NCBI GenBank assembly: GCA_951406725.2
Contig: OX597819.1
Coordinates: 88,350,001-88,414,000, forward strand
Length of the DNA stretch: 64,000 nt
Source of the DNA: Octopus vulgaris
Taxonomy: Eukaryota
Direction: 5' to 3'
Position numbers and translations under genes: made by a program. This document shows positions 1 through 64,000 of this stretch, one piece after another (position 1 is the stretch's first letter; every line of letters starts with the position of its first letter). The notes under the pieces were generated by a model. It was not told the origin of the DNA. It was given only the letters and a program-made list of their open reading frames with translations, and did not search any database.

Positions 1-611
1 AGGCCTGGCTGATCTTGATAATTGGGATCGCCTCAAAACATTGAAACTTTATTCTCTCCAGCGTCGCCACATCATGTTAAGAATATACTACCAGCATTGC
101 CCAAACGACTTTAATATTAAATTCAGAGTTCTTCTAAGGCTGGGGCAACTTGCCATACCCACCTCTACACAATTCGGGCTCATAACACATTAATTCACTG
201 CAACACAATTTCTTTTCCTCAACAGGTTCTGTTCAATTTAATATTATCTCAAAACAAATAAAAGAAGGAAAAGGTCTTATCACCTTCGAACGAAACCTGG
301 ACAAATTTCTTTAAAAGATACCAGATAGACCACCTGTATCCGGATACATGTTAGTCAACAACAACTCCTTACTTGAATGGTCCATGATACTACAAAACTT
401 AACTTTAAAATGACTTAACAGATTCTATCAGGTGGTGCTATCGGGTGGTGTTATAAAAAAGAGAATGCAAAAGAAATATATAAACTGGCTTTATTAACCG
501 AATTACCTTAAAGATGAGATGATTTGTGTGGATTTCCGCTCTTACTTTAAGACAAAGATTCGCTTGAGTTTCGGCTCGTACAGCAAATTACTGGTACAAT
601 GGTGCACTAGA

Positions 612-630
612 ACTGTGAGGTTCTACTGTA
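612..630 (-). mobile_element. Terminal inverted repeat end of a pogo/Tigger-like DNA transposon or MITE (body extends leftwards)
   Basis: gaggttctactg-TA reads TA-CAGTAGAACCTC on the minus strand, a Tigger/pogo-type terminus abutting TA. The other end is not identified. Confidence 0.4.
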
Positions 631-795
631 TATATATATATATATATAAAAAGCAATAAAGATTCAAGTTAATTTAAATGAATTTACTTGAATATGGTAC
701 CTAACTTAGATGCACCAAAAAAAAACTATACTGATTTAACAATACAGTAATGTGGGGTGATTATAAGCGAGAATGAAGCAACAAGAATGGATAGG

Positions 796-886
796 TTTTA
801 GTACAATCGTTTCATACAAGGACAGGTTTTATTAAAAGTTGCAAAAATTACAGCATATAAACGTGTCCCGTACTCATCAGCTAAAA
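796..886 (-). ncRNA. Type I hammerhead ribozyme motif (intact-looking copy)
   Basis: Minus strand: UUUUAG-CUGAUGA-[GUACGGGACA...UGUCCUUGUAU]-GAAA-C-GAUU-G-UA-CUAAAA. Stem I is 6 bp, stem II is long, stem III is minimal, and the cleavage triplet is GUA. Confidence 0.75.
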
Positions 887-1001
887 TACATGTGAGTTCT
901 CTAGACATCCTAGTGGTTGAGGCTATACTCATGAAGTAATGTAGATAATTACTTCATGAGTATAGCCTCAACCACTAGGATGTCTAGAGAACTCACATGT
1001 A

Positions 1002-1088
1002 TTTTAGCTGATGAGTACGGGACACGTTTATATGCTGTAATTTTTGCAACTTTTAATAAAACCTGTCCTTGAAACGATTGTACTAAAA
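1002..1088 (+). ncRNA. Type I hammerhead ribozyme motif (copy with a 4-nt deletion at the base of stem II)
   Basis: ttttag 1002-1007, CTGATGA 1008-1014, GAAA 1071-1074, C-gatt-G-TA 1075-1082, ctaaaa 1083-1088. It lacks 'gtat' before GAAA relative to the minus-strand copy. Confidence 0.65.
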
Positions 1089-1112
1089 ACCTATCCATTC
1101 TTGTTGCTTCAT

Positions 1113-1174
<62 letters not shown>

Positions 1175-1177
<3 letters not shown>

Positions 1178-1369
1178 ATTGCCATGATTGACCGCTAACT
1201 CCACAAGCTTTATTATTCTCTCTCTGTTCATTTCCTTGTGTTCCTTTCTCTCGAAGAGCGTAGGCTCGAAATGTAAAAGACTTTCTCACCTTCCCGAGCG
1301 TCAAACTAATACACCTGCTTGTTGTTTATACACCTGCCTTCGTCTTTAGTTTTTATGTAAATTTCAACT
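1175..1369 (+). mobile_element. Penelope-like pseudo-LTR fragment with a degenerate minimal hammerhead motif (about 1244-1281)
   Basis: tcGAAGAG-cgtagg-CTC-GAAA-tg-TA-aaaga: the GAG/CTC stem II and GAAA are present but the CUGA core is altered. It sits between TA microsatellites. Confidence 0.45.
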
Positions 1370-1779
1370 AGATAAATATATAGATAGATATATAGATAGA
1401 CATACACACACATATATACACGCATACACACACACGCACGCACACACACATTGTGCTAAGACACAGAAAAGATCTCATAACATTCGAACGGGTACTGAGC
1501 AAGCATCTACAAATTTTGGATAAACCATCTACACCCGGATATATCTCTGCAAACAATAACTCTTTCCTTGCGTGATGCCAAAATAATGACTGCAATATGA
1601 AATCACATGAAATGTCTTTTCCAGGCGGTGCCATTAAGTTACGCATGGCCTGAGTCAATTTTGGCGGAAACTACACACACACACACAAACACGCGCACAC
1701 ACACACACACATACATATACATACATACATACATACATACATACATACAGACAGACAGACAGACAGACAGACGGACAGA

Positions 1780-2550
1780 CAGGGAGCGGTGAATGAACTG
1801 CCATCTAAATAATGCAAAAATGCAAATAACACTGAAATCGCATTTTAATAGATATATTTAGAAAAATTACATAAAATTATCTTGAAATACTAAAGAATGA
1901 CTTTATTAAATAAAATCACCATTGGCTTCAACCACGGCCTGAAGACGACTTCGGATCCTCCTGCAACTCTTTTGGACGGTCTCCTTGTTTAAGTTGGTTT
2001 TCTTGTCTTCGGTTCATCTTTTGTGTTACATGGAGTTCTGTTAGTCTCTCGCGCAATTGTTCCCCGCCGATAATAATCAAAGGGGTTGCAGTCTGGGGAG
2101 TTAGGTGGTCAGATATTAGGTGTGATGTAGTCGCAGAAATTGTCTGACAGCCTTGACTGGGTTCTCCTGCTTGTGTGGCATGGTGCACAGTCCTGTTGCC
2201 TAACAAAACGTCTTCCAACAGTCAGCCTCTTGACTCAGAGCAGCACTACCTCCTCCAGGTACTTGAGGCAGTCCTCCGTGAGAGAAGATGAATGGAGGCA
2301 TAACGTCGCCATCACTAGTGATCACTCCAAACACCATGATGTTGGCTGGATTTTTGATTTTTATCACTCTTGGTTCATGTCCTCAGACTGCACTGTCCTC
2401 TGATAGACACCGAAATACTCTGAACTTTTGTATTGGAGCTTTCAGCGCGAGTGCCATGCAGTACGACATGTCGTTTCCAAATTTCTGACAGAGTAAATTG
2501 CGTCATGGTGTTGTTTTTCTTACAGACAGTGCCCGACTGACCCTCCTATA
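1780..2550 (-). pseudogene. Tc1/mariner (maT/DD37D-like) transposase remnant, C-terminal catalytic part
   Basis: Manual minus-strand reading gives ...NPANIMVFGVITSDGDVMPPFIF...QQDCAPCHTS...PPNSPDCNPFDYY, with stops and frameshifts. Confidence 0.8.
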
Positions 2551-2629
2551 CTATATAGTCGACAAAATCAAAAACAATACGCATGTGCGAAATTAAATAT
2601 CTAAAATGGCGACCATTTACCCGTCGCAT

Positions 2630-2787
2630 CCTGTACATACATACATACATACATATATATATACATATAAACATACATGCATATATACATTCGTACATAA
2701 ATGCATTCATACATACACACATATACATACACACATGCTTACATGCATACATACATACATACATACATACATACATACAAACATACA

Positions 2788-2851
<64 letters not shown>

Positions 2852-3025
2852 CACAAGCTTCTTTCGGTTTCCGTCTACCAAATCTAATCAGAAGGCTTTG
2901 ATATACAAACATACATACATGCATGCATGCATTCATACATACATACATACATACATACATACATACATACATACATACATACATACATACATACAAACAT
3001 ACAAACATACATACATACATGTGTG
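2630..3025. repeat. Compound (TACA)n/(CA)n/(TA)n microsatellite with an embedded SINE fragment (2855-2900)
   Basis: Direct inspection. Confidence 0.9.
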
Positions 3026-4097
3026 TACGTGCGGAACGCCCTCCTTCACCAAATGCTAATCACGTAAAATTGGTCTTTGAAAAGGTGATTATACACTGGC
3101 GGTGCTCACCATGACTACTACCTTAGGGCTGTAACGTATAAAAGAATATATATATATAGAAATAACTATAACTAGTTATAGAAATAACTACATTGTAGTT
3201 ATATATTATATATCATTGTTTGCTAATTTTGCCCTTATATTTAAATTAGTCATGTATCACTGTTGACGATGACGCTGGTTATAAGAATATCAAATTTTTA
3301 CGAGAATTTGAGTCAATTAAGAAATATGTAGTGGCCATTTTGGATCTAACTGGGTCTATACTCGTTCTGTCCAAAAGACTAAGAAAGGTAGATCGATCAG
3401 CTACACATAATAGTCTCAGCTACACACATTTCAGCCCTAAGTAACTATGGCAGCGAGCAGTTTTTATAGATAAGAAGTAGGCTGTGTCGGTGGTGGGGCG
3501 TACTTCCTAAATAACAGAAGCGAGTTCGGACAATTGTATAAATCATCACTAGTTCTCTCATATCCTAGTGTTCAAGAAAATATATAAACAACAGTACAGC
3601 AACAATGTCCCAGCTGGTAACAACCTCAGTACAGAAGCAGTAAAAGCACGGATCACAGCAGTAGCAGCTGTAACAACAACAACAACAACAACAATAACAC
3701 TACCAAGAACCCGACTATGCGTTACTGCTACCATTAAAGCACGTGCGTGACTGCTGCTCGCAATCAGATATAATCAAATGGGAAGTGGAAAAAACATTAA
3801 AAAACCCAGTCTTTACCTTATTTTATAGTCAGATACTGAATGGGGTACAGTGTTTACAGCGAGAGTCAAAAGAAAATCTACAGAGGTAATGTTATCGGCT
3901 GTCGGTCAATATAGCTGACAAACACACAGAATAAAAGTAAAAGGCCTTAATTTATAAACATTGAATGTACTGATGTACTTGTCCTGCTGCAGTTGTCACT
4001 CTGCAGCAATTAAGAATGATCGAGAATGGCCGAAATAAAACGAAAGTAATAAAAAGATAATTGAATAAAAAAAAAAAAAAAAAACTTACCATACCAT

Positions 4098-4260
4098 AGG
4101 CGCAGGCGTGACTGTGTAGTAAGAAGGTTGCTTCCTAACCACATGGTTCCGAGTTCAGTCCCACTACGTGGCACCTTGGGAAGCTGTTTTCTACTATAAC
4201 TTCGGGCCGACTAAAGTCTTGTGAGTGGATTTGGCAGACGGAAACTGAAAGAAGCCTGTC

Positions 4261-4310
<50 letters not shown>

Positions 4311-4535
4311 ATATGTGTGTGTGTGTGTGTGTGTGTCTTTGTGTCTGTGTTTGTCTCCCAGTACCGCTTGACAACCGGTGTTGGTGTGTTTACATCCCGA
4401 TAACCTGCGGTTCGGCAAAGGTAAACGATAGAATATGTACTAGGTTTACAAAAAGAAAAAGTATTGGGTTCGCTTAATCCGGCTAAGAATCATTCAAGGC
4501 GATGCCCCAGCATGACTGAAATAAGTAAAAGATAA
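4098..4535 (+). mobile_element. tRNA-derived SINE family A (CORE-like), full length with internal (CT)n/(GT)n
   Basis: Head ggcgcaggcgtgactgtgtagtaagaag with B-box-like gagttcagtccc, CORE-like accttgggaag, and tail ccagcatgactgaaataagtaaaag. More than 15 homologous copies occur in the window. Confidence 0.85.
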
Positions 4536-4679
4536 TTACTCGATAAAAACAAACACCTGGACATGCCACTAAAATAAGCTAAGCTGCTTTCTCTCAAAAT
4601 GAAGAAGAGAGCATATTTGAACAACGATAAATATCAAATGCTGAGGTACTCTCGGTAAGTGTAAAATTAATAATAAACC

Positions 4680-4985
4680 TGTTGTATCTTGGGAGAGTCA
4701 TTTTCTTTTTGTGCCTTATAATTTAACACACTCACCGGTAAAATTTCCACATATTTCTTATTTTTATTTTCCTAAAATAGTCAAGACTATTGAAAAGGTT
4801 GCAAGAAGCAACGAAAATTTTAGGAAAATAAAAATAAGAAATAAGTGGAAATTTTACCGGTGTGTTAAATTATGAGGCACAAAAAGGAAATGACTCTCCC
4901 CAGATACAACAAAATATGCTTCAACACACGAACTCACATAAAGAATCTTGCAAACCAAATCCAAAAACGAAATAGAATAATTAAT
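4680..4985. mobile_element. Divergent inverted repeat (arms 4680-4778 and 4817-4911), probable Penelope-like pseudo-LTR
   Basis: About 95-bp arms are near reverse complements. The spacer contains a gttgc-aagaa-gcaac hairpin followed by GAAA, a hammerhead-like layout with a degenerate core. Confidence 0.55.
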
Positions 4986-5065
4986 CCATAGCTACCAACT
5001 GCAATTGAATGGTAGTTTATACATTAAACCAGTGATTCTCAAATTAACAAACATCAGCTCCACAT

Positions 5066-5935
5066 AATCCTTTCGACTAAAGGCACAAGACCTGAAATTC
5101 GGAGAAATCAGTGCGTAACTGGTACTTATTTCATCGACCCCGAAAGGATAAAAGGCAAAGTAGACCTCGGCGGCATATGAACTCAGAACGTACAGACGCA
5201 CGACGAAATGCTACGAAACATTTCACCCGGCGTGCTAACGATTCTGTCGTAATAATCCTTTCTACTATAGGCACAAGGCTTGAAATTTGGTGGGAGGAGG
5301 TATAGTCGATCGATTACATCGACTCCAGTGTGTAACTGGTACTTAATTTATTAACCCCGAAAGGATGAAAGACAAAGTCGACCTCGATTCTACCATAATA
5401 ATAGTTATGATATTAAATTTTGGCACAAGGCGAGCAGTCTTGTAGGTGGTAGGAAGGTCCTAGTTGATTACATCGACCCAACTTCTCAACTGGCACTTAT
5501 TTTATCGGCCATGGAAGGATGAAAAGCAAAGTCGACCTCGGTGGAATTCGAACTCAGAACGTAAATACGGAAGAACTGCCACTAAGCATTTTGTCCGGTG
5601 TGCTGACGATTTTTCTGTCAGCTCACTGCTTTTAATTCTTTCTAATTTGGGCACAAGAGCAGCAATTTTTAAGAGAAGGAGAAGCCATTTACATCGGCCC
5701 CAGAACTTGGCTGGTACTTTGTTTTATCGATCCCGGGGAGATGAGAGACAAAGCTGACTTCGGCGGAGTTTGAACTCGGAAGAAATACCGGGTAGAAATC
5801 TCGCTAAATCATTTTGTCCGACACTGTAACGATTCTGCCAGTTCGCCGCCTTAGCAATAACAAAAACAACAATAATGATAATAATGATTTCAAATTTTGG
5901 CACAAGTTCATGGAGGAAGTAAGCCGATTACATTG
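5066..5935 (-). mobile_element. Cluster of 4-5 head-to-tail SINE family B copies (Meta-domain-like)
   Basis: Repeated block tcgaccccgaaaggatgaaaggcaaagtcgacctcggcggaatttgaactcagaacg, with tRNA-like heads ending gctcgccgcctt. Confidence 0.85.
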
Positions 5936-6474
5936 AGTTCAATGCCACTACATACAGATGGAGCATGTAGGGATATCTCAGAGACTCACAAAATTACAGG
6001 TCAACGCGCGCGTGCACACATATACAGAAATATTTTAGAGGAAAATTTTAGAGTCACCGTTTTGGACAGAAAGGGTGCAATGGATTTTTCATAATTGATG
6101 AGAGGGGTAGACACGAGAGAGCCGGGAGATTTTGATCGACGGTAGCGTAAGACCAGCTAACTCGGAAGTATAGAAATCACTATAGAACCGGTAATAAAGC
6201 TGGAGAGAGGAGACAAAATGTCTACGAACCAGAAATTAGAAGTGGTGTTCTTATTGGGTAAATTTATGTCAAATAATCAAGTTGTCTTTCTTTAAACACA
6301 GTCTATGATGTCTGCACTATTGAATCAGCACCTTCCAATTGTCTTTGTTCGATTTTCCTGTCCACTTGTCTATATTCCGGTAGCTTCCAAGTCTATAAGA
6401 GATGCTATCTCGAAATGAATACCGCAGTATATCAGGTTTTCGACAATGTATATAATTCAAGTATGATACACAGA

Positions 6475-6650
6475 TACTACATACATACATACATACATAC
6501 ATACATACATACATACATACATACATACATACATACACACATACATACACACATACATACATACATACATACATACATACATACATACATACATACATAC
6601 ATACATACATACAAATGTGTTGTCTGTATATAAACATATATATATTTACA

Positions 6651-6704
<54 letters not shown>

Positions 6705-6740
6705 TATACATAAATGTGTGTGTATATACATGTAAATATA

Positions 6741-6792
<52 letters not shown>

Positions 6793-6874
6793 TATATTTA
6801 CATGTATATACACACACATATATATATATATATATACATATGTATATGCATATATATAAATGTATATATATACA

Positions 6875-6964
<90 letters not shown>

Positions 6965-7050
6965 CGTGTACGTATACATACACACATAGAAACATGTACA
7001 ATGATTGTGTGTGTGTGTATGTGTGTATGTGTGTGCGCGTGTGTATGCAC
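6475..7050. repeat. Compound (TACA)n/(TA)n/(CA)n/(TG)n microsatellite
   Basis: Direct inspection. Confidence 0.9.
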
Positions 7051-7884
7051 TGATTACACTTACACATTAGAAGCCAATATCTTTTTTGTTCCTTTCTTTT
7101 TGGTTCCTGTCTACTAAAACTCAATAACAATAATTCTCTCTCTCTCTCTCCTTCTCTCCTCTCCTTCTCTTTCTTTCTCTCTCACTCTGACGACTTTTAA
7201 ACAATCGCCTAAATAGAACATTCCAATGTTTCTAATAAAAACAGCATATTTCAACTATATTAATTGAAAAAAAATGTTCTTCTGTTTATTTGTTTATAAC
7301 GACGTAATTTAATAAATAAACGATGGAGACGATGCATTTAAACTTTGACAAAAATAGAAAAACAGATAAAAGGAAAGAGAAACGAATGAAAATGAGAAAC
7401 AGAAAAGAGAATGGGAGGTAGTGAAAGAGAAAGAGGTGATAGAAAAAAAGAGAGAGTACATGCTCTTGTATCACACTTTAGACAAATACGCTTTGAAAAT
7501 TTAAATTTAAATTTAATAGTTCTGTAGCTGCTCGAATATATACGAAACGTCAATTTACCAATTTAAAGACACAATAAACCTAGACAAGTGAACGAGAAAG
7601 CTTCCACGTGGTCACACGACTTTGCTAGAAATGGCAATCAAATTTACCTTTAATCACGCCTAACGGTCTTAAAGAGGGTTCCAAGGGATTCTGAAAAAAA
7701 AGCAGAAATAGGACAATCATTGATAGGACATCATTACTTATAGATGTTCTCGACCATGGCTAGATTGATGTTAAAGATGTCTGATATTCCAGGTAGTCCC
7801 GAATTAATTAAAAAATGGGCATAACCTGTTATTAACTCACAACGATCATTCAAATTACACATTATTAGAATAAGTCTTGCTTCT

Positions 7885-8640
7885 GTGCTTTTTCATACCA
7901 AGCAAATAATGAATTCCAAGCCGAAGCATTGTGCCGTCATTGAGTTCTTAACAAAGGAGAGACGCACGCTGTCCGACATCCACAGAAGGTTGCAGGTTGT
8001 TTCTGAAGATGACACCACTGACAAAAGCAGTTTGAACAGATGGATGAAATTTGAAGAAGGGGAAACCAGCATTGAAGACAAACCATGCAGTGGTAGATTA
8101 TCAGTTGCGACCACTAACATGAATCACCAGAGTAGATTAATTGATTTGTGCGTTCAGACGAGTCGCTATCAATGAACTTGTACAATTGAACTGTGGTCAC
8201 AATACAATGCAGAAGATTGTGAGAGACTTTGGATATTAGGAAGTGTGTATAAATTGGGTCCCTCGTCAGCTACCACCCGATTTGAAAATGAGAAGGGTGG
8301 AAGTCAGCTCTTTTCTACTGGAATCGTTTCAAGCCATCCTGATTTGATGACAAGTGATGAAACATGGGCGTATCTTTATGATTTGGAAGCGGATTGATGG
8401 AATGGTGTCACATCTCGAAGGTTTAATAAGTCCAAAAGTCTGCAATCGCACAAAATATCCGCCAACTACTTTGGGGATAATAATGGCATCATTCTCCTTG
8501 ATTTCCTGGGATGTGGCTAAAGCATGACCAGCAAGTAATATATTGAGACACTAAAAAAACTTGGCGAAGCCATTAGGAAGACGAAACCGAACGAGAAACT
8601 GAAAATAATTTACAATTACCATGACAATGTGTATCCTATA
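7885..8640 (+). pseudogene. Mariner (Mos1/SETMAR-like, DD34D) transposase pseudogene
   Basis: N-terminal HTH (AVIEFLTKE...IHRRLQ...RW..FEEGETSIEDKPCSGR), then WVPRQL, TSDETW and HDN motifs, in broken frames. Confidence 0.85.
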
Positions 8641-8719
8641 TCGAACGAGCTATATCAGTTAAAAAGAAATTATATTCACTTTTATATGAGGGACAACCTT
8701 CATATCTTGCTCTGCTATA

Positions 8720-9255
8720 AGGAAGGTAAGCTTTGATAAAGTACCCGACAAGGATGTCATTCCTATACTGCTGTACAAAGCCCTCGACCAGAAGTCACTC
8801 GAAGTATTACAGAACATCCCGTCAGTATCTGAGGAAATACCACCCAACCTCCGGGATGCTGGAATAGTTACCCTCTATAGGGTTCACGAACCGATTGTGG
8901 AAACGATCGAGATATCTCTCTCTCTACTCCCCATTGCCTGCAAAATTCTAGCTCGCATTATCCTTAATAGATTTATAAGCAACAGTATCCGAAAAAATGT
9001 TTCTCTGAATCACAGTGCGGATTCCGGCATCATGAATATGATATTCACTGTTAGACAACTTCCAAACCAAGTGGCGTACACAGTGCCACAAAGCAATTTA
9101 TCAGAGACGCAGAAAGGCGTTCGCTCCTATCCTAATAAGCTTTGTTCCCAACCCGACCTGCAACCGTAACTGTTCGTCTAACGCCGGCTTAAGAAGTCAC
9201 ATGAACGTCCTATCCCATAATCGTCTTTCTTAGTCTCAAGAGACTACCAAAGAAT
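8720..9255 (+). mobile_element. RTE-clade LINE remnant (RT start joined to the 3' zinc-knuckle region and tail; internally deleted)
   Basis: ISLSLLPIACKILARIILNR...SQCGFR...MIFTVRQL, followed by the terminal motif TCNRNCSSNAGLRSHM. Confidence 0.75.
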
Positions 9256-9349
9256 ATATATATGCAGCCGCTTTGAAGGGTTTAGCCGAATAAATCGCCC
9301 TCAGAGCTATTTAAGTCTGATACTTATGCTATTGGTTTCTCTTTTACCG

Positions 9350-9403
<54 letters not shown>

Positions 9404-9407
<4 letters not shown>

Positions 9408-9664
9408 TTTTATTCTTTTACTTCTTTCAGTCATTTGACTGCGACCATTCCGGAGCACCGCCTTTAGTCCAACAAATCGACCCCAGGACTTAGTCTTTGT
9501 AAGCCTTGTACCTTGTCTCTTGGTTTCTTGCTGAACCGCTAAAATATGGGGACGTAGACACACCAACATCGGTTGTCAAGCAATGGCGGGTGAGAGGACA
9601 AACACACACACACACACACACAGACACACGTACACACACACACACACGCGCGCGCACGTATACA

Positions 9665-9700
<36 letters not shown>

Positions 9701-9907
9701 TGTATGTATGTATGTATGTATGTATGTATGTATGTATGTATGTATGTATGTGTGTATGTATGTATGTATCCATCTACCAAATCCACTCATAAGGCTGTGG
9801 TCGGCCCGAGGCTATAATAGAAGATACTTGCCCAAGGTACTAGGCAGTAGGACTGAACCCGGAACCATGTGGTTTGGAAGCAAGCTTCTTACCACACAGC
9901 TACGCCT
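9404..9907 (-). mobile_element. SINE family A, full length, with internal (CA)n/(TATG)n
   Basis: Reverse complement of the family A sequence seen at 4098 and 43972. Confidence 0.9.
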
Positions 9908-10188
9908 TTCTTATTTTAAGCTTGAAACACTACCTTTTACGCAGTTAACCGAACCTTGTTGATTCATTATTTTTCTTTTGCTCGCCTACAATATAGTGTG
10001 TTATTCTCGGAGATTTTAAGGTGGTAATAGGGGCTTTAGTGTCTATTTCTTGCAGTGCGTGGTGAGGCGTAAAGCTGATTCTTTGTTATAATTATGTATA
10101 TAATTATAAAATATTTTGTAAAATTTACCTATGAAGTTTTTATTTCTGCGCTGGCCACCTGGTAAAATTAACATTGATTTTACCCTTT

Positions 10189-10315
<127 letters not shown>

Positions 10316-10501
10316 TATTGTAGGTTCGCTTGAAGCATTGTATATAGGGATATCTGAAGATAGAATTTTTATATTCCGAAATATTATATCAGACTATCGA
10401 TGATTAAATTATAACAGTTATTATAGTCCATTGTTGTTACTATAGTGCATTGATTCAAAACACATTATATATGTGTGCGTGTGTGTGTGTATGTATGTAT
10501 A

Positions 10502-10556
<55 letters not shown>

Positions 10557-10565
10557 ATATGAATG

Positions 10566-10601
<36 letters not shown>

Positions 10602-12139
10602 TATCACTGCATCAACCAGTCTATTGGACTTTGTTGTACATCGCTGGTCACGGTGTATGTAAGAATAAATGATCTCGACCTTCTACTACGGAGTGAGACC
10701 GTCCTAAGAGGCAACCAACAAGAGGTGAAACGTAGACATTCGATGACAGCCTATATGATATTGTGCATTTGCGTTCATGTTTGTTCGTGTATGTGCGTGC
10801 ATGCTTGCATCAAAGGAGAGGAGTGAAACTGATAAGAAGACTAAAAGATATACTGAGATAAATCAATCGGACTTGTGATTCAATAAATATTTTTATGGCT
10901 CCTGATTTTGCTCGTCTCTGTGGCTGCAGTGAAAGATGTCGTCTGTTGAAGGAGATTGTAAAGAAGTGAAACCAGGTACTTCATCTCCCACTTGAAATGC
11001 TACTTGAAGCGGTAGATAACGGCGAAGAGAGAATCTGATCGTCAGGTAAATCCTATAAAATAAGGGTAAAAGTGGCAAGTTCCACGTGTGTGAAAGGATT
11101 AAATCTTTAATGGTATAGACGTGAGAGGATGGATATTATTTCTCATGGGTATGATTTTGGGGCTAGGGTCTGAAGACTACTTGAGCTTCGTAAATTTGTC
11201 ACTAGCATTTATTCCAGCTAAGGAGGAAGCCTCTACGTCGTCATTTGGCCTGGTAGAAATAGCAACCAAGTCTCTGTTAAATACAGGCTACCGGCTTTAA
11301 AAAAAGAAAGACACTTTTGATAATATAGTCTTAGGCACACCTTATCTAAAAAGAAAAGAAACAATACTGAGACGGTCATGATCAGAATCGTTTAGCGGAT
11401 CTCGTGCTAAATTAGAACAGCAACCGACATATTTTTCTGCCACACCACCAGCGCCACCACCACTACTACCATCGTTATTATCGTCGTCACCGACTTCGTC
11501 CATCAACATCGTCGTCAACATCGTTGTCATCATCACCACCCTCTTTATCATTATCCGTTTTGACTTTCACTTACATTCGCCAGTATCGGGTAAATGATAG
11601 CCTGACACCGATATTTTCCCATCGTTAAAATATCCTTTTTATAATCCCAGTTGATATGTTATATTACATATAATGTATTTCGAACATCGCAATGAAACGT
11701 TTTCAAGGATATATATTTATTACATTGGAAACACATTTGACTAACTGGAATTTGAATATGCTGATTTGTGCATATCATATATCGGACGTAAATTTTCTTT
11801 CTTGTGACAGACGTCACCATGACTGAATACTAAAGTACCAGTCTCGGAGCCAGTGACAGCAAGTTTGGATGTTTCTATACTTTTATAAAAATGCTCCAAT
11901 CCTTGGTAGCTAGAGATTTTGGCGATGGAGACAGCACTTTTCGGTTTATTGTGTAAGCCTGTATTGTGGGCAGAAAATTCAAGGGCTGCCCTGAGCGGCA
12001 TACACCCTAGCTACGCTACAGCCAATACGACTTAATCCTTCCGAGGGTTGTTTTATTTCGGCTCTTTAGATTACTCGGTTTTTAATTAGTTCAGCGCTTT
12101 GCAAATGAATCACTTTCTCTGCTATTATTTGAAATCTTG

Positions 12140-12350
12140 GTCTCAAATTTTGGCACAAGGCCTGCAATTTCGGGGGAGTGGGTAAGTCGATTACATCGAT
12201 CCCAGTACTCAACTGGTATTTAATTTATCGACCCCGAAAGGATAAAAGATAAAGGGTTCGGCGGAATTTGGAATCAGAACGTAAAAATGGACGAAATGCC
12301 ATTTAGCATTTTACCCGGCGTGCTAACGATTCTACCAGCTTGCCCGACTT
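12140..12350 (-). mobile_element. SINE family B
   Basis: Matches the family B body and the tcaaattttggcacaaggc tail. Confidence 0.85.
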
Positions 12351-13228
12351 CACTATTTGAAATATTGATTCGAAATTTTGGCACAAGCCCAGCAAGTTCG
12401 GTGGGTAGGGGTTAAGTCGTTAGCGTGCCAGGAAAAAGGCCTAGCAGTATATCGTACGGCTCTTAATGTTTTTAAAGTTCAAACTCATCCTTTTGGGTTC
12501 GACAAATGTATACCTTCAAAAAGAGTCTTATATATACAATTTAATGTAGAAAATAAACTATTACTTACTGTTCCGACTAAAAAGTAAAATAATTACCTAC
12601 TGGTTATTCTCTTACTGGTTACAGCAGCTTTAATAAACTAGATTTTACACGAGTTAACTATAGAAACTCCATACACCTAATTATAAAATGAAAGAGTTGC
12701 AGCAACGTATAACACTGTGTGCTGGCACACAGTGTATACGTTGCTATGAGTTGGTAACCTATTAAGTGTCATAGAGATGTACGTTGGGTTAGACGTTGAG
12801 ACTCATTCCAGGCCCAATTATTTGGCAATATTTCAAATAATAATAAGGCGACGATCTGACAGGCAAAATATTTGGCAGCATTTCGTCTGTCTTTACGTTC
12901 TGAGTTCAGATGCTGCCGAGGTCGACTTTACCGTTTATCCTTTTGAAGTCCATAAAATAGGTGCACAGCCCATAATCGGCACCCTCGGTTTCGGTTCTAC
13001 GTCTTCAAAGACAGGGATTAGGTGACACAGAGGAGATGAAACTAGGTATTTTAAAGAAGATTCGAGTTTTTGGTTCAACAACGGTACAAATACATCGCTT
13101 GTGATGGAGCCTATAGTGAGTTGCACCTTTGTATAGAGGAAGAGTTATTTTCTCAGCATGTACAATTTGAACAACATTCGTCAGTTAATAACCGGGTATA
13201 TATTGTATGTATATATATACATATATAT

Positions 13229-13416
13229 GTCGAGTGGTACCCGCGTGAGCGGAAAAGACCACCCGGAAGACCTCCACGACGGTGGAGTGACGATTTCAAC
13301 AGGACGATTGGGATCACGTGGATGAGAAAGGCGCGATCCAGAGAGGAGTGGACAGCGTGCTGTGACCAGCGGTGCCAAATGGACGCCTGACGGACTGGTC
13401 GGTCAAAGTGATCAAA

Positions 13417-13420
<4 letters not shown>
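13229..13420 (+). mobile_element. 3' end of an RTE-clade LINE (5'-truncated)
   Basis: EWYPRERKRPPGRPPRRWSDD...W.RKARSREEW is the typical RTE C-terminus. It ends in a short repeated tail (tcaaagtga)x2 and is inserted in (TA)n. Confidence 0.8.
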
Positions 13421-13469
<49 letters not shown>

Positions 13470-14059
13470 TTTCTTCATGTGGAGGATTTAACTCGCCTCT
13501 TCATGTGGAACGGTGTTAAACGGATTAGTGAGAGTTTAATACAAACCGTATAGCAGGAAGTTGGTGACGAGTTGATCGATGTTTTGTGTCAGTTACAAAC
13601 CATTTCTTTTTGGAGGTTGTCGGGGTTTCTAAAGTGCTCAATGAGTTAAGTTATATACCGATAAATAATTGGAGTCTACACTCAAACAAGAACCTTCTAC
13701 TCAGGTAAAGAAATGCATGTATATTAAAGTACGTTGCTAGCTAATTATCAGTATAGAATACTATTTTTAATTACCACTGCTGAACAAATCTGAGGGATTA
13801 AGTTTCTTATGTAAGAAATCAATTAATTACCATTGCTTAATGTTCTTATCGTCTGAAGGCATATATCGTTTCTTAAATCAATGGAGGACATTCTATTTTT
13901 AGCATCGGTTACTTAAAGACTATCCATTTAGAAGACGAAATAGATTTTTCCATCGGTCTGTCTATTAATCAGTCTGGCTAGCTCTCTCTCCTTCTCTATG
14001 TGTGTGTGTGTGTGCGTGTGTATACGTATCTAGAGATAGATAACAGAGTTATATAGATG

Positions 14060-14062
<3 letters not shown>

Positions 14063-14144
<82 letters not shown>

Positions 14145-14293
14145 GCAGATAGATGCATATATACACATGCATTCATTCTTACATGCACATACACACATAT
14201 TTACACGCACACACACACACACACACATATATACATATCGATCGTTTAAATATATAGCTCTCTCTTTCTTTCTCACTCTCTCTCTCTCTCTGT

Positions 14294-14344
<51 letters not shown>

Positions 14345-14440
14345 CATACATACACACACATGCATATCTACATTTGTATGTATGTATGTATGTATGTATG
14401 TATGTATGTATGTATGTATGTATGTATGTATGTATGTATT
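14063..14440. repeat. (GATA)n, (CA)n, (TA)n and (TATG)n microsatellites
   Basis: Direct inspection. Confidence 0.9.
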
Positions 14441-15478
14441 TCATTGCGCAGTTTAATTCTCTCGCAAGTGCTCTGTCTACATGATTCGTACGGTGTTGTT
14501 GTTTTTATTATTATTATACGACAGAAGCCATACTTTACAATATTATTGTTTATTAGAGACCTGTACAAAACACAGTACATCGTCAATAGCTCGCCTCCGG
14601 CTTGCAATACGCATGTCCACTATACTAATGGCACTATGAAAAGAAGATGCAAAACCTACGGCGTTTTCCGTCCTTTCTTTTAATATTCATTTCTAGTCGA
14701 CAGAAAAAGTTGAATGGAGTATATGTGAAGTGTTCGACTTTAGGCAAAGCGTATTTTATTCACCCATTGATTTTATTTTATTCTATTCTTCCTAGTTTTT
14801 TCCTTTACTTTCACCTTATCTAAAAGTTAACTCTGGTCATTTAGATGACATCAAATTATTTTCTATAGTCTGCTGTCTCGTTGCTTGTATGAATGAATGA
14901 TTCAATGGGCATTATGTAGAGAGCAGTGTGTCGGATCCTAAGAAAAGCTGCTGTCGAGTTTAGTGTGACTAACTCTTCTGGATAGAGTTGAATGAAATAT
15001 GGTTCTTGCTGTGATAGTTACTTTATACTTATACACCAACAAAGTTTTGCTTTCTTATCAGGCACATACGGACTGATTTACAAAATCAAAACGCTGGCAG
15101 CAAATATTTTATTAAAGGGAATGAATGGACAGAGTTATTCATATATAAATACACGATGATATGCGCACGCAAACGCACATTCACGTACACAATCAATTCT
15201 AATACTTATATTAAAGTACTTTTTCTTTCGTTTATATACCAAACCGTGTGTGTGTGTCTATATGTGTGTGTATGTGTGTGTACGCGCGCGTGCATATGTC
15301 TATTCTCTTTTCATTTAGAGTTAATTTTGACTGGTTACCTGCTTGGGGGTAACGAGGTTATGAAGGGAAGTATCTTGTTTTGTTCACTATTCTTTAAATC
15401 TTAAGATTTTGCAGATTTTTATAGTTCTAGATATCGTGATCATTTGTAGAGTATGAATTAAGAAATTGCGTTCTCTGC

Positions 15479-15479
<1 letters not shown>

Positions 15480-15509
<30 letters not shown>

Positions 15510-16215
15510 TGTATGTATGTATGTATGTATGTATGTATGTATGTATGTATGTATGTATGTATGTATGTATGTGTGTGTGTTTGTATATATGTATGTATAT
15601 GTGTATGTAGGTATGTCTGTATGTATGTATGTGGTGTTTGTATGTATGTATGTGTGTATGTATGTATGTCTGTATGTATGTATGTGTGTGTGTTTGTATC
15701 CATGCACATATGTATGTATGTATGTATGTAGTTATGTAGGTATGTGTCTGGTGTTTGTATGTATGTGGTGTTTTTATGTATGTGTGTGTGTTTGTATGCA
15801 TGCACGTAAGTATGTATGTATGTAGGTATATGTGTGGTGTTTGTATGTATGTGTTTGTACGCATGCATATATGTATGTATGTAAATACGTGTGTGTGTAT
15901 GTATGTATGCATGCATGTATGTATGTATGTATGTATGTATGTATGTATGTATGTATGTATGTATGTATGTATGTATGTATGTATGTATGTATGTATGCAT
16001 GCGCAGGTATGAGTATTTGGTTAACAAGCTCGTTTCGCAAGCATGAAGTTTCGAGTTCAGCCCCAGAGCGCGACACCTTGAGCAATAACTTTCTACTATA
16101 GCCCCAGGCCGACCACTGAGTGGCTTTTCAGTAATTTGGTTGACGGAAACTCTGTGAGTGTATGTATGTATGTATGTATGTATGTATGTATGTATGTATG
16201 TATGTATGTATGTAT

Positions 16216-16249
<34 letters not shown>

Positions 16250-16770
16250 TGTATGTATGTATGTATGTATGTATGTATGTATGTATGTATGTATGTATGT
16301 ATGTATGTATGTATATATGTATGTTTGCATGTATGTATGTATAAGTGTGTGAGTATGTATGTGTGTATTCGTATGTCTTTGAGCTTGTGTTTGTCCCACC
16401 GAGGCTTGACGATCAATGTTGGTTTGTTTATGTCCCTATAACATAGCGGTTCGGTAACAATTAACAGATAGAATAAGTACTGGGTCTAATTGCTCGCTCA
16501 ACTAAATTTACAAGGTGGTGCTTCAGCATGGCCGCAGTCCACTGACTGAAAGGAGTAAAGGAAGAGGATGTGAGGGTGTGTAGATGTTAACGTATGTATA
16601 TGTGTAGGTATATGTATGTTTGTATACATCTATGTGCGTATCGTGTTCATGTGTGTATGTATGTGCGTACGTATACGTATGTTTGTATACATATATGTGT
16701 GTGTAGTGTTTATGTGTACGTATATGTATGTTTGCATACATATGGGTGTGTGTCATATTTATGTATGTAT
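15480..16770. repeat. About 1.3-kb degenerate (TATG)n/(TG)n array containing a SINE family A copy (about 15998-16560, +)
   Basis: Direct inspection. The SINE head gcgcaggtatgagtatttggttaac and tail cagcatggccgcagtc are embedded. Confidence 0.85.
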
Positions 16771-16773
16771 GTA

Positions 16774-17900
16774 CAAGCTGGTGTACCCGGGAATTCCCGG
16801 GGTTAAAGATGTTCTATTGAAACGCCTTATTACTCTGATATAAAAGGTGTATTTTCCGTACAAAAAACTGTCAGCTGGAAGAGGAAGAAATTGTTGGAGG
16901 TTGGCGAGAGAGGTTTTCGGAGGTTGGCGAGAAAGATTGTCGGAGGTTAGTGAGAGAGGTGGTCGGAGGTTGGCGAGAGGCAAAGACATTATTCTGCTTA
17001 GCGAATGCATCTGGGAAATGTATAACTGTTGTCATTCACAGAAAAACTATTGTTTTACCGCGAGAAAAACGCCGTAGAAGTATTAAGTGAAATTTGGCAA
17101 TCGAATATCGAATCCACGCTATGCCTGCATGAACCCACTACAAATACGTTCTAGAATTAAAAAAATTATCTACTGTCATGGAAAAAGTGTTACTGTAAAA
17201 ATGCTGAATTATTGGAGTAATGGGCTTTTAAAAAGGTATGTATGTATGTATGTATAGAAATGTATGAATGAAGTCTTTAAGGTTTAAGATTCAAATTAAG
17301 AAAGTGCAATGATAATGTTTAGCAGTTCAAAACTGTGAGTAGTGAAATACGGAATTAGGTCGGCTGATCGTGAGAATCAACATCTGCAGGTGGTACGGGT
17401 TATTTCCCTTGGGTTGTTTAAATAAAATATTTGTAATATGAAGTAGATAGAAGGATCCATTGGAAGGGCCTTATTATTGTTTTTTTTTCAACAATCTACG
17501 TATGTCAGGAGGTTTCGAGATATGACTTATATACTCACGTGTCAAATAAAGTATAAAAGTGATATTGTCTGCAAAAATTAGAAATTGGACTCACAAAAAA
17601 ATCAATATTCAAATTAATCGAACATAAACAATGAAATGGGTTATTTCCCTTCAATGTTTAAAAACTTTTGAACAGGTGCTATGGATTATTTCCCTTGGGT
17701 GTTTAAAACAATTAGTTATATGAAGTAGATATAAAGGTCCCTTCTAGTGGCTGTATTATCGAATTTTTCAACAATATTTGTGTGTCACGAGGTTTCCAGA
17801 CATGAGCTCTACTCACGTGTCAAGTTTCATCAAAATCAATAAACTGATGTAGGAGGAGTTGGCTAACAACGCCACAAACAAACAGACACCGATTTTCTAT
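16774..17900 (-). mobile_element. Non-autonomous Helitron-like element
   Basis: The minus-strand 3' end has a GC hairpin cccgggaattcccggg (16786-16801) about 8 nt before a CTTG terminus (CTRR variant). There are no TIRs, there is an internal direct duplication, and a second copy lies at 30587-31370. Confidence 0.7.
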
Positions 17901-18455
17901 ATATGTAGTAGATATGCGTACGTATATGTTTCTATACATATATGTGCGTGTCGTGTTTATGTGTGTATGTATATGCGTAAGTATATGCATGTATACATAT
18001 ATGTGCGTGTCGTGTCGTATTTGTGTGAGTATGTATAAGTGTATGTGTATATATATGTATGTATACATATATGTGCATGTCGTATTTGTGTATGTGTACA
18101 TATGTGTGTGTGTGTGTGAAGGGGTGTCTGTTTATGTGTGTACGCGTGTACTTTAATACACATTACACTAAGATTGTATACGCATAAACAAACACAAACA
18201 TTCAAATATTTTTTTATCTATTAGAGTCACATACACACACATACACACAAAAACACAACACACACACAAACACAACACACACACAAACACAACACACACA
18301 CAAACACAACACACACACAAACACAACACACACACAAACACGCTCACGCATACATACACATATGCAATCGTGCGCGTATACATACACTCTGTATTGAAAC
18401 ACATATACATGCTATACAGCTGTTTCATCTCACAAGAACACGTGTTTATAATTAT

Positions 18456-18496
<41 letters not shown>

Positions 18497-18944
18497 TTCA
18501 CTCACTTTCTTTCAATTATATTCACCTGCTTATACACTCTCTTATTATGATCATGTTAGTTCTCATGTTTTCACTCCACATCGCCTTCTATTTCTAAAAG
18601 TAGAAGTCAGTCTAAAGCGTAAAATACATCGTCCACTATAAACTGGACAGCGCCACGTTCCCTTTTGTTCCCACCAATGATTATTTGTCTTTCGAAACAT
18701 ATTTGTATTTCACATTCAACACTCTCAGATTTCCAGATCAATAGTTGTTTGGACGATTTGCGAAATGGGAGAAAAATACGGAGTAGTAATAACAATAATA
18801 ATAATTCTTTCTTACTATAGGTACAGGGCCCAAAATTTTGGAGGGCAGGGTTAGTCTATCATATTTATCCCAGTGCTCAGTTGATACTTATTTTATCAAC
18901 CCTGAAAAACAACAACAACAACAACAATAATAATAATTTTACTC

Positions 18945-21342
<2,398 letters not shown>

Positions 21343-22149
21343 ACCAATTTGGACTGGAATCCTGCGTGCTTTTTGAGACAAATCAACGTCATCAGTTTTC
21401 GCTTTTTCATAATTGGCAATAAGGAAAACGAAAAAAAAAAAAAAGAAAGAAGAAAAGTGAAAGAAGGAAAGAGAACACTTAATCAAACAGTTTTGATTAA
21501 ATGTGATGGAATTTTCCTATCATTTTGTTCATCCCTCCAGGGCGTGACACCAGTAATTCACAAATATAAAAAAATATTTTAAAAAAACTATCTAAAATTA
21601 ACAATTTTTCTGAACACAGAAGAAGTATTGAAAACTGTTTTATAGTAAACACGAATGTTCCTTCATTGTACTCCAACACTGAACAGGATGATGGGTAGAA
21701 GCATGAATGAATGCTTTTGAAAAATGGTAAAAAAAACAAAAAATTCCTCTAGTTCTCTCCACAAAATCATTGAAGTTTGTGTTACAAAGTAACAGTGACG
21801 TTTGGGCAAAAATTTTACCTCCAGACGAGGGTATGTCATGGATGCACCATGACAGTAAATGTCGCTAACGTCTTCTTGACAAAATTTTTCAATGAAAGTA
21901 TGACATAAAATTCATAAAATTATTTGTTTTGGTAATAAGCATAAAATTCTGTCAGTTTTTTTTTTAATTTGCTCAATTTCATTAAAACAGATAATTAATT
22001 CTGGAACACTCTGTATGGTGTAGCGTTGTTAGTTGATGCGTTGCTCGAGTAAATATTAAAATCAAAGGTTTTCTCGCCGTAAACATCCCATCTTTTAGTT
22101 AAACATAGTGTATCAAGGAGTATATTATCCAAAATGTATCTCTCCTTTA

Positions 22150-22270
22150 TAGGCGTGGCTGTGTGGTTGAGAAGCTTACTTTCCAACCATGTCGCCTTGG
22201 GTTCAATCCCACTGTACGACACTTGGGCAATTCTCTTTCATTACAGTTCCGTGCCGGCCTAAGCCTTGTG
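22150..22270 (+). mobile_element. SINE family A 5' part
   Basis: ggcgtggctgtgtggttgagaagc...ggttcaatcccactg...cttgggcaa. Confidence 0.8.
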
Positions 22271-22642
22271 TAATATATAATTGCCATTACTGTATTGATA
22301 TATAGAATAACACATACAACTCACTTATTATTGTCGTATAATAAACAAACAGAAGTTTGTGTATGAAATTGATCTTTTTTCTACATCAATTATCACGTGT
22401 TTTTTTCTTATAAAATACACACATACAGGAGGAGTAAATCTCTATATAAAACACTTTGAATGTGACTCCCGAGAAAGAGTTAAAGCAATTACCCGATCAA
22501 CGACGGGCATTACTGCTATATATGTATATATGCACACACACACACACACACACACACACGCGTACATATATATATTCTGCAAGCATTAAATGCTCCTTCC
22601 GACCGTCTTGAAGCATGAACGTATATGGATGTGTGTGTTTAA

Positions 22643-22704
<62 letters not shown>

Positions 22705-23347
22705 GCATACACAAACAGCGATGATTGGTGTTGATATTTGAAGCATAACCACTGTTAAGTGCTCACCTTTAATAATGCATATATTTTTATGGCACATTTT
22801 CAGAGATGTTTTCGAGGGAATAGATTACGATTATGTTGTTAATTTTTTTTAAAATTACTATTATCTTTATTGTTCAGAAGGAAAAGATATCTATATTTTA
22901 TTTTATCATTCAATAACTTACTCCTGATATTTGCTCAACGTAATGATTAAGATAAGAGGAACGGAGAACTTGGCACATTATCTTCCAGAATACGTTTTCA
23001 TCCGTATTGTAAGTTGGCTAAACATAAGCCCGGATATTTTCCCATTTTCTCTTTCAAATTCATGTTGATACTGAATAATATCAATCGGGATATTTTTATA
23101 GGATTTTTTTAGCGTTGTGCAGCAAGTTATTGAATGGTTAAGAAGGTAAGAAATTATTTGATTTCTGTATGTTAAAAAAAAAGTAATTTCATCAGTATAA
23201 GAGCAAGCTATATGCTCCAAAATGTATCTATGCAAAATTTCATTAAAAAAAAAGTTTTATTAAAACAGCTATGAGGAAACAAAGTTATGAGAAGCCCTAA
23301 GTTGCAGTTATGCTATTTTTTATATGATTATGATAATGGATATATAC

Positions 23348-24070
23348 ACAGGGTGTTCCAAAAAATTTGATATCATTTCACAATCTAATAACTCTGCCAG
23401 TTATTCTTCAAATGACTTCAAATTTTAACAACATGTGTAGAAACAGGTCAAAATTTTATGCTTAATGTTTGATATGTTTATCTTTTCAGGGATAGAAATG
23501 GCATTCACTGGAAGAGAGAAGGCGTTTTGTGTGTTGGAGTATGCTCGAACACAGTCGAACAAGACTGTGCAGCGTGCATTTGTGAGAAAGTTCTCTAAAA
23601 AGTCACCAACGGCAATGCAGATTGGACGTGGCACAAAAAATTCAAAGAAGAAAGCTGTCTGTGCAGAGCAAAATGATCTGGACGACCACTAACATCGGAA
23701 GAGACGGTCGAGCGGGTTCGCCAAAAACTCTTACGAAGCCCCAAGAAGTTCATAAGAAGAACAAGTCTGGAATCTCAGATTCATCCAACGGCAGTTTGGC
23801 GCGTCCTGACGAAACGCTTGCTAATGAAATCTTACAAGCTGCTGCTCGTTAAGGCCATAAGGGCAGATGACAAGCGAAAACACAAACAATTCTGTGTTGA
23901 TATTCAAGAAAAACTTGAAGAAGCCGAGTTCAAGGAATGTATTGTTTTCAGTGATGAGGCCACATTTCATACAAATAGCAAAGTCAATAAGCATAAGAAA
24001 ATCCCCATTCCACAGTTGAGCATGAGAAGGACTCACCAAAAGTGAATGTGTTCTGTGCCATCTCCAAGGA
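23348..24070 (+). pseudogene. Tc1/mariner transposon 5' half with a DUF4817-type HTH transposase, frameshifted
   Basis: TIR-like cagggtgttccaaaaa, then MAFTGREKAFCVLEYARTQSNKTVQRAF...SGRP...RSPKK...IVFSDEATFH..KVNKH. It is truncated by a SINE at about 24075. Confidence 0.85.
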
Positions 24071-25727
24071 GCACACGCCTCACGAAATGCTTAGCGGCAT
24101 TTCGTCCGTCTGTATGTTCTGAGCTCAAATTCTGCCGAGGTCGACAATACAAGTACAAGTTGAACATTGAGGTTGGTAGAATTGACTAGCTCCTCCCCCA
24201 CAAATTTCAGGCCCTGTACCTATAATAGAAAGAATTATAAGTTAGTAGAATCACAATGTTCCACAAGTTCTTGTTTCCAGCTTATAGATGTTTGAGATGA
24301 ATGAGGAGGGACTGAATCAACAGTAGCCGGGTCATTAATATCACCAGAAGGCTAAACAGGTTCAGCTGTTTACTTTGTTGATACTGCTTCCGGATAATTA
24401 AACCCCTGAAGGTTGCAATATATCAATATTATTGCTGAATATCAGTTTCTGTTGACAAGTTACACGGAAAAAGGACGTTATTAAGTGTTTCTTGTATAAT
24501 GTAAAGTTTGAGTTTCTTGAACAGTGATTCGTCGTCTTCATCATCCTCAATTTCTCTGTTGTCACTGACAAGAGATTCTGCAATTTCTTTTCCCGTTAAT
24601 ATTCTTATCTAGGGTTAGCCTTCGTCTTTACAAACTAGATTCCGACACCGTTTTCTGTAGCATTTGCTTCGCTCGCTGTCTATGGTCTATAACAGAAATT
24701 TCTTGCCTCGAATCCTAAAAAATACATTTTATCCTAGCATTAAGATTTTTTTCTAAGCATTGGCTAAAAATATTGTCATTAGCGATGCTAAAGTGAATAT
24801 TGTTAACTTGGTGTTACTGAGAGTTCTTTATCTTCGTGTTACTTCCATTGTATTACCTTCTATCACCCTGAGAACATCATCAAAATACCTTCGTAGGCAT
24901 AATCCAATGAAGGCTACAACTGTATCTTGCTCTATTGGCCGAACTGTGGACATGACATTAGGTGACATATACATGCATCTTATTTTCTCATCGTTACCGA
25001 TAAGTTAGTAACCACCTGGGACAACATATATTTATTCAAAATTAAATGTCTTCACCTCATCAGTAAAAATTTCGATGACATCTTGGTACTTAAGTACTGC
25101 AGAAACGAAATATGAGAAAACCAAGTTATTAAAAATATACATGTTGAACCACGATTTCTTGGAATGGAAATAGTACACTAGTGGTCAGTGTATTATGTTC
25201 TTTAAAACTCCTGGCCGTGCTAACCTCTCCAACACCATTAACCTTAAAAGGCACATACCTACAACGACAAACGTTCCTTTATTGCCATGTATGGAATATT
25301 CATTGTTACAAGTTTGAATATTCTGGAGTAATGGCCGCTAATACAACTCGCTTTCATCTCCATTATACAGCTGGGAAATTAGGGAACTCTTCACATTTAA
25401 GTAAGTCATTTAACCTTTTCATGCTTTGTCCGTTTTCCTTGGTCGTGCACAACCTGCTTCACCTATCTTGTTACCTATACTAAAGCAATTTCTAAATCAT
25501 CATAACCACCAAACACTAGTTACAAATTTTTTTATGCTCTTGTACCTAGTTAACTTGGTAGTAGCATTTTGAATTTCCGTAACACGGGAGTTGTAATGAA
25601 TGAACTGTGACACTCTTAATCTTTAATGAATGAACCACTATGTCACTCTTCGAAATTTGTCTCTTGTAACTCAAACACTTACGTGCAGCAACAGATGATG
25701 ATTTAGAATTTGTATCAACATTATATT

Positions 25728-25912
25728 GGTTTCAAATTTTGGCACAAGACCAACAATTTCGCGGGTGCTAGTAAGTCGATTAGATCGGCGCCTTTCGGGG
25801 TCGATAAATTAAGTACCAGTTACGCACTGGGGTCGATATAATCGACTTCATCCCTTTGTCTGTCCTTGTTTGTCCCCTCTATGTTTAGCCCCTTGTGGGC
25901 GATAAAGAAATA
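25728..25912. mobile_element. Two SINE family B 3' ends joined in opposite orientation
   Basis: A minus-strand tail (25728-25790) is fused to a plus-strand Meta-like domain and tail (25790-25912). Confidence 0.7.
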
Positions 25913-27393
25913 TGAATCATTATTGAAAATCGCTGAGTAACAAATGGTGTGCTGCGTTACGTACGATGGCCACTGACACATTGTACCTACCTTCCTACTT
26001 ACTAGTTTGATTTATCTATTACTCGAAGAAAAAGTCACTTAAAGCTTGTTCGTTCTTTGTATCTGAGCGTGTATTATTAGATTTGAAAACAAATAATTAC
26101 CAGATTATATAATGATACTAGAAAATATAATTATTCCAGGAAGAAATATGTTTCAGTTAATAAATTTTCTGCGAATTTATACATACAGTTACTCACCAAG
26201 AGGACACGTAGCATTTACTCAAGGGAAGCAGTTAAAAGCGAAATAATAAGAAAGAAAGTAAGTTGTATATAGGTTACAGGCTGAATATAGTGAGAAGCAA
26301 GGTCAGGAGTGAATGAATTCATATAGTGGACGGATTAAAGACTAGTTAGCTATGGTGATTCAGAAAGAAATAGAATGGGTCTAAAAAGCAAGTAACAAAT
26401 ACTATGTGTACAGGTGTAAATGTTGCTCGCTTTCGGGTTTTATTTAGCTGGTCCACATATTCTCCCATTATCTGTCCACGATATGATACAACTAGTTACG
26501 AAGTGTACAAAGCTACCTTAAAGCTACTAGCATAATACTTATAATAGGGGACAGAATAATAGTTTCCTATTGTTCGATTATTGTCCCAACTTTAACATTT
26601 CATTTGAACTGACCATCTTTAGTGACCATCTTTGGTGAATGTGTAACACCCGAAGAGCACATCCAACATATACATTCTTACAACACTTACAGAGAAAGAT
26701 GGCGGAGGGAGAAATAATTGGAACCATTTTTCTTCACTTAGATCTCTTATCTGATATCCCTACATATACTCACGCACAAGCACGCACGCACGCACACACA
26801 CACACATTTATATAACCCACCCACATCATGTATTGAGTGCACTTTTCTTTCGTTTGTAAACATAACTGTAGGTGTGTATATATGTATGTACATATATTCA
26901 TATATACATACATTCACACGCACGCGCATGTGCGCATACATACACACAGAGAACACATACACTAATACACACGTATATAAAGGCTAATCTTACTTTAGGC
27001 GTCGTTTTGAAAGTATTTTATCTGGGTGTGTTGCGTTCATTCCATGAAAGCTTTGCATCCAGGTTGGGAAACACTCATTTCAAGTACTTCGCCTATAAAT
27101 AGATATCTTGTTACATTGTTGTGTTGCGCAGTGCAGACCAGCAAGCCAGCAAGATTGCTTTTCTGTTACCGCCCTTCTACGTTGGTCTTCATAGCATTAA
27201 CGGTAAGGTACATGTAATCACTGGATGATAAGATAGGACACTTTAATTCTAATGTTTTAACTTTAATCAGAAGACGTTTCTTGCATTGATATATAAAGAT
27301 ATAGTCCGTCCTGGTTGTTCTTCTTCCCTTGCCAGTCATACTCTCGTCTCACTCATTGCTCCTCATACCGCCAGTCATAGCATATGATTCCTT

Positions 27394-28141
27394 GGAGGTC
27401 TTCAGTTTCGCTCACAGATTTTAAAATTATTTTTTTTTCCGTTTAACTAAACAGTTTGAAACTTCGTATACTGATGTAATTTCTCACGCTGAACACGGTT
27501 TACTTTCAACATTTTTGACAACATTTCGTATTTTAGAAATTATTTCACGTTAAAGTTGTATTTGGGTAATTTTGGCCAATCAACGACATGTATTCAGCTG
27601 AAGAAAGCTACTGCTATGTGTGATAGTAATCGAAGAGTAACAACTTCCGGGACATCTCTACTAAATGTCACCATTCTGTTCTATTTTATTTTTGTTTACT
27701 GCCTGTGTTGCATATTACATGCTTTGCTTTTTTGTTTTTGCTTTCCGATCGCCTCTTTGTACGAGTGGTGAAATGCAAATGTACAGAGGCGCTCGTAAAG
27801 CAAAAAAAAAAAAAAAGGTGTGTAATATGCAACACAGGCAGTAAACAAAAATAAAATAGAACAGAATGGTGATATTTAGTAGAAATGACCCGGAAGTTGT
27901 TGCTCTTCGATTACTATCACATATAGCAGTAGCTTTCTTCAGCTGAATACACGTCGTTGATTGGCCAAAATTACCCAAATACAACTTTAACGTGAAATAA
28001 TTTCTAAAATACGAAATGTTGTCAAAAATGTTGAACGTAAACCGTATTCAGCGTGAGAATTTAGACCAGTACACGAAGTTTCAAGCTGTTTAGTTAAAGA
28101 ATGATAATTTTTAAAATCTGTAAGTGAAACTGAAAAGATCC
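27394..28141. mobile_element. Foldback MITE with GG...CC termini and an 8-bp TSD (Merlin-like)
   Basis: TSD GATTCCTT at 27386-27393 and 28142-28149. Arms 27394-27762 and 27781-28141 are reverse complements almost to the centre. Confidence 0.85.
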
Positions 28142-28544
28142 GATTCCTTTTCTGCGCATGTTATTCATACACGTGTTGACTCGCAATTGCTCGAGAGGAA
28201 TATAAACTCTGTTGATCTAACCGGCATCAGAGAGCCTGCAAAAATCATAGGCACAGTACCTTTTTCCAGATCACTTAACAATGAAAAAAATACTCCGAGA
28301 TGTACTTTGAGGTAATATCCATATTCATGTTTTCAGTTATTATACAAACGTCTCAAACAGGTATTTTGCTGTCACTAATATCTATAACACCTCTGTGTTC
28401 AATGTACTCATTTGCATTATCATTTGCTGTTGGTATATGGCAGCAAATTTCATGTAAGTGTTTGTTATTGAGTTGAAGAGACATCAATAGTGTAATGTGG
28501 TAATGAATTTTAAGACGCTTATATAGCAGTAGTTATGTGAAAGC

Positions 28545-28633
28545 AAATGGCTCAGTGATTAGGGCGTCGGGCTCACAATCATGAGGTAGTGAGTTCGATT
28601 TCCGGACCAGGCTGTGTGTTGTGTTCTTGAGCA
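28545..28633 (+). mobile_element. tRNA-derived SINE family C head only
   Basis: tggctcagtgattag (A box) ... gagttcgatttcc (B box) ... gtgttcttgagca. Homologous to 57420 and 60597. Confidence 0.8.
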
Positions 28634-29200
28634 GCCATATTCCTACCGCTCTATGTCACGCTGGTGAGACCCATATTGGAGTACGGGATTCAAGCCTCTT
28701 CTCCTTATCTCCTCAAAGACATACATCATCTCGAAATAGTTCAGAAGCTGGCTACCCGCATGGTTCTTGGTCTCAAGTATTTGTCTTATGAAGAAAGGCT
28801 GAAGACGCTCGACCTTTATTCTCTCGAAAAACGACGGCGCCGTGGTGATCTCATTCTCGCTCACAACATCATAAGCGGAAAGCGTAACCTCTCGAAAGGG
28901 CTGTTCTTCACTCCTGCTCCAGAGCGTGGGCTGCGGAGTCACTCCGAAAAGCTCTATCTACGACGATTTCATCTCAATCGAAGGAGAGGGGCTTTCTCCG
29001 TCCGGGTTGCGGATCCGTGGAATAAGCTGCCGGACGAGATAGTGAAGATGCCGACGACTGCTCGGTTCAAAGTCTCTCTTGATCAGAAATGGCCTGAACT
29101 CTTTGTATGACCACCCTCCCTGTACATAACTCCCTGTCCCCCTACATGGCCTTGCTTTTGCTTTTTGAGCCAATAAAAAGTGAATTGAATTGAATTGAAT
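28630..29200 (+). mobile_element. 5'-truncated CR1-like LINE (3' end of ORF2, open to the stop at 29110) with a (TGAAT)n tail
   Basis: Protein nearly collinear with 51950-52432 (RPILEYGIQASSPYL...WNKLP...KWPELF), with a shared 3' UTR. Confidence 0.9.
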
Positions 29201-30209
29201 CACGGTCTTGGTTGACAGGCCAAAGATGTGGAGCGTTTAGTATATTTCCATGGTGATAATCAAGTCGGTATTATTTCTATATACTTTGCATTTTATTTTT
29301 CTTGCTATTATAAAACGTTTTCTGTCATAGCAACCGGAATCATTGTCCTGCGTAGCAAGTTGCCGGAACAGTCAAGCATATGACGCAAAACTCATTAAAT
29401 TGACCACATTATGATACACACACATATAGAAATCATTTATTTTTATAAATATGAGAAGGAAACTGGTGAAAATATTTTTAAAAAAAGGACATGCATTTGC
29501 ACGTACGAGAAGGGAGACACTAACACACATAGACACACGAGCGCACGCGCATTTGTCTCTCTGCATACACATATTCTTACATACCAGTGAGCGAGGTATT
29601 TCTTCGTATTCACTCGACCTGCTTGAAGTAGCAACTAGATCTTCCTCAAATTACACTTAGTTGTCTTATGGGAGGACGCATAGAATAAAAATACTGTAGG
29701 AATAATTTGAGATGGTCACGACTGAAAAGTCTTCAATCATTGTTATTCTGGATGGGAGTTCATCTGGCGCTAAACAACAACTACAACAACACCAGCAGCA
29801 GCAGCATCTACACCAACATCAATAACAGTATCAGCCACTATATGTAGTTGTAGCTTAGCTCTAGGTTAGCCCCGATTGCTCAAAACTTTGCTTATAAGCG
29901 TTAAAGTGCTCCAACCGCTAGAATCTCGACGGAAGTAGGCCGAGAGATCAGGTTAGAGTCCTTCTTATCGTTTTCTCGCAGAAAGAGTTAGTGTAATCGT
30001 GTATTAGTATCAACACACCATAACTATGAACTGATTTATTCAGTGATTGTGAAACAGGATTTCTAAGCACGTAAATTTAAGTCCAACGGAAAGCCTTCCT
30101 AATGTATCTTTAACTTTCAAAGATGATAGAACGATTTTGTTAACAGATATTGAGAGCGACAATCCTGAGTATCGCTCTAGCACTGTACTAGTACTTATGC
30201 ACGCACGCA

Positions 30210-30275
<66 letters not shown>

Positions 30276-30536
30276 TACCTTCTTTGCGTGGTTAATCCCA
30301 AATTTGTTTTGTTTCTTTCATATTTGTCTATGTTTGAGAGTCGTTTAACTTTTAATTACTCGTTAAGTACCTTAAATGAATAATACTTCGGTTAGTTGAG
30401 GTTAAGATGGGCTCTCTGGAACCCATGTGCGTCTAGTTGTCTCTTTTATGTGGATTCATGTATGCATGTGCAAATGTGTGTATGTATATTCTGTATATGT
30501 GTGTGTATCTGTACCTGTTTATGCATACACACACAC

Positions 30537-30586
<50 letters not shown>

Positions 30587-30588
<2 letters not shown>

Positions 30589-31370
30589 TACAAATGCGGA
30601 AAATCGGTGTTTGTTTGTTTGTGGCGTTATTAGCTAACTCCCCCTACATTGTTTTATTGATTTTGATGAAACTTGACACGTCAGAAGAACTCATATCTGG
30701 AAACTTCGTGATATGCTTAGATTGTTGAAAAAAGTCGATAATACGGCCCCTGGAAGGGACAGTTATATCTACCTCATATAACTAGTTTTTTTAACACCGA
30801 AGGGAAATAACCCATACCACCTGCACAATATATTTTTTAAACACTTAAGGGAAATAATTCATTTCATTGTTTAAGTTCGATTATTTTGAATATTGATTTT
30901 TTGTGAGTCCAATTTCCAATTTTTGCAGACAATACCACTTTTATACTCCATTTGACACATGAGTAGAACTCATGTCTGGAAACCTCCTGGCATACTTACA
31001 TTGTTGAAAAATGTCGATAATAGGGCCCCTCCAATGAATCCTTTTATTTACTACATATTACTAATATTTTATTTAAACAACCCAAGGGAAAATAACCCGT
31101 ACCACCTGCAGATGTTAGCAAAGCGATCAATATTTGATTCTCACGATCAGCCGACCTAACTCTGTATTTCACTACTCACAGTTTTGAACTACTAAACATT
31201 ATTATTGTACTTCCTTAATTTGAATCTTAAACCTTAAAGACTTCATTCATACATTTCTATACATACATACCTTTTTAAAAGAACATTACTCCGATAATTC
31301 TGCATTTTTACAGTAACACTTTTTCCATGACAGTAGATAAATTTTTTACTCTGGAACGTATTTTTAGTGA
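30587..31370 (+). mobile_element. Second copy of the Helitron-like element (5' part, truncated by SINE B at about 31375)
   Basis: Reverse-complement homology to about 17145-17900 (gaaaatcggtgtttgtttgtttgtggcgtt...ccatgacagtagataa). Confidence 0.8.
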
Positions 31371-31374
31371 GTTC

Positions 31375-31590
31375 AGGCGGCAAACTGGTAGAATCGTTAT
31401 GGTGTTCGAAAAAGTGCTTAGCGGCATTTCTTCTGACTTTACGTCCTGAGTTCAAATACCGGTAAGGTCGCTAATGGCTTTCATCCTTTTGAGGTCGGTG
31501 AAATAAGTTCCGGCTGAACACTAGGATCGATGTAATCAATTTAACCCCTCCCCTGAAATTGCTGGCCTTGTGCCAAAATTTGAAACCAAT
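31375..31590 (+). mobile_element. SINE family B
   Basis: ggcggcaaactggtagaatcgtt...gagttcaaatacc...gccttgtgccaaaatttgaaac. Confidence 0.85.
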
Positions 31591-32582
31591 TTTATCCATA
31601 ATTATAATAAACGGCTTCTTGTACACATACACACGCGCGCGCGCGCACCCCCACCCCCACATATATATATATATATATATCAATGAAAAATTATTTACCT
31701 GTAACTTGGAGACTTTCAAATTAAAGATGTTAACTTCTGTGCATAGAATATTGATCTTGAAAAAGAGACAACAAAACAATATCTTCTGTTTGACGAGAGA
31801 GTAAGAGAGCCAATGACAGGCAGAGGATGAGTGAGAGAGGGTGGGCGAAAGAGAAAGAGAAAGAGAGAGACAAAGACATATAGAGTAAGCGTGAAAGTGA
31901 GAGTAGGGAGTGAGAAAGAGAAACAGATACCAGAGATTATCGATTTAGTTCATCGATAAAGCAATAATCTCCAGGGCGAAATGAAGTCAAGTTCAAATCT
32001 ACTCATAGCTGAAATTAATTTTCTTCGTTTGTTTAATGTCTGTTAAAGACGTTGAGTAGAAGTCATTGGAAAATCGTCCGAATAATGTTGTCTAGCCATA
32101 CTGTCACTTTGGTAATATATAGTAGAGCGTCAAGTCGTGGCAATTAAAAGGAAATTTTTTTTTTAAAGTTCTTTGTTCCTTTATATCCCTGCTCAAACGT
32201 CTACAAGTTTTGTTGGTATTTTATTTTTGTTGTTGTTGTTGCCTTATTTTTGTTTTAGCAATCGCCATAGGAGGACTCTTCTATTAGCTTTTCGGTGCTT
32301 GTGTCTACTTGAAAATCTATCTGTCTGCTGAGAAAATCGCCCGAGAGAGGAAGAAAGACCAAAGCAAAATAAATAAAGGTGTAGAAAGATTTCCCGTCTA
32401 TCTTTGTGCTTTTATGAGTATTTAATGTCATTGAATGTTTGATAAAGCCATACAGTATCTTCAGAAGTAATCGACAACCGACGCAACTCGTACTGTCCAA
32501 ATGATGGTTTTGCCGTCACCGTGATTTTTGAGTGGCGTTTATTTCAATCAAAATAATTTCGTTTGTTGATTTTAGTTTCGAA

Positions 32583-32720
32583 TCATTATCATCATCATCA
32601 TCATCATCATCATCCTCATGATCACCATCATCATCATCATCATCATCATCATCCTCATGATCACCATCATCATCATCATCATCATCATCCTCATGATCAC
32701 CATCATCATCATTATTATTG
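32583..32720. repeat. (CAT)n with a higher-order unit cctcatgatcaccat repeated three times
   Basis: Direct inspection. Confidence 0.85.
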
Positions 32721-32857
32721 ATATTTCCTTTTGCTTTTACACTTTTTATTTTGCTATCTTCTGCAAATTTTCTCATCTCTGTCTCTCTCCCTACCTCTCT
32801 GTCTCTCTCCCTACCTCTATGTCTCTGTCTCTCTCTTTCTCTCTCTCGCTTTCTCTG

Positions 32858-32909
<52 letters not shown>

Positions 32910-33817
32910 ACACTTTCTCTATTTGTCTCAGCTTTTGATGATTCTGTCAACTTTATTTTATTTTCTCTTTCACACAACATACTACACACACACATGCACA
33001 TACACATACACATACACACACACGCATCCATATACAAACTGACTCGTCTATATCTACACATACATTACACAAACTATACACGCAAACACACACACAAAAA
33101 CACACATACACAAACACCACACAAATAATCACACACATACACTCACACGCATATACAAACTGACTTGTCTATATCCACTCATACGCTGTCGTTACTTTCA
33201 AAGTATGCACCAGTTTTCATATATTAGAAACGGCGCGTTCCGCTTTCATTATTTTGTTTTTCGTTCATTTTTATTTTCCTTCTTTAGTGATATGTAAACG
33301 AAATCAAATTGTGAAATGTTTCAACTGAATTTTTAATCCAACACTTCACAGATAAAAATAAATGGCAAATCAACGAAAACAGCTTGCATTGATACATACA
33401 TGCATGAATATATGCATACGTCCATACGTACATGGATAGCTATATTCATATTACATTATATATAATGCGTACGTGCACGCATACATGAATGCGTATATAC
33501 ATATTACATATGTATTTGAATGCTTACATACATGTGCATGCATACATGCGTATATATAGATTACATATAAACTTATATGCATGCACGCACATACACGTAT
33601 TGTATATATACATACATGAATGCATGCTTTCAAGCGTCATACATACAAACATACATACTTATATAGACGCATAATACTATATACATATGTGAAAACATGC
33701 ATGTATGCCCACATGTATATCATACATGTATACATACATACCAACATATATGAACATATAATACATACGTGCATGCAAGCATACATACATACATACATAC
33801 ATACATACATACATACA

Positions 33818-33848
<31 letters not shown>

Positions 33849-34589
33849 TGCCATAAATAAACAACACTGGAAGTGTTTCATTTTGAATCAGTAAATATGG
33901 TAGCCGATGCCGAAGAAGGATAAACTGTGTTGGCCTTTCTTACTGAAACGCTTAGATGTTTGCCGCCATCTTGTCTATGTCGACCCACCATAGAAACTGA
34001 CTTTTACTTTTAAACGCAGCACATTTTATATATTTTGGTGGCTTCCTATCTTGAATTACCATATTTATTCACTTCTAGTTAAGAAAATTCCATTTGTTTC
34101 AATTTTATCATGTAGAAATTTCGAGAACATGACATATAACGAAAATGAGATAGGATTTCTTCGATATAATGTATTTGGCTTTACTTGAATATAAAGAAAT
34201 AAAAATAAAATCCAATGAAATAATAATATCATTGCAAAATATATCTTACTTGTCACGGAATGATTAAACTGAAAAACTTTAGATGTGACTGATACTTTTC
34301 TTTTCTGCTCGAAAGGAAGTGAATGCAGAAATACTAATATTCGAAGATAAACTGTACCAAATAAATAAACAAACAAGTAAACAAGCAAACACATGATGTT
34401 ATCGACAACTTTATTGATAAGCATATTGCCAATAATAACTGTACAGAAATCATAGCAATGAGCAGACGAGCTACGAAGATAGAGGGATGGAAAGGCGAAA
34501 GAGTTGAACGTAGTATAAAGAGAATAGCTGAACACTTACTGTGAAGGAATTGAGAAATGAGGCGAATGCTGAATATGGGAGTTTTGAAT

Positions 34590-34627
34590 GAAAGAAAGAA
34601 AGAAAGAAAGAAAGACAGAAAGAAAGC

Positions 34628-34667
<40 letters not shown>

Positions 34668-34802
34668 AGGAAAAAGAAAGAAACAAACAAACAAACAAAC
34701 AAAGGAAAAAGGTAGGTAGGAAGGAAGGAAGGAAAAAAGAAAGATAGAAAGAAAGAAAGAAAGAAAGAAAGGAAAAGGTAGGTAGGTAGGAAGGAAAGAA
34801 AA

Positions 34803-34842
<40 letters not shown>

Positions 34843-34985
34843 AAAAAGAGGAACAAAGCCATGGAATGAAGAAAAGCAAGAAAATAGAGAAAGAAAGAAA
34901 TGAAAGAAAAATACAGAAAAAAGGAAAGAAATTAAATAACAAAATCAGAAAAATAAAGAGCAAGCAGAAAAGAAATGAAAGAAAA
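34590..34985. repeat. (GAAA)n purine-rich microsatellite
   Basis: Direct inspection. Confidence 0.9.
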
Positions 34986-35619
34986 ACTTTCGTTAGTTTG
35001 TTTTAGCCATCACAACAAAAGCCATACAGGAGTTTGTAATGATCATTGTATGAAAACGAATCACTTCTATTTAATGTATCCTTCATTTCTTTTGTTATTC
35101 TGTTGAGTGATTTGAGAGAGATTTGGTTATTATTCCTAAAAGGTTGAGAAACCATGTAGAGATTTCGTTGTCCTATTACAGATTTCTAAAAGAGGTTGTA
35201 GTCGTTGCTGAGCTCCGCACCGAACAAGCAGGCCTGTGATCAAAGGCAATTTTTCCGTGTCCATCTCTTTAGATTTTTAAACAGTATATCTAGGACTACA
35301 TCTACCAAAGTATACCCCACTTTTTAAAAGACCTTTGGGTATAATTTCGGACAGGTTTTTACCTGCTATTTCTGTCCGACCATTGGCTTCATACAGATGT
35401 GCTTTAATTTTTACTGATTTCTTACAAGATGCTTTCATTTTGTCTACAAATGTGGAAAACTGATTTCTCATTGATAGACAGAAAAGAAAGTAGGGAAAAA
35501 GAAAAGAAGGGCTCAGATTTGTAGTCGAATACTTTCACTCTAATATATGACAGATCGTTTTATTTTATAGACAACTAGTGCAAGGCATGGCTGTGTGGTT
35601 AAGTAACTCGCTTTGCAAC

Positions 35620-35933
35620 CTATTCTATCGGTCATTTTTGCCGAACCGCTAAATTACGAGGATGTAAACACACCACCATCGGTTGTCAAGCGATGCTGGA
35701 CAAACACAGACACACAAAGATATACACACACATACACATACACACACACACACAGACATATACATATATACGATGGGCTTCTTTCAGTTTCCGTCTACCA
35801 AATCCACTCACAAGGCTTTGGTCGGCCCGAGGCTATAGTAGAAGACATTTACCCAAGGTGCCACGCAGTGGGACTGAGCCCGGAACCATGTGGTTGATAA
35901 GCAAGCTACATACTACACAGCCACTCCTGCGCC
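35620..35933 (-). mobile_element. SINE family A
   Basis: Reverse complement of family A, ending cacagccactcctgcgcct. Confidence 0.9.
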
Positions 35934-36137
35934 TAGTAGCATTTCGTCCATTTTCACGTTCTGAATTCAAATTCCGCCGATATCGACTTTGCCTTTCATC
36001 CTTTAGGGGATGAACAAACCAGCACCGGTCGTGAAGCAGTGGTTGGGGATAGAGACCAACATAAAAACACACAGATGCACACACACATACCCACGCACGC
36101 ACATACACATACATACAAATACATAGGCATGCACACA

Positions 36138-36180
<43 letters not shown>

Positions 36181-36207
36181 GCGCGCGCGCGCACACACAC
36201 ACACGCA

Positions 36208-36242
<35 letters not shown>

Positions 36243-37932
36243 ATGTAGGTAAAATATTTGATTGGGGACTGTTTGGTGCTGCCATCTACAGTTGCTTTCG
36301 GAATAAAGAGTGGAAGAGAGAAAGAGTTTACTAAGAAATATATGTACGACGGTCTTCTTTCAGTTACTGTCTACTAAATCCATTCACAAAGCTTTCATCA
36401 GTCCGGTGCTAAAGTAGAAAACTTTATTTGCCCATAGTATCGCGAGGTGAGACTGAAGTCAAGACCACGTGATTAGAAAACAAGCTTCTAACGACTCATC
36501 GTGATAATATTTTAACATAGTCTTTTTTTCCGTCCACCATTTCATGAAGTAGAATTTTCATCAATTATTTGCTGAATTTTTAAAGAAATCCTCAGCTTCA
36601 TGCGAATTCAGCGGCACGCCAAGAGGCGGTTTGCTTTAATATCACCGACTTGAAATAAATGAAGAAGGTGGAATTACAGTGCTAGATATATGAATTGTGC
36701 TCCGCCTTGGGGGAGGAGGGTTTTATACCACGAACAAGCAGTAACGCCTCACTCTCCTAATCCTCCTCATCCTACTCCTCTTCAATATCGTCTGCCATCT
36801 CTACAGTTTCTCAGTCTTCCACTGCTTGTCCCTCCTCATCGCATCTTCAGGTCTATCAGCTGAATTACGCCTGATCTGCAGCATCATGCCGTCGAATCAA
36901 CCTAAATTTATAACAGTGGCGAAAAAAAAAATTATAATAATAACAAAAGGCTTAGTAAAAATATCGCCGCCGATGGAAACTACATCCTCTTTGGCTGCGT
37001 CACACGCACCATTTTGAATTGCCGGATTAATGACAATTATAAGAAAACGTTGTCTGAGACAGTGAAGATAATTTTACAAAAGATTGTCTCTCGCCTGTTT
37101 TCTGAAGACACAGAAAATAATCGATAGAAAAATCAGAAACCAATTTGTTCAAATTATCGATATGTTTATTGATATATTTTTTATAGATGTATGTCTATGT
37201 ACGTATGCGTGTGTGTATGTGTGTGTGTGTGTGTGTGTGACAGAAAGAGAGAAAGTACATACATACAAGCATACATACGCACACATATATGAACAAACAT
37301 ACACACACATATGAGCATGCGTGTGCATACTTATTCAATTTTCAAACATACATACACACATCCATACGCATAATATAAGTATGCGTGCGTGAATAGATAT
37401 TAGATATTCTCTCTCTTTCTCTTCTCTCCTTTTCTCAATTACACATGCCAAAAGACAAATACGCAGATGGATTGACAAGCGCACACATGCATATATAATC
37501 ATTCACACACACACACACACATATATTTATATATCATTCATACACACGTTCACTTATAAGCGCTCAGAGTGAAAGCGCTTGAAGAGATTAGAAAAAATAA
37601 AAGTGGCAAAGATAACATTTGGATTGTATGTACATACACACATAAATACGTATATATGTAAATAAAAATATATATATATAAAGAAATATTTGTAAATAAA
37701 TAAATGATACACATACGTTTGTGCACAGACATGCGCGCGCGCGACGAATGTATGCATGTATGGATGTACGCATGTATATATGTATGTTTGTACGTATGTA
37801 TGTATGTATGTATGTATGAATGTATTTATGTATGTATGTATGTATGTGAGTGTGTATGTATGTATGTATGTATGTGTGTATGTATATATGTATGTATATC
37901 AGTATGTATGGATGCATCCATGCACGAATGTG

Positions 37933-37964
<32 letters not shown>

Positions 37965-38248
37965 TGTATGTATGTATGTATACATGTATGTATGTATGTG
38001 TGTGTGTATGTATGTATGTATGTGTGTGTATGTATGTATGTATGTATGTATGTATGTATGTATGTATGTGTATGCATGCATGAGCTAATATGGAAGACAT
38101 GTATGCGCATATGTATGTCTCTTAACTAAACTGATCGATGGAGTTAAGAGTAAAGAGAACAAAGAAAGAAAGAAAGAAAAAAAGAAGGAAAGAAAGAAGG
38201 GAAGAAAGGAAAAAGAAGAAAAAAGAAAGATAAAAAGATAGATAGATT

Positions 38249-38341
<93 letters not shown>

Positions 38342-38489
38342 AAAGAAAGATGAAGAAAAAAAAGGAAAAATAATAAAAATAGAAAGGGAAATTTTTTTCG
38401 AGAAATAGGGAAGGAAATATGAGAAGCACTAAAAAGAAGTGGTCCCTGGTTTGCAGGAGACTGAAAATTAAAAGAAGCTTTACATTGTC

Positions 38490-38905
38490 AAGGTTTGACC
38501 TTAAGTCAACCTTAATCTTGCAGACTTATATGATCAAAGGCATCCTACCTATGACCATTACGAGTTTTTGTAAATCTAGGATTGCATTTTACAGTGGTGG
38601 TGGTGGTTGTGGTGGTGGTGGTGGTGGTGGTGGTGGTGGTGGTGGTGGTAGTGGTAGTGGTGGTTTTGGTGGTGGTGGTGGTGGTGGTGGTGGTGGTGGT
38701 GGTGGTGGTGGTGGTGGTGGTGATGGTGATGGTGGTGGTGGTGGTGGTGGTGGTGGTGGTGGTGGTGGTGGTGGTGGTGGTGGTGGTGGTGGTGGGTGGT
38801 GGTGGTGTGTGTGTGTGAGAGAGAGAGAGATCTTTGTTTTTAAATTTGAGAGAGATTTGACTGTTATTTCTAGTAGGTCGAGCGACCGCGTCGCACCCTC
38901 GAAGA
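38490..38905 (+). mobile_element. Unclassified interspersed repeat carrying an internal (GGT)n tract (38594-38806)
   Basis: Flanks tatgatcaaaggcat...atgacc and ttgagagagatttg..ctgttatttctag recur at about 35110-35360, 45310-45665 and 47830-48030, and reverse-complemented at 7590-7780, 11220-11420 and 29600-29780. Confidence 0.6.
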
Positions 38906-39519
38906 CCAGGCCTCGTTTGGCTCAAAAGCAATCATGGAGTAACTTGCTGTCTGCGGGATTTTCTGAATGACATGGTTAACGATAAATTACTTTGAACGTT
39001 TTGTTTTTAGGAATGCGGCCCGCCTGTTGATGAGTCACGTCTCATGCAACGCCTGCTCTAGATGACAGAAGGTTCTTAAAAAGATATGGTGAAAGTGAAA
39101 GCAAGTAGGAAGGCAGAGGTATAGAAGGTGCGTGCAAGTGAGGAGTAAAATGAGTGGGAGAACGAGAACGAGGGCGCAGGGGAGAGAGAGTGAGGGAGAG
39201 GGGGAGGGGGATTGGCATTTGAATAAATAGTTTCTTGTGTTTCAATAATTATATGCAATACAAAGAATAATGAAATGAAATTAAAATGAAGTGCATAAAG
39301 TGTGTTGTGAGTAAAATGAATATATGGGTGCGCGAGTGTGTGAATGATAGTGAATGGAGTTGAGAATGGCGAGAGAACGGGTGAGTTAGGGAAGAAGATA
39401 GACAATGAATGAACGAGTGAGTGAGTGAGAAAGGAGGGGGAAGGAGAGATTGGGAGGGAGGGAGGTAGAGAGTATGAGAACGGAAGAATTAAGTGACCCA
39501 TATATATATATATCTTAAC

Positions 39520-40186
39520 TATTTCTTATTTCTTTATTGCTCACAAGGGGCTAAACATAGAGGAGACAAACAAGGACAGACAAAGGGATTAAGTCGATTA
39601 CATCGACCCCAGTGCGAAACTGGTACTTTTATTTATCGACCCCGAAAGGATGAAAGGCAAAGTCGACCTCGGCGGAATTTGAACTCAGAACGTAACGACA
39701 GACGAAATACCTATTTCTTTATTACCCACAAGGGGCTAAACACAGAGGGAACAAACAAGGACAGACATAGGTATTAAGTCGATTACATCGACCCCAGTTC
39801 GTAACTGGTACTTAATTTATCGACCCCGAAAGGATGAAAGGCAAAGTCGACCTCGGCGGAATTTGAACTCACAACGTAACGCAGACGAAATACCGCTAAG
39901 CATTCCGCCCGGCGCGCTAACGTGTCTGCCAGCTCGATATCTTACCTATTTCTTATTTCTTTATTGCCCACAAGGGATCAAACATAGAGGAGACAAACAA
40001 GTACAGACAAACGGATTAAGTCGATTACATCGACCCTTGTGCGTTACTGGTACTTAATTTATCGACCCCGAAAGGCTGAAAGGCAAAGTCGACCTCGGCG
40101 GAATTTGAACTCAGAACGTAGCGGCAGACGAAATACGGCTACGCATTTCAGCCGGCGTGCTAACGTTTCTGCCAGCTCGCCGCCCT
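39520..40186 (-). mobile_element. Head-to-tail trimer of SINE family B
   Basis: Units at about 39521-39710, 39711-39935 and 39947-40186, highly similar to 46120-46352. Confidence 0.9.
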
Positions 40187-40204
40187 CCATATATCTATAT
40201 ATCT

Positions 40205-40760
40205 TATCTTTTACTTCATTCAGTCATTGGACTGCGGCCACACTGGAGCACTACCTTGACGGGCTTAGTTCTCAAAGTGGACGGCATTGCCCCTCTGTGG
40301 GCAATGGAAAGTTTCAAGGGGGCGTTGAAGAAAAGGGGACGATAATGGGGTAGCAATTCAGGTAAAATGTGGGGCAATAATAGGATAATGATTCATGTAA
40401 AAACAACAAAATAATGGGTTTATTAAGTTAAGTTTTATTTGTGAAATACAGTTGCTTTGAATTTGCTTCAGCAAAAGGTCTACGTTTGTGATGGTTACTT
40501 AGGGTGGAGGCGCTAGGAATGTAACCTGGGTGTCAAAAGGCGGCAGTCCGAAAAAGTTTGGGAACCATTGGCTTAGTCGAACAAATCGTTCCCAGCACTT
40601 ACTCTTTCCTTTTTTTATTTTCGCTTTGTACTATCGGATTCTTTGTCGAACAGCTAAGTTACAGGGACATAAACACACAAACACCAGTTGTCAATCGGTG
40701 GTTGGGGGACAAACGCACACACACGAATGCACACACACACGTGCGTGTGTGTGTGTGTTA
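40205..40760 (-). mobile_element. SINE family A 3' half interrupted by a hAT-like MITE (about 40265-40570)
   Basis: The SINE breaks at gcttagt and resumes at gcttagtcgaacaaatc. The insert ends in tttgggaaccattg, a hAT-type TIR. Confidence 0.7.
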
Positions 40761-40892
40761 TTTAGAATATGAGGAGTTTAGTTCACTGGTGATTTAAACG
40801 AATAGGTACGCTGTGTAAGTGCTATAATTGATCATCCGTTAGGTTTCAAGTTCACACCTGAGGCTGGAGCTAGGGATCCATAGTAGGAAAAA

Positions 40893-41552
40893 TATTAGAG
40901 AGAAAAAGACAACGAAAACCAAAGCAGGACGAGTATCTCAAGTCATTTAAAATATTTAAGTAGAGTAAGGTGAACTTGAGGTAATAAATAAATAAATTAA
41001 TTAATTAGTTAATAAATTATTGGATGTCTTACAGCTGTTTCTGAGATATCCCAAGTAATTAGTTAGCATCTCTATACACTGGGTATTCCGTCATCAGAAT
41101 AGTATGTATGAAAGTTCTAGACAAAAAATTCAGTTTATAAAGGAATAACATAGTAGATAGAAGAATAAAGAGTAAGACAGTAGACAGGAGAATAAAGAAA
41201 GGAGAATAAAGACCTGTGAACTTTATTCTCCTGTCTGTATTCTTCTGTCTACTGTTTTACTCTTTATTCTTCTATCTATTATTTTATTCCTTTATAAACT
41301 GTGAATTTCCATGTCTAGAACTTTCATACATACTAACCCTGTCTCTGATGATGGAATACCCAGTGTATAGAGATGCTAACCTACCACTTAGGATATCCCA
41401 GAAACAGTTGTAAGACATCGTATAATTAATTGATCAATTAATTAACTAACTAATTAATTAATTACTTCAAATTCGCCTTACTCTAATTAAAGATTCTAAA
41501 TGACTTAAGCTACTCGTTCTGCCTTGATTTATGTTGTCCTTTTTCCTCTAAG

Positions 41553-41555
<3 letters not shown>
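40893..41555. mobile_element. Penelope-like pseudo-LTR palindrome (arms 40893-41211 and 41221-41555)
   Basis: About 320-bp diverged reverse-complement arms around a 9-nt loop, with hammerhead motifs in both arms. It abuts (TA)n. Confidence 0.8.
41340..41417 (+). ncRNA. Type I hammerhead ribozyme motif
   Basis: tgtct-CTGATGA(41345-41351)-[tggaatacccagtg...cacttaggatatccca]-GAAA(41401-41404)-C-agtt-G-TA-agaca. The minus-arm copy (41025-41098) has the palindromic loop CAGCTG but a damaged stem I. Confidence 0.8.
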
Positions 41556-41616
<61 letters not shown>

Positions 41617-41640
41617 TGGAAATGATGTACATGTATTTTA

Positions 41641-41732
<92 letters not shown>

Positions 41733-41744
41733 TGTGTGTGTGTG

Positions 41745-41982
41745 TGTGTGTGTTTATATATTTGTTTATCCCCCACCACCGCTTGACAACCGGTGTTGAT
41801 GTGTTTACATAACCGTAACTTAAAGATTCAGCAAAAGATACCAATAGAATAAGTACGAGCGTCTAGGGAAAAAAAGAAGAAGTACTGGGGTCGATTCATT
41901 CGACTAAAATTTCTTCAAGGTTGTGCTCCAGCATGGCTGCAGTCTAATGACTGAAACAAGTGAAAGCTAAAAAGTAAAAGAG
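41745..41982 (+). mobile_element. SINE family A 3' half
   Basis: cgcttgacaaccggtgttg...ccagcatggctgcagtctaatgactgaaacaag. Confidence 0.85.
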
Positions 41983-42126
41983 AATTTGTCAGTTAAATCC
42001 AATGATGTGCAGGCGTTTCACTTTTTCATTTTATTTCTTTTTGTTTTTTCTTATGCGAGACGATTATCATCTGACAAGACGAAGCATTCATCATCATCAT
42101 CATCATTGTCGTCGTCGTCGTCATCG

Positions 42127-42170
<44 letters not shown>

Positions 42171-42997
42171 TATACGAAGAGGCTTCCACACAGATTCTGT
42201 CTACCAAATTTTCTCACATGGCATTGGTTGGACAGGGCTATAGTAGAAGACACTTTCTCAGGGTGCCGCGCAGTGAAACTGAACCCGAAACCACATGGTT
42301 ATAAAACGAGCTTCTTAACCTCACATCTATGCCGTCTCCCACGTTTTGACATATTCACGAGAGGAAAGCATTTCCATCTCCACAAGTAGAACTCGAGAAA
42401 GTCGATGAGGGCCTATTCAAGTTCAACTTCAACAGCATTTATTGACCTTTTTTTCAGGAAGATATTTGTTCTTAGACCTCTGAGCCTTGTCTAATTTACA
42501 AACTCTTTCGTCGCAAGCACCAGAGAGAAGAAAACTGATTGTATTATCCTATTAAAGGTGGGCGGCAGAGCACCTAATTAAAACAAGGAAGTGACTGAAA
42601 TAGATAAAACATGATGATGTGGGGGAGCAGAAATTTTGGGGGAGTAGGTGAACGATCAACTGAATAAGAGAACGAATCGGGTGAACGTGTGAGTGAGTAA
42701 GTAAATATGTATGAGAGAGTGGAAGAAAGAAAGCGAGAGAGAGATTGAGTTAGTTGAATGAGTCTAACTGAATGAGTGAATAGCAACGAAGGAGTAAAGG
42801 GATGATGGAGTAGTGAATGTTTGAAAACGAGTGAGGACTGATCAAGCGAATGAAGACGAATGAAGGAGCAGTGAGTGAAAGAAACGACGAGTTTTCTTTT
42901 CTCTTTTTTCTTCTCCTTTCCTTTCTTCTTCTTCCCCCTCTTCTTCATCTATTATAATTCCATTCATACCTGAGATTGCATTAGAGGAATATATATA

Positions 42998-43145
42998 TCT
43001 TTTCTACTCTAGGCACGCGGCCCGAAATTTTGGGGGAGCGGGGCAGTCGATTAAATCGACCCCAATACGCAATTGGTACATCATTTATCGACCCCGAAGG
43101 AATGAAAGGCAAAGTCGACCTCGTCGGAATTTGAACTCTGAACGT
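42998..43145 (-). mobile_element. SINE family B
   Basis: Family B body with the tttctactctaggcac tail. Confidence 0.85.
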
Positions 43146-43435
43146 GTTAGAGGAATATATAATTTAATCTAAGTAGCTGACGGATACTTTATTCTATCGA
43201 CCCTGTAAGAATGAAAGTTGGCGCCAGCGGGATTTAAGAGAGACAGTGAGTGAATGCTTAGGGTTTGAATGAGTGAATATAGTGGTGTATGAAATAAATG
43301 AATGAATGTGTGTGAGTGAGTGAGTGAGTGAATGAGTGAGAGTGAGTGAGTGAGTGAGTGAGTGAGTGAGTGAGTGAGTGAAGGTATCAAAGTGAATTAG
43401 GGAGATAGCAATGGTCATTCAGTTATTTCAGTCAT

Positions 43436-43808
43436 TTACTTGCTTCAGTAATTTGGCTGCGGCCATGCTGGAGCACCGCCTTTAGTCGAACAAATCGACC
43501 CCAAGACTTTATAAGCCTATACTTATTCTATCGGTCACTTTTGTCGAACCGCTAAGTTACGAAGACATAAACACACCAGCATTAGTTGTCAAGCGATGTG
43601 TGTGTGTGTGTGGGGGGGGACAAACGCAGACATACGCACACAAATACAAATATATATACGATGGGCTTTTTTCAGTTTCCGTCTACCAAGTCCACTCACA
43701 AAGCTTTGGTCGCCCCGAGGCTATAGTAGAAGACACTTGCCCAAGGCGCCACGTAGTAGAACTGAACTCAACAATAGTTGAGAAGCAAGCTTCTTAAAAC
43801 ACAGCCAC
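43436..43808 (-). mobile_element. SINE family A
   Basis: Reverse complement of family A. It forms an inverted pair with 43972-44370. Confidence 0.9.
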
Positions 43809-43971
43809 ATTTTAAAAACGAATATGGAATATTTGAGTGAGTAAATGAACAAGTGAGGTTTGAGTATTAGCACGAGTGAGTGGGTGTGTGATTCTTTGAG
43901 CGATTGCATGAGTGAAAGGTGAATGAATGAATGGATATAATAAAAATAAATGCTTGTAGAGAAAATATGAC

Positions 43972-44370
43972 GGTGGTAAGTAGCTTGCTAACCAACCACA
44001 TGGTTCCGGGTTCAGTCCCACTGCGTGGCATCTTGGGCAAGTGTCTTCTGCTATAGCCCGGGCCGACCAATGCCTTGTGAGTGGATTTGGTAGACGGAAA
44101 CTGAAAGAAGCCTGTCGTATATATGTATATATATATATGTGTGTATATGTGTTTGTGTGTTTGTGTGTCTGTGTTTGTCCCCCGAGCATTGCTTGACAAC
44201 CGATGCTGGTGTGTTTATGTCGCCGTCACTTAGCGGTTCGGCAAAAGAGACCGATAGAATAAGTACTGGGCATACAAAGAATAAGTCCCGAGGTCGATTT
44301 GTTCGACTAAAGGCGGTGCTCCAGCATGGCCGCAGTCAAATGACTGAAACAAGTAAAAGAGAAAAGAGAA
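43972..44370 (+). mobile_element. SINE family A (young, near-consensus copy)
   Basis: ggttccgggttcagtcccactgcgtggcatcttgggcaagtgtc (B box plus CORE-like segment) through tgactgaaacaagtaaaagag. Confidence 0.9.
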
Positions 44371-45147
44371 AAAATATAAAAACTAAGTATGTGAGTGATT
44401 GAACACGTGACAGAGTGAGTGCGTTCCAGTGATTCATGAGTAAGAGAGTGTTTCACTGACTGAGTATTTTAGTGATTGCACATGAGTGAGAAAATGAGTT
44501 AAGATTGTAAAAATAAATGTTTGAAGAGGGTATTTTCGCAATGTAAATGAAAAGAAGAAAAAAAGATAGCCAGATAGCTATAGAAAAATGCTGAGTATCT
44601 GAGCGATTGCATGAATGAGAGAGTGAATCTTTCAGTAACTATAAGAGCGAACGTTGATAATAAAAACAAAAGGAAGTAAGGTAAATATCTCAATTAGTGG
44701 CTTGTATTTTAATAAGTTAAGGGATAATGTACTGAATGCCGTAAGTAAGAACTTATGAATTGAATGACATTTCTCAACTTAGTTGGAAAAAATAACCTAG
44801 TGACAATTGTGACTGTCAAAGCAGGAGGGGAGATAATTAATCTTTCAATGTCAAATGACAGGCTAAATGAGAAGCTTGATCTTTATTTGCCTTTGGTTTA
44901 GCTTTGTCGTTTGATCTTCGTTTACCATTAATCTTTGGATTTTGTTTATGGCGAAATTTTTCAAGGAGAACAGAAAATGGCAATATGAATAGTGGTGATT
45001 TAAGTGAATGAATGAATGAGTGAGTGAGTGAGGGTAATAGGTGAGTGTGTGATTGGTTGCGTGAGTGTTGGAATGAGTGTTGGAATTGGGGAATGAGGTG
45101 AATGAGTTAGTTTTGGCAAATTGAAATGTTTATAAAAAGAGTTTCTT

Positions 45148-45206
<59 letters not shown>

Positions 45207-45375
45207 AAACAACAACTACTTATGCAGTAAGCAAAAGTGAAGAAATTATCGTTTGATGGGTCAAGAATTTGAATGAGCGTGCAAACGAATGATAAATAAA
45301 TAAATAAAGTTGTATTGCTGTTTAGACTCGGATCGAGCAGGGCTATAATTAAACACAATCCAGCAATAAACTTTG

Positions 45376-45535
<160 letters not shown>

Positions 45536-46119
45536 GTGTTGTTGTTATATTCAAGACTATATTGTCCAGCTTGTCTACTCTTACCTTTTTTAAGACAGTA
45601 GGATAGGAGTTCAGTGACATTTTGCTGCTATTTTTAACATGTCGGGTGACTTCGTAAAGGCTCTAACTTGAGTTCATAAAGGAAAAAATCTAAACATATT
45701 CGTAAGAGATAAGCGTTGGTAGTGGAGATTTTGAATGAATGGGGGGAAAATGATAAGATTATCTATTGAAAGATGTGTGAAAGTTAACGAACGAGTATGC
45801 TAGCGAATGAGAAAGAATGGGATGGGAAGTAAAAAATAACATAATGGGGAAAGTCATCTAAGAATATAAGAATATAAAAGAAGAAAAGAAAAAAAATAAG
45901 GAAAATAATTTCAGAGTTGTACTTGTATGACAAGTAATTCTGAGATCGGGCGTTGAAAGCGAAACAAGCGCATCGTGGCAAATCCAAAACATGACATTTA
46001 TATTCGTGTATAAGCAGAGTTTTTTTTCTTCTTTTTTTTAAAAATTCTATAATTAGGAGATTTGAACACACTCCAAGTCCGTAGTTCTTGGCTAGGGCTC
46101 ATATTTTTTACTTCTTCAA

Positions 46120-46352
46120 AAGGCGGCGAGTTGGCAGAAACGTTAGCACGCCGGGCGAAATGCTTAGCGGTATTTCGTCTGCCGTTACGCTCTGAGTTCA
46201 AATTCCGCCGAGGTCGACTTTGCCTTTCATCCTTTCTGGGTCGATAAATTAAGTACCAGTTACGCACTGGGATCGATATAATCGACTTAATCCGTTTGTC
46301 TGTCCTTGTTTGTTCTCTCTATGTTTAGCCCCTTGTGGGCAATAAAGAAATA
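46120..46352 (+). mobile_element. SINE family B, full length
   Basis: aggcggcgagttggcagaaacgttagc (A box) ... gagttcaaattcc (B box) ... gactttgcctttcatcc...gataaattaagtaccag (Meta-like) ... gggcaataaagaaata. Confidence 0.9.
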
Positions 46353-46444
46353 ACGTAATGTTCACCTCATCCCAGATTATGAATTAAAAACTTGGCCTCA
46401 AGGGGTATCGTAGGATATACACCGCCTTATAGAATTTTTAACCG

Positions 46445-46737
46445 AATGGGTCGACCTCAATACTTATTATTTTTTAAAGCCTGGTGCTGAATTCATCGAT
46501 CTCTTTTGACGAAGCGCTAAGTTACAAGAACGTAACCGCACCAATTCCGGTTGTCAAACGGCGATGGAAACTCGAACACAGACACAAACTCACATTTTCC
46601 GTCTACCAAATGCACTCACAAGGCTTTGGTCGGCCCGAGACTATACAAGACATTTGTCGTAGGTGCGGTGCCACGCAGTGGGATTGAACCAGAACTATGT
46701 GATTGGGAAGCAAACTTCTTACCACACAATTCCGCCT
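46445..46737 (-). mobile_element. SINE family A (older copy)
   Basis: Family A homology. Confidence 0.8.
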
Positions 46738-48712
46738 ACGTCTGTATATGTTTCTTCAAGAGTGTAAGTATTTTCTGTCCATAAGAAATGTCTCGCTTCA
46801 TAAAATGCTTAATTTACATATCTCGAGTTACGCCATGCAGTTGATTTCTAAAAAGAGTGTTATGCATGATTACCCAAAAGAAAAGATTTTAAGACATTCG
46901 TAATAAGAAAAAAATATGTATATTCTATGAATCTTCTTCCTTATCTAACACTGGCGATCCAATACCGTCCTATGCGGGAACTTTTTTCATCGAGCTCTAG
47001 AGAAATAAATGACAAAGTTGACGTCAGCAGGATTTGAACTCCGAGCACAGATAGTTAAGAACAAATATCACGAGGAATACCTATCCGGTACCTTAATCCC
47101 TCCACTGGGAAATTATATTTCAAAGTTATTCCAGTAATGATGCTTAACATCACTATTGGAATAACCTTGAAATATCTACCAAAGAAAGAAAAGAAAAATA
47201 GAATTGGTATTTTCAGCAAGTCACGTTGCCTCAATAAACTTGACATATCTCAACAGAAAATTCTTTTAAACATGACATTCTTCAACTGCTTTCTATAACC
47301 AAAAGGTAGAGAAACTTTGAGTAGCTATACCTGATTTCTGCTGCAAAAGGGTTAAGAACTATACCAATTCGCCGCCTTAATACAGCATAAATATAAAGCA
47401 ACTATAGAAACAGAGAAAATTTATCGTGGTGTGTGTTAACAGTTCTTGAATTTGGATAAGTTTATATGCTGGGAATATTGGAAAAGCCTGCCGCTTTGGA
47501 AGTGACACCTCGTCTGGGATAAAGAAAAGAAATTGTTATGGCTGTATTTTATAAATAATTTCAATTGCGTGGCCTATATAGTACTAAACCACTTAACTGA
47601 AAAATTTATTTTCTCCCAGACAAGAGTTAGTCAAGAAACGTCAAATTCTTCTTTTCTCTACGGCATACAAAGTTGTCCAAACTTATGAATGTCACAATAT
47701 AACAGTATTATATGTTCGTTTTAAATGGCTGTCATAACTCTACTACGATAGCGAATAAATGAAACATGGCGAAATGGCGAGTAAGGTGTCTAGACCATGA
47801 ATGATTGACTCACTGTGAATAAAGATGTTTTTGTTTAGTTCCCAGTATAGCTCTGATAGAGCAAACCTATTATCGATGCCTTTCTTGCAGTGATCATCCT
47901 GCTTTTGCTTTTTTTCTTTTAAAACATAGTATGTCTAAGACTACATTATCCAATATGCCCCGGTCTTTTTTCTTTTAAGATTGTAGAATATTTAAGGAAT
48001 ATTTGGTGATATTTCTATCGATCAAAAATACAGGGCCCTTCACTGGTTTCATTGATAAGCTGAAAGGAATAACGGATAGACGTACAGATGCTACAAGAGA
48101 GAGAAGGGGAGAGAAAGAGGTGAAATAAAAGAGAGAGAGAGATAGTGAGAGAAAGAAGGAAAGAGAGAAACAGACAAGACAGAGACAGACAGAGAGAGGA
48201 AGAGAGAGAAAAGAGAAAGAGAGTGTGTGCGTTAGAAAAAAAAAATACCTGAAAGCTGCCATTGAAAATGTCGTTCTTCAGAGTGAGCAACGTAATGGCG
48301 GCAACTCGCTGGCAATGATAATGGCGACGGCGACCAGTTGTTGTATTCAGACTGTTCTGTGTACTATTGGCTGTCAACCAATATTGAGTGAAACATTTGC
48401 TTTCTGTCCTCTCTTTTTCTCTATTTTTTCTATTTTTTTTTTTTTTTGTGTGTGTGTGTTTATAGAAGTATGTGCGTGTGTTCTGTGTTTTGTGGCTTTG
48501 TTTCGTTTTGCTTCTCCCGTGTATTCCGTCCAGCGAGTTGCCGCTGCTTTGGCTATATTTCAGCAACTTGACACACCCTTACCCATCCACCGCTCATCAC
48601 ATATACAGTGGTCACTAGAAATGGACACTTCTGGCATGGTGACAACGACCCTCTAGTTAGGGGAGTTTATTTCGTTTATATTTTGCTTTCTCTCTTTCTT
48701 TTATTTTTCTTC

Positions 48713-48787
<75 letters not shown>

Positions 48788-49366
48788 CATCATTATTATC
48801 ATTATTATTATCGTCGTCATCTTCATCATATTTTTTATGAGGAACATTATATAGATTCCCCCGCTTATCCTCTTTCTCTCATTCTCCCGCTTTGCTTCAG
48901 TCTTCTAATTCTCCTCCTCCTCCTCCTCCTCCCGTTCCACGCTCTTTCTGCGACGCAAATTAAAACTGTAATCACATTTTCATGTTATTCATTCTTGTGA
49001 CATGGCTCGCATACGGTGTTCATATGATTAAGGTGAGATGTATACAGATGGATGGGAGAAAATGAATTGTTCGTGTGAGTTCGCGTATAAGGGTGTGCTT
49101 ATTTACACACACACACACACACACACACACTCATACACGCACACACGCACACACATTAACATACACAAACAGAAACATTCACGCACCTATATATATATTA
49201 ATTAACTGATAGTTGGACACTTTCCTTCAATTTATACTAGTACTAATAATTTCTCTAAAAGATTCTAAATTTGGCTTTAGGCCCACTTAGTAATATGCTG
49301 TTCAAAACGTTCGAGAGAAACATTTTAAAACTGGCGAGAAATATTAAGTAAAAACTAAATGTGTGA

Positions 49367-49452
<86 letters not shown>

Positions 49453-49454
49453 GT

Positions 49455-50150
49455 GGGCGCATGCGTGGCTGCGTGGTAAGAAACTTGCTTCCCAACTACA
49501 TGGTTCCGGGTTCAGTCTTCAATTACAATTCTGGACCGACCAACACCATGTGAATGAATTTGGTAGCCGGAAACTGAAAAAGACTCGTCGTATATGTGCG
49601 TGTACAAGTGAATGTGTGTGTGCGTTTGAGCCTGTCTGTGGAAGTATGTATGCATGTGTGTGTATGTGCATGTATGTATATGTGTGTATGCAAGCATATG
49701 TCTATGTGTGTACTGTATCTCTTTGTGTAATGTTTGTTACCCATCATCGATCGACAACCGGTATTGGTTTATTTGCGTCCATGTAGCTTGGCATTACAGC
49801 AAAGGAGACCGATTGAAGGAAAACGAAGCTTAAAGAATGAGTACTGGGGTCGATTTATTCAACTAAACCCTTTAAGGCGGCGCATCAGTGTGACTGCGAT
49901 CCAATGACTGAAACAAATAAATGATAGCAACTTTCAGTGGAAATTAAAGAACAACATAAAGCACGTCTAGGAATTCGTTTATACTTTTAATTATTTCAGT
50001 CATTACATTGCAGCCATGCTGGGACACCGCCTTTAGGAATTTTAGTCAAACGAAACGATCCCAGTACTTATTTTAAAGCATGATACTTATTCTATCGAAC
50101 CGGTAAGTTACGAGAACATAAAAACAACATCACTGGTTGACAATCGGTGG
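49455..50150. mobile_element. Two SINE family A copies tail-to-tail (49455-49925 on +, 49990-50150 on -)
   Basis: Family A homology in opposite orientations. Confidence 0.8.
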
Positions 50151-50166
50151 CAGATGTATATGTATG

Positions 50167-50339
<173 letters not shown>

Positions 50340-50370
50340 GTATATATATATATGTATGTACATATATATA

Positions 50371-50419
<49 letters not shown>

Positions 50420-50987
50420 GTATGTATATATATATATATGTCTTATGCATAAATGGCAATTTCTATCTTTCTGTTTGTTTCTATCTTGCTGCCTACACCA
50501 GTGAGCCAACCTTCAGAAAACTTTAATAATCCAGTTCAATTATAAGCTAACTGGATTTCAATAAAATTCAATAATAGGCCCTCTAGTGGGGTTGGGCTAT
50601 TATAGGATAAAATGAGAAGGGTGCAAAGAGTGCTAGTGTGAGGGAAATGTGGTGGCACAGTGAGTGTGGCTGATATCAGAAAAGGGGGGAACAGCGTTGC
50701 GTAAGCGACAAATATGGAGTGGCAGTGGGATGGTAAGATTGATACAGCTGTCATATACACACGACGCTGCATACATACTTTCGTAAATACATAGATGCAT
50801 GCACACACACACATGCACATAAGTCACTTTAAAAGGCCGAGGAAGGGAAAGAAAGGTGGGTGTAACGAATACGTAGCTTTAAGGAGAGTGGAGGTAGGTG
50901 GCTTTTCTGCTGTCTATCACAGAAACACTCACACACAGACACGCACATACATACATACATACATACATACATACATACATACATACA

Positions 50988-51023
<36 letters not shown>

Positions 51024-51025
51024 TA

Positions 51026-52432
51026 TTGGCTCCGGTCATCTGCGAGCCCTTAACACGACTATTCAATATGTCATTGGCGACGGGTGTTATACCTGCAGAC
51101 TGGAGAACAGCGATAATCTGCCCAATTTTCAAGAAAGGGAGCCGCGAAGACCCGCTTAACTACCGACCGGTTTCCCTTACATCAATAATCAGCAAGATGT
51201 TCGAAACCATCCTTAAGAAAAGTATGATGCTCCACCTCCTAAACACAGCCTCGATCACTGATTCCCAACACGGCTTCGTGCCGAAGAGATCATGCTTGAC
51301 CAACTTACTAGTAATGGAGGAATTGGTGACGCGCATCCTCGATGATAGTGATGCTGTTGACATCGTTTTATTGGACTTTGCCAAAGCTTTTGACTCGGTA
51401 AACCACCGCCTACTACTTGTCAAGCTTCAAGCATATAGTTTCCATCCGGATATTGTACGATGGGTTGGTGCCTTCCTCTCAGATCGCTCCTTCCAAGTTC
51501 AAGTTAATGGTTCGCGGTCCGACGTCTCCAGTGCGAGCAGTGGCGTGCCTCAAGGTTCAGTGCTTGGGCCCTTGTTGTTCTTAGTCTTCATAAATGACTT
51601 GCCCGACGACCTCACGCAACACACCCTTCTATTTGCCGACGATATCAAACTGGTCGCTCCTCGCGGTAGTATAGAGGATCTTCGTCGATGCCTCCACCAA
51701 ATTTGGAAGTGGTCTAACGATTGGGACCTGTGTCTGAACGTGTCAAAGTGCTGTCATCTGCCTGTCGGCTCTACTCCTGCAACTCAACTTGATTTCGAGC
51801 CGGGTCGTCTGCTGCTGGAGAGGACCGATCAGGTAAAGGACCTGGGTATCTTGGTGGATTCCTCCTTTTCGCCTTCGGCCCAGTGCGTCCATGCTGCCAA
51901 CAAAGCGCGCGGAATTCTGTTTTTGATTCGACGGTCATTCGGAATGCTCACAGCAGCCATATTCCTGCCACTCTATGTCACGCTGGTGAGACCCATATTG
52001 GAGTATGGGATTCAAGCCTCTTCTCCTTATCTCCTCAAAGACATACAGCACCTCGAAAGAGTCCAGAGGCTGGCTACCCGCATGGTTCATGGTCTCAAAA
52101 ATTTGTCCTACGAAGAAAGGTTGAGGACGCTCGACCTTTGTTCTCTTGAAAAACGCCGCCGCCGTGGTGATCTCATTCTCGCCCACAACATCATAAGCGG
52201 GAAGTGTAACCTCTCGAAAGAGCTGTTCTTCACTCCTGCTCCGGAGCGTCGGCTGTGGGGTCATTCCGAAAAGCTCTACCTGCGACGATTTCATCTCAAT
52301 CGAAGGAGAGGAGCTTTCTCCGTCCGGGTTGCGGATCCGTGGAACAAGCTGCCAGACGAGATGGTGAAGATGCCGACGACCGCTTTGTTCAAAGCCTCCC
52401 TGGACCTCAAGTGGCCTGAACTCTTTACATGA
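51026..52432 (+). CDS. Reverse transcriptase (ORF2 C-terminal about 470 aa) of a 5'-truncated CR1-like LINE; uninterrupted frame
   Basis: PIFKKG..NYRPVSLTS, QHGF...SCLTNL, LDFAKAFDSV.H, GVPQGSVLGPLLF, FADD, KDLGI. The ORF-track N-terminus (50795-51025) is unrelated flank and microsatellite. Confidence 0.9.
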   Translation: MAPVICEPLTRLFNMSLATGVIPADWRTAIICPIFKKGSREDPLNYRPVSLTSIISKMFETILKKSMMLHLLNTASITDSQHGFVPKRSCLTNLLVMEELVTRILDDSDAVDIVLLDFAKAFDSVNHRLLLVKLQAYSFHPDIVRWVGAFLSDRSFQVQVNGSRSDVSSASSGVPQGSVLGPLLFLVFINDLPDDLTQHTLLFADDIKLVAPRGSIEDLRRCLHQIWKWSNDWDLCLNVSKCCHLPVGSTPATQLDFEPGRLLLERTDQVKDLGILVDSSFSPSAQCVHAANKARGILFLIRRSFGMLTAAIFLPLYVTLVRPILEYGIQASSPYLLKDIQHLERVQRLATRMVHGLKNLSYEERLRTLDLCSLEKRRRRGDLILAHNIISGKCNLSKELFFTPAPERRLWGHSEKLYLRRFHLNRRRGAFSVRVADPWNKLPDEMVKMPTTALFKASLDLKWPELFT

Positions 52433-52516
52433 ACACCACCCTGTACTTAACTCCATGTCCCCCTACAAGGCCTTGCTATTTGCTTTTGAGCCAAATTAAC
52501 TAACTAACTAACTAAC
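51026..52516 (+). mobile_element. Young CR1-like LINE copy with a (TAAC)n tail, inserted in a TA microsatellite
   Basis: RT ORF plus a 3' UTR shared with the 28630-29200 copy. There is no endonuclease domain (5' truncated). Confidence 0.9.
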
Positions 52517-52897
<381 letters not shown>

Positions 52898-53719
52898 GGA
52901 GGGAGAGTCAAAAATTATACGCATTCTTGTTTTTTTTTTCAATATATTTACACAAGGCTCTTGATTTCGTAAAACTTTACAGTAGCATCACTGATAGAGA
53001 TATACATACAATAATTCACGCTTGAGAATCTATCGTGTATCTTGAAGACAACATATCGATAAATGAATTTATAATCAGATCTTTAGTATGAGCATGAGAA
53101 CCACCGATTCAGTGGAAATTTTCGACCTGACTGGAAATATATATTTTACACTTAATTCACAGTTCATCATCATAACTTGGAGAGGATGATCTATTGATCT
53201 CCATGAATATAAACAAGCAGCAGATATGTTTGGAAACGGCCTAATAAAGTTATTGTCTTGAAAATGAAAGTAAAAGTTAACCTTAAAATAGTTATATATT
53301 ATATGTAAAATTCAAAATTAATAATGCAAAATTTCAACAGCCCATTAAATCAAATGAGTCAGTAATATAAATAGCCAGCAATTGAAGCTTCTCTTCGAAT
53401 ATCTTAAGAATTTTGACTATCTATAATGGTCAGTTTCGACCATCTATAATGGTCAATATAGTTGCGAACAAATACAATAGGCTACTGGCATCAAGTGGTT
53501 TCAAAGAAGCTATTAAACATAATTGACTAACACAACCAAATAGGAAAATGAACAGAAAGATAATATGCAAGAATCCTGTTTTCCATAAATACAATCACAC
53601 CAACAGGAAAAACATTTCTCGATTAGACATAAGTACAGGAATATCTTAAAATAAACTACTCTATGTTTACCACGTTTGCTAAGACTGTAAACTCCTTGAA
53701 TGATAGTAATAATAATACG

Positions 53720-54390
53720 CGAAGGAATGGCTGTGTAGTTGAAAAGCCCACTTTGCAACCATCAGGGGAAGAGTTTTGTACTATATACCGGTGTCAACCA
53801 ATAACGTTTGAATAAATTGAATAGACAGAAACTTTGACGTGGATATACCCCAGGACTTATTCATTGCAAGCCTAGTACTTATTCTATCGGCCTCTTTTGC
53901 CGAACCACTAAGTTACGGGGGTGTGAACACACCAGCATCGGTTGTTAAGCGATGGTGGGGGTACAAACACAGACACAGACAAACATATATATATATTTAC
54001 GACGGGCTTCGTTCAGTTTCCGTCTACCAAATCCATTCACAAGGCTCTGGTCGGCCCGAGGCTATAGTAGTAGACACTTGCCCAAGATGCTACGCAGTGA
54101 GACTGAACCCGGAAACATGTGGATGGTAAACAAGCTACTTACCAAACAGCCACTCCTGCACCATGTATGTATGCATGCATTTTAGTGTTTGTGTTTGTCC
54201 AACTCCACCATCACCTGATAACCGGTGTTAATTTGTTTAGGTTTCTGTAACTTATCGGTGCGGAAAAAGAGATGAATTACAATAAGTACCAATCTTAAAA
54301 AGTGAGTACTGGAGTCGATTTGTTCGACTAAACCCCCCAAGTTGGTGCCCCAGCATGACTGCAATCCAATGACTGAAAAAAAAAAAGATA
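53720..54390. mobile_element. Nested SINE family A: a plus-strand copy (53720-53835 and 54185-54390) interrupted by a minus-strand copy (53848-54160)
   Basis: The head and tail of one copy flank an inverted second copy. Confidence 0.75.
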
Positions 54391-54937
54391 AAAAGATTAT
54401 AAAAATTTCAATCGTCAGAACACAATAAACAGAGTACAGGAAACACAATAAACAGGAACACAGTAAACAGAGTACATGGCGAGTTACATTGCGTGTAACT
54501 CGCCATGTACTCGCCATGCGTATTTCCAGTTAAACCAATAGGAAGAATGTGTTATGTATGCAGCCTATATCACAAGAAGCACAAGACGAAATAGTATACA
54601 TTATATAGTTATGTCAGTAAGCCAATTTAAATACCAACTTCATCAATTTAACTATACATGGATATGAAGCAGATATTTTGTTCTAGAAAATAATAATACA
54701 CTCTAGGTAATTATAAGCAGAATTTTAGATCAAGCACCTACACACATGCAATCAAATGCTCTTTGCAGTCGTCTTTGCAGCATAGAATAATATTGATCTT
54801 TAGAAATATTACAAATTACTAAACTGACACACACAATTGCTTTCGCTGTACGTTCACCTACAGAAGTATGTATTAAAAAAAGCCTACAGACATCTGAAAA
54901 GGAGTTGCATTGAATCCCAGTGATATACATAGTCATA

Positions 54938-55145
54938 AGGCAGCGAACTGGCAGCATCGTTTGCACGCCGGACGAAGTGTTTAGTGGCATTTTTTCTGTC
55001 TTTACGTTCTGAGTTCAAATTCCGCCGGGATCGATTTTTCCTTTCAGCCTTTCGAGGTCGATAAGTACCGGCTAAGCACTGGGATCGATTTAAACAACTT
55101 ACTTCTTCCACCAAAATGCTGGCCTTGTATAAAAAAATTGAGATT
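54938..55145 (+). mobile_element. SINE family B
   Basis: aaggcagcgaactggcagcatcgtt...gagttcaaattccgcc. Confidence 0.85.
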
Positions 55146-55511
55146 AATATTATACATAGTCATATTCCCTTTCATTTGATTTATATAATTTATTTCAGTT
55201 TCATTTTAATTTTCACTTACTAGGTTCATTTTCCTCTGAAAATTGTATTTAACTGTCTAATTATTTTAAAATTAGAATTAAAGGGACTTCATTTTGTTAA
55301 TAACTCAATAAAAACGTATAAGAAAACAATATGGATATCATAATAGTCCCTACAGAATTCCCTTATATTTATACACGCACATACATATGTATATGTGTGT
55401 GTGCGCGTGTAGATGTGTGTGTATGTGTGTATTTGTACGTGTATACACACGTGCGTATAATACACAGACACACACACACGCACACACGCACACGCACACA
55501 CACACACACAC

Positions 55512-55617
<106 letters not shown>

Positions 55618-56744
55618 TAGCTTAAGGTGACCCGCTCTGCGCGCGAGTGAGGGTATGGTTGTTACTTTCTGTTGCTTCCTTTCTGTTTCTTATCGCCACA
55701 TTCTCCCTCTTTGTTTCTCTCTCCTTTCTCTCTTACTCTCTATCTATCTCTCTCCCATTTATAAAAAAAACAAAAGATCTTGAGTAAGTTGAGAAAGAAA
55801 ACATTTTGAAAGATCAATTATAAATATCAGTCGCTCCATCATATCGATGTTGCTTGAACAGGTGCACGGTGTACCATATGTCAGATGACAAGTAACGTGA
55901 GATGAAATGTTTTGCTCAAAACCACAACGCGCTACATGGTTCAGGAAATCACGATCGTGAGAAACCCTAACCACTAGGCTATTCACCCTCACACACACAC
56001 ACACACTTATAGATATGTATGTATATGTGTATATATCTGTTATATACAACAGAAGCAATATTAAATTAAAACAGCCATCTATGTATTGTACATAATGTGA
56101 ATACATGGTGAAAGGCAAATTTATTGTAGGAGACGAAAATCGTCCCAATAGCGGCTAATGAGAACACAAGATACATTTCTGTTTCGTTGGACATTATTAG
56201 TAGAGTTTACTCACAACCAACAACATACTTATACGATATTTTTCGCCACAAGTAGATAGGAAAACAGCGAATAAATATTCACTGATGTTGCGAACAGCAC
56301 ACCACCCGGTTGAATAAGAAACCTGTGTATGTAACAGAAGCAGCATCAGATTAAAATACACATTTAATGTAGATACATTACAAATTTACTGCGGATTGTT
56401 TACTCAGTTTTCCTATAGACCTGTAACGACAAATTTCCTTTAAGCATGCGTTTGGCTGTGAGAACACGCTATTGACGTTGCCGACCGAGTCAGAAATGTA
56501 TTCGGCGTTCTCACTAGCCACTGCTGAGATGGTTTTCGCCTCCCTCCGATGTATATAACAGTTTTAAACACAGCACTTGTATATGAGATATTTATTTTCT
56601 CGAGACTAACACTGCAGTAAATTTGCTTTTTAGAAGCTTTGCAAATTGATGGATATTCCAACCATATCTCAACAGTCCAAAATTTTGTCTATTTTCCATC
56701 CCTGCATCACGCAACTACTTATATCTATATCTATATCTATATAC

Positions 56745-57410
56745 AACATGTCGGGCGAAATTTAATGGTGTTTTATGTATTCCTTTTTCTTCAGGAACAA
56801 TTCGGTGTATTGGTGAACAGTCAACGGCGTTGGAAAGCATAAATTTTAAAGTTTTAGTTGAGAAAAAGTTATAAAAATACCAACATCATGATTACTGCTC
56901 AATGAATTATGAACACAGTAAAGGCTATAAGACATGACATGGATATTATGAAAATCAAGTTCCCCAAAACTGTGATGGTCTTTTGGTGTTTCTCGAATGA
57001 ATGTAACGTCATTGCCGCCCCACATCTTTGAACAGGCCTATAGGCTCAATTCAGACGGCTATGTGAAACTGCTGGAGAGGTTTACTGAGGGAAGACCATA
57101 TGTATGGCAGTAGGATTTGTCTCCTTAGCACACCTCCGGAAAGAGTCAGAGGTAGTTGTTGAGGAGATTCTACCACTGCACCAGCCCCAATTTCTGACCT
57201 CTTAATTGCTCAGATTTTAATCCCGGGTCGCAGTTGAGAAAGATACCAACTGCTCAACCTGAAACACCAAGGCCAAGTTGGTGGCCATGATCAAGGAAGT
57301 GTTCAAAAATCTTTCCAGGGACACGGTGAAGAATGCAAGCACCAGGTTCCGGAGCTGTCTTGAAGCAGTGATGGAAGCTGTGAGCGCCTACTTTAAGTAA
57401 ACTATTATCT
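56745..57410 (+). pseudogene. Tc1/mariner (maT/DD37D-like) transposase remnant
   Basis: KFPKTVMVF...PHIFEQ..LNSDGYVKLLE...GRPYVWQ*D...HTSGKSQ, related to 1780-2550. Confidence 0.75.
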
Positions 57411-57419
57411 CCTAGCAAA

Positions 57420-57760
57420 TGAAGGCGCATGGCTCAGTGGTTAGAGCATTGAGCCCACAATCATGAAATAGTGAGTTCGATTCTCAGACCGGGGTGTGCG
57501 TTGTGTTCTTGAGCAAGACACTATTTCACTTTGCTTCAGTTCACTCAGCTGTAGAAATTAGTTATATCACTGGTGCCAAGCTGTATCAGTCTGTGCCTTT
57601 CTCTTGGATAACATCGGTGGTATGGAGAGGGAAGGCTGATATGCATGGGCGACTGCTAGTCTTCCATAAACAACCTTGCTCAGATTTGTGCCTCGGAGGG
57701 GAGCTTTCTAGGTGCAATCCCACGTTCATTCATAACTGAAGGTGGTCTTTACCCCTTTTT
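57420..57760 (+). mobile_element. tRNA-derived SINE family C variant
   Basis: gaaggcgcatggctcagtggttagagc...gagttcgattc...gttcttgagcaagacac...cactcagctg. Confidence 0.85.
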
Positions 57761-57844
57761 TATCCTATCAACTAGCCATAATTTAGTCAACATTTTCTGA
57801 TTATTTTGAATAAGCATTTTGTCAAATTTAGCTCTAGCACACTG

Positions 57845-57933
<89 letters not shown>

Positions 57934-58456
57934 TCACACAGACACACACACACATACGCACAGACATATGTATGTGTGCATATATGCATGTATGTGTGTA
58001 TGACTTTATGTGTCAATATATGTATACATGTGCATGTGTGTGCGTGCGCGCACGCCCGTGTGTGCGCGCACGCCCGTGTGTGCATAAAATTCCAAACCGA
58101 TCTGTCGTCTTTTGGTTTAAACTGTGTGTGACTGTCATACTATACATAATCATCCGGTTATATGTGTAAAGAAAGTGTAAGCGACACCGCCATGACATTA
58201 GATACTGACACAACGACATTCGACACAAGAGTGAACCGAAACCTTCTAAGACATGCCAGCCCGATCATACTTGATTGACAGTCAATATCATTATTTCATT
58301 GTCCTTTCTTTTCTTGAGTGTTTACTTTCTCTATTTATCTCCCTGCTTCGGTCAATCGTTCTCTCTATCGCATTATCTCTCTCTCTCTCTCTCTCTCTCT
58401 CATAATTTCTGTATGTCTCCATATTCATACGAGCCACACACACACATACACATATG

Positions 58457-58558
<102 letters not shown>

Positions 58559-58734
58559 TACATATATACATATACAGAGAGAGAGAGAGAGAGAGAGAGA
58601 TGTATGTTTGTATAGCTATTCGAAACTTCGAAGTCACTGCCAACAGCATTATTGTTTAAGAATAATGAATTTGTGCTCTACAAAAGTATCGAGTAACCCA
58701 TCAGATTAATGTATAACGGCTCATAAAAGCAAAT

Positions 58735-59107
58735 ATCAGGTCATTCCATAAATTCTGTCCGAATTTTGAATAAAGAAAACAAGTGATCAAATGTTATATT
58801 TAATTGAAATTTAATCATCAATGTACTTTCCCTGATTATCTATGACTTCCTTCCATCTATTTACAAGTTTTTAACCCCATTTGTGTAAAACTCTTTTGCT
58901 TTCAAAGCGAAGAACTCTGAAATGTCAGTTTCGACCTCCTCCTGGCTTGCGAAAGTTATGTCCCCCAAATGATTCTGTAAACTACGAAACAAATGGTAAC
59001 CTGAAGGAGCAAGGTCGGGAGAATAAGGTGGATGAGGAATTTTTTTCCCAACCAAACAATTCGATCTTCTGTGATGTAATCTTTGCTGTGTGGGGTCGCA
59101 ATTTCAT
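58735..59107 (-). pseudogene. Mariner transposase 3' end with TIR
   Basis: PHPPYSPDLAPSGYHLFRSLQNHL (YSPDLAP motif). Terminus TA-tcaggtcattccataa. Confidence 0.85.
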
Positions 59108-60440
59108 GGACCAAATTACTGAATGAATCTTTATGATCATTATTTACTTTATGAAATTTGGAAATTATATTCTATGCATAAGGACAGATTTAATGCCGTG
59201 TATATTTGAAATTGAGGGGGCATAAATGAGGCCATGATCCCCATGAAAATTCATATATTTTTACTGTTGATGAAATTTTAACCATAGATATTAGACGCAA
59301 ATGAAGTAATATTTCAAAAATTTCAACTTCTTAGGAGTTAGTAAGATCCCTTAATGGGAGCTTAACCCTTACAATTTAGTCATTTTTCCTAAGCCAAGAC
59401 GAATACAATTGTACCCTTGGAAGCTGTAGAGTCACCCGAGCATACAAGATTAACGTTATTTGTAATTCAATGGTGCAACACTGTAAGAGTTTGCTTTGAG
59501 ATATACTTAGATAGTGATTTCTGCAATGTGGTGCATAAATTGTCAAGTAAAGGAGAAGCATCTTTGCCTCCACTGATTCAATTACAAAGTGTTATTTTGA
59601 GTAAAGTTATTTGGTTGCAGACCTCCTTTGAGTCTTTTTATTACCACTGGGTCAGAGATGGTCCCCTGATGGTAACACTGATTTCAAGTCCTTCCCAGAT
59701 AAGTGACTGGTCATTCAAAGAGATTTATAGATTGCAAATTTATTCTGTCCAGCTACCTATCGGCATAGTAATCATTAACAAACTTCAGAGGTGACACTTT
59801 CATTTCCCCTTAGCCCTCACGTCACACAGTTGTTAATGTTTATTTGAGTTGGGTTACGCCCTTCCAATTGCTATAGATCTGTAATGCATCTTACGGCTGT
59901 GCCTGTCACCTGTATGGTGAGGAATCCTATATTGGGGAGTGGTAACGACTAGGTTATGGTAGCTGACTGCTTATTGTGATCATTCGTCACTTGGTTTCTG
60001 TAGCTTAGCTCTCTTTTACAAACCCAGTGAACATTCATATATTTCCGATTTCCAAGAAATTTGAACAATAGATTTTAAGACCCAAGTTAAAAAAGATTCC
60101 CAACAATTCAACTTCTCTGGTTGATTTTATGACCCCCACCCATCCTCAATAGGGGCCTTAACTCCCACATTTTAGAGCTCCATGTGTTCCATTTTTCAGG
60201 AGCAAAAACTTCTGAATAGATTTCATAAGATTTAGATTTTGGAATCTGGGCATAAAGATGAGTAGTATGGGATAAATATGTCATGATTACAATTTTTGTT
60301 AGTGTGTGTCAAGAGGGAAAGAACCGTCATTACAATTCTTAATCTGCAATTTTGATGAAATTCGAATCATAGCTATTCCAGTTCATTAGAGAAAATATAA
60401 AAGAAAAGTCTAGATGTATGTACATATACATATGTATATA

Positions 60441-60596
<156 letters not shown>

Positions 60597-60860
60597 TGGA
60601 GGAGCGTGGCTTAGTGATTAGGGTGTCAGCATCATAATCGTAAGATTATGGTTTCGATTCCTGGACCGAGCGGCGCGTTGTGTTCTTGAGCAAAACACTT
60701 CATTTCACGTTGCTCCAGTTCACTCAGCTGGCAAAAATAAGTAACGCTGCGATGGACTGGCGTCCCGTCCAGCTGGGGAACACATACGCCATTGAAACCG
60801 GGAAACCGGGCCCACGAACCTGGCTAGGCTTTAAAAGGGCGCATTTATTTTTATTATTTT
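60597..60860 (+). mobile_element. tRNA-derived SINE family C with a V-domain-like segment
   Basis: A and B boxes, CORE-like gttcttgagcaaaacactt, and gcgatggactggcgtcccgtccag resembling the V-SINE domain. Confidence 0.8.
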
Positions 60861-60879
60861 TATATATTATTCATATTCT

Positions 60880-60972
<93 letters not shown>

Positions 60973-60988
60973 ACGAAAGAAAGAACGA

Positions 60989-61024
<36 letters not shown>

Positions 61025-61062
61025 GAGAAAGTGAAAGAGGCAGACAGATAGATATGCAAAAA

Positions 61063-61098
<36 letters not shown>

Positions 61099-61519
61099 TA
61101 TACACACACACAAACACTCACATATACACACACACGTACATACACATATGTATATGTGTATCAGTGTGTGTGTGTGTGTGTGTGTGCGTGCGTGTTATAA
61201 GAGACCTTCTAATTCAGACAGGATTAGTTTTCTGGGTTTTTTTTTCAATAAACTTCGTTTGAGTAATTTAGAAACACCCACTCCACTTACTAAAACTAAG
61301 TTTAGTACTGAGAGAGGGAGGGATGAAGAGAGGGAGAGAAAGAGATAGAGAGGGGGAGGGGAGGAGAGGGAGAGAGAGAAGATCAAACTTTTTATGACAC
61401 TCATTGTTTTCTAAGTGGGTGCCCCGAACTGGTTTCATGTTACTATTTTTTGTAGACGTGAAATCTCATATTTTACAGAAGTGTAATCTGAAGGAACTTG
61501 CGAATCAAATGATCTAGAA

Positions 61520-62202
61520 CAGTGGTCCTCAAACGGGATCCGTAGAACACCGGGGATGGGATATAAGATTTTGGGGTTCCACGCAAGCTAAATAGTATAT
61601 TAGGGATCTACAGTACTATTTAAGGGTCCATGAAAAAATGTTGCTTTAGATGCATTTATTGTGAGAAACAGCCAGGTTTCTTTCACTACCATTATAACTT
61701 GTTCACCATCGGTTACGACGTGTAGGGTTCCGGTTGATCTGATCAACGGAAAAGCCAACTCATGTAATTAACGTGTATGTGGCTGAGCACTCCACAGACA
61801 CGTGTATCCTTGATGTGGTTCTCAGGGAGATTCAGCGTGGCACAGAGTGTGACAAGGTTGACCCTTTGACATACAGGTACTACTCATTTTTGCCAGCTGA
61901 ATGGACTGGAGCAACGTGAAATAAGGTGTCTTGATCAAGGGCACAACACGTCGCGGGGAATTGAACTCACAACCTGGCGATCGTGAACCGAATACCCTAA
62001 CCACTAAGCCACGTGCCTTCACTATCTACCATTATACACAGTTTCAAACTACACAAGTGAATGTGTGAAAAAAATACAAAATAGGAACTTTGAAAGAAGT
62101 ATCTATAAAACTAGTTTTTAACCATCGAATGGCTATGGGGTTTCACCAGATTAAAATAATAATCAAAGGGTTCCACAGGTAAAAAATGATTGAGAACCAT
62201 TG
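61520..62202. mobile_element. hAT-like MITE (cagtggtcctcaa...ttgagaaccattg) containing a nested SINE
   Basis: 13-bp imperfect TIRs. The TSD is not recognisable. Confidence 0.7.
61697..62025 (-). mobile_element. tRNA-derived SINE family D, full length, with an 11-bp TSD
   Basis: Head gtgaaggcacgtggcttagtggttaggg on the minus strand. TSD ctaccattata at 61686-61696 and 62026-62036. Confidence 0.9.
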
Positions 62203-62242
62203 AAGAATAAGAATTTGATCGGAATCTCGACTCTAAATAAAC

Positions 62243-62400
62243 TTACGTCCCCGTAACTTAGCGGTTCGGTAAAAGAGACCGATAGAATAAGTACTAGGCC
62301 TACAAAGAATAAGTCCTGGGGTCGATTTGCTCGACTAAAGGTGGTGCTCCAGCATGGCCACGGTCAAATGACTGAAACAAGTAAAAAAGTAAAAGAGTAA
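62243..62400 (+). mobile_element. SINE family A 3' end
   Basis: cccgtaacttagcggttcgg...ccagcatggccacggtcaaatgactgaaac. Confidence 0.9.
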
Positions 62401-62908
62401 CGTAGCCAAACTTTACCACTATTTTGGAGCCAGTCGAATGATAAGAATGGTTTCGTGACAGACTTCATATTTTGTAAAATTTGGTGCTGTCGTTTTGCGG
62501 AACTCATGACAAAATTCTTAGCTTCCATCTGAGAGTCCACATCATTTTCTTTCAATTTACGTACTATTTCTACAACACAATGCTGGTTTTGAAACGTGAA
62601 ATTTGTTTACAATCATAACCTGTTCTGAAATGAAAATGGACCTCGGTGAGGAATTTTTATTGTGTTAGTAACGCGAAATATTCTTCTTGTACTCAGGATC
62701 AAATATACACAGCGGAGATGGTAACATACCAACTGAAACACCCATCCACCAACCAACTAACCAGCCAACCAACTGGTCGACGGTTCGTCTTTTACATTGG
62801 ATGAACAAAGTGGGGGCCTCGTAACGAGGCAACGGGCTTTTATACAATCGTTTGACTAGCTAAAAATAACCGCGTGCATGTGCATGTATATTTATATATA
62901 TATATATA

Positions 62909-63407
62909 TCCGACTCGTGGCCGATGCCAGCGCCGCCTCCACTGGCTTCCGTGCCGGTGGCACGTAAAATACACCAATCTGACCGTACGACAGGCACCCA
63001 TGCCAACCCCCTTGCTTGCGAAGACATGTTGGGGCAAGCGAAATCGAAATCGAATTGAACCAGCCAGGATCCCTGGTCTGGTGGTACGTAAAAAGCACTA
63101 TCCGACTCGTGGCCGATGCCAGCACCCCCTCGTTTGGCTTCCGTGCAGGTGGCACATAAAATACACCAATCCGACCGTGGCCGTTGCCAGCCTCGCCTGG
63201 CACCTGTGCAGGTGGCACGTAAAAAGCACCCACTACACTCACGGAGTGGTTGGCGTTAGGAAGGGCATCCAGCTGTAGAAACACTGCCAGATAAGACTGG
63301 AGCCTGGTGCAGCCTTCTGGCTTTCCAGATCCCCGGTCGAACCGTCCAACCCATGCTAGCATGGAGAACGGACGTTAAACGATGATGATGATGATGATGA
63401 TGATGAT
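62909..63407 (+). mobile_element. Nin-domain-like SINE (family E) with a triplicated ggtggcacgtaaaa module and a (GAT)n tail
   Basis: ggtggcac(g/a)taaaa at about 62956, 63148 and 63211; ggttggcgttaggaagggcatccagc; tail acgttaaac(gat)n. Confidence 0.75.
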
Positions 63408-63409
63408 AA

Positions 63410-63443
<34 letters not shown>

Positions 63444-63667
63444 GAGACAAGTATTCTCTGTACAGAATACACATCGTAGTGCCCAACAGATTTGAACTTG
63501 AGCAGGTAGAGCAGTAAATATAAGGACAAACAAGTTAGACAAGTCAGTATGCAAAAAAATGTTAAATACGTTTAATACAAAAAATGTACATATGTATGCA
63601 TATAAAAAAATCCGACTTAGAATATAAATGATATCAGGAATTAAAGGGGTTGAGTAAGAGTTTTATG

Positions 63668-63764
63668 AGTCCCACAGCTATTTCTGGGGTGTTTGGTGGT
63701 CGAAACTAATAATTGTAACTTGATTACATCATCGGATAACACCAGCCCCCCGTCTTCAGGAAAG
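63668..63764 (-). ncRNA. Degenerate hammerhead motif (Penelope-like pseudo-LTR remnant)
   Basis: Minus strand: uuuc-CUGAAGA-[cgggg...cccca]-GAAA-U-agcu-G-UG-gga. Same layout as 41340, but the cleavage triplet is mutated. Confidence 0.5.
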
Positions 63765-63792
63765 AATTTTACATTTTATATATGTATGTGTG

Positions 63793-63823
<31 letters not shown>

Positions 63824-63923
63824 ACACATATATACACATATATTTTGATATTTCTCATTATAAAATTTATTGTTCCCTTGTCATTTATTTAATTTCAAAT
63901 ATACACACATATATAGACAAACA

Positions 63924-63972
63924 TATTTCTGAGGAACCTAATGAACCTTCATCATGGCAAGAAACGCAAATA
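63924..63972 (+). ncRNA. Degenerate hammerhead motif
   Basis: tattt-CTGAGGA-[atgaa-cc-ttcat]-GAAA-cgc-aaata. Stem I tattt/aaata is intact, but the cleavage triplet appears deleted. Confidence 0.4.
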
Positions 63973-64000
63973 AGTGGGGATGGCGTTATCCGACACCCTC

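What the first reader, a model, noticed from the sequence alone, without database searches (positions are those of the whole stretch)
40893..41555. Second large hammerhead palindrome; each arm keeps what the other has lost
Seen: inverted arms of about 320 bp. The plus-arm hammerhead (41340-41417) has an intact stem I (tgtct/agaca), CUGAUGA, a stem II of about 49 nt and GAAAC-AGUU-GUA. The minus-arm copy keeps the palindromic CAGCUG stem III needed for dimer pairing but has lost part of stem I. The sequence is unrelated to 769-1116, yet the architecture is identical. Known: palindromic stem III loops allow dimeric cleavage in PLE hammerheads. Inference: a cephalopod radiation of long-stem-II hammerhead retroelements. 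I cannot tell from here whether it has been described.
Basis: partly seen in the sequence, partly recalled or inferred. Interest (0 to 1): 0.75.

Follow-up and report, generated by a model that had tools for sequence, protein, structure and literature searches.

The report
Head-to-head Penelope ends, long-armed hammerheads
This palindrome is two clipped, decayed tail ends of a known kind of jumping gene (a Hydra-clade Penelope-like element) joined head to head, likely in one insertion event, and each end carries a motif predicted to be a self-cutting hammerhead RNA with one arm about twice the length seen in the published Hydra-clade examples, a form present in some ten thousand copies in this genome; cutting is untested.

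Summary
The palindrome and both hammerhead motifs are real. The arms (88% identical) are 3' ends (pLTRs) of an old, high-copy Penelope-like retroelement. Other copies carry, upstream, a 3'UTR, a GIY-YIG endonuclease and a reverse transcriptase with Hydra-clade motifs. The arms do not complement each other: they lie on opposite strands and decayed independently, and a read-through transcript is predicted to bury the core in a long duplex. The radiation is real in this genome: 10,350 exact-core type I motifs have a 45-75-nt stem II (437 in the reversed control), against 9-26 nt in the published Hydra-clade table. Stem II grows stepwise (21, 25, 29, 49, 61 nt) within one lineage and shows no covariation within this family. 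PLE hammerheads, inverted insertions, an octopus Hydra family and a long stem II in spike moss are all in print, and this scan has noted the same thing on other DNA. Verdict: a new variant of a known kind.

The parts
40718..40759 (.). (CA)n/(TG)n microsatellite, left flank of the insertion
40764..40891 (-). PLE 'tail' on the left arm only (128 nt here, with a short deletion at its start; about 142 nt in other copies); ends just after a small hairpin at about 40779-40802
40892..41211 (-). Left arm: 5'-truncated 3' end (pLTR) of family F1, 11.3% from the family majority
41025..41097 (-). Left type I hammerhead: CUGAUGA 41097-41091, 49-nt stem II, GAAAC-AGCU-GUA 41041-41030; 5' strand of stem I deleted
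41212..41213 (.). Head-to-head junction; the two 5' truncation points lie about 7 nt apart in the element
41214..41555 (+). Right arm: 5'-truncated 3' end (pLTR) of family F1 without tail, 6.9% from the family majority; stops at the family's short 3' end (..CTCTAATATA in most copies)
41340..41417 (+). Right type I hammerhead: stem I 5 bp, CUGAUGA, 49-nt stem II (41352-41400), GAAAC-AGUU-GUA; predicted cut after 41412
41423..41464 (+). (TAAT)n tract inside the element, downstream of the predicted cut; absent from one subfamily
41560..41613 (.). (TA)27 microsatellite, right flank and likely target
648..1116 (.). Comparison locus: same architecture in young family F2 (tail about 648-768 on the left, arms 769-940 and 948-1116, 60-nt stem II, (TA)n both sides); full-length copies with an open ORF exist elsewhere in the genome

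Best explanation
The locus is two 5'-truncated 3' ends of a Hydra-clade Penelope-like retroelement joined head to head beside (TA)n and (CA)n repeats, likely laid down in one insertion event and now decayed, each with a hammerhead motif that would have cut the parent RNA, probably as a same-sense dimer. Shown: family membership, gene order RT - linker - EN - 3'UTR - hammerhead - short end - tail, head-to-head geometry, one-sided tail, independent decay. Inferred from published PLE biochemistry: the GIY-YIG endonuclease nicked both strands of an AT-rich repeat; each nick primed reverse transcription, one at the short end and one about 140 nt further 3' (giving the tail); both cDNAs stopped about 130 nt upstream of the hammerhead core and were joined. 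Inferred for the ribozyme: in the parent element two same-sense pLTR copies pair through ACAGCUGU (8 bp) and cut after GUA, perhaps with help from the element's protein. The 49-nt stem II is most likely a tolerated tip extension of a basal helix shared with sister families of 21-61 nt. This particular locus is very unlikely to cut.
For: At least 1,425 first-look candidates, best 40 scored, at 79-87% identity over most of the arm. About 17 of 30 loci picked by the endonuclease region carry the arm downstream in the same orientation, mostly about 0.7 kb away (read). L121 holds RT, linker, EN, UTR and arm in order on one strand. The EN hits Pfam GIY-YIG (E 1.8e-4, 22.2 bits, just under the 22.6 cut-off) and GIY-YIG clusters in the Atlas (0.95-0.96). 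Motifs CxCx5C, CxxC, CxH, R-x-K-W in place of RWK in L121, DKT in sister copy L124 and RWK + DKT in F2 match the Hydra diagnosis (PMC8557442 section 11). Tail on exactly one arm in 11 of 13 F1 pairs and 11 of 11 F2 pairs, never on both. Among the first 100 listed pattern hits, 8 of 9 neighbouring pairs within 6 kb are head-to-head. PAc nicks and extends both strands and starts RT at two sites that bound the tail (PMC11167929). Loop III is a perfect palindrome in 92 of 128 sampled motifs (the RNNY pattern favours this). Nested stem II lengths.
Against: No cleavage data: no RNA holder was listed and contigs cannot show ends. The hammerhead fold lies a median 13 kcal/mol above the minimum-energy fold in 39 F1 copies, and the F1 stem II is weak (median z -0.5; 3 of 39 below -2). 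The first pair of stem II is a C.A mismatch in the family majority. Of 30 loci picked by sequence downstream of the cut, none plainly begins at the cut site (read by eye). No F1 copy with pLTR + tail running into an ORF start was found; that link is shown only for F2. The Hydra assignment rests on motifs, not on a tree with reference sequences. In PAc, cleavage was not needed for insertion. Two of 13 F1 pairs lack a scored tail (one is interrupted by another insertion after about 10 nt).
Confidence: 0.88

Rival explanations
1. The long stem II is a selected functional module (protein-binding or translation element, or a switch) rather than a tolerated extension. In F1 and its sister family the 3' strand of stem II is itself a 12-nt palindrome (UGGGAUAUCCCA) that can fold on itself and keep the monomer off.
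For: About half of the exact-core motifs counted have 45-75 nt (10,350, against 4,898 at 22-52 and 4,631 at 6-21; ranges overlap). Of 50 sampled motifs of 40 nt or more, 23 fold at z below -2, median -1.8. Across 7 F2-lineage sequences 5 of 24 predicted pairs change on both sides, 2 of them in stem II. Subfamily F1b turns G.U pairs into G-C (z -2.8). The competing hairpin appears in dimer folds.
Against: Length runs from 21 to 61 nt within one lineage with the same core and basal stem, and short forms are as abundant. No shared sequence between families' extensions. No covariation in 39 F1 copies (259 of 500 shuffles reach the score). Three of the 5 double changes lie in stem I, and that consensus also holds pairs through the core that a hammerhead cannot have.
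Confidence: 0.25
2. The locus is a non-autonomous retrozyme or hammerhead SINE that spreads through small circular RNAs.
For: Most copies are short and non-coding; metazoan retrozymes carry type I hammerheads, including in a mussel (PMC7229834 passages).
Against: Copies extend 5' by variable lengths into EN and RT; no tandem monomer arrays of the unit among the 30 loci.
Confidence: 0.05
3. The palindrome is a functional unit: a MITE-like foldback element, or two complementing half-ribozymes as the title suggests.
For: 320-bp inverted arms next to TA repeats.
Against: Spacing and truncation points differ in every pair (gaps 1 to 1,244 nt); most copies are single arms; arms decayed independently; either strand folds with all 7 CUGAUGA bases paired to the other arm (-393 kcal/mol).
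Confidence: 0.03

Closest known systems
Hydra clade of C-terminal EN+ PLEs, including Hydra-1_Obim of Octopus bimaculoides (Craig et al. 2021, PMC8557442; passages, outline, and supplement part 2 with Files S1 and S2 read)
   Same: RT then GIY-YIG EN; RWK, DKT, CxCx5C, CxxC and CxH motifs; (TA)n target; type I hammerhead near the 3' end; inverted 5'-truncated copy; tail at one end; a mismatch at the base of stem II (U.U in many Hydra rows; C.A in the row for PLE-X1_cBra, which is not a Hydra element).
   Different: Stem II segment 49 nt (45-75 nt in about 10,000 motifs) against about 9-26 nt in the Hydra rows of File S2 (my count); tail 121-142 nt against 30-40; 3'UTRs of 0.7-1.5 kb; tens of families against one listed octopus family. 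The F1 hammerhead differs in sequence from that of Hydra-1_Obim.
PLE hammerheads of Cervera and de la Pena 2014 (PMC4209133; parts 1-2 of 4 read)
   Same: Type I, weak palindromic stem III implying dimers, helix II larger than usual, extra nucleotide after A9, pairs of motifs 100-700 bp apart on opposite strands, mostly in truncated copies.
   Different: Helix II there is 6-8 bp; here about 16 bp with bulges, and an extra A also stands before G12.
PLE-X1_sMoe and PLE-X1_sTam hammerheads of spike mosses (File S2 of PMC8557442)
   Same: About 50 nt between CUGAUGA and GAAA: a direct precedent for a long stem II in a PLE.
   Different: Plant, EN-lacking elements, marked as deviating; two rows, not a radiation.
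PAc (Poseidon, Anolis) in vitro system (Frangieh et al. 2024, PMC11167929; passages and second part of main text read)
   Same: Two RT start sites bounding the tail; both DNA strands nicked and extended; AT-rich target; hammerhead in the pLTR.
   Different: Other clade; the ORF starts inside stem II there, about 200 nt downstream of the cut in F2 here; start sites there were not homologous to the target, whereas both ends here fall at TATA-like words next to (TA)n.

Membership tests
Penelope-like element (EN+) | RT and GIY-YIG EN in one ORF, upstream of the pLTR | tested here: met
   In other copies of the family: L121 RT-linker-EN-UTR-arm, broken by stops and a deletion; EN Pfam hit just under cut-off. 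The window locus itself has no coding part.
Penelope-like element (EN+) | 5' truncation, inverted 5' copy, tail at one end | tested here: met
   11 of 13 F1 pairs and 11 of 11 F2 pairs have one tail.
Penelope-like element (EN+) | pLTR also precedes the ORF in a full-length copy | tested here: inconclusive
   Met for F2 (L129); no F1 copy with its 5' end was found among the 10 F1-lineage stretches.
Hydra clade | CxCx5C linker; CxxC and CxH around conserved E and N | tested here: met
   CNCRSGTEC..., CELC, CKH in F1 copies; definition.
Hydra clade | RWK motif and DKG changed to DKT | tested here: met
   Both intact in F2; RMKWRT in L121 (F1); SDKTG in sister-family copy L124; the DKT stretch of L121 is decayed.
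Hydra clade | Insertion into (TA)n | tested here: met
   Right flank (TA)27; TA runs follow most 3' ends.
Hydra clade | RT phylogeny groups with Hydra references | not tested
   No reference proteins were available as tool sequences.
Neptune clade | CX2-5CxxC linker and CCHH motif | tested here: not met
   Linker is CxCx5C. My first guess, withdrawn.
Type I hammerhead ribozyme | CUGANGA, GAAA, UH core with stems I-III | tested here: met
   Plus arm; both core halves intact in 25 of 48 F1 copies. Not met for stem I of the minus arm. Rfam gave no hammerhead match for 40700-41560 at E up to 10.
Type I hammerhead ribozyme | G10.1-C11.1 first pair of stem II | tested here: not met
   C.A in the F1 majority with G-C as second pair; G-C first in only 9 of 128 sampled motifs. 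Precedents for a mismatch here.
Type I hammerhead ribozyme | Covariation in stem II | tested here: inconclusive
   None within F1; some between related families; small numbers, related sequences.
Type I hammerhead ribozyme | Self-cleavage after UH | not testable with these tools
   Only contigs were served.
Metazoan retrozyme | Non-coding tandem monomers, no linked ORF | tested here: not met
   Linked EN and RT; no tandem monomers.

The most novel reading that the evidence does not exclude
Octopus-type Hydra PLEs have evolved a distinct hammerhead subtype, with a mismatch-closed, 45-75-nt stem II kept as a long hairpin across tens of families and over ten thousand copies, in which the extension is a selected module (a landing site for the element's own protein, or a switch that allows cutting only in the dimer). 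The strict one-sided 120-140-nt tail records a two-nick, two-primer insertion on a single RNA. The young sister family with an open 950-residue ORF makes both directly testable.
Probability: 0.25. Interest if true: 0.65.

Novelty: new variant of a known kind. Interest (0 to 1): 0.4.

Why it matters
The locus itself is a dead fragment. Its class matters modestly. Second, what PLE hammerheads do is still open, and a natural series of stem II lengths on one core, plus a young family with an open ORF in the same genome, is good material for testing dimer cleavage and protein assistance. Third, the tail rule (22 of 24 pairs one-sided, none two-sided) puts numbers on a published qualitative remark and constrains models of how inverted PLE insertions form.

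Tried and rejected
Neptune clade: my first assignment (also in the notebook entry), rejected after reading the clade definitions. Rfam: no hammerhead among the 150 of 221 rows shown for the window nor among all 32 rows for 40700-41560. Whole-motif folding gave no signal for any of the four window motifs (z -0.38 to +0.12). The search for homologous proteins with the EN fragment found nothing among longer proteins; the representative search found 1,299 unnamed relatives, not used further. RNA: no RNA holder listed; contigs of runs only guessed to be RNA hold pieces of F1 and F2 but show no start or end at the cut, and cannot; the depth drop at 41419 falls on a skipped repeat. Copies starting at the cut site: not seen among 30 loci (best-scoring hits only). 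A splice branch point at TACTAAC (41331-41337): rejected, as the family majority reads TACTCAC and no matching joint was seen. Copies that seemed to end at the cut site are a subfamily lacking the (TAAT)n tract. A first tail count missed pairs through a de-duplication fault and is replaced. Lunse et al. 2017 and Arkhipova et al. 2017 are not held; the former is known to me only through a review (PMC6765202 passages), so long-stem-II variants could be described there unseen.

Full report
Observation. The two arms align over 40892-41210 and 41222-41554 with 279 of 318 aligned bases identical. A motif scan of the window found three type I hammerheads with a stem I of 4 bp or more: 41345-41412 (+, 49-nt stem II) and the two at 769-1116. 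The minus-arm motif has the same core and stem II length but a 7-nt deletion in the 5' strand of stem I. Rfam does not see them, and whole-motif folds are no better than shuffles.

The family. The right arm has at least 1,425 first-look candidates in a 2.8-Gb genome; the 40 scored are 79-87% identical over most of the arm. Forty-eight copies lie on average 12% from their majority. The copies extend 5' by variable lengths and end 3' at one of two points: at CTCTAATATA, or about 142 nt further on, just after a small hairpin. The window's left arm carries this extension to 40764; the right arm does not. Upstream, long copies hold about 0.7 kb of UTR and then a GIY-YIG endonuclease, and further upstream a reverse transcriptase. 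Locus L121 has RT, linker, EN, UTR and arm in order on one strand. The 769-1116 palindrome belongs to a second, young family (F2; 98% identical copies, 1,147 candidates) with a full-length copy: pLTR, tail, a 981-codon open stretch with RT and EN, 1.5 kb of UTR, pLTR. In F2 the tail is simply the sequence that runs on towards the start codon.

Clade. Craig et al. (PMC8557442; passages; supplement part 2) define the Hydra clade by RWK, DKT, a CxCx5C linker, CxxC and CxH motifs, and (TA)n targets, and list Hydra-1_Obim from Octopus bimaculoides. F2 shows all the motifs; F1 copies show CxCx5C, CxxC, CxH and a decayed RWK region, and a sister copy shows DKT. I did not build a tree. That the host is an octopus is my inference from genome size, contig number and repeat content; no call names it.

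Geometry and mechanism. The same paper describes an inverted 5'-truncated copy and a 30-40-bp tail often at one end only. Here 11 of 13 F1 head-to-head pairs and 11 of 11 F2 pairs have the tail on exactly one arm, and none on both (pairs are those inside the fetched loci, which are best-scoring hits). The tail is 121 nt in F2 (TA loose ends at L129 5986 and 6107) and about 142 nt in F1. In the PAc system the enzyme nicks and extends both strands and starts at two sites that bound the tail (PMC11167929). I infer one event with two primers: one cDNA from each start site, both truncated, joined head to head. Both ends fall at TATA-like words beside (TA)n, so annealing to the target is possible here, unlike in PAc. 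No target duplication can be read in the microsatellites.

The two arms do not complement. Against the majority they share 2 differences and have 18 and 34 private ones. They are on opposite strands, whereas dimer cleavage needs two same-sense copies (PMC4209133 parts 1-2; review PMC6765202). A transcript of either strand folds into one long duplex that pairs all seven CUGAUGA bases. The plus arm's U-A closure is probably CpG decay (C in 34, T in 11 of 48 copies), and its stem III word still self-pairs weakly.

The long stem II. Exact-core patterns with an RNNY loop III give 4,631 matches at 6-21 nt (control 68), 4,898 at 22-52 nt (control 142) and 10,350 at 45-75 nt (control 437); the last two ranges overlap, and decayed copies are missed. 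I examined 128 motifs from the start of contig C1 (the first 100 listed, plus 28 further ones from the first 30). They fall into 48 clusters, 15 with two or more members; 68 have a stem I of 4 bp or more, 92 a palindromic loop III, and the stem II segments fold at median z -1.6. PLE protein matches were seen beside about a dozen (part of that output was cut), so PLE origin is shown for some clusters, not all. The first pair of stem II is mostly a mismatch (A.A 28, C.A 23, A.G 14; G-C 9), and 37 have CCGAYGA. Within the F1 lineage the same stem I, basal helix and AGCU loop go with 21, 25, 29, 49 and 61 nt. Within F1, 88% of cells pair but covariation equals shuffles, as expected of neutral copies; across seven F2-lineage sequences a few pairs change on both sides. 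The F1 stem II is itself weak (median z -0.5). I read the extension as structurally constrained but labile.

What is known. The Hydra rows of File S2 have about 9-26 nt between the core halves (my count); two spike-moss PLE rows have about 50 nt, and mismatches at the base of stem II are listed there too. Cervera and de la Pena already noted motif pairs 100-700 bp apart on opposite strands. 'Long helix II' in viral type I motifs means 6-8 bp (PMC13725137 passages). Seven searches of the paper library found no report of a cephalopod long-stem-II radiation; Lunse 2017 and Arkhipova 2017 were not available, I read only part 2 of 59 of the Craig supplement and none of Cervera's, and repeat databases were not searched. 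Earlier notes of this scan report the same class in this and another genome; my Hydra assignment was made before I saw them.

Verdict. A real, well-explained, dead fragment of a known clade. The scale and length range of stem II, and the long one-sided tail, are an apparently unreported variant. Interest 0.4.

Noticed in passing
window 27401-28134: A third head-to-head palindrome (330 of 353 identical) from another high-copy family (2,603 first-look candidates; many of the scored hits are inverted pairs). No canonical hammerhead and no PLE protein match in 12 loci. Could be another PLE end with a differently wired ribozyme; unexplained.
   Followed up: partly
L129:1889-4831 (-), G000:C2 near 37.62 Mb: Two full-length F2 elements head to head, one with an open 981-codon stretch (RT + GIY-YIG, long Asn-rich linkers), the other with a frame break: a young, possibly active Hydra-clade PLE.
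   Followed up: partly
window 41387-41400 and family majority: The 3' strand of stem II is a 12-nt palindrome (UGGGAUAUCCCA) in F1 and its 29-nt sister; it folds on itself in dimer predictions and could be a switch or a second dimer contact.
   Followed up: partly
window about 40779-40802 (-) and about 660-693 (-): A hairpin lies 12-15 nt upstream of the long 3' end in F1, its sister family and F2, with different sequences; a candidate RT start signal.
   Followed up: partly
G000 contig C1 sample: CCGAUGA (U4C) cores are the majority in one large family and 37 of 128 sampled motifs.
   Followed up: no
window 50795-52432 (+) and 28631-29110 (+): A 545-codon open stretch that looks like a LINE reverse transcriptase (judged by eye, CR1/Jockey-like), and a 3' fragment of the same family.
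   Followed up: no
window 7825-8175 and 23677-24045: Fragments that look like Tc1/mariner transposases, judged by eye.
   Followed up: no
window 39953-40184 and 46122-46353: Two inverted copies of a 232-nt repeat, 91% complementary, on either side of the finding; probably copies of a dispersed SINE-like repeat.
   Followed up: no
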